Shown: positions 1 through 64,000 of the stretch, one piece after another
Layout of the letters: each line of letters starts with the position of its first letter
How positions within the stretch are numbered: position 1 is the first letter of the stretch
Source of the DNA: a virus
Lineage: Duplodnaviria; Caudoviricetes
Virus record (IMG/VR): IMGVR_UViG_2904399447_000014
Span: 1 to 64,000 of that record
Direction: 5' to 3' (one strand)
Length of the DNA: 64,000 nucleotides
The notes under the pieces: model-generated
Databases searched by the model: none
Told to the model about the DNA's origin: nothing
The model's input: the letters and a program-made list of their open reading frames with translations, nothing else
Made by a program: the position numbers and the translations under genes

Positions 1-1035
1 TTACACCTTTGTTTTAGTTCCATTTTCCATCAGATCAAGCATGGCGCCTCTTTGGGCCTCTATATGCCTGATATAACCCATAAGTGTCTCAGTTTTCGTC
101 CAGGTACCTTCCTGCATGATCTGCGGAACGCTGTAGCCGGCAGCAGCCATATCTTGCGCGGCACCTACGCGGGCACTATGACCAGTCCAACACGTATAAC
201 GATCTTTGTTGGCTTTTTTGTCGGTTTTCCCGAGTGATGCCCAGGCGTCGGAGAAAATCTTTTCTATCGCCGGCGCGCTTAGCGGAGTTGCAGTGTTGAT
301 GATCGCCTTGTTAGTTCGATGTGTTCTACAAAATAGAAATGCGTCAGGATGGTCAGATAACCCAGCTGCATTTATCCAGGACGTAAGCCGCTCGGTAGAC
401 AGGGCACTGAGTGATTTCGTTACCCCGCCGGCTTTCAGAATGGTCTTCGTATAAGTTACGTTCAGTATGATCCGCCCGTCCTGCGCCCGCTCAATATCAC
501 GAACGCGCAGACGGCCTATTTCACTCATGCGCAATAGGGTGCTATAGGCAACATGAAGAAATGCCAAATTACGGATTATCGCAACGCGATCCGAGTCAGC
601 CCAAACGGCATCGATGCTAAGAAGGTCATCGCGGCGGAATGGGACTGCTTGCCCTGTCCGGTCACCAGAAACCAACGCAGATCTGCGGGTTAACCGCATG
701 GCTCGAGCGATCGTCGGTGAAGCTGTGGGAGATACCACTTGGGCCTGTTTGTGAAGCATCGAGATCAGTGAAACATGAACTTCAATAGTGCCGACAGATT
801 GGCCGCTATCTTCCAAGTGTGAAATATAGTCTCGAAGATCCGCGCTTTTCATAGGAAAAAAAGTCCGACCTTCTTTCGCCGCCCATGCCGCGACTATACG
901 CATGACACTAATTAACTGCGCCCAGGTGTTCGTAGCGAAGGCACCTTTATCGCGGACGAACTCGCGTAGCCGCTGAGAAATATCGTCCTGCGCACCTACG
1001 GCCACCAAAGAATTCAGGTCTGTAATGCCGTTCAT
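1..1035 (-). CDS. cre: Cre/Dre-family tyrosine recombinase
   Basis: Catalytic motifs LLRMSEI, YTKT, WTGHSARVGAAQDM, TW..ETLMGY; segments such as APAIEKIFSDAW and NKDRYTCWTGHSARVG closely resemble Dre of phage D6. Confidence 0.96.
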   Translation of the reverse strand: MNGITDLNSLVAVGAQDDISQRLREFVRDKGAFATNTWAQLISVMRIVAAWAAKEGRTFFPMKSADLRDYISHLEDSGQSVGTIEVHVSLISMLHKQAQVVSPTASPTIARAMRLTRRSALVSGDRTGQAVPFRRDDLLSIDAVWADSDRVAIIRNLAFLHVAYSTLLRMSEIGRLRVRDIERAQDGRIILNVTYTKTILKAGGVTKSLSALSTERLTSWINAAGLSDHPDAFLFCRTHRTNKAIINTATPLSAPAIEKIFSDAWASLGKTDKKANKDRYTCWTGHSARVGAAQDMAAAGYSVPQIMQEGTWTKTETLMGYIRHIEAQRGAMLDLMENGTKTKV

Positions 1036-1388
1036 AATTTAATAGTCCTTCAATTTACAGTTGGTAGCGCTACGTGAAAAATAATAAGTCACCAGGGGTT
1101 TTCCCCGTCAGATTCTTTGTAGCGTTACCTAGCCCAATGTTGCTACTTTTTCCATCTGGTTGATGAAAACCACCAGCGGAGAGGGAAAGGCGACTATTCG
1201 CACATCTCAAATCCTGTCAGTGATTGGGACGTCACTTTTCACTGTTTCATGTCACGCCAAGTCTGTTTGGGTGATTTGCGAACAATCCTTGCCGGCAACG
1301 TGATTAAGCCATAGGTCGGTGACACAGAAAAAATTTTTCTAATGCGGACTCGTGACGATCGCCCCGCTCAACCTTCCATAGTCGCCCC

Positions 1389-1420
1389 TAACTTTATATA
1401 AGTCCCATTATATAAAGTTA
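1389..1420. other. rox/lox-like recombination site TAACTTTATATAA-GTCCCA-TTATATAAAGTTA
   Basis: Perfect 13-bp inverted repeats around a 6-bp asymmetric core, 32 bp like rox; lies between cre and c1, the loxP position in P1. Confidence 0.93.
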
Positions 1421-1666
1421 CCGCCAAGGAGTACAGAACCGGCTCAATTTTACTTAAGACGTTATCTTTTGGGGGCTAAGAACATTTTGTGATGTGTGCC
1501 ATGGATATCCACACCTCATGGGTATAAACAATGAAGAATATCAACGTTTGTAATGCGTAAAAGTTACGTTTTCGTTTGTTATAATTTGTAATGGACAGCG
1601 ATCTAAAACCAGATAAAATAGCGCCGATGTGAAAAACTAACTGACTATTATTGTAAAGGGAGTTTC

Positions 1667-1873
1667 GTGAGTTCTTTAACCTCGCCCGACGCTGAGCAAA
1701 TATTGCAGTCGGCTAAGAATAACTTTATTAGCAGTAGGTCTTCTTCTTTCATCGCGGAAATGATGTGCATATTAAGTGCTGAGTTTCCGAGCACTTGTGT
1801 GCAGGAGGCACATCGTAGGATCAAAGCCCTTACCAACATTCATAATGCGCATTCAAATAGTTTTAGTGGTTAA
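1667..1873 (+). CDS. 68-aa hypothetical protein upstream of c1
   Basis: GTG start after AAAGGGAG RBS; position and size of P1 coi but no convincing sequence match. Confidence 0.45.
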   Translation: MSSLTSPDAEQILQSAKNNFISSRSSSFIAEMMCILSAEFPSTCVQEAHRRIKALTNIHNAHSNSFSG

Positions 1874-2088
1874 TTTTTAAAATATATTTGGCGTCTATGA
1901 CCCCTTGTAGGGGTCGCTACTCCCTCCAGTAAATCCGAACCCATCCGACCACCCCCGTAGCGTTTTTCGGCCCTCTATGGGGGGGTGTAGGTGCGGAATC
2001 CTCTTAAATCACCACCTATCTCTACGATCCAGCAAAAAACATTCTCAATTCGCGTTGAAACGTATTAAAATAAAAAGTGTGTCTGTTT

Positions 2089-2105
2089 ATCTAATAGATA
2101 ATTAG
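2089..2105 (+). promoter_or_regulatory. Putative C1 operator ATCTAATAGATAATTAG
   Basis: Identical 17-mer at 34701-34717 and single-base variants at 17902-17918 and 31509-31525; lies just upstream of c1. Confidence 0.8.
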
Positions 2106-2151
2106 AATTTTTAGATGTATCCAGAATGGATTGTGCAGCGTTAATTAACGT

Positions 2152-3120
2152 ATGGGAATGAATAATAGAATGAATACTGCCCTGTTCGATACCGCGTTTA
2201 AAGCCTTTAAGGAAGTACGGAGGGAGTGGATTCAGATTTTACAGCGCTACGCGGTGTACATTAACGATACCGGAGACGGCGTGCAACGGCCAGTGGCGGT
2301 GATCGATGATCCCGAGGTTATGAAGCGCCTGAGTCACCTACAGCTTGAATGGGAGCGTTTTTACCTCCTGGCGGAATCTCGCCGGCTTAAAAAGTTGTCG
2401 CCGCTGCCGGTTTCGTTGTATTCACCGGTACCGGTCATCGCAAGTAGTGGTGACTTAGCTGCTGTCATTGTTACCCAGGCGGCCAATACCATGAAATGGC
2501 ACAGAGACAAGGTGATCATGTCCCTGGAAAAGAAACTGGCTCAGCATGTCAAAATGCGCCGGCTGGTGGAGTCTGGTGCATTGCCACAGAGTGAGTTGCC
2601 TTTAATCAATGCGACCATTGCCGTATACGAAGCCGATCTTGAGCGCTTCAACGCTATGCCTGAAGGTACAATGCTCGTTCGCCGGCAAAGTGGATATACC
2701 GACGTTATCGTAAAAATTAAGAATGAAGCCTCACAAGATGAGGTGTCGACCTTGAGTTCTATCTTCGACGGATTTGTTGAAATCGAGGTTATTCGTGTTG
2801 GCGCCTATGGCTGCGTGGTGGATGGTTCCAAACTGAAATATGAGCCAGTTATCGACGACAAGACCACGGCGGAAACTCGTAGAAATGTATACGCCAATGT
2901 CACGCCAGTACCTTGTGCACTAATGAGTTCTAACGCCTCCTTATATCTGCTCGATGACGTGAACCGTGCCAAAGCAGAAGCGAAGCAAGCTGCCCTGGAT
3001 GAGCGTCGTAAGACGAGTCGCCAGGTAATGCGAGCTTCTCGCGGTCATATTGATGAAGGCGCAGAAGAAAAGAAGCCGCTCCGCACACGGATTTCAAGCA
3101 AAGCTGTCCCCAAAAATTGA
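2152..3120 (+). CDS. c1: C1-like primary repressor
   Basis: Blocks similar to P1 C1 (DGVQRPVAVI, RRQSGYTDVIVK, YANVTPVPC..LYLLDDV); convergent with pacB as in P1. Confidence 0.85.
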   Translation: MGMNNRMNTALFDTAFKAFKEVRREWIQILQRYAVYINDTGDGVQRPVAVIDDPEVMKRLSHLQLEWERFYLLAESRRLKKLSPLPVSLYSPVPVIASSGDLAAVIVTQAANTMKWHRDKVIMSLEKKLAQHVKMRRLVESGALPQSELPLINATIAVYEADLERFNAMPEGTMLVRRQSGYTDVIVKIKNEASQDEVSTLSSIFDGFVEIEVIRVGAYGCVVDGSKLKYEPVIDDKTTAETRRNVYANVTPVPCALMSSNASLYLLDDVNRAKAEAKQAALDERRKTSRQVMRASRGHIDEGAEEKKPLRTRISSKAVPKN

Positions 3121-3145
3121 CGCTTTCAAAGCTGCGAGGAAGAGG

Positions 3146-4663
3146 CTATGCCGCCCCTTCCTCTGCATCATCAAAGTCATCCAGGTATTTCAACGCATCC
3201 ACTCGTACATTCTCCCTGTCGAAACCAACGTCATCATTTGCGGCCACAAAATCCACCAGCATCGAGAAGCAATACGTATCCCATAGGTCAGGTGACTTGA
3301 TATTAAGTTTCTGACGCATTACGGTTTTTTTCATGATCACGTTCTGGCCCATCTCATTTATGTCGACGGGGATCTTACTGGCTTGTTCAGCTGTTTTAGG
3401 GTTCGCATCAAGACGCATACGACCGGACTTTATCGCATCCCTTGCCATAATGTTGGCAAAAGCGCGTTGGTTGGCAAATCGCTGTTTATCGTCGCGGGAG
3501 TGCATTGGTTTACCCCAATTTATACGAACAACAGGCACACCAAGGGACTCTAATTCCCTCACTGTTGCGTCGCCAATGCCGTCGGCATCCACGGCTATTG
3601 TTATGTTGGGGAACTTCTCTTGAGTGCATTCCTGGAAGATATAGTGCGCAAACTTCACGGGGTGACAGTCGCCGGCCATCTCCATTACCAAGAACGGAAC
3701 TACTCGCCTGGTGTGGCGCCGACCGGACACCCTGAAAATACTCAACACTGATTTGTCGCGGCCGTTACCAACGTCACAACACGCAACCCAACCCCAGCCT
3801 TTATGGAGGCGTACTTTCCGCCGGGCTGCCCGTTCGCATTCATCACGCCCCAGCAGGAAGCCATGAGCATTTTTAGGGAACAGCCCAAGCACCTTGATTT
3901 GATACTCAGGGTTATCGCGGCCACCATACTCCAGCAGTTTGCTGCGTATAAACTTCTCATTTACCCAAGGGGACTCCTCAGAGTTAAGCGTAATAGCTGT
4001 AAAGTCGCCCCTTGGGTTTTCCTTGGAGCGGGCAAGCTTGTGATGAGAGTCGTAGAAATAGCCACTTGGGCGAGTTGGCTGAGATATCAGTAATAGTCGG
4101 TTATCGTCCTCTGTCAGGGCGCCAGTGATGATACCGAAAGCTTTGTCATTAACACCTGACGCTTCATCGATGATGTAAAACAGGTGTTTAGCGTGTTCGC
4201 CGGCAAGTGCCTCTTCATTACCACGGCGGAAGCCCTTTGGAATGACTGTCCAGCTGCCTTTATTGGCGATCTCATAGAAAGACGTATCGGTGATTACAAA
4301 GTAATTCTGGAGCCACGGTTGCCGGCGAACGCATTCATTCCAGTTTTGTTTTATATATTTGAAGATACCGGTCATAACCTGCTGGATTTTGTTCGCAACG
4401 ATAATGACGCGCGCACCTGGGTAAAACATGAGGTAGCACAGGATCATGATAGAGGTCATGTCCGATTTACCCGTACCATGCCCGGATGCAACAGTTGTGC
4501 GGCTACCAGTATCTTGGGCGGCGTTGATAATCTCTTCCTGCTGCCAGCTGGGGATCTTACCGAACAGCTCCACGGCTGCCAGGCTCCAGTCATAGCGATA
4601 GCGGATTACCATATCCCGCCAGCGGGGGTCGGTGATGACCGAACGTATCGTTTTACGCGCCAT
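3146..4663 (-). CDS. pacB: Terminase large subunit
   Basis: Walker A SGHGTGKS, Walker B IIDEASG, nuclease motifs CCDVG and SPDLWDT; strong likeness to P1 PacB; start moved to MARKTIRS. Confidence 0.97.
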
Positions 4664-5900
4664 CTTTTGCCCCTCCTGGCCCATACAACTCTTCGTCGGT
4701 TAGTTCGTCATCAAACTCCTCGTCAGACTCAAATTCACTACTTATAAACTCGCCCTCGCGTCCATCTCCATCGGCGTCAATATCTCCATAGCTACCTTCA
4801 TCAACGATCTGCGCGACCATTGCTCGCCGTTCTGCAATGAATTCCTCTTTACCCTCCCTCATTGCCTTATGCTTTCTGGCTTCTGCATCGATTTGTTCAT
4901 CATCGACGGTACTTGTATTGTCATCAGGCTCAGGTGGCTTGGTGGCCTCTATACGGGCTTGCTGCATCAAATGAGGGGGAACTATGCCTCCGTTTGCTTC
5001 GATGAACTCTGCCGTCTCCTGATAGCTCCAGTCGTGTTCCTTTTGTTGTTCATAGGCCACCGCAATCAGATTAAGAGTTTCCATTTTGATGCTGTGGGCC
5101 TCTTCCTCTCTGCGCGACTTCAACATCACTGAACGTAGTGCGCTCATCGATTTGGCTGTTTCACCGATCCCTACACTGACATTGAGTAGCATCTGTAGCG
5201 TTTTGTGTACCGGGTGCGTGCCTCCTTCATCTGGCTTGAACCCCTCAGCCTCCTCGTCTAACCGATCGAGACTACGATTGCGAGCGCGCTCCATGAGTTT
5301 TAGGTGGGAATAGACCATTGCAATTGAGCGAGCTTCTAGGGTGTTAATGAAGTTTGGATCTTGCATTTCCTCAAGGGTGTCCTCCACATCCTGGGGGCGA
5401 GGTGTTGCATAACGGCCATGAATAATGCACTCCTCGTTCATGTGTCCAAAGCGACGGCCGCCCCGCGCTTTAGGCACATGAAGCAGGGCCGCATCGTCCA
5501 CCCCGTTCGCCGCCGGGAAAGTGATCTTTTTGTCGCTTGCGTGATCACGTGCTTTTCGTGATCGCTTATGGTCTGCCGCCTCAGCGCTAAATCGTGTATC
5601 ACCAGAGCTGGTGCGGGTTCGTCGTGTTTTTTTGGGGGCAGTGATCACGTGATCACTTTCGTTCCCGATAGGATGATCACTTGAACGATCACGTTTGTGA
5701 TCACCTTTAGAGGCCTTTCCTGCTGTCGCTTTCTTTGGTTTATTTTTTGTGGCCGGCTGCGACTGGTCTGCCGACTTCTTTTTTAGCTCTCTACGGGCCG
5801 TATTTGCGTTCAAGCCGTGGGCTTCTGCATATTCCTTGACTGTGATCCCTCGCTCATTTTGGAGCGCGGTAAATCTTTCTCTGTGCTCATCCCAGGTCAT
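4653..5900 (-). CDS. pacA: Terminase small subunit
   Basis: [29 protein letters not shown]-terminus like P1 PacA; overlaps pacB start; contains the GATC cluster. Confidence 0.93.
5521..5704. other. pac (packaging initiation) site
   Basis: Eight GATC sites, five as TGATCA, in two clusters (5523, 5543, 5560 and 5643, 5651, 5675, 5687, 5699) flanking an about 80-bp gap in the 5' part of pacA; same layout as P1 pac. Confidence 0.88.
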
Positions 5901-5940
5901 TCGATGCTACTCAGTGGCCTAATTTCAGTACGTGCAACGC

Positions 5941-5959
5941 GGTATATCAAAAGTGAGTA
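5941..5959 (-). promoter_or_regulatory. Late promoter for pacA-pacB (TACTCACTT-TTGA-TATACC)
   Basis: Matches the motif found before eight other late operons; last -10 base deviates. Confidence 0.7.
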
Positions 5960-6105
5960 ATGAAGCTGGCATTTTTAGATTTATCATGTTTTTGAAATCA
6001 TTAATTAACCATTTGCAATCAAATATCATCTCTTTGCTTGAATGGATGATCGCAGTGAGATAATCTCTCACCGTGTTTTACCTAACAGAGAAAAAGGCGA
6101 AAAAA

Positions 6106-7209
6106 ATGAGCAAAAACAAACCAGTTTATGTGGCTTTAGACTGTGGCTCTGGCAATGTTGCTACCGTAATGGAGAATAAGGGCGAGGTTCAGATTCGTGT
6201 AACTCCATCGTTTGTAGCGAGAGTGCTGGGACAGGCGAAAGAAAGCGACTCGAAGACTAACTGGGTTACAACGGGTGCCAGCGGCGAACTGGAAACCTAT
6301 GCTGTGATGAATAAGGCTATCGGCGCCATTGATACCCGGACACCCGATTATCAACTGAGCGCGGCTTGTCGTGTGCTTGTAGTTAATGCTTTGGCACAGC
6401 TCAAACTTGGCGGCCGCAAAGTAGTAATCGCTGACACCTTGCCGGCAGACCAGTATTACGATGATAACAACGCCATAAACCGCCAGCAGATCGAGCTGAA
6501 GAGAAATTCCTTGATGACCGCGGTAACCAACGCCACCAGCGAAATTGCTTCACCTGATATCGTGTGTGTTGAAATTATGCCGGAAGCCGTGACCGCATAT
6601 AATGCAGCCCTATACACTCAGGATGGGCAAGATAACCCGTTCCTGATAGGTGCCAAGGATGTAGCCATTATCGATATTGGCCGCTATACCTGCGATGTCG
6701 CACACTTGGACTGTGACAACCATACCCTGTTCTCCCGTGGCACAACCCCTCGCGGTGTTCATATCATGCTGGAAGCGGTCAAAATGCAGATGATTGACCA
6801 GGCAGAAACGATCGGTATCCCTGTGGAGAAAGTTCGCGTGATGACGCTCGATGACATCGACTCCATTGTCCGCAAGGGCTACTACGGTTCGAGCATTGAA
6901 GCCTTGAAGGATAAACGTGTGTATCTTGACCATATCATCTCGGCTGCGGCAGCTAGCTTCGCAAGTGAAATCAACTATGCTCTCAAAACGATTGTTAAGT
7001 CACTTGGCAGCATCGACGCACTGATTATTGTTGGTGGCGGCGCCTACTATATTGGTGGCTTGCTTCGAGAAATGCCTAACTTTGTTGCGGATTGGCATGA
7101 TAACGTTGTGATACCCCACCAGCCAGAAACTGCGGTTGCACGAGGCGCCTACCTTGCCCTGCTGGCCCGGCATGATGTGGAAGAACAAACAACTGAAATT
7201 GAGGCTTAA
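6106..7209 (+). CDS. parM: ParM/StbA-family actin-like ATPase
   Basis: Phosphate-1 ALDCGSGNV, phosphate-2 IIDIGRYTCDV and adenosine IIVGGGA motifs; ATG at 6106 after AAGG. Confidence 0.9.
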   Translation: MSKNKPVYVALDCGSGNVATVMENKGEVQIRVTPSFVARVLGQAKESDSKTNWVTTGASGELETYAVMNKAIGAIDTRTPDYQLSAACRVLVVNALAQLKLGGRKVVIADTLPADQYYDDNNAINRQQIELKRNSLMTAVTNATSEIASPDIVCVEIMPEAVTAYNAALYTQDGQDNPFLIGAKDVAIIDIGRYTCDVAHLDCDNHTLFSRGTTPRGVHIMLEAVKMQMIDQAETIGIPVEKVRVMTLDDIDSIVRKGYYGSSIEALKDKRVYLDHIISAAAASFASEINYALKTIVKSLGSIDALIIVGGGAYYIGGLLREMPNFVADWHDNVVIPHQPETAVARGAYLALLARHDVEEQTTEIEA

Positions 7210-7211
7210 TT

Positions 7212-7691
7212 ATGGCTGAAAACAAACGCCGGCTACTTCAGCTTAATCTGGATAAAGTTGCTGCTCACAGCTATTTTGGAAAGCGCTTTGTCGATAAGCA
7301 CCAAAAGACTGATGCTCTGGTGTCCCGGCAGGCACTGCTGTTCAACTCGATCAGCATCGGCAATATGATTATCGAAAGTGGTTTGGATAGCGCCTTTAAG
7401 GCCCTGGATAATGCGACGTTTGCGAACGCCAGTAAGGCGGATCGAGCCGAAATGATTCTTCGAGCGTTGGAGCTATTTAGCGGAGTTAAAACCAACAGCG
7501 CCAAAATCCCTCAACAAGCTCATGAGCCGGTAGTGCAAAGGGTTGTTGATTCAGCGCCACCAGCAGTGAAAGCTGAAGAGAAGCCCGTGGATCAGACACC
7601 TGAAGTACCGGCTGAAGAATACAGTGACAGCGCCGAAACCACAAAAATGTCATTGCCGTTAAAACGTGATAAAGCCCGAACGTTTAGCTAA
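7212..7691 (+). CDS. Putative ParR/StbB-type adaptor
   Basis: Starts 3 bp after the ParM gene; folded N-half and P/E/A-rich low-complexity tail. Confidence 0.6.
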   Translation: MAENKRRLLQLNLDKVAAHSYFGKRFVDKHQKTDALVSRQALLFNSISIGNMIIESGLDSAFKALDNATFANASKADRAEMILRALELFSGVKTNSAKIPQQAHEPVVQRVVDSAPPAVKAEEKPVDQTPEVPAEEYSDSAETTKMSLPLKRDKARTFS

Positions 7692-8066
7692 TAGGCTGTG
7701 AAATAACTCCCTTCCAAAAGCCATCGCACTAAGCATGGCTTTTTCTTTTGCATCCCCCCTGAGTGTTTCCTTGATGATGGTCGTGGACAGATCAGTGCGT
7801 CGACCATTTCGGAACTTGAAGTAATGGCTGCTGATAGCTTTCAAGTGGAAAGTTCGCGGCCGGATCTCGTCATAAAGCACGCAATCCGCCTGGTTGGAAC
7901 GGTAGAAACCTTTCAACCGTATGTAGATGTCATTTTTTTCTATGAGGAGGCCTGGATACGCTTTCTGGAGAAGAATAGTTAGCTCGGGGGCTGAGACAGG
8001 CCTATTTAGCCTCAACATAAAATCTGCGACTTCTGCACTGTTGATACGTGGGCGATTTTCCTGCAT
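7659..8066 (-). CDS. lpa: Late promoter activator
   Basis: SAEVADFM..APELTILLQKAYPGL..DIYIRLKG..RPRTFHL aligns with P1 Lpa; start at MQENRP after GAAGGA. Confidence 0.85.
   Translation of the reverse strand: MQENRPRINSAEVADFMLRLNRPVSAPELTILLQKAYPGLLIEKNDIYIRLKGFYRSNQADCVLYDEIRPRTFHLKAISSHYFKFRNGRRTDLSTTIIKETLRGDAKEKAMLSAMAFGRELFHSLLAKRSGFITF
7717..7749 (+). terminator. Intrinsic terminator of the parM operon (inside lpa on the opposite strand)
   Basis: AAAAGCCAT-loop-ATGGCTTTT followed by a T-tract. Confidence 0.6.
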
Positions 8067-8097
8067 TGCGTCCTTCACTCTGCGTTGTTGCGTAAAA

Positions 8098-8230
8098 CTA
8101 ATTAAATACCATGCAACGATAATAGCGGGAGATTCACGACCATTCAAATACGCTGTTGAGCCGAATAACTCACAAGTGCTAAGACGGGCGTCGATTCTTC
8201 CGTTAATGCAATACTAATTAACTAATTATT
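8098..8230 (-). promoter_or_regulatory. lpa control region with two partial C1-operator matches (8098-8114, 8214-8230)
   Basis: Both begin CTAATTAA like the full sites; 11/17 and 13/17 matches. Confidence 0.45.
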
Positions 8231-8570
8231 TCGAAACCTCTCGCAGGCCATCTTCATTTTTCAGTACATTGCTCTGTTTTGTGCCATTTCAGGCCGAATC
8301 AAACCGTCCAAATCTTGCGGGGCTTAAATATGATTCCATTTATCTATCATATGATTAGATTTAACATGACCTCTGGGTGTCATGGAGGCGCACAGCTAGA
8401 GGTATAACCTCATATGCCAATGAACTACGCTTCAAATCGGGCTTTACCAGCGCCATTGGTTTTGTTCATGCCGTTGGCGTTTCACGGCTTATTCTTTCAG
8501 GAGAAATTTTTACACCCGCTTGCGTGAGTCATGGTCAATTACTAATAATTTTTTAAAGAGGGTTTGATAA

Positions 8571-9101
8571 ATGTCCAATCTTTTAAATAATCACAACGAT
8601 AGAGTTATAACTGGCGCGGAGCTTGCGGAGACTGGCTTATCTGTCATCGCTGATGCGATCAAAAATGAACTCATATCACTTGAGGTAGGTAGGATATTTG
8701 ACGATATTTATGTTCATGCGGATAGACCCGAGGGGGTGGTTAGGATCAGTTATGTAATGTTTAGCCCAACAGTCCAGAATGAAGTTATAGCTAGGTGTTC
8801 ATTTGTGCATACCGGAGAGAGCAAGGGCTTACCACACTTTCAAGTTGACTGGGCTGTTTTATCTCATTACAGATCAAAGGGTTTTGGGAAAGCGATTGCC
8901 TTCAAGGCATTAAGTGAATTTATAAGTGGGATGCTTCCGCATTCCGAAAATGGGTTCATTGTCGAAGCTGTAGTTGATGCTGGTAATGAAGTATCCATGA
9001 GTATAGCCAGACAACTTATCGGAGGAGAGGAAATCTTAACCAAGCCTGATACAGGAATGAACGCTCATAGTTTCCTGAAGATTTACTCGCCAAATTACTA
9101 A
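8571..9101 (+). CDS. GNAT-family acetyltransferase
   Basis: Acetyl-CoA motif WAVLSHYRSKGFGKA and EAVVDAGNEVSMSIA. Confidence 0.8.
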   Translation: MSNLLNNHNDRVITGAELAETGLSVIADAIKNELISLEVGRIFDDIYVHADRPEGVVRISYVMFSPTVQNEVIARCSFVHTGESKGLPHFQVDWAVLSHYRSKGFGKAIAFKALSEFISGMLPHSENGFIVEAVVDAGNEVSMSIARQLIGGEEILTKPDTGMNAHSFLKIYSPNY

Positions 9102-9243
9102 CCTGACACCCTCGGAATGGATTTTTTTTAATCGATAAATGGCTTTTAACGGACAGTGTTGTCTACTAATCGTTTTTTCAGACAACCACCTCATTTTTAG
9201 CGTACGTTTTTGTACGGTTGGCCCTCAAACCCCGAGATCTGGT

Positions 9244-9693
9244 ATGAAACGACATAATGCAATTACCATAGCCGCTACACTGCTAATGGCCTCTCAGGCA
9301 CATTCCGCAACAAAATCCAGCATAGATCCCGCAGCAAAAGAAATAGTGTCAATGATGTGCCGGTGGGAATTGGACAGCGGTAAGCTGACCGAGCAAGCGC
9401 AACTCTTAACAGTCTATGAGAATGGTAAAGACAAATATTGGCTGGAGCTGCACCCGTCTGTTAAGGGGAGCATGCCGCCTATCGTGTACAAGCGCCATCG
9501 AGTAGGTGGTTTTGTCGAAGGTGAAAAGTACAAAGAGTATTTCTGGAAAGGCTCTAATTTCCGCCTAACGATGCTTCGAGATGCCATCTTGAGGAAAGGC
9601 GAAGTTATGCTGGGGCTAGAGGACGTTGATAATGCGGCAATGCCCGTCAGCAACGCAAAGTGTGACAATGTAACTTACGCGGACAGCAACTAA
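9244..9693 (+). CDS. Exported hypothetical protein (149 aa)
   Basis: MKRHNAITIAATLLMASQAHSA signal peptide with AHS-A cleavage site; two Cys. Confidence 0.7.
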   Translation: MKRHNAITIAATLLMASQAHSATKSSIDPAAKEIVSMMCRWELDSGKLTEQAQLLTVYENGKDKYWLELHPSVKGSMPPIVYKRHRVGGFVEGEKYKEYFWKGSNFRLTMLRDAILRKGEVMLGLEDVDNAAMPVSNAKCDNVTYADSN

Positions 9694-9980
9694 TGAGCAG
9701 CGTTAAGTTCCTTCCATTCGTGGGCGGCCGCTACTACTCAAGCCGCTATGGCGTTCGTGTCCTGGTGCTTGGCGAATCCTACTGTGGCGACGCAGAAGAC
9801 AATGCGCCGGACTTCACACAAAGCGTCATCAAGGATCACGCCTTTCCCGAATTCAACCGAGCCATAGCAAAAGCCCTTTTCCTGGCAGGCTCAATATTTG
9901 TTCTTCACCCCATAACTCTATCCGTTTCGCTGCTAACATCAGGCTTTGAAAAAATAACGAAGGATCCTTTGTATGACTGA
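9693..9980 (+). pseudogene. N-terminal remnant of a uracil-DNA-glycosylase-superfamily-like protein
   Basis: VKFLPFVG..RVLVLGESY motif, after which the sequence loses family character near residue 50. Confidence 0.45.
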
Positions 9981-10575
9981 TACCGCAGCAAATGAGATAG
10001 CACCACATTTATCCTCAATCTTTGAAAATGAAGCCAGTGGGATTCTTCAGGATCTGATCGGTACTCCAACCCTAATGGGGATGATGATGTTTGCGACCGA
10101 GGAAGAAGTAAAAGCCGCGCGCAGCTACATCATTGGCATATTTGAAGAGTGCTACCGCGTCGGACATTTACGCATCATGGGTTCCGCTGATGATGGAGCC
10201 TTGTTCGGGTACGCCTTAATTTTTGGCCATCCATCGGAAAACTATTCGTTGTACTGCCATAAAATTTATGTGTATGAGCAATATCGTGGTAATGGAATTG
10301 GCAGCCTGCTGCTGGGCGGGATTCTTGCCCTTCCAAACGAAGTTGGTCTGGTTTGCTCGTCTGATCTCGTTCCTTTTTACGAATCTGCCGGAATGCACTT
10401 CAAAGGAAACTTCACTACGCCATCAGACGGGGGATTCACGAAAACTCGCGGTATGTATGCAGGTCTTTGCGTAATGAGCACTGATAGTGGTGAGGCTAAT
10501 GGCCTGCCCATCTTCATGCTGAACGATAGCGACATTGATAACATCATACAGGCCATAGTATCAGCCAAAAAATGA
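9973..10575 (+). CDS. GNAT-family acetyltransferase
   Basis: KIYVYEQYRGNGIGSLLL motif A and LVPFYESAGMH motif. Confidence 0.85.
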   Translation: MTDTAANEIAPHLSSIFENEASGILQDLIGTPTLMGMMMFATEEEVKAARSYIIGIFEECYRVGHLRIMGSADDGALFGYALIFGHPSENYSLYCHKIYVYEQYRGNGIGSLLLGGILALPNEVGLVCSSDLVPFYESAGMHFKGNFTTPSDGGFTKTRGMYAGLCVMSTDSGEANGLPIFMLNDSDIDNIIQAIVSAKK

Positions 10576-10580
10576 TCCCC

Positions 10581-10602
10581 ATCCCCGGCATTGACCGGGG
10601 AT
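10581..10602. terminator. Hairpin between convergent operons
   Basis: ATCCCCGG-CATTGA-CCGGGGAT. Confidence 0.6.
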
Positions 10603-10667
10603 TTCAATGATGCTTTTTTCCGCATGTCATTGTAAAGGGAGCGGAACGACCAGTGTCAGGCCGTTCT

Positions 10668-10880
10668 TTATTTCTTAGTCCTTGTATTCTTTTTCATTTC
10701 TTTTCGATATTCAGCCGCACCGTAAACAAAACTTAAAGCTCCAAACAGTAATGCTATCTTGCCGGCAGGTGCCGTACCCCATTCAGCGCCCCATGCCATG
10801 CCAACGATAATGCCCCAGGTGATGAATGCCGCTCCCACCAGCAGGGAGCGGAACATTGCGATTATTGTGTTTCTTACCAT
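10668..10880 (-). CDS. Small two-TM membrane protein
   Basis: Two hydrophobic segments and a basic C-tail; abuts the upstream gene. Confidence 0.65.
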   Translation of the reverse strand: MVRNTIIAMFRSLLVGAAFITWGIIVGMAWGAEWGTAPAGKIALLFGALSFVYGAAEYRKEMKKNTRTKK

Positions 10881-11918
10881 TCAGATTTCTGGCGCCGGCT
10901 GTGGGAGCATCGCCTTAAAGAGCTTCGCCCTGTCATCATGCTCCGCCCTTTCCTCTGGAGTCATAGCCTCCATTTCAGCGTTGTACTCAGCCCTGCGCGC
11001 AAGCGCCTCGAGGAGCACCCTAGTCGAAATACCTTTGCCGAACTTCAAGCCAGGCAGCAAATGCACGGGGCATGGCAGTCTTTCAGGATATGCCGGCGAT
11101 TGTGGGGAGGCATAGAGTCGGTGAATCCCTTTGCCTAGCTGCATTCCAGCCGCTGTCCAGGCGACGGAGTGGTCTGCCAGAGTTTTGGCACCAATAGTCA
11201 GAAGGCATACCGGCTTACCATCTCGCAGTTGTGGCGCTGACGGGTTGATGCGAAACATTTCAACGATGCGCGACAATGACGTGAAGTTCATGAAAGGCAC
11301 CGGCTGATGGCCCTTATACGTTCCAGGGGTGAACTCCATCCTAATGCCGCCAGTAACTTCCTTTACTGCATCTGCAATCTCATCGAATGCCACCGGATTC
11401 ACATTGGCTGGCGCTAGCGGGGCGGTGAACAGCGGCACAATTCTAAACCCATCACCGGTATCTCTCCGCAGATCATTCAGCACCGGCTTTAATTCTTCAG
11501 CAGTACAGGCTACGCAATTTTCATCGAGCCAAGCAGATCCATCAGGGTTGCAGATGGCGTACATGAATGGCGCTTGCGCAGGCTGCGCCTCCCTTTGCTC
11601 TGGCGAAGCGGTGTAGACAATGCGGAATTGGCTTTTACAGGCCTCGTTGTATACCTCGCTGTAGATTCGTTCTTCGGCATCGTACCAGCGGCCGTCGTCC
11701 CAAATTTGATATATTTGCGTTGCTGCCACCGGCTGCGCCTCCCGGTTAGCCGCCCGAACCATGTCGATCAGCTTGCGGATTGTTGCACCCGTGCCGCCGA
11801 CATCCTCCAATTTGCAGAGCAATTCGAAACCTGCATCCTGGTCATCGCCAACAGCCTCTACATGCACCGCGGCTTCATATATTTCCTGCATCGCCTCAGT
11901 CGTTAGTGTATGTGTCAT
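10881..11918 (-). CDS. Mosaic Ea22/Ead-like phage accessory protein (345 aa)
   Basis: Repeated QPV...(L/V)Y(T/A)(A/S)P modules; ATGA coupling to the upstream ORF fixes the start at MTHTLTTE. Confidence 0.6.
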   Translation of the reverse strand: MTHTLTTEAMQEIYEAAVHVEAVGDDQDAGFELLCKLEDVGGTGATIRKLIDMVRAANREAQPVAATQIYQIWDDGRWYDAEERIYSEVYNEACKSQFRIVYTASPEQREAQPAQAPFMYAICNPDGSAWLDENCVACTAEELKPVLNDLRRDTGDGFRIVPLFTAPLAPANVNPVAFDEIADAVKEVTGGIRMEFTPGTYKGHQPVPFMNFTSLSRIVEMFRINPSAPQLRDGKPVCLLTIGAKTLADHSVAWTAAGMQLGKGIHRLYASPQSPAYPERLPCPVHLLPGLKFGKGISTRVLLEALARRAEYNAEMEAMTPEERAEHDDRAKLFKAMLPQPAPEI

Positions 11919-12172
11919 GCATCCCCAATCGTTGAGTATTTCGTACACGGATACGTGAAAACCATCCCGTGGCAGCTGTCCTGCTCGAATACCAGCTCCT
12001 TTGAGATATCGCATTGCTTAATGTGATCCCCAAGATTGGCGCGGTAGGTTTTGCAAGCGTCAGCATCTAGTTCAAACGCCTGGTTAATTTGAATGCCGGC
12101 ATCCATAAGGCCAATATCCATTAAGCCGGCGCCACAGAAGTAGGAATTGACTGTTATAGGGTTACGCACCAT
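11915..12172 (-). pseudogene. Truncated C5-cytosine DNA methyltransferase (motifs I-IV only)
   Basis: YFCGAGLMDIG (I), FELD (II), DI (III), TYPCTKYS (IV with catalytic Cys), then stop at 85 aa. Confidence 0.8.
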
Positions 12173-12533
12173 GACTCCCCCCAGAAACTACGCCATAATT
12201 TCCGTACCACCAGCCATCGTCAGCTTTAGTCAGCAGCATTTTTTTGACCGGCTCCCCTTCCCCTAAAATCTGCTCACGCGCCTTCTTCGGAACCGCGAAT
12301 GTCATACCGACCTGTCCATTCAATTTTCGCTTGAAGTCGCCACCAGTTTTTAACCTGACCTTTTTTAATTCTGCATCTACCTGGAATTCAATCGTGGGCT
12401 GCTTTGGGCCTTCAAATACTGCAATCGTGATGTGACCGATTCCGTTCCTTCTGACGGTAACCGCTGGCGTCCTTCGAGGACACTGGTTCGGGCCGTTTCG
12501 TACCGTCATTTCATTTATTGATACAAAAGCCAC
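12162..12533 (-). CDS. Hypothetical protein of P1-type early region
   Basis: MAFVS start and DDGWWYG end resemble a small P1-family protein; operon context. Confidence 0.6.
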   Translation of the reverse strand: MAFVSINEMTVRNGPNQCPRRTPAVTVRRNGIGHITIAVFEGPKQPTIEFQVDAELKKVRLKTGGDFKRKLNGQVGMTFAVPKKAREQILGEGEPVKKMLLTKADDGWWYGNYGVVSGGSHGA

Positions 12534-13085
12534 TTAAGCGCCCTCTTCCAGTGACTGTGAAGGCCGCTCCAGAATCGCTTCAACGCTTTCGGAAAATGCC
12601 TCGGCGCCGCGCTCCTGGAAGGATTGTTCAACCTCATTCTGGAAAGCAATGCCGTCGGCTGTGTTCAAGTGGCCGTGACGATAGCCGGCAGCATAGACCT
12701 CACCGGCCGCTACTGAATGCGCTGAGGTTTCCAACAGAAGTGCGTCCATTTTGTTTTTCAGATCAAATACCGCTTGGTAAATGCCCTTATCTTCCACACC
12801 GAGCATTTCAGCGATCAACGTGCAGGTTTTTAACCCGAAATCCTTATCTTCTTCATTCTCAATTTGGAACGCATCAACCAAAGGAAATAGGCCTTCATCC
12901 GGGTAGTCGGTGCTGTATGCCACCAGCCCGTTAAATGCCTCTGCCCCCTCTTCTGGGGCTGCCGGGATGTGGCCCGACGTAATTGTGTATTGGGCGTCTA
13001 ATATGTCTGATGTCGATTCAGAGACGAGTAGGCCCGTAAACTCTGCCAGATCTTTAACCTGGCGAGCCGAAATGAGGAGTTCCAT
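12534..13085 (-). CDS. Hypothetical acidic protein
   Basis: Tightly packed in leftward operon; RBS present. Confidence 0.6.
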   Translation of the reverse strand: MELLISARQVKDLAEFTGLLVSESTSDILDAQYTITSGHIPAAPEEGAEAFNGLVAYSTDYPDEGLFPLVDAFQIENEEDKDFGLKTCTLIAEMLGVEDKGIYQAVFDLKNKMDALLLETSAHSVAAGEVYAAGYRHGHLNTADGIAFQNEVEQSFQERGAEAFSESVEAILERPSQSLEEGA

Positions 13086-13106
13086 ACTTGTTTACCTTGA
13101 TGAAAG

Positions 13107-13235
13107 TTAATCGTAGTTCTTTGTTTCTGGGCGGTTTTTAAATTCGTGGTCTGATGCGAACCCCACCCAAATCAACACGCCAACACCTAATAAGATGAAT
13201 GGGAGGGCTTTATATAGGACTTCCCAAGTCAGCAT
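13107..13235 (-). CDS. 42-aa single-TM protein (not in ORF track)
   Basis: GAGGA RBS; MLTWEVLYKALPFILLGVGVLIWVGFASDHEFKNRPETKNYD; fills the gap between two genes. Confidence 0.7.
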   Translation of the reverse strand: MLTWEVLYKALPFILLGVGVLIWVGFASDHEFKNRPETKNYD

Positions 13236-13237
13236 CG

Positions 13238-13801
13238 TCAGATCCTCGGAAAGGTAATTTTTTGCCAAATAGCCGATACATATTTGACCTGGTGGATCGC
13301 GTCATCGAGGGCGTTGTGTTTTTCGCCTACAAAAGGCAGTTCTTTTTTTGGATTGAAGCCAATATCAAGGCCAGCTTTCACGATAGTTCGCACATCACAG
13401 TCATTCCAGAAGACCCAGAACGGTTTCACACCACAGCGTTGATAACCGGAGCGTAGAATTGTGTTATCGAAGGTTGAACCATTCCCCCACACCTGAACAC
13501 GGTCTAAGTCACTACAATGGGACTGTATGAAGCCACCTAAACGCTTCAGCGCATCGACGTTCCTTTCGCGTGGTTTCGCTGTAACCGCTGCTCGAGCCGC
13601 ATCATTCTGTGCCAGCCACCAATAGATCGTGTCAGCATCTGGTTTTGCCCCCAGTTCCAGCTCACTCACCAGGTCTATGACCGTATAGAAACTCGGCCCA
13701 ACCTCTCCAGTCTTGAGGTCGAAAAATACTGCGGCGATCGTCAACATTGGTGCCTATGGGCCATTACCGAGGGTTTCAATATCAACCATTACGTTCTGCA
13801 T
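13238..13801 (-). pseudogene. DEDDh 3'-5' exonuclease interrupted by in-frame TAG at codon 16 (13754-13756)
   Basis: MQNVMVDIETLGNGP*APMLTIAAVFFD..WGNGSTFDN..HNALDDA; AAGGA RBS before ATG 13801. Confidence 0.85.
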
Positions 13802-14093
13802 TTTTATCCTTATTTTTTAATTTGCTGTGCGCCTTTGCTTGGAACCGGCCACAATGGAGTGCATTTGAAACCGCTCTATCTAATTCCGTTATTTCCGCTT
13901 TACATTCCCAGGGCTGGAGTGGTGTCTCTTCTATCCAACCGATCAACTGATCGTGAAAGAAAACATCCATCCGGCCCACGGTGCATTTCGTCGATATTCC
14001 TTCTTTCTGCTGGGGCCAATCATTGATGTGAGGTTTTATGATGAAGGCCAGGTGTTCCTCACGCAGGCGCTTCAACTCGGCCATAACATCCAC
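13782..14093 (-). CDS. Hypothetical protein
   Basis: Coupled to neighbours in leftward operon. Confidence 0.55.
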   Translation of the reverse strand: MDVMAELKRLREEHLAFIIKPHINDWPQQKEGISTKCTVGRMDVFFHDQLIGWIEETPLQPWECKAEITELDRAVSNALHCGRFQAKAHSKLKNKDKNAERNG

Positions 14094-14554
14094 TACTTAT
14101 CGACCCCGGCAGCATGCCCAGCATTGATAACAGCCATACGTAGAGCCTTGATCGAGGTGCACCGGTGACGGAACACAAAGGACGCCAGGTAATCCACCAG
14201 CTCGAGGAACTTAAGACGCCTCTGTAAACGCTGACATTCGATCGGGGTTAAATCACCGACAACTGCCCGCGATTTAACGCTGTCCAGCTCACGAACTAAT
14301 TCACTATTTCGAGCCATTAGAGAACGTCGATCATCAGTCAATGCGTCAATGGTCGCTTTATGCTCCTCAGCGGCCTGCTGGCGGCCTGTCGCTTCCGCTT
14401 TTGTGGTTAGCTTAAGCAGAGTCGTGAAAGAGCTACCAGCCATGCTCAGGGGCTTCCGAGTGTCGACGCCGACCGGAATCGTCACTTTCATGCCTAGCCA
14501 TTCAGCCAAAGAGCGGATTTGCGAAAATGAAACCTGTTCCAATACTGTTTTCAT
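14093..14554 (-). CDS. Hypothetical coiled-coil protein
   Basis: Operon packing with stop/start overlap. Confidence 0.6.
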   Translation of the reverse strand: MKTVLEQVSFSQIRSLAEWLGMKVTIPVGVDTRKPLSMAGSSFTTLLKLTTKAEATGRQQAAEEHKATIDALTDDRRSLMARNSELVRELDSVKSRAVVGDLTPIECQRLQRRLKFLELVDYLASFVFRHRCTSIKALRMAVINAGHAAGVDK

Positions 14555-14582
14555 CGTTCTTTCTCAGAATGTAATCAGGGAG

Positions 14583-15923
14583 TTATTTCTTGCCTTTGCG
14601 ATGTTTCTTACTACGACCAACGGTCGGCGCGTCTGCTCTTCCTTTGGTTTGCCCGGATAGCCCAACCTGGCGACTAATAGTTTCTTCAATGGTGCGAGAT
14701 GATTCAGGAAGCATTGGCTTCTCAATTTCAATGGGGCCAAGCTCTGCTTCCCATGCTTCCTTATAAACGTATGCAACCGAGCGGATCTTCCGGGCTGTTA
14801 CTTCACCTATGCCTTTCAATTTTTCCAGGTCAGAGGTGAATGCATTGCCCAAGTGCGCCAATGTGGTGATTTCCAACTCGGCCATCTTCACTACGTCAGC
14901 TGGTTTTAACTCGGGAACGTCGACAAGCTTCACGCGGTCGGCATATTCGAAGAAGGACGCGAGATGAGGATTTGTTACCGCTACAAGTGCGTGATGCGCG
15001 CGCGTCAGCTCGTTATAGAGTTCTTGGGGGATCTCGTTCTTGAAAATAGCGAGGTTCTGGTACTGGACAATGCCCCACTCGCTAATGCGAGCAACAAGGT
15101 CTACGCCGTAGGTACTGCGTAGGTTGATATGGAAATTTAGGTTATTTACGAATGCTGGCTGATCCACATCACGTGGCGCATTCGGGTATTGCAGCGGATA
15201 CATGAAGAAGTGCATGTAGAACTTTAGGCCCGGATTCGCACTACTCTGCCAGAAGCGGTCACCACAAAAACCGTTAATAATATCCTGCTCGCGGCGGGAA
15301 TAATCGCGGTAGTGAAGCAGAGCAATATGATCCAACTGCATTTTGTTGTACGACAGCGAAGTTTTGTCATGCGCCGTCATTTCTTGACCCAAACGCTTAC
15401 GCAACTGTGTGACTTTACCGCGCGCTTCGCTCAGTTCTGTTTCTGTGGTTTTCAGCTTTACGGTAAGGCGGCGCAGAGCTTCGGCATGGTCAGCCTTCAA
15501 GTCATCATGTCGTTGAGCTAATCGCTCTACCTCTCGCTCCAAGCTTCGTTTTTCTTCGGCGGTTATACCTGTGGACTGACCCAACTCAACACGAAGCAAA
15601 TGCAACTCATCAGCTTTGATTGACAGCTGAAGGCGCAAGTTTGTAATGCTATTGTCTCGGGCCTCTACAGCATCCACCAGCTCGTTGTAACCGTCTGCCT
15701 CAGCAGTAGCAAAAATCGCAATGTTGCGAGCCAGGTCGGCTAAATCGGCCTCCATGCGCTCCATGCTTGCCCGGAACACTGAGTTACCTGCCACGCGGCT
15801 ACAGAAGGTCGCTTCAGACGATAACATGTTGATTTGTGCAACCAGGATATCCGCATCTGGTACGAAGGCCGATTCCGGTTCAGCCACTAATAATGCGTCA
15901 GTCATTAGAACTCTTGCTCCCAC
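14583..15923 (-). CDS. pmgS: PmgS-like coiled-coil protein with C-terminal helix-hairpin-helix-like motif
   Basis: EADGYNELVDA and RISEW..QNLAIFKNEIP match P1 PmgS; LKGIGEVTARKI HhH-like motif. Confidence 0.7.
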   Translation of the reverse strand: MGARVLMTDALLVAEPESAFVPDADILVAQINMLSSEATFCSRVAGNSVFRASMERMEADLADLARNIAIFATAEADGYNELVDAVEARDNSITNLRLQLSIKADELHLLRVELGQSTGITAEEKRSLEREVERLAQRHDDLKADHAEALRRLTVKLKTTETELSEARGKVTQLRKRLGQEMTAHDKTSLSYNKMQLDHIALLHYRDYSRREQDIINGFCGDRFWQSSANPGLKFYMHFFMYPLQYPNAPRDVDQPAFVNNLNFHINLRSTYGVDLVARISEWGIVQYQNLAIFKNEIPQELYNELTRAHHALVAVTNPHLASFFEYADRVKLVDVPELKPADVVKMAELEITTLAHLGNAFTSDLEKLKGIGEVTARKIRSVAYVYKEAWEAELGPIEIEKPMLPESSRTIEETISRQVGLSGQTKGRADAPTVGRSKKHRKGKK

Positions 15924-16120
15924 TGCTTTTCTGTCATTTTTCCGCGATACACAACCTGTGCAAGTATCGCCCCAGGCTCCAGGCCTAATTCGTTCTTCAA
16001 AACTTCTATGCGACGGTAACCAAGGCGCTTGTGCCTGAACCGTACAGCTACCTGTTGCCGCTTTTTGTCACTTTGTTCAAACACCAACGAAAACCAGTAA
16101 TACCTACGTTTAAACATCAA
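15905..16120 (-). CDS. pmgR: PmgR-like small protein
   Basis: RYYW..GAIL..VVYRGKMTEKQ pattern and position directly upstream of pmgS. Confidence 0.55.
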   Translation of the reverse strand: MMFKRRYYWFSLVFEQSDKKRQQVAVRFRHKRLGYRRIEVLKNELGLEPGAILAQVVYRGKMTEKQWEQEF

Positions 16121-16143
16121 AACACCACGTTGTTAGCGTAAAT

Positions 16144-16158
16144 CTAATAATATATTAG
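16144..16158. promoter_or_regulatory. Putative C1 operator CTAATAATATATTAG
   Basis: CTAAT-N5-ATTAG core upstream of the pmgR-pmgS operon. Confidence 0.65.
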
Positions 16159-16301
16159 ATATATTACAAAACACCGGATCGATTTGCATTAATTTTGTTA
16201 GTTTTACGCAACATTGATTATAGATTTTAGAGGGGTGGGGACGATATTGAAGCATTGAGGAAGGTCAGCAGATGACGTAACGCCAACCTTATCTATTGAT
16301 A

Positions 16302-16481
16302 TTACTTGATTTTTAGCGCACAGAAGCTGGATAGGGAAAATGCGACGATAGCGTTTAAAAGCACTGCAAAAGTGTCAGATGCCAGGCCGAACATATGGAG
16401 CGGCAGCATGTTTACTGTAAAAAATCCGGCAAATATCCCGGTCGCTACAATTCGACGGCGGGTAAAGAAGTCCTTAATCAA
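16302..16481 (-). CDS. 59-aa two-TM protein (not in ORF track)
   Basis: GGAGG RBS plus TTG overlapping the upstream stop; MIKDFFTRRRIVATGIFAGFFTVNMLPLHMFGLASDTFAVLLNAIVAFSLSSFCALKIK. Confidence 0.65.
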   Translation of the reverse strand: MIKDFFTRRRIVATGIFAGFFTVNMLPLHMFGLASDTFAVLLNAIVAFSLSSFCALKIK

Positions 16482-16785
16482 GAAGCCTCCGGGTCGTGTC
16501 GACCATAATTTTTTTATTCATCGCATATGCGTAGTTGTATTCCGCTACAGAAACCGGAGATTTTTGGAAGTCACGAGGAAACCAAACTACCGTGCAAGCC
16601 ACCAGCATTGCCAGGCGCATCATGGATACCGTTTCAAGGGGCTGGCTAATCATCGTAACTGGAGGCTCTATGAGAGCATATCCCTGCTCTTCAAATGTCG
16701 CCTTCACGTTGCAAAGCCTAGCCCTCATTATACGGGCATCGACATCATGAGGAGTCGACAGATAAACACTCATCAAATCCGCCAT
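16474..16785 (-). CDS. DUF4406 / nucleoside 2-deoxyribosyltransferase-like protein
   Basis: VYLSTP..QGYALIEP..LAMLVACTVVWFPRDFQKSPVSVAEYNYA pattern. Confidence 0.6.
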   Translation of the reverse strand: MADLMSVYLSTPHDVDARIMRARLCNVKATFEEQGYALIEPPVTMISQPLETVSMMRLAMLVACTVVWFPRDFQKSPVSVAEYNYAYAMNKKIMVDTTRRLLD

Positions 16786-17357
16786 ACTTCATCACGCTCC
16801 CGCAGGGACATTGAGGCACCGGCCTCAAGATGCCAGTATGACATGATCACCTCGATAGCTTCATTATGCCCAACACACAGCGCACAGTAATAACCTTCTG
16901 ATGTTAGGCGGTTCAGCCACTCTTTTTGTTCTTCTTTTGCGCCGCTCTTCCCATACTTCAACTCTATCCGCAAACCGTGATACTTACCTCGAGCGGCATC
17001 GAGCGACATATCCGGGTAACCCTTCTTTTGGCCCTCAGCCTTTAGCTTTCCTCCAGTCGCCTTGGTTCTTTGGCCCCCATTAGGCGTAGAGTGCAGCAGG
17101 TGATAAATTCCCTGATGGTGGCACTCGAAATAATAGAAAACTCTGACCTGTTCATAGTGCTCTTGTTGGCCCTTAATCCGGTCGGGATTCTTATCAAGCA
17201 AAGCCAACGCGATTGCATGCGCCGATTTCTTCACTGCGCTCTTAATCACTTCTCCCAGGACGTTGGCCTTTCCGCTAACTCGCGAGGTTGTACGACTTGA
17301 TCGCCCCCCCATCTTTTTTTGACGATCTGCTAACCATTCCTCTGTGAACCTAATCAT
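16773..17357 (-). CDS. pmgM: VRR-NUC domain nuclease (PmgM-like)
   Basis: PNGG..KAEGQKKGYPD..IELK PD-(D/E)xK motif; start MIRFTEE after GGAGAGG. Confidence 0.75.
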   Translation of the reverse strand: MIRFTEEWLADRQKKMGGRSSRTTSRVSGKANVLGEVIKSAVKKSAHAIALALLDKNPDRIKGQQEHYEQVRVFYYFECHHQGIYHLLHSTPNGGQRTKATGGKLKAEGQKKGYPDMSLDAARGKYHGLRIELKYGKSGAKEEQKEWLNRLTSEGYYCALCVGHNEAIEVIMSYWHLEAGASMSLRERDEVWRI

Positions 17358-17514
17358 TGGAACCTCTCCGCGATCGACGGATTTCTTTGGCCTGGTTAAG
17401 CTTCGCCATAGGATCAAAAGTAGTTTTTCCGTTTTCAGCTGGTTCTATCAGCTTGCGGGGTGTACTCAATCGATAGATGCTACTGTCCGCGATTTTCCGT
17501 TCAGCTCTTGCCAT
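17350..17514 (-). CDS. 54-aa basic hypothetical protein (not in ORF track)
   Basis: MARAERKIADSSIYRLSTPRKLIEPAENGKTTFDPMAKLNQAKEIRRSRRGSND; overlaps next start. Confidence 0.55.
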   Translation of the reverse strand: MARAERKIADSSIYRLSTPRKLIEPAENGKTTFDPMAKLNQAKEIRRSRRGSND

Positions 17515-17573
17515 CACTCACTCATCATAATAAAAAACTAACCTTTAATTAGTTTAACACCAACACCAGCAAT

Positions 17574-17879
17574 TTATAACCGAGTGCTGATATCTACTTT
17601 TGCTACTCCGGTTTGAGCAAGCACCTCCGCATTCACGCGATCTACATTCTCACGCAGCCACTTCCCTGCCTCCATTTCCCCTCGAAATCTCTCGGGCGCA
17701 CCAGGTATTTTTTTTCCTGGAGGTACACTGTATCGATCAGGTGAAATGGGGTCTACAGGGAAATATCCAACCTCAAAGTGTGGTGCTGCCGTTGCCCTCC
17801 ATCCTCCAGTTGGGAAGTAGCCCGGTGTTACACGAGTAACGTAGAATAGGCCTGCGCTGCGTTTGAATTCTGTGCTCAT
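17574..17879 (-). CDS. Hypothetical protein, first gene of operator-controlled operon
   Basis: Directly downstream of operator 17902-17918. Confidence 0.6.
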   Translation of the reverse strand: MSTEFKRSAGLFYVTRVTPGYFPTGGWRATAAPHFEVGYFPVDPISPDRYSVPPGKKIPGAPERFRGEMEAGKWLRENVDRVNAEVLAQTGVAKVDISTRL

Positions 17880-17901
17880 ATCAATCCTTTACCATGTAAA
17901 A

Positions 17902-17918
17902 CTAATTAACTATTAGAT
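17902..17918 (-). promoter_or_regulatory. Putative C1 operator ATCTAATAGTTAATTAG
   Basis: Identical to 31509-31525; 16/17 to 2089-2105. Confidence 0.8.
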
Positions 17919-17959
17919 TAACATTTTTACAGGCAAAAAAAAGGTACCAGAAGGCACCT

Positions 17960-18008
17960 TTATGAATTAGCAAGTATTATTTATGAAGTATGAGTTATTA
18001 CTTATTAA
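17960..18008. repeat. Heptad array A (7 x 7 bp, consensus KTATGAN)
   Basis: TTATGAA-TTAGCAA-GTATTAT-TTATGAA-GTATGAG-TTATTAC-TTATTAA at the 3' end of the RHH gene. Confidence 0.75.
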
Positions 18009-18321
18009 GTTCGGCCAGGTATTTCTCTACTGCTTCTCGCATAATCGCACTGACACTTTTAGGGTTCTTCCCTGCTCGCTTATTGCTAAGTGCCAAATCT
18101 TCAATTTTGCGCTGTAGGGCCATTGGCAACGAAATAGCGGTGCGCGTCATCTGTTCAGCTGGTGCTGGGGCCACCGCTGGTGCCACTGACGCCTCTGGCT
18201 CAGCTTCGTGCTGCCCGTATGGTCGGTCTGACAGACGCTTAGCGAGGGCTTCAACCTCGGCTTCACTTGGTGCGGGGCGGCGATCTACCTGCACACGTTC
18301 GCTTGGTTTTTTAACAGCCAT
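17998..18321 (-). CDS. ParG/omega-like ribbon-helix-helix partition protein
   Basis: Flexible N-tail plus MTRTAISLPMALQRKIEDLA..SVSAIMREAVEKYL RHH; coupled to parA. Confidence 0.85.
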   Translation of the reverse strand: MAVKKPSERVQVDRRPAPSEAEVEALAKRLSDRPYGQHEAEPEASVAPAVAPAPAEQMTRTAISLPMALQRKIEDLALSNKRAGKNPKSVSAIMREAVEKYLAELNK

Positions 18322-18956
18322 TAGAATACCTCGTCAATCAAAGACCAAATTTCGACTTTCGCTTTTTCATTGCCGGTTTCCAGCACCGATTTACCTTCAG
18401 CCATAACATCGCGATAAACCTTGCGGAAACAACTTTTTGAGTTCAATGGCTTGAGCTGGTCGAACTCTGCAACGTATTCCAGAAATTCGTTGCGCTCAGT
18501 CCCAGCTAAAATTACGTTCGTTGAGGCAATGCTTTGATAGCAATACGCCTTCAGTTCCGGGTTTAAGTCACGAACTTGGATTAACTGCTCTTGCAACTCA
18601 AGCATTGTGTCCAGATCCAGCTGTGAACACTGATGCGGTGCAATTAGCTGATGTGCCACGGTACATGCCGTGATCAGTTCCCGACTGTTACGCCCGGCCA
18701 CATCCACTATGACGTGTTTGTATTTCTCGTCCAGGCTTCGCAGCGTTGCCGCGATGTTTCCTGTTTTCTGTATTAGGGTAATAAATGGCTGAAGGCCAGA
18801 TGATTCACGCTCAGCATTCCAACGCGACGCCGAGAGCTGTATATCAGCATCCACCAGCACAACCTCTTCACCACGTAATGCAAGCCCCACCGCTATGTTT
18901 ACGGCCGTGGTAGTTTTCGAACATCCACCCTTGTTTGCGCCAACGACAGTGATCAT
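18321..18956 (-). CDS. parA: Short ParA (type Ib, ParF/delta-like) ATPase
   Basis: Deviant Walker A NKGGCSKTT, VDADIQ and VDVAG motifs; no N-terminal HTH. Confidence 0.93.
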   Translation of the reverse strand: MITVVGANKGGCSKTTTAVNIAVGLALRGEEVVLVDADIQLSASRWNAERESSGLQPFITLIQKTGNIAATLRSLDEKYKHVIVDVAGRNSRELITACTVAHQLIAPHQCSQLDLDTMLELQEQLIQVRDLNPELKAYCYQSIASTNVILAGTERNEFLEYVAEFDQLKPLNSKSCFRKVYRDVMAEGKSVLETGNEKAKVEIWSLIDEVF

Positions 18957-18967
18957 GCGAACCCTCG

Positions 18968-19030
18968 ATATAACTTAATAATTTATACGTATGAGTTAAC
19001 ACTTATGAATTCATACGTATGAAATATGAA
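18968..19030. repeat. Heptad array B in parA leader
   Basis: TATGA or TCATA at 18990, 19004, 19011, 19018, 19025 in exact 7-bp register. Confidence 0.85.
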
Positions 19031-19085
19031 CTGCGTGTCACTCTATAATTTGACTGATTATTATCCCAATAAATCAGAATGTAAA

Positions 19086-19134
19086 GTCATAATTTATATT
19101 TATAACTTATGAAGTATGATTTCATATTTAATAA
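19086..19134. repeat. Heptad array C upstream of parA promoter
   Basis: GTCATAA-TTTATAT-TTATAAC-TTATGAA-GTATGAT-TTCATAT-TTAATAA. Confidence 0.8.
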
Positions 19135-19146
19135 TTGAGCATTAAA

Positions 19147-19165
19147 AAGGGCGCATTGCGCCCTT
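19147..19165 (-). terminator. Intrinsic terminator insulating the par operon
   Basis: AAGGGCGCA-A-TGCGCCCTT followed by TTT on the minus strand. Confidence 0.6.
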
Positions 19166-19195
19166 ACCTTCAGTGGTTCCTTAGTTAGAACACGC

Positions 19196-19579
19196 TCAGT
19201 GCTCACTGACCGGACTTGGAATGCTTGCCAGCATTGCAGCGCGGCAGGCGTTCCAAACCTCGGCGGCGATATCTCGCTCACTCTCGGTCATTTTGTAGGT
19301 AGAAACATAACCGGATAACGCCTCTACATTTTCCGCTGTCGCCTCATCCGGAACTGCTGGCGCTGGCGACTCTCGGCGTATCGAGGCCTTAAGCTGGAGG
19401 TCTTTATCTTCCAGCGCCTGCTCAGACCCAGTTAGCATTGAGTCGAGAGTCTCTAGCGCTTCCAGCAGAGCCAGTACGACGGCGGGGGTAGCAGCAGCGA
19501 TGAATATCGCATCTTGTCCCGGAGTTGCGGCAAGTGCGGCAATTGCGGCCGCTTTCAGCTCTTCCAGTTGCTTATTCAT
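19196..19579 (-). CDS. Ead/Ea22-like protein
   Basis: LKAAA..ATPG..FIAAATPAVVLALLEALE N-terminus and VPDE..WNACRAAML C-terminal module. Confidence 0.75.
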   Translation of the reverse strand: MNKQLEELKAAAIAALAATPGQDAIFIAAATPAVVLALLEALETLDSMLTGSEQALEDKDLQLKASIRRESPAPAVPDEATAENVEALSGYVSTYKMTESERDIAAEVWNACRAAMLASIPSPVSEH

Positions 19580-19680
19580 TATGCACGCTCCTTCATGATT
19601 TCAGCCTTCTGCTCGGCGGTGAGGATGCCAACCGTTGCCGGGGCATCAAATATGAAAGCGCCCATACGGGCGCTAAATGG

Positions 19681-19881
19681 TTAGAGTGGGCTGTGTTCGG
19701 AAGGGTCGATAACGCCTTCAGCCTCGATGATTTCCCCGGCCAACCGCGCCAAGCGAAACCGCTCTTGCTCGCTAAATTCTGGGTGTTCTTTCAGAATTTT
19801 TTGATACTGAGCAAACTGCTTCGCACCTGTTAATTTTTTAGCGATCTGCGAAGCCAATTTACGAAATTTTCCGTATTCCAT
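19681..19881 (-). CDS. Hypothetical protein
   Basis: GGAGG RBS; operon context. Confidence 0.6.
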   Translation of the reverse strand: MEYGKFRKLASQIAKKLTGAKQFAQYQKILKEHPEFSEQERFRLARLAGEIIEAEGVIDPSEHSPL

Positions 19882-19892
19882 TGGTACCTCCT

Positions 19893-20240
19893 TTACCAGT
19901 CAAACAGTGGCAGGCCGTCGACCGTTGCTGCACCAACATCAAAATTGATAGCATCGAACCCTGCTTCCATGAGCACAGTGATTGTGGCTATGGTCGGCTC
20001 GCTAATCCCACAGTGAGTAAGCACCTCAGCCCAATCTTCATCTTCGCGCGGGAGAACGATCCAGCCTGAGCCAGTGCAAACCAGCCAATTTAGACCCTCT
20101 TCATCCTGTTCATCCCAGCTCAAAGTCGGGAGCACCTCAGAATCACACTCTGGAACGTGGGCGGTACTGATCACAGCCATCTTGACGCTTGGAACCTTGG
20201 CCGCCAGCTTGGCTAACTCTGTCATATTGAATTTGCTCAT
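19893..20240 (-). CDS. DUF5983-like protein
   Basis: ISTAHV..GW..AGFDAINFDVGA..LPLFDW signature; start MSKFNM. Confidence 0.6.
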   Translation of the reverse strand: MSKFNMTELAKLAAKVPSVKMAVISTAHVPECDSEVLPTLSWDEQDEEGLNWLVCTGSGWIVLPREDEDWAEVLTHCGISEPTIATITVLMEAGFDAINFDVGAATVDGLPLFDW

Positions 20241-20280
20241 GATATTTCTCGAAATGTTCTGCCCGGAGGCATGAAAGGAG

Positions 20281-20475
20281 TTATTTTTTGAGTAGCAGAA
20301 GCATTTCTTCCGCAGCGACGGCGGTGAGTAACTCCTCGTACTGTTCCTGTGCATCAGTCAGTGCCGCACTGTCATCAACATCGCCCTTGGCGTATTGCGC
20401 TTTAGCGTCAACCAGCGTTTTTGCCGCATTCACAATGCGTGCTCGAGTATTTTCTACGGTTCGCACTTTGTTCAT
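20281..20475 (-). CDS. Hypothetical helical protein
   Basis: AGAGG RBS before MNKVRT. Confidence 0.6.
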   Translation of the reverse strand: MNKVRTVENTRARIVNAAKTLVDAKAQYAKGDVDDSAALTDAQEQYEELLTAVAAEEMLLLLKK

Positions 20476-20520
20476 TGTTGAAACCTCTGTTGAAAGCCCC
20501 GGCAAGCCGGGGCGTCGTGG

Positions 20521-20700
20521 TTAACGGGTGGCAAACACGTAGACGGCATTAAGCACGGTCATCACACCGATGGTACCGAGCGCCATACCAAGAAACTGAA
20601 GCAGTTTTGGAACAGAAGAGGTGGAAGGTTTTGCCGCTGAGCGACTTGCAGGGCGGGCGTTGACAAAATCCACCAGCGTAGACACTTGATTCTTAGCCAT
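20521..20700 (-). CDS. 59-aa C-terminal single-TM protein (not in ORF track)
   Basis: MAKNQVSTLVDFVNARPASRSAAKPSTSSVPKLLQFLGMALGTIGVMTVLNAVYVFATR, followed by a hairpin at about 20496-20513. Confidence 0.65.
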   Translation of the reverse strand: MAKNQVSTLVDFVNARPASRSAAKPSTSSVPKLLQFLGMALGTIGVMTVLNAVYVFATR

Positions 20701-20762
20701 GATATATTCTCGTCGTTAGGTAAAACGGGGTTGGAAATTTCGTCGATTGACAACCCCTCATT

Positions 20763-20788
20763 GAAACCCGCTTCGGCGGGTTTTTTTG
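20763..20788. terminator. Intrinsic terminator
   Basis: AAACCCGC-TTCG-GCGGGTTTTTTT. Confidence 0.7.
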
Positions 20789-20918
20789 TGCCTGTTTTCC
20801 GGCACACGACAACTATACATTTATTGATTAGTTTAACGCAACATAAAATCATGTTTTTGCAATCACTGATAACTTAAACTTTTTGTTATTCATGAATATA
20901 ATCATAAAAAAAGAGAGC

Positions 20919-21191
20919 CTAAGCTCTCTTGTTATTCCCTTTATGGGTGACTTCTATCTGCCTGATGTTATCCGGCAACGAACGGTTCCATCCCTCCCGC
21001 GAGTAATGCCTCACACCTTTGGCTGGTTCGCCAGTGCTCAAATCCGAGACAGTGCCCCAACATTCAGGATCAGCCTTGCTTGTAAGCCGCATCATGCGGC
21101 TCATCTGCCGGTGATCGATTGTCAGCTCGTATCCCATGCTTTCAGCCATAGATACCAGCTCTAGCCATGTATACCAGCGCCTTTCTCTCAC
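20919..21191 (-). CDS. lxc: Lxc (Bof)-like C1 co-repressor
   Basis: Follows ulx-darB as in P1; GVRHYSREGW..PDN resembles P1 GVRDRAFEEW..IDN. Confidence 0.55.
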   Translation of the reverse strand: MRERRWYTWLELVSMAESMGYELTIDHRQMSRMMRLTSKADPECWGTVSDLSTGEPAKGVRHYSREGWNRSLPDNIRQIEVTHKGNNKRA

Positions 21192-21640
21192 GCTAAAACC
21201 CCTCTCAAAGCGATCAGCTTTTCCATCTGATCATCGTCGCAATAATAAATATATGGCTCGGTATCATCAGCATCAGCATGCACGGCCAGTTCATGCTGTG
21301 GTGCATACATTAAACCGAATTCGATGCGTTCCGCGCTATATAGGTGAGCAGCAACAAGGGAGAGTGCTGGCCGAGAAAGACCATAGATAGCTCTAACATC
21401 CTGGGCCACCTGATCCCCGAACAAGTCCGAGCCAAAACCATCAATCAATAAAGTTTTTACCGTAGGCCACCACGGCCCAAAGGTACGATATTGGGCCGGA
21501 TTGGCCTTCAGGCACGACGAAAGGCCAGTAAGGTATGCTGAGGTGTACTCAAGCTCGCTACGGCCATTGAGGGCTTGCTCATGCAGTATTTCTTCGATGT
21601 GGCTTTCTGATGGCTGCATAGTGTCGATCAATGTTGTCAT
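21188..21640 (-). CDS. ulx: Ulx (Dar antirestriction accessory)
   Basis: NPAQYRTFGPWWPTVKTLL and RPALSLVAAHLYS match P1 Ulx. Confidence 0.85.
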   Translation of the reverse strand: MTTLIDTMQPSESHIEEILHEQALNGRSELEYTSAYLTGLSSCLKANPAQYRTFGPWWPTVKTLLIDGFGSDLFGDQVAQDVRAIYGLSRPALSLVAAHLYSAERIEFGLMYAPQHELAVHADADDTEPYIYYCDDDQMEKLIALRGVLA

Positions 21641-21681
21641 TTTCGATTTGATATGCCCCCTCTCGGGGGCTTCTCCAGTAG

Positions 21682-24600
21682 TTAGCGATATTCAGCGATC
21701 ACTGCCATAACGTCTTTCAAATCATGCGTGGCAGGGATAATCCACCAGCTACCCATAAACTCCATCCCAGAGCGTTTCCCATTCAGGTACTTAGCTCCAA
21801 ATTCAGACTTGAGTTTATCCTTAGCCTGGTACAAAGCGCCACCTATCCCATCGCTATCCTGCAAACCATACGCACCATCAGCGGGGAAATCATAACGGTT
21901 AGTACCTTTCCCGCCGGTTAATGGCTGGGTATTTTTTCGGACAGTAATGCTATCCATGCTGGTGGTCGCTTCGGATACTGTCTCATCGGCTTTCACACGC
22001 TGTGTCTTCTCAGCTTCTACGCGGTCGGCCTCTGCCTTAGCCTCTTCTTCGGTTATCAGGCCTGCACGCAATTTTAGTCCCGCCAGGAACGCAGTATTGT
22101 CGCTGTTAGCTGCGCTGAAGGCTGAGTCAATCCTTTTGGTCGTTTCACCGATCATCGAGCTGTCATAAAAAGCGGATTCGGTGATGCTCTCCTTGTCGAT
22201 CAGCCCCATGATGACCGCGTGCGCATAGAACTCATCCAGATTATACGCATCGTAGTTAATGACCCCGAAAGACGATGATTTATACATGGGCGATAACAAT
22301 AGAGCCGTAGCCCTAAATTCTTTGGCCTTCTCGTAAACCACACTCACAGGTAGCGCCAGATTATCGCCATATCGCAACCAGGCTGCGTGCGCGATACGCT
22401 TCGCTTGCTGGACAACATTTTCATGATGCTCGGCGGTTTTCTGCCTGGTGGCAGCAGAAAGCACAGGCTGGAAGTCCTCGGTGTTTCGGTACTCGCTAGG
22501 GATATAGCTTGCTTTGAACGGAGGGATTACATTGCTTATGTACTGCGTGGCATCGTATTTCCCGGTAAGCAGGTATTCGCTGTACTGCGACACTTGACTA
22601 CCGTCAAATTTCCGATTTTTGAGGTCGGTTTTCTCAATCGAACGTGCAACATACGCAGCAACAATCTCATCAATAGCCGCTGGACTTGCGATCTCCCCGT
22701 ATTTATTAACCTCGCTACGCCACTCTCGGCCAAATAGGCCAATAAGAAATGGTTCAATCCCTCTCACATTCCGATCAGAGCGGCACCACTTTGCCATCGC
22801 AGTTTTAAGCGTATCGTCCTGAGTATCCGGGTACACCACGTTCGCCGCATTTTGGGTTAGCCATTCCATGCCTTCACTAGTGATGAGCGGATTAGGGGAA
22901 TAGGAGCGTGTTATCCGCAAATCATAAGCATCCAGTTCACCTGCATCATTGCGATATACCACCCTCGTATCGCTCAGAATCAGCCAGCCATTCCCCAGGT
23001 ATCGCTCAAACTCGCCCTTAGTCATCTGTTCTTCTACAGAATGCGTATAGCGCCCTGGTGCGGCCCAAGCTCGAAGAGTGGCCTCGGATTCCGGCACATC
23101 GCTGTCTTCTCCCAAGTCGGCCAGGACAACTGTCTTACCGCTCTCCAAAGAACCTCCTTTGTTATCCTCAAAGAAAATAACATCGGCGAGGCCTGAGCCA
23201 ATGTCTATATCGATCGACCGAAGTCGCACATAGCTCCCGCTACCCGGTTTCAATCGATAGATACCGCCACGCTTGATCATCCGCCCTGATGCTGTCTGAA
23301 CGTAGCGATCACCATGTGTCAGAATATCGGTATCAATGTTCAGTAACCCTGCCTTGATTGCGCGTTCAATTTCAGGTGAGAGTTGCTTAATTCGGTCGGC
23401 CGCTTTCTGCATTCGTAAAGTAATTCGTTCAAGTCGTGTAACTTCACGCGTTTCCTTCTGTAATGATTTTTGTATGGCACTTACCCAATCTCGCGCATGT
23501 CGTTCCACGCCGGAATACTGCGAACTCATCCCCTTTTGCACATCATCACGCGCTGCCGCAAGTTTACGCTCGGCCTCTGCCTGACGCGAACGAGCACCGG
23601 CTAGTTGCGAGGCAATCGTAGTTGCGCTCTCTTTCTCGGCATGACTCATCTTGAGGTACTCCGCCAGATTAGCCTCAGCTCGCTGACGGGCTTTCTCTCT
23701 TGCAACGGCTTCGGCCTTCGAGCGGGCCTCAGCGACCATGCGAGCGTGATCTTCCGGGTTAGCAGCAAGCAACAGCCGCATTTCTTCCTGGTTATTGGCG
23801 TCCGCGTTTGCCATTCGCGCCTTATCCGAGGTGAGAATTTCGGTAATCCAGTCCTTTTTACGTTTCAGCGTATTGAGCCGGAATTCGTCAAACGAACCCT
23901 TACCACAGTAGTAATGGACTCGAACGGAACTGGCTTTTGAACCCACACGCGCACCACGACCGTTGCGCTGGTCGATGCTGGCAGGCGTCCACGGCAGAGT
24001 AAGATGGTGAACATCACTGGTGCCACGGTGAAGGTTGATCCCTACTTCGGCCTTTTTATTACAGATCAGGAACGGCGTGCGGCCTTCGTTGTAGTTCGCT
24101 GCGATTTGCTCCAACCCGCCAAGGGATACTTCCGTTTTTTTGGCGATATACTCGTCATACTCCTCTTTGGCCTGGTAGTAGTTCGCTAATTCTTCCTGAC
24201 TAGCGTCTTCTTTCGGTTCTTTTGGTTCTGCGACAGCTTTGGGTGACCTCCCTGTTTTCCCCGCCTCAGCGACGGTTGTCGCGTTGAGAATGCCGATCAT
24301 CGACAGGTCAATTCCGAGAGCATCAGCAATAATCCGCGCCAATTTGCCATGCTGCGTTTTTTCATCGGTAAATATGATCTGCTTGCCGGTTTTTACCCCT
24401 TCTTTCAGATTCTCGACCAGCGCACTGTATTTCGGCGGTACCGGATGCGATACATCGGATACCTGTAAGCCCGCTTTGCCCAAACGTTTCAACACCTCGC
24501 TTTCTGCTGCCTCCGACACAACAAGCTGAACGAAATCGCTGGTGGTTGTAACTTCCGGGGCAACCTTGATCCGTACAGACTTACCGCTATCGTCGTCCTC

Positions 24601-27600
24601 ATCGAGCTTACGACCGACATATTCCGGTAGCAGATCCACGAGCGCAGCCACGGCACTAGCTTTCCCTACAGGAAAGCGGAACGTCATTTGACGGTAGTAA
24701 AGGTCTGGGTCTATGCACACGCGATCCATATCGCGGATGATGGAGAAAATAGAATCACCTTCTTCTCCTTCATCTGGCTTTTCACCTTTAGAAAGCGCAT
24801 CGGCCCGCTGGCGTAACTCTTCGTAAATCTCGGCTTGCTTAGCGGTCATCGGCACCGGAACATTCCGTTCGTCCAGCTCGGGGATTTTTACCGTATCTGA
24901 TACATCTTTGGCCGTTTTAAGCGTTGTCCAACGGTGGAAAATACCACGCAGGCCGTCCAGGTTTTTAAAGCCCACCAGCCCCTGCTTACGTTCAATTTCG
25001 CCGGAAATCTTCTGAACAGTGACCTCTTCGGTTAAACCAAACGTTTTCACGAAGTCATCCGGCGTGAGAATGCCCATACGCTGCCATTCTTCACTGCTAA
25101 CGACATGGGATAGCATATTGAAGGCGTCGATCGGTGAGTTAACCAGCGGAGTTGCCGTCAGGAATACCGGGCCTCGACCACTATTCTTGCTGGTGGTAAA
25201 AGCCGTTTTCAACGCCATATCTCGTGCGGTTTTCGCCACGGCACCGGTGGGTAGGTAGGCCAACTGTGCAGCCTCACGGCCAGCAGCATAGCTGTTGCGA
25301 TAGTTATGCCCTTCATCAACTATGATGCTGTCAAAGTGCATATCTTCAAAGTACGGAAAGTCCTCTTTTTTGTCCGTACCGGTATCACTGGCACGAGCCA
25401 GTATTTTGTTGCGCTTCGCAGCATCGCGGTGCTTTCCACCGATCAGATCAACACGCCCCATTTGCGCTTCGGCAAACAGAACATCTCGAGCGTGCTCGTC
25501 TACGGTATCCTGGCGGAGTGGAATGGCAGCAAACTGCTCTTTGGTCAAAAGTACCGAGCGATAATTGGACATGGGGATCATGTTCATCCGCTCTTTTATT
25601 GTTTCTGGCGAGGCGAGTTTTACTGCGTTGCGGTAAACCTGTAGGCCGGTTTTGCTATTAATTACCGGTTCGCCGTTGTCATCAAGCACCGGTACCTGCT
25701 TGATAAAACCATCTTCCCCGCGTATCTCATCCAGGCCAACGAACAACATGTTATCGAGTGCAGGTTTACTGTAGAACTCCTGCGCTTCGTGATACCAGTT
25801 TTCAAGTACAGCTTTTGGCACAACAAAAGCGGTTCGCTTACTGCGGCCGTTCTCAAAGTTGTACGCTTCCAGGGCTAATCCCACGGTGGATTTACCCAGG
25901 CCCGTACCAAACGCAGTGATCCCTCGACCATCCTCGGATAACCGGCGCACTTCCGAGTTTTGATATCGGAACGGGATACGATCACCTGATATACCGCTCA
26001 GGTTTAGCGATTCCTCGCTATGGCTGTACGGGATAAAGGCATTGAATGAATCATTGTATTGCTGCACCAGTGCTGACAGTGAATCGTGGCGGCGTATCCA
26101 CTGATTAAAGTCGTCTTCCAACCCTCGGATCTGCCCCAGATATAGATCTGCATTAACGCCACGAGGTTTCACACCGTTAAGGTAGTTCTCAAACTGGTCA
26201 AGAAAACCATCGCTGTTGCGTACTCGCTTATAAACCCATTCTTCCTTACCCGTTTCCTTGTTTTTGGTGCGCACGGATTTATACCGGTAACCGGTAAATA
26301 TACCGTCGCCGCCGTGGTAGCCATCCTCAGATACCAGGTCGCCATTTTCTATCTGCACATTTTTGACGTATTTAACATCGCTGTACCCGCGTTCCTGTAA
26401 AAACTCCTGGATCACGCTTCGGTCAAACCAGCGGCTGTTGAGCGAGAAATCTATATCATCAGCATTCGTCCATTTCCGACGCGCCTTTATCTCGGCCAGC
26501 TGGCGATGATAGTTGTCCTTGATCGCTCCATCTGGCGTGCCATCCAGGGCACCTAATAACTGGCTATTCAACAGACCAATATCACCGCTGGTGGCCCTAT
26601 CCATCGGCATAAGCGTGCCGTCAGGTTGGACGGCGATCCCGTCTTTAGTTGCCAACAGGTTTAATAGCGCCGTGTCACTCGCCGGTAGGTCGCCAGTGAA
26701 TGCTTCTCGGAAGGAGTTTAGCTCGACCGGATCAAGATCAATCTGGTTAAACAAGTGGCGCAACACCTGCTCATGATCCGTGGCGTCGTAGGTTTTCAGA
26801 TTGCCCTTGTCCAAATCACCACGCAGCAGCGCGGATAATTCTCCCTCTTTCGTGACGCTGGCCTTGAAGGTAAGCCAGCCTGCGGCACCGTCGCCGGCGA
26901 CTTTAGCAGAACGTCCCTGGTGCGGATTTCCGTGGGCAGTGACCTCTTCGCCTACCAGGCGTTGCACATCGGCCAACTCACGATCAAGCGCCTCAGACTG
27001 CCAACCAGTAGCCATTTTTTCTTGCAACGTCTTAATCCGGGCGCCAATCAGCGATCCCCGCAACACCCGTTCCCGCAAGGCTGGTTTTTGCCGCATGGAA
27101 AAGGAAATGGCGAAGTGAAACTCCTTTGGGATCGCGTCTGGGAAGTTTTGCCAAACAGCCTCCAGCTGCGACGGCGTAAGTGATAACAACCCTTCAGCGT
27201 TATTGAGGCGCGTCACCAAGTCGCTGTAGCTCTTTCCGCCATACTTGCTCATGTCGATAGTGTCGTAGTTGGCCGAATCATCCACCAGCCACCGGCCACC
27301 TACAAACTCATACCAAACACCGGAAAAGAGTCGTTTTTCGCCTTCGTTTGCAGTAGCCGATTGTGGCTCATCCAGTGAAAGCAGCTCCCAATTAATGCGG
27401 CTGTCGAATTTCTTCGCCAGCGCGATTTTTATGGCCGCGCCGTCAACCATCCCATTAGCCTTAACAACCAGGCGAGAGAACTTATCCTTGCCGACCTTAG
27501 ACATTTCGCCGTGAATGTAACGCCGGCCATCAAGATCAAACCATTTCCCTTTAATGAACGTATCCCAAAGAACGTTAGCTTCACGCAGCACGTTCTCTTT

Positions 27601-28476
27601 TTCCTGCATTATGCGTTCGGTCATTTCCTGCGAATGCTTTCGTAGCACCCACACATCGACAACCGTCGCCGTTCCACTGTTTTCAAACGTGCCTGACGGT
27701 AGGCGGTGCGCCCCTAAGAATTCGGCTTTCCGGGATACTTTCTCTCTGAGTTTTGCTTCAGAAGTGTTATGCGTAAGGCCGTTCGGAACGATGAGGCAGA
27801 TAAGCCCACCGTATCGCACCTTATCGATCGGCCGTAACACAAAGTAGCCGGCTAAGGACTCATCTTTGTAAACCGTATCAAGTTCGGCGAATTTGCCACG
27901 GCTCTGGCCAAACGGCACATTGCCAACGCAGTGATCGAAGGTGTTATCTGGCGTACTACTTGCCAAGGACTCAAAAGCCCCAATATTCACGTTATCTTCA
28001 GGGTGAAGTAAGCGGTTTATCCGACCTGACGTGTCGCTAATTTCGGCAGACTGCATAATCACACCGGTGGGCTTCGTTTCTTGAAATACACCAGTGCCGG
28101 CCGCCGGTTCAAGCCCAATTCCACCAGCCACACCATATGCAGCCAAGAGATCCCAAATACCCTCGGCTACCGGCTGCGGAGTGTAATATTCGTACTCGCT
28201 ACCACCGATCCCGCCCTCGCCGGTGTACCCGGCCAACGTTTTTCGCTGTTCGTCCGTTAACTTGTCTCCGTCTTGAAGGCTGTTTAACAGCATCAGTGCT
28301 GCTTTGTTCGCGCTCTTTCGTTCGCGGTCAATACTCACTCCCTGGCGCTTATCTACGCCAAATGCGACTGGTTTGTACCGCATCCCCAGCGCGCGGATGA
28401 CACGGACAATCTGCCTGATCGTAGTAACAGGCTGGATCGCGGGAATAATTTCAGCGCGATTGTTTTCTGTGCTCAA
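21682..28476 (-). CDS. darB: DarB virion-packaged antirestriction protein (N6-MTase plus SNF2 helicase)
   Basis: GYTGEGGIGG, LEPAAGTG, GNVPFG, FGTGLGKS, IVDEGHNY, TATPLVNS, LPWTPASIDQRNGRGAR; likely TTG start at 28476 after GGAG (ORF is open to 28497). Confidence 0.96.
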   Translation of the reverse strand: MSTENNRAEIIPAIQPVTTIRQIVRVIRALGMRYKPVAFGVDKRQGVSIDRERKSANKAALMLLNSLQDGDKLTDEQRKTLAGYTGEGGIGGSEYEYYTPQPVAEGIWDLLAAYGVAGGIGLEPAAGTGVFQETKPTGVIMQSAEISDTSGRINRLLHPEDNVNIGAFESLASSTPDNTFDHCVGNVPFGQSRGKFAELDTVYKDESLAGYFVLRPIDKVRYGGLICLIVPNGLTHNTSEAKLREKVSRKAEFLGAHRLPSGTFENSGTATVVDVWVLRKHSQEMTERIMQEKENVLREANVLWDTFIKGKWFDLDGRRYIHGEMSKVGKDKFSRLVVKANGMVDGAAIKIALAKKFDSRINWELLSLDEPQSATANEGEKRLFSGVWYEFVGGRWLVDDSANYDTIDMSKYGGKSYSDLVTRLNNAEGLLSLTPSQLEAVWQNFPDAIPKEFHFAISFSMRQKPALRERVLRGSLIGARIKTLQEKMATGWQSEALDRELADVQRLVGEEVTAHGNPHQGRSAKVAGDGAAGWLTFKASVTKEGELSALLRGDLDKGNLKTYDATDHEQVLRHLFNQIDLDPVELNSFREAFTGDLPASDTALLNLLATKDGIAVQPDGTLMPMDRATSGDIGLLNSQLLGALDGTPDGAIKDNYHRQLAEIKARRKWTNADDIDFSLNSRWFDRSVIQEFLQERGYSDVKYVKNVQIENGDLVSEDGYHGGDGIFTGYRYKSVRTKNKETGKEEWVYKRVRNSDGFLDQFENYLNGVKPRGVNADLYLGQIRGLEDDFNQWIRRHDSLSALVQQYNDSFNAFIPYSHSEESLNLSGISGDRIPFRYQNSEVRRLSEDGRGITAFGTGLGKSTVGLALEAYNFENGRSKRTAFVVPKAVLENWYHEAQEFYSKPALDNMLFVGLDEIRGEDGFIKQVPVLDDNGEPVINSKTGLQVYRNAVKLASPETIKERMNMIPMSNYRSVLLTKEQFAAIPLRQDTVDEHARDVLFAEAQMGRVDLIGGKHRDAAKRNKILARASDTGTDKKEDFPYFEDMHFDSIIVDEGHNYRNSYAAGREAAQLAYLPTGAVAKTARDMALKTAFTTSKNSGRGPVFLTATPLVNSPIDAFNMLSHVVSSEEWQRMGILTPDDFVKTFGLTEEVTVQKISGEIERKQGLVGFKNLDGLRGIFHRWTTLKTAKDVSDTVKIPELDERNVPVPMTAKQAEIYEELRQRADALSKGEKPDEGEEGDSIFSIIRDMDRVCIDPDLYYRQMTFRFPVGKASAVAALVDLLPEYVGRKLDEDDDSGKSVRIKVAPEVTTTSDFVQLVVSEAAESEVLKRLGKAGLQVSDVSHPVPPKYSALVENLKEGVKTGKQIIFTDEKTQHGKLARIIADALGIDLSMIGILNATTVAEAGKTGRSPKAVAEPKEPKEDASQEELANYYQAKEEYDEYIAKKTEVSLGGLEQIAANYNEGRTPFLICNKKAEVGINLHRGTSDVHHLTLPWTPASIDQRNGRGARVGSKASSVRVHYYCGKGSFDEFRLNTLKRKKDWITEILTSDKARMANADANNQEEMRLLLAANPEDHARMVAEARSKAEAVAREKARQRAEANLAEYLKMSHAEKESATTIASQLAGARSRQAEAERKLAAARDDVQKGMSSQYSGVERHARDWVSAIQKSLQKETREVTRLERITLRMQKAADRIKQLSPEIERAIKAGLLNIDTDILTHGDRYVQTASGRMIKRGGIYRLKPGSGSYVRLRSIDIDIGSGLADVIFFEDNKGGSLESGKTVVLADLGEDSDVPESEATLRAWAAPGRYTHSVEEQMTKGEFERYLGNGWLILSDTRVVYRNDAGELDAYDLRITRSYSPNPLITSEGMEWLTQNAANVVYPDTQDDTLKTAMAKWCRSDRNVRGIEPFLIGLFGREWRSEVNKYGEIASPAAIDEIVAAYVARSIEKTDLKNRKFDGSQVSQYSEYLLTGKYDATQYISNVIPPFKASYIPSEYRNTEDFQPVLSAATRQKTAEHHENVVQQAKRIAHAAWLRYGDNLALPVSVVYEKAKEFRATALLLSPMYKSSSFGVINYDAYNLDEFYAHAVIMGLIDKESITESAFYDSSMIGETTKRIDSAFSAANSDNTAFLAGLKLRAGLITEEEAKAEADRVEAEKTQRVKADETVSEATTSMDSITVRKNTQPLTGGKGTNRYDFPADGAYGLQDSDGIGGALYQAKDKLKSEFGAKYLNGKRSGMEFMGSWWIIPATHDLKDVMAVIAEYR

Positions 28477-28490
28477 GCTGGCTCTCCAAA

Positions 28491-28538
28491 AACTCACATC
28501 GGTTAGGGTGGCGGCACTGACCCTATACCTTGTGAGTT
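28491..28538. promoter_or_regulatory. Face-to-face pair of late promoters for prt (+, 28491-28509) and darB (-, 28520-28538)
   Basis: AACTCACAT-CGGT-TAGGGT on + and AACTCACAA-GGTA-TAGGGT on -. Confidence 0.8.
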
Positions 28539-28545
28539 TTTATCC

Positions 28546-30204
28546 GTGAAGAAGCCTTCGAAGATGAACCCCGTAAACCTACTGCGCCGTATGATGGGGG
28601 GTTATGATGCCGGGGATAGCATCTCCAATGTAATCGCCAGCGGCGGCGGCCGAAATATCGTTTCTCGAACACTTCTGCCGACTGTTATCGATGATCGAGA
28701 AACGGGCCTTTCTACGGCAGGAGATACTGTCGTCGCTGGTTCAGTTCTCCCCAGCGATCGCTTATCCCGCTATACCATTTTTGACCAAATGGCTCGCTCA
28801 CCAACCCTATCTGCGGCACTTAACATTCATGTGTCCCATGCGCTGGCGCAGGATAAAAAAAGTGGGATGTGTTTCAACCTGGCGCCCATTGAAGCGACCG
28901 ATAAGGAAACAGCCGGGCGTTGTAACGAGATCATGAACGACCTGGGAGATATGCTGAACTCAGGCCTTCCATCATGGGCGCTGAATATGGCTATTTATGG
29001 CGTAAGCTACATTAGACCTTACGCTAAAGAGCGCAAAGGGATCACCAGCTTGGAATCCAGCTATTACACGCTGCCTCACTTCACAACAGAGTACGAGCGC
29101 GGTGGTGAGTTAGCCGGCTTCTCCGGGGATTACTTTGTTGACCCACTGACGAACCAACGGGTATTAGCAAAGCCGTGGGAATTGGTTGCAATGAAAGTGC
29201 CATACTGGACGCCGGACATTAACAACCGACCTATGAATACCGGTACGGTAGGATATTCATTGTTGAGTGACCCTTCGCAACGGCAGCTAATTGAGACTCA
29301 AAACTATGGCACCTCTTTCCTGGAATATAGCTATGAGTCTTTCGTCAACTTATGTGACGCATTGCGAGCGCTAAAAGCCACAAGGAACAACGCCGCAAAA
29401 ATAGACAGGCTGATAGCCTTATCGACAAACCAGCTTGATCCAGTCAATGCAGCAGCACATGCACGTAACGTTGGGCAATCACTGAAACGAAGCTCTGAAG
29501 AGATTATGCGCGCCTCTCGCAACAGCAATGTAATGCCGACAGTCTATAACCATATCGTTCCTGTTATGGGCGAGGGGAAAGGCGGCATAACAATCGACAC
29601 ACAGTTCATACCAGCCGATATTACTGGAATAGAAGACGTCATGTTCCACCTACGACAGTTGTGCTCTACTGTCGGTGTCGACGCCACTATGCTTGGATGG
29701 GCTGATCAAATGGCTGGTGGACTCGGTGATGGGGGCTGGCAGCAGACAGCTATACAGTCCGCGCAAAGGAGTTACTGGCTCAGGCAGGCAGCAGCCTCTT
29801 TCCTTTACCGAACATTCGACATTCATTGCGCCTACAAATATGGCAAGGTCTACCAGCACAATAATCGCCCCTTCCGTGTTGAATTCAACTCTGTGAACAC
29901 AGCGCTTCAGGCAGAAGCCAACCGCGAGCAAGAAAGCAGGGCGAACTACGTGTCGGTTGTCGTCAGTATTCTGGACGCAGTTCAAAACAACGCGCGCCTG
30001 GCTAGTTCGCCGGCGTTGATGAACCTGCTGTTCTCTGAAATGCTCCAGATGAACAATGACACTATCTCGAAAATCTACCAGGAACTATCTAGCACCAAGC
30101 AAGATGACTCAATGATGGAGAGTGCCGGCTGGGGCAACGTTGGTCTGGATGAGCTTTCTCGGGAAGATCTTTTAAGCATTTTTAAAAGCGCTATGGCGCC
30201 ATAG
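28546..30204 (+). CDS. prt: Portal protein
   Basis: Divergent from darB as in P1; T4 gp20-like size and P1 Prt-like blocks (IETQNYGTSFLEYSYE, GIEDVMFHLRQL). Confidence 0.9.
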   Translation: MKKPSKMNPVNLLRRMMGGYDAGDSISNVIASGGGRNIVSRTLLPTVIDDRETGLSTAGDTVVAGSVLPSDRLSRYTIFDQMARSPTLSAALNIHVSHALAQDKKSGMCFNLAPIEATDKETAGRCNEIMNDLGDMLNSGLPSWALNMAIYGVSYIRPYAKERKGITSLESSYYTLPHFTTEYERGGELAGFSGDYFVDPLTNQRVLAKPWELVAMKVPYWTPDINNRPMNTGTVGYSLLSDPSQRQLIETQNYGTSFLEYSYESFVNLCDALRALKATRNNAAKIDRLIALSTNQLDPVNAAAHARNVGQSLKRSSEEIMRASRNSNVMPTVYNHIVPVMGEGKGGITIDTQFIPADITGIEDVMFHLRQLCSTVGVDATMLGWADQMAGGLGDGGWQQTAIQSAQRSYWLRQAAASFLYRTFDIHCAYKYGKVYQHNNRPFRVEFNSVNTALQAEANREQESRANYVSVVVSILDAVQNNARLASSPALMNLLFSEMLQMNNDTISKIYQELSSTKQDDSMMESAGWGNVGLDELSREDLLSIFKSAMAP

Positions 30205-30249
30205 TCCAATACTGAGGGCCATAAACGGCCCTTACTCAAAATTTTGGCA

Positions 30250-30275
30250 TAAAAAAACCCGCCGTAGCGGGTTTT
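30250..30275. terminator. Bidirectional terminator
   Basis: AAAAAAACCCGC-CGTA-GCGGGTTTT between convergent genes. Confidence 0.7.
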
Positions 30276-30289
30276 AAGGAAAAACAAAA

Positions 30290-30400
30290 TTAGCCTTCAA
30301 CGGAAACGGTGCGTGTCCGCACGGTACCAGAACGCGTTGCCTGAACGAAGGACGCCTTGAGCTGGCGCATAGCTTCAAGCTTGCGTTCTGCCGCTGTCAT
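30290..30400 (-). CDS. 36-aa basic peptide (not in ORF track)
   Basis: MTAAERKLEAMRQLKASFVQATRSGTVRTRTVSVEG; starts 11 bp after the 168-aa gene and ends before the terminator; weak RBS. Confidence 0.5.
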   Translation of the reverse strand: MTAAERKLEAMRQLKASFVQATRSGTVRTRTVSVEG

Positions 30401-30410
30401 TTGTTTCAGA

Positions 30411-30917
30411 TTAGTAATATCGCGTTTTGAATGCATAACCTTTTCCTTCTTCACCTAGATCGGTGGTTACGTCAGATAATACTTCATCAAAAGTCTTTTG
30501 TAAAATTCGGTCGTAAAATCGTTTTAACTTATCGGTTTCAGCAATAGCAAAGTAGGCCTTAGCGCGGTACACACTGCAATGTAAAGTGATGATCGTTTCC
30601 AAAGCGCCTGCCAATTCGTTCAGATACGCCCGCCCCCCGCCACAATTGCCTTTTGCCGGCGGAGCATAAAAATCGCCACTTTCAAAGTTTTCAATGCGAT
30701 CAAACTTTACATCATAGCTATCAACTGGCACCTGGAAACCGACTTCCTCGCACCGATATGCATGGTATTCCGCATCTGTGATATCTACAGGTGCAAAAAT
30801 TATTAAGAAGTCATGATTTTTAACCGAAAAATCATACCTATGACAGAGGAATTCGCCGTGCGGGAACTCAATAAACTTTTCCAAATGATAGACAGGCATT
30901 TTTATAGTTTTGGTCAT
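30411..30917 (-). CDS. 168-aa hypothetical protein
   Basis: Own sigma70-like promoter under heptad array D; no family recognised. Confidence 0.75.
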   Translation of the reverse strand: MTKTIKMPVYHLEKFIEFPHGEFLCHRYDFSVKNHDFLIIFAPVDITDAEYHAYRCEEVGFQVPVDSYDVKFDRIENFESGDFYAPPAKGNCGGGRAYLNELAGALETIITLHCSVYRAKAYFAIAETDKLKRFYDRILQKTFDEVLSDVTTDLGEEGKGYAFKTRYY

Positions 30918-30972
30918 TGTCGATACGACATCTTAACTCAATACGCGTAACAAAACCTACAAATGAGCCTAC

Positions 30973-31021
30973 TTCATAACGCATAAGTATGAATTATGAT
31001 TTCATACTTGCGCAACATCAA
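30973..31021 (-). promoter_or_regulatory. Heptad array D (30973-31007) overlapping a sigma70-like promoter TTGATG-N17-CATAAT
   Basis: TTCATAA-CGCATAA-GTATGAA-TTATGAT-TTCATAC in 7-bp register; -35 at 31016-31021, -10 at 30993-30998. Confidence 0.75.
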
Positions 31022-31043
31022 CCACTATTCATACATAATATGT

Positions 31044-31463
31044 TTAAGGGCGACACAAGAGCAAAACAGGATCATCACTCTCAACACCGTTCGCTATGGC
31101 CATTTCCCGGTAACTATCAAACAGCTCAACCCCGCCATCCTCAACTTCTGGAATCTCACCCCGGATATAACCCAAACGCACAGCCAAATTGTGGTCAGCC
31201 CCGCGCAGAAGGAATCCCGCACACTTAGCACTATTTTCCACCCCGCTATCGTGACAAGCAAACACGCTGGTCGCCTGGTCATAGCTTGTTCTGGCTGAGT
31301 GGCGAAATGCCTGTGCCGGAAACTCGCCTACTGCATCCTTTCGCCACGGGCACTTAGGACACGGTTTACGCCGGCAAGATTTCCCGCCCCCTTTGACCGT
31401 CACTACTTGATGCTCATCGCCGGCAGCTCGAGTTTCAATAATTTCTGGTTTGTTCGGTATCAT
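31044..31463 (-). CDS. DUF6283-like Cys-rich putative zinc-binding protein
   Basis: PCPKCPWR..FACH..CAGF..HNL motif. Confidence 0.75.
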   Translation of the reverse strand: MIPNKPEIIETRAAGDEHQVVTVKGGGKSCRRKPCPKCPWRKDAVGEFPAQAFRHSARTSYDQATSVFACHDSGVENSAKCAGFLLRGADHNLAVRLGYIRGEIPEVEDGGVELFDSYREMAIANGVESDDPVLLLCRP

Positions 31464-31508
31464 GTTCCCTAGGTTCTCTTTCGTCGATTGAACGGTGATG
31501 ATGTTAAT

Positions 31509-31525
31509 CTAATTAACTATTAGAT
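31509..31525 (-). promoter_or_regulatory. Putative C1 operator inside a 10-bp inverted repeat (31504-31528)
   Basis: TTAATCTAAT-TAACT-ATTAGATTAA. Confidence 0.8.
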
Positions 31526-31545
31526 TAAAGTTAATATCCACTCTT

Positions 31546-31564
31546 AACTCACTTCGGATAACGT
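31546..31564 (+). promoter_or_regulatory. Late promoter for pro
   Basis: AACTCACTT-CGGA-TAACGT. Confidence 0.8.
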
Positions 31565-31605
31565 TTCCCGTCGCACTGAGCATCACTCATAACCAAGGGG
31601 GAACC

Positions 31606-32628
31606 ATGCCCACACAAGCACTACGAACTGTTACTGACCGATTTTCCCTTGTCGATAACATTCGCAAACATACCGCACACAATGGTCGCAACTACCTAAT
31701 GAGTGCAATCCGCGCAACCATTAGCTCACCTGAAGTGCAAGAACGTATCAACTTAGGCGAAATGTATGGGTATTACAGCCATACTAATCGGGCCTTATAT
31801 CATAAGGAAACTGGCAATCTCGACCTGCCGGAAGTCTGTTATGTCACCATCGACGGCAAACCCGTCATGTTGAAGAACGTGCCCTCAAACAGAACATTAG
31901 CGATCAGTATTGATGATGAGGGTATCGTAGAACATACCCAGGAAATTTTAGACACAGAGCCAGGTCATATTGTTAACGGCATGGAACGGTCAATGGCAGG
32001 TGGCTGGAGCTGGGCGACTGGTGGCAGCGACACAGCAATTTCACGCGTAACTAGTTTCCACGGTTTTGACTATGTAACTACACCGAACTACATCAGTCTT
32101 AATCGAAAAGCAGCAATGCTGGAGGGCGTGTCCGATATGCACACCTGGCGCCTGGAAGAGCTAATCAAGTCTGGTTACACAGAACAAGGCGCCTCCGATA
32201 TCCTGAAGCATTTTGACCAGATGCAGTCCCACGAAATGATGTTCGAATCAGCACAAAGAAACGTTCACCTACAAAGCGACCTTCTTATCATGCAAGGTCA
32301 GATGATGGAGTTAGAGGATAAAATTCGACAAAGTGGTACGGCATTGGATGAAGCGAATCGCGAACGGAACCGCCGCGACGCCATGTTAGAAACGGCAATC
32401 AGAACCTTGCCGATTTTCCTAAGCGAAGAACAGAAAAAGGCTCTATTACGCTTAGATTCCGATGACGACCTTAAAACTGTAAATGCTATGTTCGAGTCCA
32501 TCGCAGCCGGAAACCTTAATTCTCTACCTATTGGTAGCAATACTCCCAGAGAAGCGGCGCCGGCCTCCAAGTCTAAAATTGGCGAAGTGCCACCAATTCT
32601 GCCCAATGGTTTTAAATCCTTCCTGTAA
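31606..32628 (+). CDS. pro: Prohead protease
   Basis: TVTDRF, GYYSH, HTQEILDTEPG, GGWSWATGG, GFDYVTTPNYISL match P1 Pro. Confidence 0.93.
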   Translation: MPTQALRTVTDRFSLVDNIRKHTAHNGRNYLMSAIRATISSPEVQERINLGEMYGYYSHTNRALYHKETGNLDLPEVCYVTIDGKPVMLKNVPSNRTLAISIDDEGIVEHTQEILDTEPGHIVNGMERSMAGGWSWATGGSDTAISRVTSFHGFDYVTTPNYISLNRKAAMLEGVSDMHTWRLEELIKSGYTEQGASDILKHFDQMQSHEMMFESAQRNVHLQSDLLIMQGQMMELEDKIRQSGTALDEANRERNRRDAMLETAIRTLPIFLSEEQKKALLRLDSDDDLKTVNAMFESIAAGNLNSLPIGSNTPREAAPASKSKIGEVPPILPNGFKSFL

Positions 32629-32977
32629 AAAACAATATCCCCTGATCACACGATCAGGGGTTTCCACCACCACACTGTGTTTCCATACAGCAACCGGACA
32701 ATAACCGGCCAAAAGATTGCGTAAAACTAATTAATGGTTTGTGTTTTACGGGGATCACCTCTTATCATCCGAGCCACGGATCGAAAAAGGATCGTTCTGA
32801 TGCTCTTCTCAATGAAGGCGATTAACAGTATTTGAGCTTTTAACAGGCGAAAAAAAACGCCAGCTTTTAACTGACGTCCTTTTTCTAAATCATGCTGATA
32901 AGTTTTGACGAACTTCACCAGCTAACTATTTCTTTGTCCTGGCGGTTAAAGAAACAGGTAATCAAGGCAACTAAGCA

Positions 32978-34018
32978 ATGACACCGGATGTAATTTTATC
33001 CCAGCAGATCGCTGGTAGCAACTCTGCACGCCCAAAAAACACTCAGGAACATGCAAAAAAGCCAGTTGTGGCGCGGAATCCCTTCGTGCGTGGTGAAAAT
33101 GTAACCGGAATGGCGTTGGAGTTTTTTATTCGCCACCTTAATAACACTCTACTCCCACGCGCTGCCTGCGACTTCTTATCAAAAATTTGCAATGTCGCCG
33201 CAGCTTCGGACGCATACCGTCTCTTCTACAGCAAAAGTACTATGGCCGAGAAATCGGGCGTATCTACCCGCACAGTCCAACGATACATGCGTGTCATCGA
33301 GGCCAGTGGGATCATGACACGTACAGCAGTCAGCGACAGTATCAAAGGCCACCAGCCAAACCTCTACACTTTTACCAGCGAGTTTATTTCTGCCGTCCGT
33401 GTATTCTTCACGGTTCACCTGGGTGAAGAACGCATTAAGAACATCCGCAAAATTGCCCATAGCGATCTACAGAAATTCGTTGAGCTTGCGCTTTCCCCTA
33501 TCCGTGGATTAATCCATAAAGTATCGAAATTGAAGGATATTTCCCCTTTAAAAAAGGCCCACCCCATAGGACAAGATGACGTTAGCCCCAAGGGACAAAG
33601 TGACCTACAAAAAGAAGTACAACCCTTGGGAAAAAAAGAAGATAAAAACCTTGTTCGTGCCTGCGGCCCAAACACGGGAATTTCTTTGCAGAAGCAAAAC
33701 ATAACCGGGATAGCCCGTCGCGCTATCACTAACGCTGAGCTTGTTTCAACTCGTCTCATACGTGAAGCTGAAGCAGCCGCCATAACCAGGGCAGCACATG
33801 CACGCCGTGAACGCGCTACGTTCTTACAGAACCGGAACAGAAGTCACACCCTGAACTCTCAAACCCAGTACAACCACTCGAGGATCATCGCTGAAGGAAA
33901 ACGCTTCGATGAGGCTTTAGCACGTTCAAAAGCGGGGGCGCTCAAAGACAAAACCAAAATAAGCACTCACTTGAACTCGCTGAAAGCGATGCTTGGCAGA
34001 AAACCTGCTTTGGTATAG
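32978..34018 (+). CDS. repL: RepL-like lytic replication initiator
   Basis: LPRAACDFLSKICNVAA, HTH MAEKSGVSTRTVQRY and NLYTFTSEF align with the P1 RepL N-terminal domain. Confidence 0.8.
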   Translation: MTPDVILSQQIAGSNSARPKNTQEHAKKPVVARNPFVRGENVTGMALEFFIRHLNNTLLPRAACDFLSKICNVAAASDAYRLFYSKSTMAEKSGVSTRTVQRYMRVIEASGIMTRTAVSDSIKGHQPNLYTFTSEFISAVRVFFTVHLGEERIKNIRKIAHSDLQKFVELALSPIRGLIHKVSKLKDISPLKKAHPIGQDDVSPKGQSDLQKEVQPLGKKEDKNLVRACGPNTGISLQKQNITGIARRAITNAELVSTRLIREAEAAAITRAAHARRERATFLQNRNRSHTLNSQTQYNHSRIIAEGKRFDEALARSKAGALKDKTKISTHLNSLKAMLGRKPALV

Positions 34019-34030
34019 GCACTGTATAAA

Positions 34031-34049
34031 AACACACTTCCATTAGGAT
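34031..34049 (+). promoter_or_regulatory. Late promoter for the endolysin
   Basis: AACACACTT-CCAT-TAGGAT. Confidence 0.7.
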
Positions 34050-34090
34050 TCGTGACGGCACTTTGCCTGCACAATAAGTGGGAGTTACCA

Positions 34091-34579
34091 ATGAATCAAA
34101 ACCGCCGCGCATTTTTCGACGTAATCGCGTTTTCTGAAGGCACAAGCACTCACGTGCTCACGAAAAATGATGGCTATGATGTAATCGTTACAGGATTAGA
34201 CTTAAAACCAGAGGTGTTCACTGATTATAACGATCACCCATTCGCTAACGGGCGTCCGGCCAAAGTGTTTAACAAAAAAGGCGAGAGATCTTCGGCTTCC
34301 GGTCGATACCAACTCCTGTATCGCTGGTGGAAGCCATACAAGATACAGCTCAATTTAAAAGACTTTTCGCCGGCCAGCCAAGATGCTGTAGCTCTCCAGC
34401 AGATCAGAGAGCGAGGAGCGCTAGCTGATATAGATGCCGGCCGGATAGCTACAGCCATCCACAAATGCCGAGCAACATGGGCTTCATTTCCTGGCGCCAA
34501 TTATGACGGCCAGAAAATGCATAGCCTTGATACGTTGTTGAATGCCTACGTTCGCTTTGGTGGGACACTAACCGAGTAA
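34091..34579 (+). CDS. Lambda-R-type endolysin (lytic transglycosylase)
   Basis: RRAFFDVIAFSEGT, GYDVIV, ASGRYQLL, DFSPASQDAVALQQIRERGAL, WASFPGA; GGGAG RBS before ATG 34091. Confidence 0.95.
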   Translation: MNQNRRAFFDVIAFSEGTSTHVLTKNDGYDVIVTGLDLKPEVFTDYNDHPFANGRPAKVFNKKGERSSASGRYQLLYRWWKPYKIQLNLKDFSPASQDAVALQQIRERGALADIDAGRIATAIHKCRATWASFPGANYDGQKMHSLDTLLNAYVRFGGTLTE

Positions 34580-34700
34580 CCTGAAGGGGAGTCGCGCCCC
34601 CTTATTAATACATAATATGATTAAGCCCTAAGCTATCACACCAAAAATCTCACCTTCCCTATTGCCTATCCGCGCCCTTACTAATAGTATTGTTTCAAAT

Positions 34701-34717
34701 ATCTAATAGATAATTAG
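34701..34717 (+). promoter_or_regulatory. Putative C1 operator ATCTAATAGATAATTAG
   Basis: Identical to 2089-2105. Confidence 0.8.
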
Positions 34718-34725
34718 GTTTTAAA

Positions 34726-34950
34726 TTGTCGATTAAAAAGAGTGTATCAACACGCATTTTTGAGATATCGAAAACGAGCGAAATCCACGGCCCTCTACTG
34801 CGCCAGGCATTTGAAGTGATGGAGGTTCAAAAATACCTGCTCACCATAGTGCTCGATATCAGTAAGAAAGCAGGATACAAGGGGAACTCAGTGGCAATGG
34901 CTGTTGAGTTTCTTAGGGAAAAAAATAATGGAGAGGGGCCAAAGGAATGA
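34726..34950 (+). CDS. Hypothetical protein (74 aa)
   Basis: Immediately downstream of the operator; ATGA-coupled to the next ORF; start uncertain. Confidence 0.5.
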   Translation: MSIKKSVSTRIFEISKTSEIHGPLLRQAFEVMEVQKYLLTIVLDISKKAGYKGNSVAMAVEFLREKNNGEGPKE

Positions 34951-35150
34951 CTGTCGCTGATACAGTGGAAATCAATAAATCTCGCAATTACTGGCTGTCA
35001 AAAGGCTTCAAAAAGACAGTTGAGGGTACATTAATACGACCTGACATGCTGATCTCTCGTTCAGGAAAAAGGTGGAAGGCTACTGACCTAATCAAAAACA
35101 CTACCTATCGCCACGCCAGCCTTCTGGTGGTTCTACAAAAGAATTTTTAG
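34947..35150 (+). CDS. Hypothetical basic protein (67 aa)
   Basis: Coupled start; followed by hairpin at about 35172-35193. Confidence 0.55.
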   Translation: MTVADTVEINKSRNYWLSKGFKKTVEGTLIRPDMLISRSGKRWKATDLIKNTTYRHASLLVVLQKNF

Positions 35151-35211
35151 CCCATCGTATCTACAAATGATGACGGCCCCACCAGGGGCCGTTCGTGCAA
35201 CATTTCGAAAG

Positions 35212-35526
35212 TTAATATTCAACAAGCTCGTCGGCTAGCTGCTGCTCCCGCTCATGCACATCTTCAAATGAGTTTTTAGTCTCTTCATCCATTTCCACCT
35301 CAAAACCGATAGCACTCAACGTATTCACCAGCTCATAAAGTGAAGCCCCTTCAGCTGAACGCACAAACCCCAGCACCGGGTTCAGATGAGCAAATTTCAC
35401 CTCATCCACCAGCTCTGCTTTGTTGATTGCTCCAAGAACGTCAAAAGGCGCCGGTATTTCGATGCTGTCACCGTCATATTGGATCACCCCTTCCCGGCCA
35501 TCAAAAATGATAGTTACGTTAAGCAT
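35212..35526 (-). CDS. hxr: Hxr-like protein
   Basis: Size, position after ddrB, and DGREGVIQY..GFEVEM..acidic tail like P1 Hxr. Confidence 0.6.
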   Translation of the reverse strand: MLNVTIIFDGREGVIQYDGDSIEIPAPFDVLGAINKAELVDEVKFAHLNPVLGFVRSAEGASLYELVNTLSAIGFEVEMDEETKNSFEDVHEREQQLADELVEY

Positions 35527-38461
35527 TGTGTTCCCCTTTAATCAAACCGATCACAAAATCCAGAATCGCATCGCCATTAAGTATCGAATTACCGGCATAA
35601 CGCGGCTCATAGAAGCATTGAAAGGCCATAGAGAATATTTCGGTGGAACGTGTATCTTCGATGGTTTTGGAGCCATACAGGCGCCCCATGTAAGGGTCAC
35701 TCAGGTTTAAATTGGCAGCGATTTCGCTCCTGCCAAGATCCAGAAGGCCGGCTTCTCCACCAGAAGCCATAAATGCTTTTGCCTTTGCCAGTCGATCGGG
35801 ATGGCTGTACTCGAAGTGATGCCCCACTTCATGCCACAACACCCCAAGGTCAGAACTGGCGCCAAGGATTAGAGATCCATCGTTCACGCAGGCGGCCGCC
35901 CTGGTACGCTCGAGATACTTAATTTCCTTTAGGGTTGATATCCCGCCTCTACATAAACGGTAAATGTCGTTGAGCGCATTCAAAAATGCACCTTCCCCAT
36001 GCTTTTCATCTATCGTCTCAATGGCCTTTTTGTGGATCTTTATTCCCTTAATCCACTCATTAGCATCCGCTTCAGTAACGTCCGATTCGCTGATAATTTC
36101 CTGCGCCAACGCGCGCGCGCGGTCGCATAGATTCACTATCGCTTGTTGGTGATTTTCTGCGGCATCAGCCATTTCATTGATAATCTCACTTACTAACACA
36201 CTACTTTTGCCGTATTTTTCAGCAGTATCGCGAATTTCTTCGGGGTCATATCGCTCAAGCCAGTTCGATACAGATTTGCGGCGACCATATGTTTGCCCAA
36301 AGTTTAGTGTTGGCCCGGACAAATCCACAGCATGAAACGCAGGGAAAGCCGCACGCAATGAATACGGCAACTTCTCAACAACCGCCTTATCACTATCCTG
36401 AAGTGAATCGATTTTCGCCTTAACCCTTGATAAATACCCCGTGTAACGCTTCTTGGTGTCTTCGGCTTCAGCAGTCACATCCCCATACTTCATCAGTTCC
36501 CTACCACGATCAACGTCATACATGACGGCCACACTGGCTCCGGTAGCGCTTAATGTGCTCTGCCCTTTATCGCTCGATGCAGCGATGATCGCCTTATATA
36601 CCGCCGCTGGTCGGTATTCTGGCAACATAATCCCCATAGCGGACATATAGCCCTGTGTCAGAATCCGAGATCGCCCAATAACTTTGCTGATCACAGGGTA
36701 AGCAGCGCGCGCAGCTGCTATCACTTCTGTTCGCTCGGCTTCATCAGCCATCACAAGCTTGATTGCATAATGGAGCTGGAAAATTTGACCGGAGTTAAAG
36801 AGAGCAGACCAATCTGGTTGCTTGAACATGTGGGCATTACGAATTAATGGATGAAGGGTATAGAGGCTTGCCCGGCCATACCGATCAGTAAACGTTTCAA
36901 TTTTCTTCCCAAGGATACTTGCAGTTAATACCTGGTATCGCTTCAAAGCAGCTGCATCATTGAGGTTGGTCATCGTCAGTGTTTTTATCGCCGCGTTCAC
37001 AGCTGCGGCTAGCGTTGATAAAGAGCCACTACCATCAAACGTCAATGCCTCAATAATGCGCTTCATACCCTGAACACTGCTTGCATTACGCAACACCGGG
37101 AGCACGGCGTCACCGCGCTTTTTTGTCGATTCAAAAAGTGCCCCCGCCAACCCCTTGCCACTTTCGAGCTGCATCTGGTTAGATACCATCTGCAAAACCT
37201 CCTGGAGCGACACGCTGCCGCCGCCGAACATATCCCCCATAGCCTGCTGCTGGTGGATCAACTCATCGTTGATACGTTCCGCCATCAGCTTAAAGGCTTG
37301 GCCCATACGTTTAGCTGACCGGTTGTTGTCCACAATGAAAAGGGCCAGAGCTTTAGCTTCATCCGTCGCCTCCTCAAACATACCCACTTGCGCTATAACA
37401 TCCTGGATATGTTGCCCGGACTCCTTAGATCGCCGCACTAGGTCTATTGCATCTTTCAACGCGCCCAGGGCCGTCTTATCAAGGGACGTTACCTCACTGG
37501 CCCCTTCCAACAGAGAGCCGACCGTTTCTTTGTGCACATCACCAGAGAGCATAACCATTTGCGCAAAATCACTGGCGGCAGAATTGAGAGCGGTCAACAC
37601 ATTGCGCATTTCTGGATCAGGCTCTTCGGACACCATTTTCACCAATCGGCTATCTTTATAGGCCTTGGCGAAAATGCTGTTTTGCATCCTATCGATCAGC
37701 TGTCTTGTTGGCCGGCCATCTTCGGTTAACAAGCCGGCCGCCGCCGTCGCACCGATCTCTTCCATAAACGCCTTCACAAAGGGCGCGTTAGATCGAGATA
37801 GCAAATCACCGCTATCCGATGGGGCAAAGAGCTGCATCATCGCAGGTGTAATGCTCTCAGCGTCTACAAAGGCCTTTTCGCTGGCAGACATTTCCTGTAG
37901 GTCAGATAGGTTCGAGTCTTTTGCAAACTTCACCCGGTCGACGTCGGTTAAACGCCGACGGACTAAGATTGGCCTTTCCATCTTTTCGATATCCCTGGGT
38001 CGGACACCGTAGTCACGTGCATGTTTTATAAGAAACGAGCGGTAATCGTCTGCACGCCCCTCGGCATATGCCCTAATAATCCCCATGCTGCGGCCGTTCC
38101 CCGACTCCACAGCATTATCTTCACCGATGATCGGCGCGCCGTGACTTGATAACCCGGAATCGGTAAGTTGAGCCGGCCTTAATGACCGAGAAATATTATT
38201 AACTTGGAGTTTACTGGAGAAACGGGTGCGATCTCGCGGCTGGAGTTCTTGTGGGTAAGCCTCGTTTATGCGGCCATCAAGATGATTGGACACCAGAAGC
38301 ATTGAAGCATCGACTACCTCAAACTGAGTTTTAACCTCTTCACCTTTTGCGGTAACAACATAAGATTTCCGACCATTCCCCAGAGCCTTACGTATTACCT
38401 CCACCAGCGCTTTAATGCTGGCGGTGTTTTGGATTTTTTCTATAACTTTTTGCATTGTCAT
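35519..38461 (-). CDS. ddrB: DdrB (Dar-system modulator)
   Basis: YPQELQPRDRTR, DSGLSSHGAPIIGEDNAVESGNGR nearly identical to P1 DdrB; C-terminal WHEVGHH zincin-like motif. Confidence 0.93.
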   Translation of the reverse strand: MTMQKVIEKIQNTASIKALVEVIRKALGNGRKSYVVTAKGEEVKTQFEVVDASMLLVSNHLDGRINEAYPQELQPRDRTRFSSKLQVNNISRSLRPAQLTDSGLSSHGAPIIGEDNAVESGNGRSMGIIRAYAEGRADDYRSFLIKHARDYGVRPRDIEKMERPILVRRRLTDVDRVKFAKDSNLSDLQEMSASEKAFVDAESITPAMMQLFAPSDSGDLLSRSNAPFVKAFMEEIGATAAAGLLTEDGRPTRQLIDRMQNSIFAKAYKDSRLVKMVSEEPDPEMRNVLTALNSAASDFAQMVMLSGDVHKETVGSLLEGASEVTSLDKTALGALKDAIDLVRRSKESGQHIQDVIAQVGMFEEATDEAKALALFIVDNNRSAKRMGQAFKLMAERINDELIHQQQAMGDMFGGGSVSLQEVLQMVSNQMQLESGKGLAGALFESTKKRGDAVLPVLRNASSVQGMKRIIEALTFDGSGSLSTLAAAVNAAIKTLTMTNLNDAAALKRYQVLTASILGKKIETFTDRYGRASLYTLHPLIRNAHMFKQPDWSALFNSGQIFQLHYAIKLVMADEAERTEVIAAARAAYPVISKVIGRSRILTQGYMSAMGIMLPEYRPAAVYKAIIAASSDKGQSTLSATGASVAVMYDVDRGRELMKYGDVTAEAEDTKKRYTGYLSRVKAKIDSLQDSDKAVVEKLPYSLRAAFPAFHAVDLSGPTLNFGQTYGRRKSVSNWLERYDPEEIRDTAEKYGKSSVLVSEIINEMADAAENHQQAIVNLCDRARALAQEIISESDVTEADANEWIKGIKIHKKAIETIDEKHGEGAFLNALNDIYRLCRGGISTLKEIKYLERTRAAACVNDGSLILGASSDLGVLWHEVGHHFEYSHPDRLAKAKAFMASGGEAGLLDLGRSEIAANLNLSDPYMGRLYGSKTIEDTRSTEIFSMAFQCFYEPRYAGNSILNGDAILDFVIGLIKGEHNA

Positions 38462-38505
38462 TTCCGAAAAAAAAGACCCGCTATCACACGGGCCAAGCGC
38501 TAGAA

Positions 38506-38877
38506 TTAAGCCGCTTCAGGGTGATTCAGTCGTACCCAATTTGAGGCGCCGATTTGCACATCCTCAAAGCTCAAGTGCTCACCCACATAAATGGTCAGAT
38601 CGTCCAGCACGCTAATGAACTCATCCTTGTCTGACTGATTAAATTTCCCGCTCAAGAAATCGACAACAACTTGGGGTTGGACGTCATGGTCATTAGCTGT
38701 AGCGGTTGGTGCTGGTTCCGGTTGCGGTTGCGCGCCACCATACCCGAGCTTGACCATCACCTCATCGATACGGTCGTCATAATCAAGCTTTTCCAGCCCC
38801 TTGGCGGCGGCTGACTTTCGCATCAGTTCATCCAACTGATCCGCCAGGTCAAGACGCTCTATTGCTGATAAAATCAT
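38506..38877 (-). CDS. ddrA: DdrA
   Basis: MILSAIERLDLADQLDELMRK and C-terminal EAA match P1 DdrA. Confidence 0.85.
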   Translation of the reverse strand: MILSAIERLDLADQLDELMRKSAAAKGLEKLDYDDRIDEVMVKLGYGGAQPQPEPAPTATANDHDVQPQVVVDFLSGKFNQSDKDEFISVLDDLTIYVGEHLSFEDVQIGASNWVRLNHPEAA

Positions 38878-40991
38878 GCGGCAGCCCCCTCACGCTGGAT
38901 GGCGACTAACAAATCTGACAAATGCTGTGCTACGTCGTTTACCAAGCTTTCATGCTCGTCATAAATACCGGCATTTGCCAGAGCACCAACGGCCTGACGA
39001 GTGTTTCCTCGAGCCTCTCGGATCTCATCCATATCACTCGTTTGCAGTGATAGAGTCGCCTTCAAAAACTCAACGGCTTTGTTCGCGTTTGTATCAACTT
39101 CATTTTCAGACGGGGTTAAAACTGGTGGGGGTTCTCCTGCCGGCGAAGGCGGAATGTCCAGTTCCGGTGAGGGAATTGGAGCGCCAGGAGTTTTAGTCTC
39201 CGGTGGTGCAAGTGGTGAAGCTGGTGGTACTTCATTGAAAATGGTTTCTAACACTCCCTCAGCACTCTTACGTTGGGCAAGGCCGGCAGTACGCAAGTTC
39301 TTCACAATCGTTCCCAATGAAAGGCCGTCTGGAAGCTCAGTAGCATTGGCCCCGCTTCGCGTCAGATAGTTGCGTAAAAAGTCCTGACTGGTTGCATGAG
39401 GCTCTCTACCTTTCAACTGACCGATTAGCGGCTTCAGCAGTTCTATATTCGAAAAAGCCTCCTTCTCATCCTGGCTGTATTGCAAATCAACCAGTTCATA
39501 ATCAGCCACCTTGTCCGCACTTAGTGGGCTGTTATAGACGGCAACACCATAACGAATGTCATTAGCACCAATGGAGCGCTCAGTTTTAATTCCTGAAGCA
39601 CTAAAGCCCTCGGGATCATATGTATTCACTGCCCCACCCGGCCGCCAATTTGGTCGAGCTTTCAACCCATAATAATAAAGCGCGCCGGCTTGAGAGGTGT
39701 CGGTATCCATATCATCAGCTGCTGCCGCAGTCGTGGTTGCTGGCTGCTCGGTTTCCTCAGCCACCGTAATAGCTTCAAATCCGGCTTTGGTAAGAACTTG
39801 TCCATCCTTCACAAATACGTAAATACCTTGCAGGCCAGAGATACGGAAATAGGTATATTGATATCCCGCCGTTTTGGCAGCTTTGTATTTGTTTTTATAG
39901 GCAACGGCTTCGGGGGAAGGGCCAACACCGTTTACAGTGATCGAACCAGAAAATGAGATATTGTCGCCGTTACTTTGTGAATACCAGATTGGGTTTTCGC
40001 CGGATACCGCTGCTTTTTTTAAAGTAGGGTTCATCGCACCGGTTTGAATACTTGCCAGTGGCACGGTATAGCTGCCAGAAGTGGCAGCAGTTCCCCCCGT
40101 GGAAACGCCCAGTTCAGGCATTGGGCTTTGCTTCTGAGTTTTTTTTGCCTTCAGTGACTCGATTGCAGAACTTAAGCGCTCATTTTCTGAGGTCTGCCGG
40201 CTAATACTGGCACTGTACTCTTCAATTTGAGCATCGATATCCGCCATTTGCGGCGCCATCTCATCAGCTTTGGCCATTTCATCAATTGCAAGGCTTTCAA
40301 GCTTTTCAGCTTCAAATTCCGCAGCTTCAGCATCCAGTTTCAGCTTGTTGTGCTTGTCGCGGCTTTTTGAAAATTTCGAGCTGTTTTTTTCAATCAGATT
40401 TGAGAGCGTCTGTGCAGTTTGGTTTAGAGACATATCGCGCCCACCGATCGGCGCCACAACATGAGTAACATCCCGTTTATTCAGAAGAAACTTAAAGGCG
40501 ACAAGAACGTCTTGAGCTTTCAGCTTAACGTCGGCGGTTGGGCTGTGGAACAAGAGGGAAACGCTCTGACCGTCAGTGAGCGGTATCTTTGCGGCCATAA
40601 CTGGGATGCCGGCGACCTTTCGAACATTCCCTATTTCGGCGCCACCAGCTGTACTGACGCCAGTATCATCGGTTCCTGCCTCATCTGTGCCGGCTTTTAT
40701 CCCCGTCCCATTTAAGCCTGAATTGAGCACACGAACAAAGGCGCGCATGGTTTGTGACAAACGGTTCTTCGTGGTGCTAATGGCTTCAAACATCGCCGTT
40801 CTGTGCGGATCAGCCAGGTGATCACCAATAAACGCAGACTCAACCTCTTCGACAGTAACGCTTTCAAGCATTAAATCTTCACCACCGCCCTCATTCAGAG
40901 AAGCAAATTCCGCATCGGTTACTTGCCGTACATCATAGTCACCGCGATCGACGATCAGTACGCCATTCATTGGATGATATGGATTACTCAT
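38874..40991 (-). CDS. darA: DarA antirestriction / head protein
   Basis: IPLTDGQSVSLLFHSPTA, FLLNKRDVTHVVAPIGGRDM match P1 DarA; coiled coil then variable modules. Confidence 0.92.
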   Translation of the reverse strand: MSNPYHPMNGVLIVDRGDYDVRQVTDAEFASLNEGGGEDLMLESVTVEEVESAFIGDHLADPHRTAMFEAISTTKNRLSQTMRAFVRVLNSGLNGTGIKAGTDEAGTDDTGVSTAGGAEIGNVRKVAGIPVMAAKIPLTDGQSVSLLFHSPTADVKLKAQDVLVAFKFLLNKRDVTHVVAPIGGRDMSLNQTAQTLSNLIEKNSSKFSKSRDKHNKLKLDAEAAEFEAEKLESLAIDEMAKADEMAPQMADIDAQIEEYSASISRQTSENERLSSAIESLKAKKTQKQSPMPELGVSTGGTAATSGSYTVPLASIQTGAMNPTLKKAAVSGENPIWYSQSNGDNISFSGSITVNGVGPSPEAVAYKNKYKAAKTAGYQYTYFRISGLQGIYVFVKDGQVLTKAGFEAITVAEETEQPATTTAAAADDMDTDTSQAGALYYYGLKARPNWRPGGAVNTYDPEGFSASGIKTERSIGANDIRYGVAVYNSPLSADKVADYELVDLQYSQDEKEAFSNIELLKPLIGQLKGREPHATSQDFLRNYLTRSGANATELPDGLSLGTIVKNLRTAGLAQRKSAEGVLETIFNEVPPASPLAPPETKTPGAPIPSPELDIPPSPAGEPPPVLTPSENEVDTNANKAVEFLKATLSLQTSDMDEIREARGNTRQAVGALANAGIYDEHESLVNDVAQHLSDLLVAIQREGAAA

Positions 40992-41623
40992 GCCGCTACC
41001 TCACGTTTTAGAGTCTCAAATTCAGTTTTCAGTTTGCGGCCTTGAGCTTGCTCAGCGCGAAGTTGGTTCTTCAAGGCCTCGGCCCTGGCACGCTTAACCT
41101 GTAAATCATTACCTCGCTTAAGCGTAACTGCCTGCGCAGAAGCAATCTTTTGCTTGGCGGCATCGATACGACCATTTTGTTCAGCGAGTCGCTGCGCATT
41201 AGATTTAAGGCCGCTTTTTTGGCGAGGGGTTTCCACTCGACCTGCTTTAGCCAGCTTTCGGGCAAGTGATTTGGCAAAAGCTTGGGCATTAGAGGAAATG
41301 GCGCCGGCGATGATTTTCGCGAGTGCATCGAGGTCTTTGGCGCCGGTAAATGGAACAGTCTTTTTATTCAGTGAAATGGAGGAGATATCACCCGAATCAT
41401 TAACCTGAACGGACACCTCTTGCTCGTCCAAAGCTTTCAGGGCAAAGGTGCGTATACGCACTCCGTCTTTTTTTCGAGCAGTGCCGGCAGGGACAACCTT
41501 AACGATCTCTGCACCGGCTTTAGTCACGGCCTTTTTTAGTGGTTCCAGGCCTTTCTCATTGAGATTATTGAAGTCTAGGACATGGTATGTCTGCCCGTTC
41601 TTCGAAAACAGATTAGCGGGCAT
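40988..41623 (-). CDS. hdf: Hdf (DarA N-terminal homologue)
   Basis: LDFNNLNEKGL, QVNDSGDISSISLN, KSNAQRL match P1 Hdf. Confidence 0.9.
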   Translation of the reverse strand: MPANLFSKNGQTYHVLDFNNLNEKGLEPLKKAVTKAGAEIVKVVPAGTARKKDGVRIRTFALKALDEQEVSVQVNDSGDISSISLNKKTVPFTGAKDLDALAKIIAGAISSNAQAFAKSLARKLAKAGRVETPRQKSGLKSNAQRLAEQNGRIDAAKQKIASAQAVTLKRGNDLQVKRARAEALKNQLRAEQAQGRKLKTEFETLKREVAA

Positions 41624-42053
41624 ATGGCGCCACCTTATCAGCAGGAATATCGAACACTTTCGTAACCACTGACTGGACTGGGAAAAGACGGTAGAGTGGA
41701 TTAATCCGGCTGTCGCCGTGGGTCATTCGCACAACCAGCTCCCAATTGCCTGATTTCAGATAACGACGATTAAAGAACAGGAATTCTCGGGTTAAACCCT
41801 TATCAGAAATGAACAATGACCGGGCTTTGCCGGTAATCACCGTAGTAGGGTCTTTTTTATCTCGAAGGCAGTATTCAACTCGTGCCCCCTTCACATTGCG
41901 GCAAGTAGTAAGGAAACTCACCGGAAAACGGATCACCTCATCAATGTATTCTTCTGATCCGGTATCTTGCACAATTGCCTTTCTACGCTTAAACAGAAAG
42001 CGGTCTGCCAGCGCGGCCGCAACAACCAGCGCCAGGCACGTTTCACTGATCAT
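41613..42053 (-). CDS. lydB: LydB antiholin
   Basis: ALADRFLFKR and THGDSRINPLYRLFPV match P1 LydB. Confidence 0.88.
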   Translation of the reverse strand: MISETCLALVVAAALADRFLFKRRKAIVQDTGSEEYIDEVIRFPVSFLTTCRNVKGARVEYCLRDKKDPTTVITGKARSLFISDKGLTREFLFFNRRYLKSGNWELVVRMTHGDSRINPLYRLFPVQSVVTKVFDIPADKVAPYAR

Positions 42054-42362
42054 CTAAATCCCCTTTTTAATAAAAATGCTTTGTAGTGCGGCTAAAAACT
42101 TCTCTTTAGCCACGGTTACGGTTTCTCGTCCGTTATTGCTCGCTACCAGAACTGCCAGGAGCAAGAGAGGTTCTTCCCAGCGAAGGTGCTCAGCTGAGTA
42201 GTAAGCGGTGGCCCCCGATACAAAGCTGATTACCAGCTCAGTAAAAAGATTGAACCAATCCCGCTTAATCCTTTCTTCTCGCACCCCTTGGAGGAAAACA
42301 GCCAACCCTCCGAGCACTGATAACAGCACAGCAATAACGAGCGTTTGTGTGCTTGTTGGCAC
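42054..42362 (-). CDS. lydA: LydA holin
   Basis: LLSVLGG..TEL..ASNNGRE; three hydrophobic segments like P1 LydA. Confidence 0.88.
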   Translation of the reverse strand: MPTSTQTLVIAVLLSVLGGLAVFLQGVREERIKRDWFNLFTELVISFVSGATAYYSAEHLRWEEPLLLLAVLVASNNGRETVTVAKEKFLAALQSIFIKKGI

Positions 42363-42393
42363 GTATTCCTCCGGCTCTGTTGATGCGAAAACG

Positions 42394-42412
42394 AGACTAG
42401 CAAAAGTGACTT
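42394..42412 (-). promoter_or_regulatory. Late promoter for the lydA-dar operon
   Basis: AAGTCACTT-TTGC-TAGTCT. Confidence 0.75.
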
Positions 42413-42480
42413 TTCAAACTGCCACGTTGTTTTTTAGGCAAAAAAAAAGCGCCCGGAGGCGCTTTAACTGGCAAGGGGAA

Positions 42481-42903
42481 TTACTTAGGATCTTCAGGCC
42501 AGGTGATATCAGTTTCTTGAGAAGTATCAATGCGATTAAGCATGACACGGTATGTTTTCCATGCGACTAACTTCTCCTTTTCCTTCTCAGTCGCCATCCC
42601 TAATTCAACCGCATCTTGCAAAGGAGCAATTGCATTGCTAGCGCGAGTGATCAGCAAGTATTTTTTGCGAACAGCTTCGACCTCTCGTTCCTTTTGACTC
42701 AACGGCGGGGCGTCAATCCAGCACGGCAGGCCATCGGTATCCGCCCCCCGGATTTTTCCTACAGGGGGTTGCTCGCGATACTTTTCCCAATACTCTTCAG
42801 GAACTGGTTTAACATCATCAGGCCAGTTTTTATTGGTTTCGTAGGCTTCTTGATCTTCCAACACATAGAAAATATTGGTTTTCGCACTGTATCCGTAATT
42901 CAT
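42481..42903 (-). CDS. U: Tail fibre assembly chaperone (gpU/Tfa family)
   Basis: YGYSAKTNIFY..WPDD..GLPCWID..IAPLQDAVELG..WKTYRVMLNRID..ITWPE. Confidence 0.92.
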   Translation of the reverse strand: MNYGYSAKTNIFYVLEDQEAYETNKNWPDDVKPVPEEYWEKYREQPPVGKIRGADTDGLPCWIDAPPLSQKEREVEAVRKKYLLITRASNAIAPLQDAVELGMATEKEKEKLVAWKTYRVMLNRIDTSQETDITWPEDPK

Positions 42904-42905
42904 AA

Positions 42906-45900
42906 TTAAACCCCAACCGCCCACCAAAATGCGATGCGTTCATTTCCATTCATACCAGAGTCAAATCCTCCCGGCCCCACGTTTAGCGCTTCCATGTTTG
43001 CGGATGAGTCCCCCCAATGACCCGCCAATGTTAATTGAACCCCGAAACAGTCCTGTGTAAACCCGCGAGGAAAATTAACGCGGTTTAGATAGTTATCGCC
43101 GCGATTGATAACACCACCCTGATGGATATACCCGGTTAGCTCGTCCTTGTACCACCAGGCATTTCTATTCCCGGAAATATGGCTGCGGCTATTAAATGAT
43201 CCCCAATCGACACGGCCATTGAGATTATTGTTCAGCCAGTTACTTAGGTAGCCACCCCACAGATTGCTCTCAATGTTTCCGTCTGGATGCCAAGTGGTTC
43301 CGAAACTATTTTTGACACAAGGAAAGTTACCAGACAAATACAATGAACCATCATTGCGAAACTCAGGCCAGCCATCCGAATTACCGCCGCGCACCCGCCA
43401 CCGCAAAGCCGTATATTGCCCTACAGTCTCAAGGAAATAAGATTGTGCATATTGGTCACCAGCCCCTTGAAGAATGTAGCCGTTTGTTTGATTAAATTTT
43501 ACATCACCGCTTTGATAACTATTTATTCCCGATTTTCTAACAAAATCTGGATTATTTAAATTCAATTGGGTGCCTAACGATATGGAACCCGTTTCATTAT
43601 TGACAGTTAGCGGCCTTAGGTCGTTAAATCCGCCAAATTGGTCATTAGCCTTTGTGAGCAATAAATATAGGTTATCGCCGTCATTACGCCAGAATGTTCC
43701 AAACTTGCCGCCAACCATACGGAAACTGTCCATGCTGGTAGACTGAATTTCAGCGCTAGTTTTTAACAGGCCAGTAAGTTGCCCGCCACTCTTCATCAAA
43801 TAGCGCCCATCAGCCTCGGTCTTACTCCATGCATTAACATCACCAGCCAAGAGATTGACATCGCCGCTTAAAGGTTTACCGTTAACTTTGATAGAGCGAA
43901 GAGCATATTTTTGAGCGGCTTGTGCGTCCGTTAATGCTCCTGTTTCTTGCGCAGTAGGCGGCTTGGCTGTGGTATAAATACGTGGATTTGAAGCCTGGTT
44001 AGCTTCTGCCCCCCAATGCAACTCATTATCCAGCGCTAAACCAAGGCGCATTAATGATTTATCAGCAACCTGAAAACCAATGGATAGGTTGGACTGTGAT
44101 GTAGGACGGCTTATCACAATAGGTGTGTGTGCTGCTCCTTCCACACGGAGGGCTTCACTTTCCGATGCCGTACCTCCAGGCTTTATCGCCAACGTCTTTA
44201 CAGTGCCCCCCGCCAGCAACAAGAATCTAGCGTCAGACTCCTCTTTACTCCATGCTCCAACATCTTCAGCCGCAGGCTTATTACCAGTGTGATAGTACGT
44301 GTTTGCTATAAAGCGAATACTTGCAACAGGCACCTTTTCCTGTATGGCAAAGGAATATGCCCAATTTGATAGATTTACTGATGCGGTAACGGTTGTGACA
44401 ATGTTTTTAGTAAAAGCACCTACCAGTGCGTATATTTCATATTTATTTGCAGATACTTCAACCGCTCTAACTTCGGTTATTGCTGGATTCCCGTAATGGT
44501 GACTCGTCACAAGGGCACGATAAGGGTCATTAACTTTTGCCACCGAGTTATTATTTGTTCTAACCATAATTCGCTGGGTTGCGTTATTTCGCTCTGAAGC
44601 GTTATAACCAGAGCCACCGATGACATCTATGGTTAAAGTTCCACCATATTGAACCAGGTTAGATATCGTCCCAATAAGAACCCATGCAGGGCTAGTCCCA
44701 GTATCAATTCTTAATTTCGCGATGGCCCCATAGTTGTCTGTTATCTCGGAAGTGTCCAGAGTGCCGATATCTGCTGGCTTAGGTTTGTCCAGTTCGGTAT
44801 AGATCTTTGTCCACCCTTTCTCATACCCAAACCCATCACGCGATGAACGATATGCTATACCGCCATTACCATAGTTAAAGCGGAAATCAGCAGCTCGAGT
44901 GCTTCCGGTACCACCTAAATGGAAGTGGAGAACTGACGTCATACCCGTCGCTTGCGTGCTATAGAAACCCGATGGCGCATTCCAAGCAACATCAGTCGCT
45001 GTCCCGGTCATACCTCGCGCAAAGTATCGCGAGTCAGATTCAGCCTTGTTATAGGCATCCACATCCCCGGCTAACAGGTTTACATCTGATGTCAAAGGTT
45101 TTCCGTTAACCTTAATAGACCTCAAAGCGTATTTTTGCGCCGCTTGGGCATCAGTGAGGGCGCCAACATCTGCGGCTGTAGGCTTGCCGGCAGTTGAGTA
45201 GTATTGCGACCAGCCACTAAACGAGCCATTTACATCTGTTGCGGCAAATAGTTTATTCCCATTGCCATGACCTATAAACAAGTAGTGCAAAAAGTTTTGG
45301 TTACCTGAAGTGGCAGTTAAATCAATCAGGTTAGTTGTAACATATAGAGAACCCCAGGCCAGTGGAGTCCATTTACTATTCTCCACACTCCAAATACCTG
45401 GGGATGTTGGTTTTGCATCGCCAGTCAATACTCTCGACACACCTTTTTTTGCTGCAAAGTTACATCTGGCATCCGCTGCTAATACATCATCAGCGCTAGG
45501 CTTATTTCCTGAATGATAGAGATTAACAAACGGTGAATACTTACCCGCATCAGCAGAACGCAACCAAAAATTATTAGTCCCTTTTTCTGATAACAGTTGT
45601 AAGCCTCTATGCTCTGTAGCACTAAAATTAACCAGTGTAGAATATGCTTGGGTCGGGTAACCCTTGATATTTGGATCATCATATTCAAACGTCGAAACGC
45701 TAAGGCCATGCATCCAAAGAGCTGGGGAATCTGATAAGGGCCGCAATGGTTGTGTAGGCAATACTGTTGCCCCATCGATAACCAACCTATCCTTAATTGT
45801 ATCGCCGGCACGTTTTACATAGCGGCCATCTGACTCGGTTTTATTCCATGCATTAACGTCACTTGCTAATAAATTCACATCCGATGAAAGCGGCTTGCCG

Positions 45901-47426
45901 TTTATTTTTATAGACCGCAGTGCATATTTTTGTGCAGCCTGTGCATCCGTCAAAGCTCCAACATCTGCTGCCGATGGCTTGTTTAAAGAGGTATAGATTT
46001 GCCCCCATTTAACACCATTTTCAGGCTTATTCGAAAAACCTATGTAGCCGATTCCCAACCCTGAAATTGCAAGGTAACCGGAGGACGGAGCTGCATCGCA
46101 TGGAAGGCTGATTACCCCGGCTGCAATATTTCCCGTTATAGGCGGCTTATTGGCAGAAGAGGAATTTAAACGATAAATCTGTGCGGTATTGCAATATGCA
46201 TCATCGAAATGGCGACCACCAACACCCAGGCCAAACGCACCAACAGCCATCAGCTGACCACCAGAAACACCTACGTTTCGAGTGGCGGCATCTCCCAATT
46301 CAAGATTGCCGCGTGCTTTAGCTTTATCAGTAAGGTCTGCGAGATTACTGGTCTTCGCAAGATATCGCCCATCCGCTTCAGTCTTGTTATAAGCATTCAC
46401 ATCACCGGCCAGCAAGTTCACATCGCTACTTAATGGCTTGCCGTTAATTTTGATTGAGCGTAATGCATATTTTTGGGCAGCTTGCGCATCAGTAAGCGCC
46501 CCAACATCCGCAGCAGTCGGCTTGAACGCTTGTGTGTAGACTCGATCCCATTTTTCCGTTGATGTACCGTTATCTTTTCGCATCGAGCGGAGATAGAAAT
46601 CGGTATTTCCTGAGCCTAAAGCGAACTGAACATTCCGATATTCGTTAACCTTGAAGGTTAACAGCGTTCCTAACCCTCCTTGCACAGGATACCCAGGACT
46701 TGTAGCGGAGAGTGACTCAACAGTAAAGCCGTTAGCCCGGTCAATATCTGTATTAGCCTGTGTCGTGATTTTGTCCGAAAACACCAACCGGGTAACCCCC
46801 AGCGGGCCTGTCATATCCCCTCCGGCAAGTGGAACGAACGATTTTCCTGCCTTAACTGTCAACAGTCGGGTTGTGCGGGCATCGTTGATATCATCTGTCG
46901 GCTCATATGACACTTTTAATGAGAACCGCTTATCTACATTAATGCTCTCGGCCGGAACGCTGGTGGCATTTGAAGCCAAGTTGATACGGCAAACTTCGAC
47001 CATACCATCGAGGATACTTTTCTCATCATTCACAACGCGCAGGCTGGCAGCCTTAATTTTGGAATTCGCATCAACTTGGTCAGTAACAATACCTTGCCCG
47101 TACTTCGCCTCCAAAATGACGATGTTCAATTTTCCGGCTACCAAAGCTACAGCTTGCTCGGTTAGAAGCTGCACAGTGATCTGGTAACCATTGATATCAA
47201 CCGATGCGACACCAGGCTTAGTGCCGTTTGGCTTAACGATCACATTCAGGCCTTTACCAGGTACAACCGAAAATCCCTGGTATACGCCGGCGCCAAAAAT
47301 TCCATAGGCCTTGCGATTTAATGCTGATGACGCATAAGGCTCAAGATACTGAACGTCAGCCAACAGGCCACCGGCTTTTTGCGGGGCAACGATCGTGATG
47401 CCGCCAGAAGTTGTTATTGCCGTCAT
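42906..47426 (-). CDS. S: Tail fibre protein (1506 aa)
   Basis: N-terminus LLADVQYLEPYASSALNRK like P1 gpS constant region; TAATG coupling to R sets the start at 47426. Confidence 0.93.
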   Translation of the reverse strand: MTAITTSGGITIVAPQKAGGLLADVQYLEPYASSALNRKAYGIFGAGVYQGFSVVPGKGLNVIVKPNGTKPGVASVDINGYQITVQLLTEQAVALVAGKLNIVILEAKYGQGIVTDQVDANSKIKAASLRVVNDEKSILDGMVEVCRINLASNATSVPAESINVDKRFSLKVSYEPTDDINDARTTRLLTVKAGKSFVPLAGGDMTGPLGVTRLVFSDKITTQANTDIDRANGFTVESLSATSPGYPVQGGLGTLLTFKVNEYRNVQFALGSGNTDFYLRSMRKDNGTSTEKWDRVYTQAFKPTAADVGALTDAQAAQKYALRSIKINGKPLSSDVNLLAGDVNAYNKTEADGRYLAKTSNLADLTDKAKARGNLELGDAATRNVGVSGGQLMAVGAFGLGVGGRHFDDAYCNTAQIYRLNSSSANKPPITGNIAAGVISLPCDAAPSSGYLAISGLGIGYIGFSNKPENGVKWGQIYTSLNKPSAADVGALTDAQAAQKYALRSIKINGKPLSSDVNLLASDVNAWNKTESDGRYVKRAGDTIKDRLVIDGATVLPTQPLRPLSDSPALWMHGLSVSTFEYDDPNIKGYPTQAYSTLVNFSATEHRGLQLLSEKGTNNFWLRSADAGKYSPFVNLYHSGNKPSADDVLAADARCNFAAKKGVSRVLTGDAKPTSPGIWSVENSKWTPLAWGSLYVTTNLIDLTATSGNQNFLHYLFIGHGNGNKLFAATDVNGSFSGWSQYYSTAGKPTAADVGALTDAQAAQKYALRSIKVNGKPLTSDVNLLAGDVDAYNKAESDSRYFARGMTGTATDVAWNAPSGFYSTQATGMTSVLHFHLGGTGSTRAADFRFNYGNGGIAYRSSRDGFGYEKGWTKIYTELDKPKPADIGTLDTSEITDNYGAIAKLRIDTGTSPAWVLIGTISNLVQYGGTLTIDVIGGSGYNASERNNATQRIMVRTNNNSVAKVNDPYRALVTSHHYGNPAITEVRAVEVSANKYEIYALVGAFTKNIVTTVTASVNLSNWAYSFAIQEKVPVASIRFIANTYYHTGNKPAAEDVGAWSKEESDARFLLLAGGTVKTLAIKPGGTASESEALRVEGAAHTPIVISRPTSQSNLSIGFQVADKSLMRLGLALDNELHWGAEANQASNPRIYTTAKPPTAQETGALTDAQAAQKYALRSIKVNGKPLSGDVNLLAGDVNAWSKTEADGRYLMKSGGQLTGLLKTSAEIQSTSMDSFRMVGGKFGTFWRNDGDNLYLLLTKANDQFGGFNDLRPLTVNNETGSISLGTQLNLNNPDFVRKSGINSYQSGDVKFNQTNGYILQGAGDQYAQSYFLETVGQYTALRWRVRGGNSDGWPEFRNDGSLYLSGNFPCVKNSFGTTWHPDGNIESNLWGGYLSNWLNNNLNGRVDWGSFNSRSHISGNRNAWWYKDELTGYIHQGGVINRGDNYLNRVNFPRGFTQDCFGVQLTLAGHWGDSSANMEALNVGPGGFDSGMNGNERIAFWWAVGV
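43797..46525 (-). repeat. Four copies of an about 55-aa linker in the fibre (about 43797-43967, 45020-45190, 45810-45985, 46360-46525)
   Basis: KP(T/S)A.(D/E)(V/T)GALTDAQAAQKYALRSIK(I/V)NGKPL..DVNLLA.DV.A..K.E.D.RY repeated four times; third codon positions differ. Confidence 0.9.
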
Positions 47427-47875
47427 TATCCAGCCCTCTGGTCGATGGTTAACACAGCGGTGAAGGCTTTCCCACGATACAAAGTATCCTGTTGGCAGCA
47501 AAGCACAGCGAACGCTTTCCCATCCCCGTCAATCAGCATCATTGTATTGAAGTTGTATGGTGTATCCGCAGGAAGCAAGGAGTCCTGCAACGTAGCATTG
47601 ATGGTGATCAATCCTTCTTTTGCTGTACAAACGAGGTTGCACTCAGCAAATTTGTTCTTCAGATCACTTAGCGAATACGTCGATGGTATGTTCGCAATAT
47701 TCCAGCCTCCCGCAGGGTTGGCTGTTACCAGCGCCGACGTGCCAAAATATCCCTTCACCATTACGAACCTTGAACCAGCCCCGATCTCAGACTCCGCGCG
47801 CCGGTTGTAGAAATAATCCAGCAGTGCAGCTCGAAACAGCTTCCCGCCGGTCTGAACGGCCTTAATTTCTGCCAT
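47426..47875 (-). CDS. R: gpR tail fibre structure/assembly protein
   Basis: LLDYFYNRRAES..GSRF..FGTSALV..QDTLYRGK match P1 gpR. Confidence 0.9.
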   Translation of the reverse strand: MAEIKAVQTGGKLFRAALLDYFYNRRAESEIGAGSRFVMVKGYFGTSALVTANPAGGWNIANIPSTYSLSDLKNKFAECNLVCTAKEGLITINATLQDSLLPADTPYNFNTMMLIDGDGKAFAVLCCQQDTLYRGKAFTAVLTIDQRAG

Positions 47876-47910
47876 AGAAGAACGCCTGTGCAGTGGTTGA
47901 TTAGCAGGTG

Positions 47911-47929
47911 AGTTTAAGTAAAGTGAGTT
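47911..47929 (-). promoter_or_regulatory. Late promoter for R-S-U
   Basis: AACTCACTT-TACT-TAAACT. Confidence 0.8.
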
Positions 47930-47987
47930 TTAGAATTGAACATGCTGGCCCAGTGGGGCTGGGCCTGTCAGTGGAGAGTTCAACCGG

Positions 47988-49046
47988 TTAAAAGGTGTCT
48001 AGATAAATAATAGAGTTTATCTTTCCTACATCGGCGGCTGAAATCGGCAGTATCGCGCGGTCAATTCCATCAGGGAACTCGTACCCTATGATCCCGCCAG
48101 ATGTAAATTCTACATTGCAACCTCGGAAGCCGAGCGTCTGAATACTGGCTATGCCGTCCGCGACAACAAGTCGTGCGTCTGCTCCCTGCGTCGGGCGTAT
48201 CATTGGTACAGGCACCACATCAAGCGCCCAGGCATCGAGCCGCATATCGTCCATCTGGACGAGTACAGTCTCGAGGGGTCGGGGAATATTGCTGAGCGTT
48301 TGAGTTACCTTCAGATTAGTGGATACCGACTCGGCGGAGATCTCTGTTTGGAGTGATTCGATATACCAGGTACCGCTTTGGATCTTTGCGCTAGCGCCGG
48401 CGAGAGTGAATACGATTTTTCGTTCCACCAGCTCAAAGCGCAAATGATATCCCATGCCGTCAAACACAATGTGAAGCGGTATCAATGGCTCAATGACCAT
48501 TTTGAACTGACGCATGAACTCGTCTAGCACTTTGGACGGGTCAGTATCCGAATATACGTCGTAAACGTCGTTCAGCGCTACGCTGATGCGTCCGCGTGAG
48601 GTAAGGAAGAAATCACCATACTTCCCCTTTGCCGTCTCCAGCTCGTCCCTGGTGACGAAATACGAACCATATGGGAACTTAGCCTGGTCTACCGGTGCAT
48701 AAAGCGGTGCCCAGGTGGCAGCAAGGTTTTTGAACTCACGCCATAGCGTTGCCTCGATCGGACGGTTTGTCCCCTTGAAATGGATCTCATCCAGGCGCTG
48801 GGAAAGCAATACTGGCAGTGAGGCGCTATTCTTCCCATCGATATAAAAGAATTTCCCCAGCTCCCCCATACGTTTTCGCAAATCATCTTTATCCATTGAA
48901 TAAAGAGACTTTCTGTTGGCGGTGCGCTCTATTAATGGCATCACAATGCTATTCAACATAGACTGCACCACATCTGCAAAGCCCGCCCACAAACCTGAGT
49001 TTTGCTTGGCAGACGTCATTTGCTCCTTGAACCAATTATCTTTCAT
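47988..49046 (-). CDS. 16: gp16 baseplate/tail protein with C-terminal extension
   Basis: NWF..TSAKQ, RLDEIHFKGT.RPI, PLHIVFDG match P1 gp16. Confidence 0.88.
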   Translation of the reverse strand: MKDNWFKEQMTSAKQNSGLWAGFADVVQSMLNSIVMPLIERTANRKSLYSMDKDDLRKRMGELGKFFYIDGKNSASLPVLLSQRLDEIHFKGTNRPIEATLWREFKNLAATWAPLYAPVDQAKFPYGSYFVTRDELETAKGKYGDFFLTSRGRISVALNDVYDVYSDTDPSKVLDEFMRQFKMVIEPLIPLHIVFDGMGYHLRFELVERKIVFTLAGASAKIQSGTWYIESLQTEISAESVSTNLKVTQTLSNIPRPLETVLVQMDDMRLDAWALDVVPVPMIRPTQGADARLVVADGIASIQTLGFRGCNVEFTSGGIIGYEFPDGIDRAILPISAADVGKINSIIYLDTF

Positions 49047-49054
49047 CGCCTGCC

Positions 49055-50467
49055 TCAGTATTTAAGGTCAAATATCGACTTTGTTACATCCAAGAAAATA
49101 AAATCGTTTAGCGCGGCGGCATCACTCATATTCTTGATGTCAAGATTAAATTTTGAAAGCAGCCCTGTTGACTCAATTATTGCCCAGATTTCATTGTGAG
49201 AAACTCGTGCGAACTCCCCTGATTCATCACGTTCGAAGTTGCTAGAGTCTTTTCCTGCTTTAGCCTCTAACGCTTCACGAATTTTTCTCTCAGCTTCTGA
49301 AATTATTTCACTTTTCTTAACCGTACCGGAAACGGAAATTGTAAATGGTCTTTCATTAGTTTTAACGTAAACAAAATTCTTATTTAATTCGTTTGGAATC
49401 CCTTTGAAAGTGTCTAAAACCATCGTTTCCATTTGTGCCTGCGTCAACCCCTTCTTGTGGCCGCAAAAAAATACAGTGTTGATATTCTTTAGAGATTTAA
49501 CGCCGGTTGAACGCTCCTGTTCCTTCTCGCCCCAAGCATTGATCCAGCTAATATTAGGGATCTGTGTGCGAAGATAAAATTTATAGTCCGCCCCCCACAC
49601 TACCTGGCCGTCATAAGCGGTAAAATATTGCGCTCTGCTTCTCGTTTCCTCTGTCGTTTCATACCCGGCGCCGTTCGTGATTGGTGTCTCAGTCTTGATC
49701 TCTATCTGGCCTGATAATTCCGACGAATCTGCATACGGTGTCAATGCCTGGCCTTGTACCAGTGTTATGTCGCCATCACTCAGCCAAACATCTAAAATCA
49801 CCTGTTCACCGCTGGCCGGCATCTTGCCAATAGAACCATCACCAAAGCGAACACCAATCTGTTCCGTTGGCCGATAGAACTTCACGTAATGAAGGCTATT
49901 CTTATTTGAAAGTCGAAACTGAGGGTTTTCTTCCCATCGGCGGGCAACACCATTATCGGTAACGGAAACATCAATATTCACGCATCTTTTTGTCATAGCC
50001 TTAGTTAGTGTGAAAGACAAAAACTCAGTTTCGTTTTCAACATCAAATATCAGCCTTTCCCGCTCAAGCTGTTTTGTTTGAACACCATGTTTTGTTTCGC
50101 CAGGCTTCAATATAACCGGTTCAACAAGCATGTAACGTTTTTGCTCGTCGGATATCAAATCAGTATAGATAGCTAATGATTGTGGTTTCTGAGTTTTATT
50201 AATTACCGTGGAAGTCCCGTATGATGGGGTTATCTGTCGAGTCACATAGCCTCTATCCTCAGCAGCAGCAAGAATTGATGAACGTTTTGTCGCTGTACTA
50301 ATAAAACCTTCAGTTAATGCCTTCTCGGCGGCAGTCTGACAGGCATACATGAGTTGACTAACCATAATCGCCAGCATTTTCATAAACTGGCTGTTTACAA
50401 ATCGACTCCACCATACATTTTGCTGAATGAGAGCCGTGAACTTATCCAATATATCTTGCGAGGTCAT
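49055..50467 (-). CDS. bplA: Baseplate wedge protein
   Basis: WWSRFVNSQF, FISTATKRSSILAAAE, VRFGDGSIGKMP; P1 synteny. Confidence 0.88.
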   Translation of the reverse strand: MTSQDILDKFTALIQQNVWWSRFVNSQFMKMLAIMVSQLMYACQTAAEKALTEGFISTATKRSSILAAAEDRGYVTRQITPSYGTSTVINKTQKPQSLAIYTDLISDEQKRYMLVEPVILKPGETKHGVQTKQLERERLIFDVENETEFLSFTLTKAMTKRCVNIDVSVTDNGVARRWEENPQFRLSNKNSLHYVKFYRPTEQIGVRFGDGSIGKMPASGEQVILDVWLSDGDITLVQGQALTPYADSSELSGQIEIKTETPITNGAGYETTEETRSRAQYFTAYDGQVVWGADYKFYLRTQIPNISWINAWGEKEQERSTGVKSLKNINTVFFCGHKKGLTQAQMETMVLDTFKGIPNELNKNFVYVKTNERPFTISVSGTVKKSEIISEAERKIREALEAKAGKDSSNFERDESGEFARVSHNEIWAIIESTGLLSKFNLDIKNMSDAAALNDFIFLDVTKSIFDLKY

Positions 50468-50471
50468 TACG

Positions 50472-50819
50472 TTACTCCTTTTTCATTGCCCAGGTAAGTT
50501 CCTGGTTAGGTATCCCAATAGTCAGGACAAACACATCAATCTCAGCTGGTTCTATCCTGATCCCCTCCAACTTCAGATCAGCTATATCGCTCATCATTTT
50601 GATGATGATCTCATTTTCAATGGCTACCAGCGTGTGCACGCTGTCCAGAGGCTCATGTTTAAAGCGTGCCAGGGGATTTCCGTACTCTGGAAGGCCATAA
50701 ACACTGCCCTCCGGTGTGTGTAACCAGTCCTCTATACGCGCTTCCATTGCCTCTACATCACCCAATTTGATGGTCACGCCTTCCCCGGTAACGCGCAGGA
50801 GGCTATCTATCTCGTTCAT
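50472..50819 (-). CDS. pmgA: gp25-like baseplate protein
   Basis: WLHTPEGSVYGLPEYGN motif; P1 synteny. Confidence 0.82.
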   Translation of the reverse strand: MNEIDSLLRVTGEGVTIKLGDVEAMEARIEDWLHTPEGSVYGLPEYGNPLARFKHEPLDSVHTLVAIENEIIIKMMSDIADLKLEGIRIEPAEIDVFVLTIGIPNQELTWAMKKE

Positions 50820-50849
50820 TTGAATACCTATGCTGGGAGCAAGGAGGAT

Positions 50850-50868
50850 AATTTAGGCGAAGTGAGTT
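50850..50868 (-). promoter_or_regulatory. Late promoter for pmgA-bplA-16
   Basis: AACTCACTT-CGCC-TAAATT directly after an 11-bp-stem hairpin (50870-50897) ending sit. Confidence 0.8.
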
Positions 50869-50899
50869 AATGAGTGCGGCAGGGATGCCGCACTCATCG

Positions 50900-53800
50900 T
50901 TAGCCGAAGAGTTTTTCGAGGGCGCGATCTGATATCGCAGTTGGCACCTCAGTTCGCGGCGCAGGTTGCGGGCTGTGAGTAGTCATGTTGATATTTGCGT
51001 CTTTTGGCTCAGGCTTCACATTGAGTTGTTTCTCAACGGCTTTGGCAATACGTTCAAGCCAAGACAGAGTTTCATCATCGCTGCTGCGGGATTCATTATC
51101 TCTTTGATAGACTGGCGCCACGCCGCTGGCCGCCAGGTTTGGGATCGGTGGCGGCGGAGACGTTTGAAATGCCGAAACAGCCTGTTGAGTAAGGCTGTTG
51201 GATTTTCCTCCGATAGCGTTAGCAACTGTATCGCTCAGGAATGAAAACGGCGTATCGGCCATCAGGCCAGATATGACTGATGAAACACCTCCGCCAACAG
51301 TATCACCGGCCGTCACTGCGAATGAGGATAGTGGGTTATCAATATCAACCCCAATCGACTGGAGGGCACTACGTGCAGCATCTTCCATCACCCCTTTCCC
51401 CGACTCCATAGCTACGCTGCCAATACCTGAAGCCATATCTTTTGTCTCATCCCACCAGCTGGTATCCCCATTAGCAGCGTTATCCTGCTGTGACGGACTC
51501 GAGCCAGGTAGAACTTTGCGGGCTTTTTTTACTTCGCTGGCGGGTACAATCTGCATCGGTTGCTCTTGAGCGCCATTAACGGGGGGAGGCATAATTGCGC
51601 CAGATTCAGCACCTTGTTCGACTCCACTCCCGATCCTGCTGGTGGCCCTCCGCTGGAGTGCGGCAATAGCATCCGGTGAATTTGATGCCTGTTGTAAGGC
51701 ACCCGGTAACTTGTCGTTTATCGGCACTGTTAGGCCACGATCTGGCGCGGGTACAGTCAGGCCTTCTACATCAAACATTCCAGTCAATGCAGCGTCGCTT
51801 TTACCTCCAAGTTCGCCCAAATACGTCGCGGCAGTGTCATATGCTTCGGTGGCTGCCTCGGTGACGCGCGCGCCCATAGATTGCTTTTCCGGACGAGAGA
51901 ATTGCGCGCTGCTGGAAATGGCTTCAAGGCCATCAGCCTGGCGCTGCTGATTAATGATTGACAGCGTTTCTGGGTTAAATTGACCAACCCACTTTTTACC
52001 GGAACGTTCGCCAATTGCTGTTTTTATAAATTGATCAGAAACCTGCGGCGCCCCACCTTCGATAGTAGCTATCTGCCGCATTACTTTTGTCATGACGTCC
52101 GCATTGCGCAGATCAAGCCGATCGCTCTCCCTCACGCCCAAGGACTTCGACAGCTGAGCAATATAGCCCTCGGTATCATTCTCGCCACTTGGGGCATATT
52201 TAGAGATAATCCCCCTTACGGTGTCTACTTTTTGATATCCAATTGCTTTTGATGTTCCTTCTGCATAACTGCTAAGCTGATTCGCTAGCGCACGAAATCC
52301 CTCTTCAGGAGAGTCAAATTTAGCAAAACGACGTTCACCTTTTGCATTGGCTTTCTCTAACTCAGCACCGGCTTGGCCCGCATACTCCAGGTTGCCAAAG
52401 TTGTTATTCCTAAACGCCCTGGTATGCGCATTAGCGCCACCTATATTTAATTCATTCGAAACATTATTAAACGCCGGAGCTGATCCATCAGTTGCAGATA
52501 TGCCAGATGCGAGTGATGGGTCGGCCATGCCAGGCATTACGGACTGAAGAGAACTATCCAGGTCTTTAATTGCTTCTGTAGTTTGTTTCGCACCTGCGCG
52601 TATTGCGTCGACCTGGCTATCGCTACCCGAGTCAAAAAACTCTTTTACACTGCTGACGCCATTGTCTAAGGACTGTGCAATATCACTGGTACTAAATGTT
52701 AGGCCATCCGCCACACCATCCATACCGAGCCAGCGAGCGCCGTCAGCCATGAAGCCGGCACCACCGGACACCAATCCACCCATGTCGATTATATTGGCGG
52801 CAGCATATTCGCTTTTATGACGGCCGGAAACATCCTGACCTTCAGCCAATTTAAACGCCCCTCTCTGTGCTTCACTATCACTGAAGCCATCGATCGCATC
52901 GATGCCGGCGCCTATAATCGTCCCTACAATTGGAATCGCCTTCAGAGCACCTTTTGCAGCCAGCTTGCCAGCGGCTTTTTCCGCAACCTTTTCACCTACA
53001 GCTTTTTCTGCTGCATGTTCTGCCGTAGTGACAGAAGCTTTCTCTACCCCCTTTTTACTCGCGTTCTTCCCAGTAGACGCCGTAATGGTTTCTGCGTTCG
53101 TTGCTGGTGGTTTAGCTGAAACTCTATTGCGAGCCATTTTCCGGCCGCGCTTAGACTTGGAGCGAGATTTACGCGATTTTTGCTGTGCTTTGACGTCCTC
53201 TGGTTGTTTTGGTACCTCAACGCCCTTCTTTCCTGCTGGATTTTCGATATTGGCGCCAACAGCCTCAGTAACTTCGCTACTACTGCCAAATACCCCCTTA
53301 ATAGCTCCATATGCACCAACAGCTACAGCTCCTGCACCAGCGGCCACTTTCGTCAGCCTGCCTCCTTTCCCCTTTGGCGATCCGGCGGATGGAATATGCT
53401 TCCCATGCATACCACCAGTAGTAACCGGCCCACGCCCAGGGCGCGGCATGATATCGTTGATATCACCTGCACCAGCCAAGCGTTTAAATAGTTTTACGAG
53501 TACCCCGCCGCCCAACGCTAACGATAGCCCCCCCAGAATTCGAGATCCCAAGGCCTTTCCGATAGCCTTCCCGCCCAGGCCCGCTAAAATCCCGCCAAGG
53601 ATACCGCGCCCACCTTTGCTACCCTTGGAGTCCTTGTCTCTGATTTCACCCAGAACGCGGATAATCTCTTCATCGGATTTTGCTAACTGTTCCTGCTGCG
53701 ATTCCATAACGGAGATCACTTTACCGGTGGTGCTCGCACTGTAGGCTTGTTGCGATTTAGTCGGTGCACTGACATCCGGGAATTTTATCGGCGCCTGGGT

Positions 53801-54658
53801 TGTAGCATTTGGAAGGTCTTTGCGTTTATCCCGCCACTCTTTGAGACTTATCACCTTGTCGTTAATGCCACCGATCAGATCAGCCGCTTCTTTACCTGCG
53901 CTAAACAGAACGCCTCCAGCTGCCATCCCAGCAACCTCCGCAGCCTCCCCATCACCATTCTTACTGGAGAAAAATGACGCCAAGCGTTTTAGTAGGCTTT
54001 TTTCATCCTTGTCCTTTTCGTCCTCAATGTCAGACTCAACCGTGTCCTTTGATATAAATCGTCCATTCTCTCCCCGTGCACCGAGTTTTCCCTCACTTCT
54101 TTGTATTGCTTGTGTTTTTGATGAGTCGCCATCATCTAGCAAATGCAATTTTCTAGCTGTATTACCGATTGCAGAATAAATGTTTTCGCTTGCATTAATT
54201 GGGCCGCCAGCCAGTTCAGAAGGCCGATTACCGTCATGCGCATGCGATAACATGTCAATTGATTGCAATTTACTGCCAGTAGCATGACTTTTATCAATGG
54301 CGACGTTTTTTGGCGGAAAATTACCGATAAAAGATGATTTTTGATTTTTATTATCACCAATTTGAAATCTTTCGCCTGATACAGATAGCTCAACGCGGCC
54401 GTTACTATTGCGAATATCATGTAACTGATTGCGCCCATGAGTGGGATAGGAGTCATTAGCTGGCTCTTGACGCCGAGTGATCTGGGCAATGATAGAAGCA
54501 TTAGACTTCTGTAACTTAACGTCGTTCGAGCGGCCTGTTGGTGAGCGGCTTACGATTGCTCGGTGTATATCAGTAAGTACATCGAGTTCTTTCGCACTGG
54601 CGTTCTCAATCGCCTCGATGATAGACAGTATTTCTGTTGGCTTAGTTTGTGCCGGCAT
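50900..54658 (-). CDS. sit: Tape measure protein with lysozyme-like domain
   Basis: 1252 aa, Gly/Ala-rich; RNNNFGNL..FDSPEEGFRAL..IISKYAP..NDTEGY domain; P1 synteny. Confidence 0.88.
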   Translation of the reverse strand: MPAQTKPTEILSIIEAIENASAKELDVLTDIHRAIVSRSPTGRSNDVKLQKSNASIIAQITRRQEPANDSYPTHGRNQLHDIRNSNGRVELSVSGERFQIGDNKNQKSSFIGNFPPKNVAIDKSHATGSKLQSIDMLSHAHDGNRPSELAGGPINASENIYSAIGNTARKLHLLDDGDSSKTQAIQRSEGKLGARGENGRFISKDTVESDIEDEKDKDEKSLLKRLASFFSSKNGDGEAAEVAGMAAGGVLFSAGKEAADLIGGINDKVISLKEWRDKRKDLPNATTQAPIKFPDVSAPTKSQQAYSASTTGKVISVMESQQEQLAKSDEEIIRVLGEIRDKDSKGSKGGRGILGGILAGLGGKAIGKALGSRILGGLSLALGGGVLVKLFKRLAGAGDINDIMPRPGRGPVTTGGMHGKHIPSAGSPKGKGGRLTKVAAGAGAVAVGAYGAIKGVFGSSSEVTEAVGANIENPAGKKGVEVPKQPEDVKAQQKSRKSRSKSKRGRKMARNRVSAKPPATNAETITASTGKNASKKGVEKASVTTAEHAAEKAVGEKVAEKAAGKLAAKGALKAIPIVGTIIGAGIDAIDGFSDSEAQRGAFKLAEGQDVSGRHKSEYAAANIIDMGGLVSGGAGFMADGARWLGMDGVADGLTFSTSDIAQSLDNGVSSVKEFFDSGSDSQVDAIRAGAKQTTEAIKDLDSSLQSVMPGMADPSLASGISATDGSAPAFNNVSNELNIGGANAHTRAFRNNNFGNLEYAGQAGAELEKANAKGERRFAKFDSPEEGFRALANQLSSYAEGTSKAIGYQKVDTVRGIISKYAPSGENDTEGYIAQLSKSLGVRESDRLDLRNADVMTKVMRQIATIEGGAPQVSDQFIKTAIGERSGKKWVGQFNPETLSIINQQRQADGLEAISSSAQFSRPEKQSMGARVTEAATEAYDTAATYLGELGGKSDAALTGMFDVEGLTVPAPDRGLTVPINDKLPGALQQASNSPDAIAALQRRATSRIGSGVEQGAESGAIMPPPVNGAQEQPMQIVPASEVKKARKVLPGSSPSQQDNAANGDTSWWDETKDMASGIGSVAMESGKGVMEDAARSALQSIGVDIDNPLSSFAVTAGDTVGGGVSSVISGLMADTPFSFLSDTVANAIGGKSNSLTQQAVSAFQTSPPPPIPNLAASGVAPVYQRDNESRSSDDETLSWLERIAKAVEKQLNVKPEPKDANINMTTHSPQPAPRTEVPTAISDRALEKLFG

Positions 54659-54810
54659 TATCGTTTACCTGACGAGTTTTTAATCATTTGAACCAGGTCA
54701 TCAACCATCTTGAAAGCACGCCACTGGGGCAGGCGCTCTATATCACCGATCGACTGCTTTCCGTATAAGGCAAGGTCATGAATCAGGGTCACCCAGGAAT
54801 TTAACGACAT
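54658..54810 (-). CDS. 50-aa baseplate hub/tail assembly factor (not in ORF track)
   Basis: MSLNSWVTLIHDLALYGKQSIGDIERLPQWRAFKMVDDLVQMIKNSSGKR; overlaps pmgB end in +1 frame; TAATG-coupled to sit. Confidence 0.7.
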   Translation of the reverse strand: MSLNSWVTLIHDLALYGKQSIGDIERLPQWRAFKMVDDLVQMIKNSSGKR

Positions 54811-55606
54811 GGCCTGGAAGGTAGTTGACACCCCGAAACTGAAAGAAAAGGCGTGTAGAAATCGCCTGTCCCTCCTTAGCCAAAGTTGGGCAGTTATGCG
54901 GCTTGATATATAGCTGGGCTTTTCCCTTGTGGATCGTAATTGGTAGCCCGTGGCGTAAGGTTTCTTGCATCTTCCTTACGCCGGCTGCCAGCGGCACAAA
55001 CTCCGAATTGACTTCCATGCTACGAATCAGCTCGTATCGCATTTCCGCTGCCTCTTGGAACTCCTGGGGCTGTTCGGCCAAATGAGCCTGCAAGGTGATC
55101 TCCACCAGCCGTAAATTCGCTAATTCCGTTTCATAATTAGGTGCACCTGGAGCCGGTAGGTTCGAATACATCATTTCTAAATGCTCCATACCCAGACCAT
55201 CGATAGGTTTCAAGTGCCATTGATGTGGCACACCTTTAACCGGAATGGTTACTTCGACATAGGGGGGGATTGTCAGCAGCTCTAAATCCTCAGCCAAATC
55301 GCACAGGTCAAAGTCATAGTGATGCAGCTCCCCACAATGGCCACATTGATAACTTACGGTCTGTTCTGCACCGTTTGGTTGCGAATGTGTATGAATCCAC
55401 CACAACGCCGTGCGGCGGTCTTGAGCCGTCCATCGAGCACTATCCTGCACATCTCCGATCTGCATTGTATTGAGGTATCGCGTCGTAGCCTGTTCTTCTT
55501 GTTCCGGCGCCGTCCCGCAAAACTCCAGAGCATCATTAACCGCCGGCGCCCGAAACTGGATTTCGTTCTTTGGATTTGAGGGTTGGTAGAGGGTAGGGAT
55601 AAACAT
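54776..55606 (-). CDS. pmgB: PmgB baseplate hub assembly protein
   Basis: CGHCGE zinc knuckle, WTAQDRRTALWWI; lies between tub and sit. Confidence 0.8.
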   Translation of the reverse strand: MFIPTLYQPSNPKNEIQFRAPAVNDALEFCGTAPEQEEQATTRYLNTMQIGDVQDSARWTAQDRRTALWWIHTHSQPNGAEQTVSYQCGHCGELHHYDFDLCDLAEDLELLTIPPYVEVTIPVKGVPHQWHLKPIDGLGMEHLEMMYSNLPAPGAPNYETELANLRLVEITLQAHLAEQPQEFQEAAEMRYELIRSMEVNSEFVPLAAGVRKMQETLRHGLPITIHKGKAQLYIKPHNCPTLAKEGQAISTRLFFQFRGVNYLPGHVVKFLGDPDS

Positions 55607-55614
55607 ATTTCGCC

Positions 55615-56394
55615 TTAAAATTTGATTATGCTGGTGGCCTTGCTTAGTGCATCACCGGCCATGCCGGTTGCCATCGATGACGCAAGCCCAGTTAAACTGG
55701 CATCAGCTGATGTGTGGCATACAAATGTCAGCGGGTATGAAAGGAATTCACCAACCTGGTCATATGAACGCGTCGTGGCGCCACGCTCCGTTGGGATCAC
55801 GGGATATTCAGCATCCAACGTTTTACTGCCGTTAAAACCTACGCGATAAACACGGATGTTCATCACGTAGTAGGGGGAGAGGTTAATAGTGCCATCACGG
55901 TTTATCACGCGGCGCTTCCTGGCATCGAACCATTTAGCAATACGCCCGGTCTGGTCATCGCGAACGGTGATTGTTACGGTGCCGGGTGTTATATGAGTTG
56001 GTTTATTAAACTGGATACCGCCAATAATTTTGGCATCTGTTTCAATAGTCCCTTCGCTGTACGAAACATCGCGAACAAACATAAAAAGGTCTTTCATCCC
56101 GTCGGCTTCAACAACCCATTGCCACCCCTGTGCGTACTGGATTCGCATCGCCATTTCTAAAATGCTTTTGGCATAGGCAACTTCACCAGAGTGCCCGGCT
56201 TTCCCGTTAACCATCCCACCGCCGGCAAAACCACTGGATGAACCGCCGCCCAGTGCATAATTCAATGCTTCTTTTACGACATCATTTGTCCCCTGGAGGA
56301 AGCGGTTTGTAGCAGAGTCCATCGCGTCATTAAACATGCCGTTTACAGCATTTTTTAGGCTGGATCTGCTGGATAATCCATCAAAAATACCCAT
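55615..56394 (-). CDS. tub: Tail tube-like protein
   Basis: YAQGWQWVVEADG..PGTVTITVRDD..RVINRDGT match P1 Tub. Confidence 0.85.
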   Translation of the reverse strand: MGIFDGLSSRSSLKNAVNGMFNDAMDSATNRFLQGTNDVVKEALNYALGGGSSSGFAGGGMVNGKAGHSGEVAYAKSILEMAMRIQYAQGWQWVVEADGMKDLFMFVRDVSYSEGTIETDAKIIGGIQFNKPTHITPGTVTITVRDDQTGRIAKWFDARKRRVINRDGTINLSPYYVMNIRVYRVGFNGSKTLDAEYPVIPTERGATTRSYDQVGEFLSYPLTFVCHTSADASLTGLASSMATGMAGDALSKATSIIKF

Positions 56395-56406
56395 GACACC
56401 CCCCGT

Positions 56407-56958
56407 TTAAAATAGTGTTGCGCCGGCAATGATTGCCCGGTTTGACGACATCTGGGCTTCCAGGTCTAACTTGCGCTGAGTCAGCGTGTTTTCGTCGGGA
56501 AGGGCAGATGTATCAAGTTTCCCTGCGATTGATACGCGCCGTTGACGCTCGGTATTAGGAATGGCGATTAATACTTCAAGGTAATCTTGAATAAGGCCGA
56601 CAATCGTTGGGGGAACCGTCCATTCACTTAATGGGCGGTCGCGCAAGTTGACTAGGTAGGAAAGGGTTAGGGGGTATAGTTCTCTTCCAGTTAGCTCGAG
56701 ATCTACCGACGAGCCATAATCGTCGCTATAAACCAATACTTCGCGCTTATCGACTACATGTACCAGAGCCAGATAATCTTCAGGATAAGGCAGGGAAATC
56801 CCTGCCTCTTTTTCTATCTTGATACGACGCACCAAGCCAGCCCGATCCTGATAAGCCGCCAAAGCCTGAATCAATAGGCTTTCAAGCACTTTTGACTCAA
56901 CCACCAGCAGGGGCGTAAACCGAGATTTAACGCCCTCAAGCAGCTCGTTAGGTGTCAT
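56407..56958 (-). CDS. pmgC: PmgC morphogenetic protein
   Basis: [30 protein letters not shown] match the P1 homologue; name assigned by synteny. Confidence 0.75.
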
Positions 56959-56962
56959 CGAA

Positions 56963-57454
56963 TTACTCCACCCAGTTGTAGACGATGCGCAGGCTTGGGC
57001 GGACGGCTACAGTGACGTCTTCAGATGAGAGATCCACAGCTTCAGAGTAGACTTTGCAGTGAAGCAATGAGCGGGTCAGCCCTTTGTGATCACCGCCGTT
57101 CGACTCGGCCGCTGCACTAATGGTGATATCGACGTATTTTTTGCCGAACACCATATCTTTCACAGCTGCCAGAACGTCGCCTGTAATGGTTTCGACGCAC
57201 TGCACCTGTGTTTCCCCACTATTTCGTAGTGCACCGTGCTGGTTGAACTTCATGCCGCCAGGCGCCACGTCTTCCATGTCCTCACGGGTCATTTCTGGAA
57301 GCTGAGCTGTTCGGATCAAGATCGAGAGGTTTTCATACCCCTTAATTACCATCCAGTATTCCGAGCCAATCAGCTTTTCGCCGGCCGCTAGGTTCTGGTT
57401 GAAACGCTTCTTCATGAAACCAACGTCCGCCTTCGTATTACCAAATCCACTCAT
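56963..57454 (-). CDS. bplB: BplB tube-fold baseplate/tail protein
   Basis: [47 protein letters not shown]. Confidence 0.88.
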
Positions 57455-57461
57455 AACTACC

Positions 57462-58037
57462 TCAAATGTACATAAGTGGTATTTCCGACTCGTTGTAAGC
57501 CGTCATACCTGAGATGTGTAGGGACACTGTGTTGTGGGCATACATACCCGTTATCGTGCGCGGTGCGTCCAACTCGTATTGAACTGACTGAATCACGGCA
57601 TGCATAATTTTTTGCCGGCGCCCAATATCCAGGACAACAGGCTTCGGCCGGCGGCCACCAGGCAGGAAGTTTTTCAAATCAGGTGACGCCATTTGCTGCA
57701 ACGCCATAATTGCGGAGTTGACCTCGATCTGGGCATCCACTTTCGCCATGAAATGCAGCGACAAATTAAACTCAGGTGGCTTTTGACCTTCCCACACCAA
57801 CATGCTGTTAATTTTCGCTTTTGACGTCGTGGTCGATGCCGCTTGAGTCGCATTTGAGAGGGTACTCACACCGGCCATAGAGCCAACGGAGTTGTTTTCA
57901 AAAGGCGACGACCACAGGCTTTCGAGCATCGCAACGCTGCCTTCCCCGATGTACCCAACGACCATGTTGGTACCTGATGTGATGTACGCCTTCAGGAAAG
58001 GACTCACGCCATCAGGCATTATTGCGCCACAAATCAC
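57462..58037 (-). CDS. pmgG: PmgG morphogenetic protein
   Basis: DGVSPFLK, LVWEG..PP.F, IGRR, LDAPR match the P1 homologue; name assigned by synteny. Confidence 0.75.
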   Translation of the reverse strand: MICGAIMPDGVSPFLKAYITSGTNMVVGYIGEGSVAMLESLWSSPFENNSVGSMAGVSTLSNATQAASTTTSKAKINSMLVWEGQKPPEFNLSLHFMAKVDAQIEVNSAIMALQQMASPDLKNFLPGGRRPKPVVLDIGRRQKIMHAVIQSVQYELDAPRTITGMYAHNTVSLHISGMTAYNESEIPLMYI

Positions 58038-58080
58038 AGAACCCCCTTAAAGGCCCATCCGACAGGATGGGCGTATTGAT

Positions 58081-58800
58081 TTACAGGCCGCGTTTTTTGC
58101 GTACTTTCAACGATTTCCGACGAGATATGTTCGCCGACGCAGTGTGAGATTTGCGTTGTGCTTTTTTGATTGAGGCACGCTGCAATGCAGTGATGCGTTT
58201 AGGGCGAGGGCGCTTACGGATCAGCTTAACTTCACCGTTGCGAACAACTTTTTTGTTTGCTTCCAACATAGCGTCATCATCGCTATCACCAGACACGCCA
58301 TAGATTGCGATTGCTTCGTCATCGTCTTCGTTGGCGGCAGAAATGGCATCCGCTACGATGATTGCGGCATCGTCATCTTCTTCATCGATCATCTGAGTGA
58401 CAGAGTCTTGATCTGCGCCCAATGAAACCGCTGCATCAGCCAGAACGGAGAGCACACGGTTGTATTCATCAGTTTGGGCATCGGTGATTTCGTCGTCCTC
58501 TTCATCATCGCTAATGCCGGCAATGACCATAGCGATACCGTCAATGTCTTCACTAGTCGGACTAGAGGAACGTGCCCAATCAATCAGGAACGATGCAGCT
58601 ACCGAACGTTCATCCTGACGAGAGCGTTTAGATACCGCCTCGAAAATGGCGTCAGACAGTGCCTTCTTGCCTTTTTCTTTCTTAGGCTCGTCCTTACCCT
58701 TATTCGACTCCAACAACGCGTCAGAGGCCGATACAACCGCAACTGTGCCAAACGCAGCTTCTAGCAAAGGGTTAACTTGGTTTTGTTTGAAAATATCCAC
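58081..58800 (-). CDS. 21: gp21 homologue; acidic core with very basic tail
   Basis: IAGISDD, KKVVRNGEVKLIRKR..RRKSLKVRKKRGL match P1 gp21. Confidence 0.85.
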   Translation of the reverse strand: MDIFKQNQVNPLLEAAFGTVAVVSASDALLESNKGKDEPKKEKGKKALSDAIFEAVSKRSRQDERSVAASFLIDWARSSSPTSEDIDGIAMVIAGISDDEEDDEITDAQTDEYNRVLSVLADAAVSLGADQDSVTQMIDEEDDDAAIIVADAISAANEDDDEAIAIYGVSGDSDDDAMLEANKKVVRNGEVKLIRKRPRPKRITALQRASIKKAQRKSHTASANISRRKSLKVRKKRGL

Positions 58801-58811
58801 TTATGGCTCCA

Positions 58812-60392
58812 TTAACGCATTAGAACAGGAACACCAACAATGCGGCGGGATACTCCCGTCACACACACTTCCCAGCGCACTTCCCAGCTATCGAAACTTG
58901 TATTGGTAACTGTCACGATATAAGGCGCCTCACCCTGGCTGACATCGCGTGGCTTGACCAAGGCCTCAGCTGCTACATAGCGATCGAGAAGGCGGGGAAT
59001 GCCCTTTTCAAGCCCTTCACGGGTTAAACCATCAGGTTCATGTTTGAGGGCAGCAGCTAAGGAGTAATAATCGCGCGCGATAGAGTTCATCACTGAAATA
59101 ACATGCTGATATTGCTTGTAGTTATTTTCGACACACGTAGTTAGGGCATCATCAATAACGATCGCGCCATTTACACTGGTCACTACGTTTAGATGGGCTT
59201 TTGCAAAGACTTCACGGTCAATGTTGGCAGCAGCAGGCAGAGGCTGAATGTTTTGACGATTAACCACGCCGCGTGACACGCCGGCAGGGGAGTAATGCCA
59301 TCCGCCGACATCAGGTACCAGGGCTACACCTTTCGCTTTAGCCGTGAAAGCGTCGCCAGATAAACCGAATACAACATTCGATTGGCTCAATGGATCGCGA
59401 CAGGAGAATGGGAAGTAATAGGCGGTGACATTTTCATTACCACCCAAGCCAAGCCCGGTTAGTTGCTCCAGCGCCTTATCAGCGGCTAAACGGGGATCAA
59501 CATCTGCGAACATATCAACACGAACAGCCTTTGCCAGTTCGGCAAGTTTGCCGATCGCCGTCGCGTCATAAATTCCCAAAGACAGGATAGCGGTGTACTC
59601 CACCAGCGAACCATCTAACACCGCTATTGATGCTGCATAGTCTTTCGACGTTAGTTTCTTAAAATCGCCGTCAGAGCCACCGACAAATGCTTGACCGGTG
59701 ATACCTGTAAATGACGCCGGCAGAGCGAGAGTATCGGAGATCAGCACACGCAACCGTGAATCGTTACGTTCGAGGACATCAGGGATATACGCGGACAGCC
59801 CCATATCATCCAACACGTCTGAATTAAGCGATACGTCGTAATTTTCCAGCGTGGTTTCTGCACCTAACGAGTCAGTTGCCACCAGTTTCAAAGAGAAGAG
59901 GCCAGGCTTGGTTTTGACAGGCTCAAAACTCAACTTTCGGTTGGTAGACTTATCGCCATCTTCGACAAAGAAAGTGAGAGCGGCCTTAGCAGGCAAAGTG
60001 ATATCGGCACCAAATGCGCTTGTGCTGGTGGTTGCCTTAACCGTGGTAACCGCCGGCGTTCCGGCCGTCTCTACCGTCAGGTTGATTGCGGGGATCAACA
60101 TACCAGGCAAAGGAATGCGTACTACATAACCGTCACCGCCAGCCAAAGCCTGATTCACATGACGTAGAGGCTCAAAAAACTGGCCTTCTTGTGGTCTTGG
60201 AGCTTCACCCAGTACAGATTTGACGTTGTTCTGTGTGATTTTCAGGACTTTATTTGGCTTGCCTTTCCGAGCAATTACCAGGCCCGCAAATACTGAGGCA
60301 CCGCCAGAAGTAGATCCGGTTGTTGCTGATGCATCGATTGGCGCAACTGCCGTGCCGGCAGCCGTACCAAGAGCAAAAGGGATTTTATTCAT
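58812..60392 (-). CDS. 22: Tail sheath protein
   Basis: 526 aa; FGLSGDAF.AKAKGV..GGWHYSPAG..RG, LAAALKHEPDG; P1 synteny. Confidence 0.92.
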   Translation of the reverse strand: MNKIPFALGTAAGTAVAPIDASATTGSTSGGASVFAGLVIARKGKPNKVLKITQNNVKSVLGEAPRPQEGQFFEPLRHVNQALAGGDGYVVRIPLPGMLIPAINLTVETAGTPAVTTVKATTSTSAFGADITLPAKAALTFFVEDGDKSTNRKLSFEPVKTKPGLFSLKLVATDSLGAETTLENYDVSLNSDVLDDMGLSAYIPDVLERNDSRLRVLISDTLALPASFTGITGQAFVGGSDGDFKKLTSKDYAASIAVLDGSLVEYTAILSLGIYDATAIGKLAELAKAVRVDMFADVDPRLAADKALEQLTGLGLGGNENVTAYYFPFSCRDPLSQSNVVFGLSGDAFTAKAKGVALVPDVGGWHYSPAGVSRGVVNRQNIQPLPAAANIDREVFAKAHLNVVTSVNGAIVIDDALTTCVENNYKQYQHVISVMNSIARDYYSLAAALKHEPDGLTREGLEKGIPRLLDRYVAAEALVKPRDVSQGEAPYIVTVTNTSFDSWEVRWEVCVTGVSRRIVGVPVLMR

Positions 60393-60436
60393 TTTTGTTC
60401 CTAACAGCGCCCCATGAGGGGCGCCTTATCAAAGGA

Positions 60437-62419
60437 TTAGCCGGCGGCCTTCACAGTCACCTTCGCAACTGCGGTTTTTGCACCGTCTTCACTTGTCATT
60501 GTGATGTTGACGACACCTACAGCTTTCGCTTCGCCGTCGCCGTTCTGATCAACAACTGCCAACGATTCATCGCTAGAAGTCAGCGTAAACGTCTTGTTGG
60601 TTGAGTTTTCAGGCAGAACAGCAGGAGTCAGCTTGAATTTTTCACCGACGGAGACGCTCAAAGTTTTCGGCGTCAACGTAACGCTCTCAACACCTACGAC
60701 TGGTGCTTCTGTATCTTCGCCGCCGGCTTCAGGCTTTTTTTCGATGAACTTCCCAGTGCCTGGGTCGATAGCACCAACTTTCTCGTTAACCAACGTCAGG
60801 CGAGAGAAATAGTCTTCGCCATTACGTGGGTGGATCTCATTGATTGCAGAACCCCACAGAGTCTGACGGTTCACCAGGGCTGTAGTAGTTGGATGGACAA
60901 ACGGGATAGCAGGAACGGCATCACCAGCGACCATGCCCGCTTCACCCAGGTTTTCACCACGGGAGTAGAAGAGAATGTCGCTAGGAGAGTACGGGTAACC
61001 CTCTTTGTTAAACTGCTCGCATACAGGGTTAGGCACTTCATAAATGCGGATTGAGCCGAACAAGATACCAATGAAGTGAACGTAAGACGTTTGCACGTAG
61101 TTCGGCGCCAACTGGAACATGCTTTCCGGCAGAGATTTGATGTAGCCCGCAGCATCACCACCAGCAAAACCACCACGGATTCCGTATTTTTTAGTACGGT
61201 CACGCATCTCGGTGGAGATACGGTTTACAACACCACGGAACAAGGCGCACCAAGGCTCCCATTGCTGACCTTCCGGTAAGGCAGTGTCGAATTTGTATTC
61301 GTGAACAGTATGGAACGCGAGCTTACGCAGACGTTTCATATCTTGCTCATGCGAGCACCATTGAGTGAGGCTGGTAAACTGCATTGATGCCAGGTTAAGG
61401 CCGAACTCACGTTGCAGATCCATCATAGATTGCACAGTATGTTCTGCGGCCAGGATGTATTGCGATGGCTTCATCGTCCATTTACGCATTGCCTGGTTAA
61501 TAACGGGGATCAGGTCTGGAGCATTCTCTACGTCCAGCTCTGCCTGCATTGCGATGTGAGTACCTGCTGGTGGTTCGGCATCGAACTTCAGCTTCACAAT
61601 ACCCTTGGTGTAATCGATGTTGCCAGTGACTTGGAAGCTGTTGCCTTTGGAGTCTTTTTCGTTGTAGTTGATGTTGCTTTCGCCATCATCGTAATGTTTG
61701 CCAAGACGGCGGTTCACAATGATACGCACGCGAGAACGACGAACAGGCATGTCGCGACCTTCATCATCCTTGATCGAAATGGTGAATTCTTTCGTTTTGC
61801 CGTCGACATCGTCTTTCAACATGAAAATGCGGCCCATTTGCGAGAATACGCCAGCGCTGAGGTGATCCATTTGTTCACCACGTTCGAACGAACCCATTTT
61901 CACACCGGCGATGTTGTAAACCTCATAGAAGTCTGACTCATCACGTGTTGCAGGCATGAAAGTACACATGTCGCTCGTAGCGGCGCCGAGGGCGGAAGGT
62001 AGGATCATTGCCATGAAAATAGCCTGGCGCATAACACCTTCTGACGTGCGCATGTCGCTGGATACTGACTCCAACATTGCTGAGCCATCACCGCTGCGCT
62101 TAGCGCTAGGGGCTGATTCCAAGATCAGGTTTTCACAGGCATTTTGGGCGTTTGCCAGCAAATCGGCTGGTGGGTTACATCCGTTAATACGACGGTAATC
62201 GGCAACGCTAGCAGCCCAAGCGGTGGCGATTTGGCGCACTGCCTTTGGATCGACACCTTCAAACATCGGATCTTGGGCCGCTGTCTGGAAAATGGTTTCT
62301 GCTTGTTGTTCAACACTCATTGCGGCGTTGATAGGTGCATTACTGGTAAACGCCAGCACTCGGCCAGCGCGACAATTTACGTCTCTTTGACGTTCATGAA
62401 ATGCTTTGGTATCAGACAC
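60437..62419 (-). CDS. 23: Major capsid protein with in-frame C-terminal Ig-like (BIG2) domain
   Basis: P1 gp23-like core (SEGVMRQAIF, AELDVENAPDLIP, AGDAVPAIPF.HPT) then VESVTLTPKTLSVSVGEKFKLT..SSDESLAVVDQNG..AVGVVNIT.TSEDG. Confidence 0.93.
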   Translation of the reverse strand: MSDTKAFHERQRDVNCRAGRVLAFTSNAPINAAMSVEQQAETIFQTAAQDPMFEGVDPKAVRQIATAWAASVADYRRINGCNPPADLLANAQNACENLILESAPSAKRSGDGSAMLESVSSDMRTSEGVMRQAIFMAMILPSALGAATSDMCTFMPATRDESDFYEVYNIAGVKMGSFERGEQMDHLSAGVFSQMGRIFMLKDDVDGKTKEFTISIKDDEGRDMPVRRSRVRIIVNRRLGKHYDDGESNINYNEKDSKGNSFQVTGNIDYTKGIVKLKFDAEPPAGTHIAMQAELDVENAPDLIPVINQAMRKWTMKPSQYILAAEHTVQSMMDLQREFGLNLASMQFTSLTQWCSHEQDMKRLRKLAFHTVHEYKFDTALPEGQQWEPWCALFRGVVNRISTEMRDRTKKYGIRGGFAGGDAAGYIKSLPESMFQLAPNYVQTSYVHFIGILFGSIRIYEVPNPVCEQFNKEGYPYSPSDILFYSRGENLGEAGMVAGDAVPAIPFVHPTTTALVNRQTLWGSAINEIHPRNGEDYFSRLTLVNEKVGAIDPGTGKFIEKKPEAGGEDTEAPVVGVESVTLTPKTLSVSVGEKFKLTPAVLPENSTNKTFTLTSSDESLAVVDQNGDGEAKAVGVVNITMTSEDGAKTAVAKVTVKAAG

Positions 62420-62471
62420 TTTTTCGTCCTATCTATTTGCACAGACAGGGGTTTGCTTCTCGACAAGCGGG

Positions 62472-62490
62472 ATATTAACGAAAGTGAGTT
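62472..62490 (-). promoter_or_regulatory. Late promoter for the 23-22-21-...-sit operon
   Basis: AACTCACTT-TCGT-TAATAT. Confidence 0.82.
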
Positions 62491-62553
62491 ATTGAGAGTC
62501 ACGATAAAAGTGTGGGGTTGTTAATGGAGGTTTGTTAGACTGGTTCTATTAAA

Positions 62554-62568
62554 CTAATACAGGATTAG
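62554..62568. promoter_or_regulatory. Putative C1 operator CTAATACAGGATTAG
   Basis: CTAAT-N5-ATTAG core 2 bp before the ATG at 62571. Confidence 0.55.
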
Positions 62569-62570
62569 TA

Positions 62571-62993
62571 ATGCGTTATACAGTTTATGTGGAATATCGG
62601 AACGGCGCGATCAACACGCCAGCCCACTCTGGCGTTAAGGAAGTTGCGTATCGGAATTTTGTTGAGTTAGTCGCAGATAAAGATCTCCTGCTCACGGCAG
62701 CCGCCTGCGTTATCAAATCCTCCACCAGCGAGATACTTCGCTTTGACTTACGCACGGCCCAACCAATACCGGAATTTAAAGATATCCAATGGCCTCGGCG
62801 TGGTGCTCGTCGCCAGGTTAAAAATGGAAAGACGGTATCAGCATTTTTAGCTTCAAATGAAGAGGACTTTTTGAAGTCGTTAGGAGAGGGAAGTCTCACA
62901 CACGGTATCCGTAAAGCGGTTTCGATGTTAAACCTACTCGAACAGGAAAAATTGAAGGCTCTCAAAGAAAGAGCGACCAACGCAACAGCATAA
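62571..62993 (+). CDS. Hypothetical protein with possible C-terminal RHH
   Basis: TVSAFLASNEEDFLKSLGEGSLTHGIRKAV resembles RHH; terminator at about 63003-63027. Confidence 0.6.
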   Translation: MRYTVYVEYRNGAINTPAHSGVKEVAYRNFVELVADKDLLLTAAACVIKSSTSEILRFDLRTAQPIPEFKDIQWPRRGARRQVKNGKTVSAFLASNEEDFLKSLGEGSLTHGIRKAVSMLNLLEQEKLKALKERATNATA

Positions 62994-63025
62994 CACCCGC
63001 TTAATGCCCCTTATTGGGGCTTTTT

Positions 63026-63292
63026 TTATAACTTGGCGTGCTCAGTTCGTTGCAGGTGGAGTTGTAACACTTCTTCAGCAAACTGATCGTCAACGATATA
63101 AAAATAACACTCAGGGACGTTTAACACTTTAGCGAACAGGCACATTGTCTCGAAGACAGGTCTATATGCTCCAGTCTCATACGATGAGATACGGCCGCGT
63201 GCCGTGCTTTCGTCAATGCCGGCTAAAACGCCGAGTTGCTCTTGTGTAAGCCCGGCGCGGGTTCGCGCAGATTTCAGCCGTTTAGTGATCAT
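63026..63292 (-). CDS. XRE/Cro-C1 HTH regulator (88 aa)
   Basis: RLKSARTRAGLTQEQLGVLAGIDESTARGRISSYETG..LNVP..YFY..DD. Confidence 0.9.
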   Translation of the reverse strand: MITKRLKSARTRAGLTQEQLGVLAGIDESTARGRISSYETGAYRPVFETMCLFAKVLNVPECYFYIVDDQFAEEVLQLHLQRTEHAKL

Positions 63293-63516
63293 ATTATTGC
63301 CGTCATATTGATTGACGACATGTGTAACATTGCATAACATCAACGTTGTTCAGAATTACAGAACATCATAAAGACCACGAAGCAACACCTGGGAAAGGCC
63401 GATCAATTGATCGGCCATTTTTTTTAATGGACTATCGGTTATGGGGATTTGGTGTAGGTAAGCCTGTTGTATATGTGGTTAGAAACGGGAAAAAGCTGCA
63501 TGCATCAATACTACCA

Positions 63517-63826
63517 AATGGAGGTTAATATTTTGAATAATAATCAATTATTCGGCTTAGTGATAGTAAAGAGGCCCGTGACGTATCCTACGGATCAGCC
63601 GAGAGCAACCGAAGTGGGTAAAGAGATCTCGAAACAGCTAAGTAACCATGATGTTATATCGGCTATACACAGACATTTCATTAATCCTCGTTCCTGCGAT
63701 TGCATCCTGACTTTGTTGCTACTTCTGACGATTGAGCGTCCTGAAATGAAGCTTGCTGAGTTGGGTTCAGCTGTAGAGTTGATTGGAGATGTCGTTAATG
63801 AGTTGAATTTGTTAGGCGTGAATTGA
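63517..63826 (+). CDS. Hypothetical protein (start uncertain)
   Basis: Open frame with GGAGGT upstream of a TTG at 63532. Confidence 0.4.
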
Positions 63827-63886
63827 ATGGGTAAAAAAGAGGCAAGTGGTGATAACCGGTCATCAATTCGAGCGAAGAAGTAAAAG

Positions 63887-63954
63887 TTATCCACATATCA
63901 ACTGAGTAGATCCAATAAATTAACCATTAGATCCAGAAATAACCTAAAAGATCC
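63887..63954 (+). other. Left edge of an oriR/IncFIB-like plasmid origin
   Basis: DnaA box TTATCCACA (63887-63895) followed by three AGATCC repeats at 63908, 63929, 63949 in AT-rich DNA. Confidence 0.72.
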
Positions 63955-64000
63955 CGGAACCCTTTAAGCCAGTCATGACGCGGCCTGTAGCCCTGTTCGT

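Follow-up and report, generated by a model that had tools for sequence, protein, structure and literature searches.

A tyrosine recombinase gene that lies next to a perfect 32-bp palindrome raises the question of whether the enzyme and the site form a private pair, with a specificity distinct from those of Cre/loxP and Dre/rox, or whether they belong to a wider family of such modules. The locus occupies positions 1 to 1420 of a 64,000-nucleotide stretch of viral DNA, the whole of which is referred to here as the window. The initial annotation had proposed a Dre-like recombinase with its own variant of the rox site. Our analysis points, with a probability of roughly 0.85, to the lox/cre module of an approximately 84-kb Serratia phage-plasmid of the P1/D6 type, with a site that is not specific to its enzyme. 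The features of the module are as follows.

1 to 1035 (ATG at 1035 to 1033), minus strand: intact gene for a Cre-type tyrosine recombinase of 344 amino acids, assigned from its open reading frame, Pfam and PDB matches, and catalytic residues.
1068 to 1124, minus strand: 57-nt leader element, an inverted repeat (CGCTAC...TCTGAC / ...TTCACGTAGCG) around a CCCCTG box, taken from a 22-locus alignment.
1389 to 1401, plus strand: gene-distal 13-nt arm of the site, TAACTTTATATAA, identical in relatives whose recombinases are 56% to 92% identical.
1402 to 1407, plus strand: asymmetric 6-nt core, GTCCCA (TGGGAC in the gene orientation), read from the sequence.
1408 to 1420, plus strand: gene-proximal 13-nt arm of the site, TTATATAAAGTTA, the most widely conserved feature of the site.

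The window opens at the stop codon of the recombinase, whose open reading frame is on the minus strand. The protein contains a Phage_integrase catalytic domain (Pfam PF00589; E = 2.8e-16), and phmmer matches to the Cre and Tre entries of the PDB cover residues 8 to 339 (E = 1e-80 to 4e-81). Homology to Cre is full length and includes the N-terminal DNA-binding domain, and the length of 344 amino acids falls within the 300 to 400 expected of such enzymes. The catalytic R, K, H, R, W, and Y all align with Cre residues 173, 201, 289, 292, 315, and 324. Pairwise comparison puts the protein at 44.7% identity with Dre, 43% with a Panto-type protein, and 40% with Cre. A counterpart with 100% protein identity is encoded on the Serratia marcescens plasmid NZ_OW849140.1, and the exact recombinase sequence is present on 121 public contigs. 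Judged from these comparisons, it is an ordinary, so far undescribed, Cre-family enzyme.

The palindrome that had been read as TAACTTTATATAA-GTCCCA-TTATATAAAGTTA is present at positions 1389 to 1420, letter for letter. It is a perfect 13-6-13 inverted repeat in which the 13-nt arms are 100% complementary and the 6-nt core is asymmetric; in the loxP frame the arrangement is 12-8-12, with AGTCCCAT as the 8-bp crossover region, and a loxP-like 8-bp crossover region has also been argued for rox (PMC4777119). A chance origin was ruled out by dinucleotide shuffling, as none of 100 shuffles gave a match with up to three mismatches allowed. The site is the sole copy in the 5.58-Mb genome assembly at up to two mismatches, and no additional half-sites with up to two mismatches were found across the 64-kb window. 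With the start codon at 1035 to 1033, the gap between the site and the recombinase is 353 bp, the site being upstream of the gene. Two inverted arms of 13 to 14 bp, a short asymmetric spacer, and a distance of less than about 1 kb from the gene characterize the targets of Cre-type enzymes, and the site has all three. It is probably a functional lox-type target of the adjoining recombinase.

Three further genes give the module its setting.

2152 to 3120, plus strand: homologue of a C1-like prophage repressor, 322 amino acids (BLASTP against the D6 C1-like repressor; phrog_1678 match).
3146 to 4684, minus strand: pacB-type large terminase (64% to D6 PacB, 62% to P1-group PacB; PHROG terminase families).
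4653 to 5900, minus strand: pacA-type terminase subunit (phrog_1711 terminase; E = 6.5e-71).

The order pacA-pacB-c1-site-recombinase is that of both D6 and P1, and the site is approximately 3 to 4.5 kb from pacA, as in P1. The initial annotation was borne out to this extent: the recombinase belongs to the Cre family, and a target of the lox/rox type lies a short way upstream of it. The C1-like protein is 23% identical to the D6 C1-like repressor over 270 amino acids (BLASTP; E = 3e-17). The region is 99.8% identical to the 84,132-bp circular plasmid NZ_OW849140.1 of S. marcescens, and relatives with 90 to 92% protein identity are found on IMG/VR viral contigs of 81 to 84 kb; gene order and element size are thus those of a P1/D6-like lox module on a plasmid prophage of about 80 to 100 kb. 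The gene order, the homology of the PacB and C1-like proteins, and the related 81- to 84-kb records together place the element, as far as sequence comparison goes, in a third lineage of P1-like phage-plasmids that is about equally distant from P1 and D6.

The palindrome lies in a 1.1-kb intergenic region between the divergent recombinase and immunity genes, and the counterpart region of P1 also has promoters and a LexA box. At such a location the palindrome could have no part in recombination and instead be regulatory, acting as an operator that binds, for instance, the C1-like repressor, or as a promoter or terminator within the divergent immunity region. We find this hardly credible, as the site also accompanies the recombinase gene on ordinary plasmids that lack adjoining C1-like or phage genes, is clearly homologous to rox, pox, and loxP, and has an arm position (position 8) that covaries with residue 259 of the recombinase. 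A scan of positions 1000 to 2200 for sigma-70 promoters and terminators performed no better than on shuffled sequence. A recombination target thus remains the preferred reading of the palindrome, and its distribution among other replicons bears on whether it is private to the window enzyme.

The species genomes of GTDB and the viral contigs of IMG/VR were scanned for the site, with A or T allowed at the variable position of both arms and with any core. This returned 60 loci, each of which was paired with its neighboring recombinase. A maximum-likelihood tree of 38 family members (IQ-TREE quick search, with several nodes unresolved) contained two major clades. Clade A was composed of Dre, the IMG/VR proteins L064 and L066, and the Panto clade. 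Clade B comprised the Serratia phage-plasmid enzymes (window, L075, L076, and Serratia sp. JSRIV002) and a sister group of plasmid-borne recombinases from Rahnella, Rouxiella, Chimaeribacter, Duffyella, and Pantoea that are 54 to 61% identical to the window enzyme. The description "Dre-like" is therefore not apt: identity to Dre is only 44.7%, and the tree places the enzyme in clade B, not clade A.

Nor is the site the enzyme's own. The identical 32 bp, TAACTTTATATAA-TGGGAC-TTATATAAAGTTA in the gene orientation, adjoins a recombinase that is 56.5% identical in Rouxiella badensis, 58% identical in Chimaeribacter coloradensis, and 56 to 58% identical in five Rahnella species, as well as a 92% identical one in locus L075. 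One-base variants of the window site occur in L076, L020, Serratia sp. JSRIV002, and pRAHAQ02, and one-base variants of the TGGGAC core in L076, L020, and L006. The arms reach further still. They flank a different core, TGTCAG, on the two IMG/VR viral contigs that encode the clade A proteins L064 and L066 (47% to the window enzyme and 56% to Dre), and the window half-site serves as the gene-proximal arm in every Panto-clade site found and in an 85-kb phage-plasmid of Citrobacter freundii with a 42% identical enzyme. An enzyme can thus diverge to about 56% identity without any change in half-site or spacer. From this distribution, the 32-bp site is best described as an old, strongly conserved member of a lox/rox/pox continuum that is common to at least three recombinase lineages. 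A simple inverted-repeat search among relatives (12-8-12, up to two mismatches, AACTT-like start) came up empty for Duffyella L097, L098, L099, L068, L070, L087, L052, or JK004, which are unlabelled on the tree.

One of these relatives had already entered the literature. Supplementary Figure 1 of Karimova et al. 2016 (PMC4957104) lists the recombinase of Rahnella sp. Y9602 plasmid pRAHAQ02 together with a predicted site, which we matched to the window site allowing for machine-reading errors in the PDF. The possibility, raised at the outset, that the pair was already catalogued is thus partly realized: essentially the same site is in print, but as a candidate only. In the sequence record, the core and the gene-proximal arm of the pRAHAQ02 site are identical to those of the window and the distal arm is one base off. 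The pRAHAQ02 enzyme also belongs to clade B, but it is 57% identical to the window protein and is encoded on an ordinary 133-kb plasmid, between toxin-antitoxin genes, rather than on a phage-plasmid.

A close relative among the characterized systems is the Dre/rox pair of Escherichia phage D6 (Sauer and McDermott 2004, cited in PMC4777119). The rox sequence quoted in the initial annotation is correct: loci whose proteins are 100% identical to Dre carry TAACTTTAAATAA-TGCCAA-TTATTTAAAGTTA, and the D6 record agrees. Both modules are of the same type, on P1-like phage-plasmids with the gene order given above, and the enzymes have identical catalytic residues and share P259 and K263. The arms differ at 1 of 13 positions, where the window has T and rox has A, so that TAACTTTAAATAA(T) arms are absent from both sides of the window site; the cores (TGGGAC versus TTGGCA in the gene orientation) differ at 3 of 6 positions, the site-to-gene distances are 353 bp and 152 bp, and the proteins fall in separate clades. 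The difference from rox at the same position of both arms (position 9, equal to loxP position 10), together with a different core, was thus correctly noted. The conclusion drawn from it, that a symmetric change implies co-evolved specificity, is not supported, because T is the majority state and rox is the variant. A in both arms occurs only with proteins at least 70% identical to Dre, and almost every other site in the collection, loxP and the rest of clade B among them, has T in its place; L100 has C. Parsimony applied to the tree makes T the probable ancestral state at loxP position 10 and the A of rox a derived one. Positions 8 to 10 in the loxP frame read CGT in loxP, TAT in the window site, and TAA in rox, which makes the window site intermediate between loxP and rox. 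Protein positions covarying with the A or T state were also looked for. Position 47 is L in the Dre lineage only; as this represents a single evolutionary event without statistical weight, it was rejected as a determinant.

Could the A-to-T difference in both arms still have co-evolved with the window recombinase, so that the pair would be orthogonal to Dre/rox and Cre/loxP? The shared arm difference, the different core, and the modest identity of the enzyme to Dre (45%) and Cre (40%) are what one would expect of such a pair. A precedent also exists in Jelicic et al. 2023 (PMC10250229), where YR8 acts on its own site alone though Dre acts on the YR8 site; a one-way specificity of the window enzyme is therefore possible. 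Against this, the identical site accompanies 56 to 58% identical enzymes and the same arms accompany 42 to 47% identical ones, T is the majority state with A derived in the Dre lineage, and P259 and K263 are common to the window enzyme, Dre, and Panto. Published assays point the same way. Dre and Panto recombine each other's sites (PMC4957104): Panto recombines rox and a symmetrized A/A pox, whereas native pox has one arm of each type, the tested pox having been symmetrized from a native site with one A-type and one T-type arm. Dre tolerates two to four half-site mismatches, and cross-reaction is often one-way (PMC10250229). Dre recombines pox, a site with four half-site mismatches, and lox8, which is described there as two mismatches from the rox half-site. 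A different core makes sites mutually incompatible and does not make enzymes orthogonal: rox sites with changed spacers are incompatible with each other, yet Dre still recombines each with itself (PMC4777119), so that the different core is uninformative about enzyme specificity. A co-evolved, orthogonal pair is thus improbable, and since the same site is found beside far more distant recombinases, we regard the module as an ordinary member of its family. By analogy with the Dre and Panto assays, orthogonality toward Dre in particular is unlikely.

The same considerations apply to any use of the pair as a tool. It would add one more uncharacterized Cre-type recombinase, for which clean orthogonality is unlikely because Dre and Panto cross-react in published assays; its site would be heterotypic to rox, as the spacers differ. 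A search of paper text for YR8/lox8 and for the window arm sequence found nothing relevant.

Panto/pox of Pantoea sp. aB (PMC4957104) resembles the window pair in its rox-like arms, in the T of the native proximal pox arm, and in P259 and K263. It differs in protein sequence (43% identity), in an outer arm base that is A rather than T (AAACTTT), in its A-type distal arm, and in its variable cores. The Panto-clade sites found are all asymmetric in the same way, with AAATAA in the distal arm and TTATAT in the proximal arm (for example, L017, L018, L021, L035, L057, L077, and L095), and their 6-nt core varies freely among near-identical enzymes (TAAGTC, TAAGCC, TAAGTG, TAAACA, TTACTC, and TACCCA). 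In contrast, the clade B core TGGGAC is almost invariant down to 56% enzyme identity. Asymmetry is also seen on a D6-like phage-plasmid, the 85.6-kb C. freundii plasmid NZ_CP114569.1 (L104), where a lopsided site, TAACTATAGATAA-TGGGGG-TTATATAAAGTTA, lies at approximately 1601 to 1632 and the arms disagree with each other at two positions. A 690-kb plasmid of Pantoea dispersa (L101) carries TGACTTCATATAA-TTGGCA-TTATATGAAGTCA, which has the rox core between other arms and adjoins a clade B enzyme with R259.

Several features of the sequence indirectly suggest that the site is in use. It is 97 to 100% identical in 14 loci, and the 120-bp flanks of those loci are 7 to 34% identical once the recombinase is no more than 81% identical. 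Near the site, NZ_OW849140.1 differs from the window by two SNPs, which lie 2 and 8 bp beyond the right arm, and the site itself is unchanged. Across lineages, the site is always 47 to 353 bp upstream of the recombinase gene and in constant orientation. The arms also track the enzyme at residue 259, which, like residue 263, has been named as a specificity residue (PMC4957104): enzymes with R259 in Cre numbering pair with arms that have C at position 8 (Cre, L069, L101, and L071), and P259 is matched by T8 in all enzymes with TTT arms, that of the window included. The window enzyme combines P259 with K263, as do Dre and Panto. Cre/loxP of P1 has R259 and C8, 40% protein identity, and arms that differ at positions 8 and 9 (CG to TA) and at the innermost base only; Cre is a full-length homologue with the same architecture and the same presumed roles, and loxP shares T10 with the window site. 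Position 43 is A in the window enzyme and R in Dre, Panto, and the Rahnella enzymes. It is variable inside the Serratia clade, and the window enzyme may therefore have a subtly different specificity.

A further sign comes from homology breakpoints. In seven Rahnella and Rouxiella loci (L003, L005, L011, L012, L013, L015, and L019), the gene-proximal flank is 80 to 99% identical, starting within 1 to 18 bp of the site, and no similarity of the distal flank was found in any pair. L005 and L012, for example, are 99% identical proximally and unrelated distally, and the sole difference between their sites is in the distal arm. These breakpoints suggest natural exchange of flanking DNA at the site. 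Because the conservation island, the fixed placement and orientation, the covariation of residue 259 with position 8, and the breakpoints all coincide, the site is probably functional.

A mobile module whose boundary happens to be the site would also account for such a breakpoint pattern. The site and recombinase would then form the end of a small module that enters various replicons, and the palindrome would be an attachment site rather than a site of dimer resolution; homology among the Rahnella-group plasmids does stop exactly at the site on the distal side. An inserted module should have two sites, however, and there is one site or half-site per locus and per 64-kb window. Both flanks are syntenic in the Serratia clade, and the precedents of P1 and D6 favor resolution and circularization, which leaves an attachment site quite unlikely.

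If the breakpoints do record exchange, it is conceivable that the 32-bp site defines a cross-replicon compatibility group, that is, a common docking point at which plasmids and phage-plasmids could fuse and swap flanking modules. The constancy of site and spacer down to 56 to 58% enzyme identity, the variety of replicons with the identical site (phage-plasmids in Serratia and unrelated large plasmids in Rahnella, Rouxiella, and Chimaeribacter), and the breaks at the site in the Rahnella group led us to this idea, which we hold only tentatively and consider unlikely. If true, it could let a P1-like phage pick up and transduce plasmid DNA. Aside from that idea, what deserves more interest than the notion of a private pair is that the entire site, including its spacer, is so deeply conserved among divergent enzymes and kinds of replicon, and that homology breaks there. 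The fixed site, the derived A of rox, the tracking of position 8 by residue 259, and the breakpoints all bear on the extent to which recombinase sequence reveals target specificity.

As a lox/cre module of a phage-plasmid, the locus would be expected to work in the manner of its P1 counterpart. Two recombinase monomers would bind the two 13-bp arms at 1389 to 1420, and two such sites would synapse as a tetramer. The tyrosine equivalent to Cre Y324 would cleave at the edges of a crossover region of roughly 6 to 8 bp, and strands would be exchanged across the asymmetric core via a Holliday junction, without accessory factors, with the core asymmetry setting the direction of the site. This sequence of binding, synapsis, cleavage, and Holliday junction formation is established for Cre. 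In P1, Cre/lox serves in the resolution of plasmid dimers and in the circularization of infecting DNA. By analogy, the window module may resolve plasmid dimers before partition and may circularize terminally redundant phage DNA after infection. We infer these biological roles, as well as the degree of cross-reaction of the enzyme with Dre, Panto, and Cre. Catalysis on the 1389-to-1420 site we likewise infer from sequence. For comparison, the YR series of Jelicic et al. 2023 followed the same discovery logic of a Cre homologue and a nearby palindrome; in that paper (PMC10250229), approximately 500 pairs were predicted and 8 validated, and 8 of 17 comparably predicted pairs were active in Escherichia coli assays while about half failed.

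Between the site and the gene, the leader element at 1068 to 1124 is a second conserved feature. It lies 32 nt upstream of the recombinase start codon in the window and 30 to 36 nt upstream in most of 22 aligned Cre-type genes from both major clades (L003, L005, L007, L018, L074, and L101 among them). The consensus reads CGCTAC(GTG)AA(A/T)TCTG, approximately 12 nt, CC(C)CTG, approximately 14 nt, and (CAGAA)TTCACGTAGCG, with an inverted repeat of 16 to 18 bp. Upstream of dre just its right half is seen, and P1 cre has no similar sequence in front of it. The element probably has a regulatory role for the recombinase gene. Window positions 1 to 6000 had no Rfam match at E values up to 1. The arms contain mismatches without compensating changes, as would be expected of an operator or promoter more than of an RNA hairpin. 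In the Rahnella and Panto loci, the inner part may resemble a sigma-32 promoter (GTGAAA-N14-CCCCTGCAT); this pattern does not fit the window's own copy, and a sigma-32-like promoter is no more than a lead.

A few minor observations were made along the way. Two sequences resembling the site came from metagenome-assembled genomes (MAGs). In a Cocleimonas MAG of the Thiotrichales (L016), the T-type arms of the window site with the core CTGTAA are present at 4379 to 4408, 856 bp from a candidate partner, a tyrosine recombinase that is only 29.5% identical to the window enzyme. A Clostridia MAG (L010) has a rox-type palindrome at 6382 to 6411, with no recombinase within the 8-kb locus. In the window itself, a 68-amino-acid open reading frame without a Pfam or PHROG match is located between the site and the C1-like gene, at 1667 to 1873 on the plus strand; its position and size are presumably comparable to those of P1 coi. 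It is followed by a GC-rich hairpin, GACCCCTTGTAGGGGTC, at 1880 to 1925.

Follow-up and report, generated by a model that had tools for sequence, protein, structure and literature searches.

A partition-type heptad array upstream of a mobile two-gene cassette in a P1-like Serratia phage-plasmid: candidate target of an omega-like regulon

The omega (ParB-pSM)/delta partition system of pSM19035, from the inc18 plasmids of Firmicutes, pairs a small Walker-type ParA with a small RHH protein. On this plasmid, the copS, delta and omega promoters are each overlapped by contiguous 7-bp repeats in mixed orientation, of which ParA activation requires at least four in a row (PMC9499535). The omega promoter drives omega-epsilon-zeta, and arrays of at least four contiguous heptads, direct and inverted, are found at the par promoters as well as at distant promoters of maintenance genes, including that of a toxin-antitoxin locus (PMC9499535; PMC4627068). 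A looser parallel is provided by KorB, the ParB protein of the IncP-1 plasmid RK2, which also acts as a repressor across the whole plasmid by way of dispersed operators (PMC11790492). KorB differs from the system described here in being an HTH ParB-CTPase sliding clamp that uses 13-bp palindromes, often at a distance and together with KorA, whereas the present phage-plasmid combines a probable RHH protein with heptad arrays located at the target itself. The KorB operators of RK2 include those of accessory kil genes (kil-kor). Dispersed partition-protein sites also occur on a phage-plasmid, the linear N15, where, according to work by Ravin, Rech and Lane from 2008, they reportedly lie at scattered places among the phage genes and affect how these are expressed. 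Unlike the system described here, N15 relies on a type Ia system (SopAB) with palindromic sites, and its targets are phage late genes rather than an accessory cassette.

The locus considered here lies in a 64-kb stretch of DNA (the window) that belongs to a P1-like Serratia marcescens phage-plasmid. It is 99.9% identical to the corresponding region of the 84-kb plasmid NZ_OW849140.1, in which PGAP annotates a DUF6283 protein, hypothetical proteins of 168 and 48 aa, a portal protein and a 2,264-aa SNF2-related (DarB-like) protein. Between the portal gene and pro stands a minus-strand insert of three genes, namely the DUF6283 gene, the 168-aa ORF (large gene) and a small ORF (Table 1). The phage collection contains no near match to the cassette locus, and a literature look-up via protein accession returned nothing. 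In contrast to pSM19035, the host is a Gram-negative P1-like phage-plasmid, and instead of copS and epsilon-zeta the putative targets are the cassette, with its GNAT-like protein and peptide, and an HTH gene next to the gene of a ParE-family toxin.

Table 1. Features of the partition locus, the cassette and their surroundings (positions refer to the window unless stated otherwise).
Feature	Position	Strand	Remarks
Par array C, 5-6 heptads	17960-18001	-	at RHH stop codon, ahead of operon terminator; no promoter to control
Probable RHH centromere-binding protein/repressor, 107 aa	17998-18321	-	RHH_1 matches
Type Ib ParA, 211 aa, partition ATPase	18321-18956	-	NF041546 ParA_partition 7.9e-35; phrog_164 2.2e-34
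Par array B, about 8 heptads	18975-19030	-	between par promoter and parA start
Par array A, about 7 heptads	19086-19134	-	abuts -35 of par promoter read by eye (TTTACA-N17-AATAAT)
Portal gene prt	28546-30204	+	late gene
Intrinsic terminator	30247-30275	-	9-bp G+C stem (30254-30275), 4-nt loop, U7 tract; predicted from folding energy
Small gene, 48 aa, basic peptide	30290-30436	-	ATG 30436; AGGA-N7 Shine-Dalgarno
Large gene, longest ORF 168 aa	30411-30917	-	likely start ATG 30899 (162 aa)
Heptad array, five contiguous 7-bp units	30973-31007	-	presumed RHH-protein site; orientation <- -> -> <- <-
Predicted sigma-70 promoter TTGATG-N17-CATAAT	30993-31021	-	9/12 consensus matches
Outlying GTATGAA unit	31029-31035	-	in phase with main array, beyond predicted -35
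DUF6283 gene	31044-31463	-	upstream of array, co-directional with cassette
Head-processing gene pro	31606-32628	+	late gene
Fifth array	C12:87830-87878 (L003:3331-3379), outside window		between ParE-family toxin gene and HTH_3 gene

The partition locus has the type Ib layout, with a short Walker-type ParA (211 aa, within the ~200-220 aa expected of this type) directly followed by the gene of a small centromere-binding protein, which begins at the parA stop codon in a TAATG overlap. Weak sequence matches point to an RHH protein: the 107-aa product scores just below the cutoff of Pfam RHH_1 (E 1.7e-3, 18.7 bits against 20.5), and the same family is matched by all six members examined, i.e., the 107-aa protein and five relatives, with a best E of 1.2e-5. 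Scanning these six members against Pfam at E<=1 returned RHH_1, RHH_3 and unrelated weak matches, and none to the omega (Omega_Repress) or ParG families, in which respect the protein departs from omega and ParG; it is also set apart from omega by its length of 107 aa and its long N-terminal tail. The N-terminal half is disordered with a conserved short helix and the C-terminus is of strand-helix-helix type, which the AF2 model renders as an extended segment and two helices (residues 58-106). A PDB sequence search gave no match, and Foldseek and wide VIA searches with the monomer model returned generic helical hairpins only; such searches are uninformative for an obligate intertwined dimer.

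The preliminary description had reported a fourth heptad array, of five units, about 12 kb from parA, and both its composition and its distance hold. Read on the minus strand from 31007 to 30973, it consists of the units GTATGAA, ATCATAA, TTCATAC, TTATGCG and TTATGAA in exact 7-bp register and mixed orientation. The unit consensus across this array and the three arrays of the par operon is WTCATAM and its complement; in the register WWTCATA it differs, by our own reading, essentially at one position from the WATCACW of omega. Omega-type arrays are made of at least four contiguous, gapless 7-bp repeats, direct and inverted, and five are present here, with 7, 8 and 5-6 at the par locus. A position weight matrix (PWM) trained solely on 12 clear heptads of par arrays A-C, and scoring runs of five in-phase units, ranked the cassette array first in the 64-kb window with a score of 45.6 (46.7 in the cross-lineage comparison). 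The par arrays followed with 43.6, 39.0 and 36.3, and the next best site reached 17.3, which is within the range of maxima obtained from block shuffles (mean 13.8, highest 19.1). Over the whole genome (27 contigs, 5.58 Mb), only five sites exceeded a score of 20, all on the phage-plasmid contig C12, the cassette array again being the best 5-heptad array of the 5.58 Mb; scans with two or three units (k=2 and k=3) recovered the identical five sites. The cassette array belongs to the same class as those of the par locus, and its score is far beyond chance. It is very probably a genuine site of the RHH protein, and we infer that this protein binds and represses there.

Three diverged lineages of P1-like Serratia phage-plasmids, represented by the window, pJSRIV002_3 and the CC22-02 type, carry an array upstream of the cassette, which in the latter two occupies the same place between pro and prt. 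Their large proteins are respectively 63% and 66% identical to that of the window; the RHH protein of pJSRIV002_3 is 59% identical by BLASTP and 54.5% by tblastn, and that of cluster P0082, which includes an 81,239-bp contig equal in length to the JGI contig bearing the CC22-02 type cassette, is 74% identical. In all three, an interval of 74-85 bp (77-85 bp in the two relatives) separates the array from the start of the cassette downstream, the array scores being 46.7, 30.9 and 41.5 for the window, pJSRIV002_3 and the CC22-02 type. The outlying motif ATGTATGAATA is kept, while the spacer is otherwise diverged and has accumulated indels. Homologous cassettes elsewhere (Yersinia, Klebsiella, Pectobacterium, another Serratia plasmid, prophage-like regions and the Kluyvera chromosome) show array scores of at most 17.3, i.e., chance level. 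The array, present with the three phage-plasmid lineages and absent from the other cassettes, thus travels with the partition system and not with the cassette. It has been retained at a promoter-proximal position, and the comparative evidence speaks for a functional array.

The promoter itself is less secure. It had been proposed that the array covers the -10 and start region of a TTGATG-N17-CATAAT promoter, and the hexamers (TTGATG at 31021-31016, CATAAT at 30998-30993) and the overlap of the predicted -10 with the array are indeed present in the window; however, they are not conserved in the two relatives. The predicted -35 falls in a stretch of about 20 bp that is specific to this lineage and missing from both, and a scan of the equivalent position of pJSRIV002_3 found no plus-strand promoter. 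For these two reasons a cassette promoter conserved across the three lineages was rejected, and the predicted promoter is not taken as established. The scan yielded 5 promoter-like sites, vs. 3.0+/-1.6 in shuffled sequences.

Regulation of the cassette by the array is nonetheless the reading that we favour, with somewhat better than even confidence. The main competing view, which we regard as unlikely, holds that the array is chiefly an auxiliary centromere, a dispersed parS site for ParA and the RHH protein, with little regulatory meaning for the cassette. The centromeres of pSM19035 are themselves arrays of at least four contiguous heptads (PMC9499535). Within the window, array C marks the end of the par operon, ahead of its terminator, and has no promoter to control, which indicates that arrays need not be operators and can be purely centromeric. 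In pJSRIV002_3, a large array cluster (51626-51750) lies between tail-region genes, and the phage-plasmid N15 is reported to have dispersed Sop centromere sites. The position of the arrays argues against this view, however, since each of the two dispersed arrays lies 27-85 bp upstream of accessory genes that are read in the same direction, a placement retained in three lineages. Moreover, the same sites act as centromere and as operator in pSM19035, so that the two readings are not mutually exclusive and regulation is compatible even with a centromeric array.

The second dispersed array is the fifth one of the genome. A gap of 27 bp separates its end from the start of an HTH_3 gene (3.1e-13), which comes after a gene for a ParE-family toxin (PF05016, 5.2e-11), and its location beside a toxin/HTH pair strengthens the analogy with omega that had been drawn for the cassette. 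In pJSRIV002_3, further arrays are found at the par locus and after the dam gene, ahead of an annotated DNA-binding protein gene. The case for a putative regulon of omega type in this Gram-negative phage-plasmid is well founded, and plasmid segregation and an accessory module appear to share one common regulator.

In the explanation that we favour, the locus is a self-contained accessory cassette that interrupts the late genes between prt and pro, runs on the strand opposite to theirs and is made of the array, the large gene, the peptide gene and the terminator. RHH dimers would bind the array cooperatively, as omega does on pSM19035, and the bound protein would throttle transcription starting in, or passing through, the array. 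Expression of the cassette would be high whenever the RHH protein is scarce, as just after the element enters a naive cell or when its copy number drops, and would otherwise settle at a low steady-state level. The HTH gene beside the ParE-family toxin would behave likewise, and the array may serve as an auxiliary centromere too. The preliminary description had instead envisaged a module triggered once RHH repression is lost. Such a post-segregational trigger was discarded, as the template is lost together with the repressor: the cassette genes leave the cell along with the gene that represses them. Control of the omega type is dosage or establishment control, not a trigger.

The large gene is real, as had been proposed, although the 162-aa product is likelier than the 168-aa one since nearly all homologues begin with MPVY or MPxY. 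The small gene, on the other hand, had been described as a 36-aa basic peptide, a version that is superseded by the 48-aa product: PGAP annotates 48 aa in the 99.9% identical plasmid, and the N-terminal MHSKxDI segment, which lies upstream of the ATG of the 36-aa version, is conserved in relatives. The gene overlaps the 3' end of the large gene by 26 nt, with its Shine-Dalgarno sequence inside the large ORF. The overlap measures 23-32 nt in most lineages, and the two genes are adjacent in a few. Co-occurrence of the homologues as a pair, proposed at the outset as a check, was found in every locus read through: a small ORF stands beside the large gene even where the large proteins share no more than about 26-30% identity, and it is kept also at three loci where the large protein is fused to a SIR2 domain and at one locus where the large gene is broken. 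Outside the overlap, the dN/dS of the small ORF lies between 0.10 and 0.36 in computable pairs, except one at 0.63. Its product measures 47-49 aa in close relatives and about 30-90 aa in the wider family. A lack of conservation of the small ORF had been named as an observation that would speak against the module; what is seen is a pair that is conserved and mobile, and by sequence criteria the small ORF is a real gene and a real partner. The peptide reads as helical, and it has no recognisable DNA-binding domain and no Pfam match.

The large-protein family is small, with 32 clusters when grouped at 90% identity and 43 representatives at the 50% level, and all named relatives are "hypothetical." Neither cassette protein has a usable match in Pfam, PHROGs, PADLOC or NCBIfam, per-member Pfam scans of both alignments included, and PADLOC-DB 2.0 gave no match at E<=1 for either. 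For the large protein, none of 34 diverse members matched the Acetyltransf families of Pfam, and a PDB sequence profile of these 34 members gave no family match. A structure search, the other check suggested early on, was more informative. For the AF2 model (pLDDT 77.5, pTM 0.77), the Foldseek matches listed are all GNAT-superfamily acyltransferases (best E 9e-4, TM 0.29-0.50), and nearly all of the best 50 VIA matches, with Z of 6.3-8.2, have a fold of GNAT type or similar to it. These Z values are modest, but the consistency of the matches is convincing at the fold level for a predicted, divergent GNAT-like protein. ESM-Atlas look-alikes are unnamed clusters only, with DUF6934 and DUF6169 as structural neighbours (TM 0.65-0.68). 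In the family alignment, a VKFDRxENF strand, His113, Tyr122 and Tyr135 are invariant or nearly so, Tyr135 being invariant, and the latter would occupy the position of the catalytic Tyr (general acid) of GNAT helix alpha4.

The closest described gene pairs are the type II GNAT/RHH systems (TacAT, AtaRT, KacAT and ItaRT), which likewise encode a small GNAT-fold protein together with a small partner, the two genes overlapping and moving as a unit, and with which the cassette would share the invariant Tyr at the general-acid position. It differs from them in several respects, however. The large protein has no Acetyltransf match and the Q/RxxGxG/A loop before helix alpha3, which contacts the acetyl-CoA pyrophosphate, is not conserved in the alignment; the partner gene stands downstream, in reverse order, and encodes 48 aa without a match to RHH or DUF1778. 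Lacking both the GNAT sequence signature and an RHH partner upstream, the cassette is not a member of this toxin-antitoxin family. It does show the generic type II layout: both genes are small, adjacent and read in the same direction, and they recur together in unrelated genomic surroundings.

These contexts are diverse and the distribution is patchy, the cassette family being present in 9 of the 401 Enterobacterales species genomes sampled. On the Kluyvera chromosome, the two genes form an insert of their own, flanked by core genes, cstA on one side and the enterobactin (ent) genes on the other. Plasmid copies lie between a PDC-S35 TIR candidate and PifA (2.7e-284) in Klebsiella, near kfrA, par or RelB/ParE genes in Yersinia and Serratia, and within a tra region in Pectobacterium, and some copies adjoin genes read by eye as Bro/Ant-type antirepressors. 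A defence-island context is clear in one lineage only. The cassette is a horizontally mobile two-gene module, and the pattern of its contexts is typical of selfish or conflict modules without separating toxin-antitoxin, defence and anti-defence roles. Our best guess is that the GNAT-like protein would act as an enzyme and the peptide as its bound partner, a neutraliser. Overall, a partition-repressed accessory cassette, with an effector/neutraliser pair as the best guess at its content, is the explanation that we prefer, at about even confidence. A toxin-antitoxin-like or defence function is a tentative assignment, held at a little less than that. More doubtful is the widest formulation, namely a new family of toxin-antitoxin-like or abortive-infection modules (GNAT-like protein and peptide, some fused to SIR2) wired, in P1-like Serratia phage-plasmids, together with the ParE-family toxin/HTH pair into an omega-like RHH regulon, which would be the first heptad regulon of this sort described in Enterobacterales.

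If the RHH protein binds the arrays, the omega-style circuit that joins segregation to accessory or addiction genes would exist outside Firmicutes, in a phage-plasmid; the design would then have arisen or spread more widely than thought, and phage-plasmids would offer a clean, testable case of setting the dose of cargo genes. The cassette in its own right represents a compact, mobile and unannotated family, with a partner peptide and SIR2-fused variants, and is a reasonable candidate for a new conflict module, be it toxin-antitoxin, defence or anti-defence.

Two other readings of what the cassette does are both distinctly improbable in our judgement. According to the first, it serves establishment or anti-defence: a burst of expression in an RHH-free cell would deliver a GNAT-like enzyme that modifies a host defence protein or nucleic acid. 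The operator logic would give induction of the zygotic type, and the cassette is carried by phage-plasmids, conjugative plasmids and accessory regions of prophages, beside the putative antirepressor genes. Enzymes of GNAT fold with anti-defence activity exist, AcrVA5 being one, and the VIA matches of the large protein include phage Mu Mom (Z 6.5), a GNAT-like DNA-modifying enzyme. The lone chromosomal copy in Kluyvera and the copy in a defence island, however, fit a host-side or addiction role better, and anti-defence gives the conserved peptide no explanation.

According to the second, the cassette would be a housekeeping-type module of acyl transfer or acetylation, with an enzyme and a small regulatory subunit, carried as neutral or niche cargo. 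Besides the GNAT-like fold, this reading draws on the fusions, in which the large-protein domain follows a CobB-like SIR2 domain in three lineages; the SIR2 part matches PF02146 with 28 bits (above the cutoff) and NF001753 with 4.2e-13, and reading of one fusion (P0072) finds the motifs GAGxS, TxNxD and LHG intact. Fusion to an NAD-dependent deacylase domain of CobB type would suggest acyl-lysine chemistry. SIR2 domains are, however, also common defence effectors, and both the extremely patchy distribution, tied to mobile elements, and the tight two-gene architecture typical of selfish or conflict modules speak against a housekeeping role. A RiPP precursor with its modifying enzyme was rejected, the peptide being basic, apparently helical and devoid of a Cys/Ser/Thr-rich core, with no gene for a transporter or a protease seen to accompany the pair.

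The cassette is closed by the terminator that had been predicted downstream of the small gene, and this prediction stood up well (dG -17 kcal/mol, z -3.7; none of 200 shuffled sequences folded as stably). At the other end, no terminator was found between the DUF6283 gene and the array, so that read-through from this gene into the cassette is possible. The DUF6283 gene is outside the conserved pair: it is present in the CC22-02 lineage, and other small genes stand in its place in pJSRIV002_3.

Homologues of the cassette's large GNAT-like-fold protein include 343-aa proteins in which this domain is joined to a CobB-like SIR2 domain, and the small peptide gene is still found downstream of each of these fusion genes. 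In one of them, P0072, the SIR2 motifs GAGxS, TxNxD and LHG, read by eye, are apparently intact. One SIR2 fusion is carried by a small Rep3-type plasmid, where it adjoins a HigB-like/HTH pair. At a further locus (L028), the large gene has been split into three pieces and the downstream 30-aa peptide ORF is intact; this order of decay, seen in a single case, is the one that would be expected if the large protein were the harmful partner. Two of the three phage-plasmid lineages have, on the other side of the cassette and directly upstream of the heptad array, a gene for a Cys-rich DUF6283 protein, which may be co-transcribed with the cassette.

Heptad arrays also occur at other sites of these elements. 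On the contig that contains the window, a fifth array separates a gene for a ParE-family toxin from an HTH_3 gene, the start of the latter being 27 bp from the end of the array. In pJSRIV002_3, a diverged P1-like Serratia phage-plasmid, an array is present at the matching map position, after dam, and the genes around it are unrelated to those flanking the fifth array (BLASTP: E 0.25; no alignment). The same plasmid carries a large heptad cluster between a 1,318-aa ORF and a 115-aa ORF, and the equivalent junction in the window (about 50820-50900) holds no counterpart of this cluster.

Read in the register WWTCATA, the heptad unit (window 30973-31007 and the par arrays) differs from the omega site, WATCACW, essentially by a single C-to-T change, a likeness that may reflect convergence or coincidence. 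In the RHH protein, the probable centromere-binding partner of ParA, residues 20-32 form a conserved N-terminal helix (AEVEALAxRLxDxPYG) and the rest of the tail is disordered; as the analogous N-terminal peptides in omega and ParG suggest, this helix may be the segment that contacts ParA.

Two IS26-like copies, so called by eye from the transposase N-terminus, are spaced 84,081 bp apart, close to the size of a related plasmid (84,132 bp), and the 104.7-kb contig has a further ~20 kb, which contains a 965-aa ORF and other cargo. Given this spacing and the extra cargo, it seems that the phage-plasmid acquired an IS-bounded segment, or else that the assembly threads through the IS.

Coordinates of the features (C12, contig of the window; L, individual loci)
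Feature	Location	Remarks
343-aa SIR2 fusion proteins	P0072/L019:442-1473; L022:934-1965; L023 (minus strand)	
Fragmented large gene	L028 (G357:C1:1925341-1928616)	
DUF6283 gene	window 31044-31463	DUF6283 match 2.7e-39
Fifth heptad array	G000 C12:87830-87878 = L003:3331-3379	outside window; score 39.1
Genes flanking fifth array	L003:3417-3677(-); L003:2936-3304(-)	one ParE-family toxin, one HTH_3
Large heptad cluster	NZ_CP074146.1 (pJSRIV002_3) 51626-51750 = L014 about 6726-6850	>12 units; tail region
RHH N-terminal helix	window 18226-18264	
IS26-like element	C12:14797-15618; C12:98878-99700	~820 bp; two direct copies; just outside window's left end
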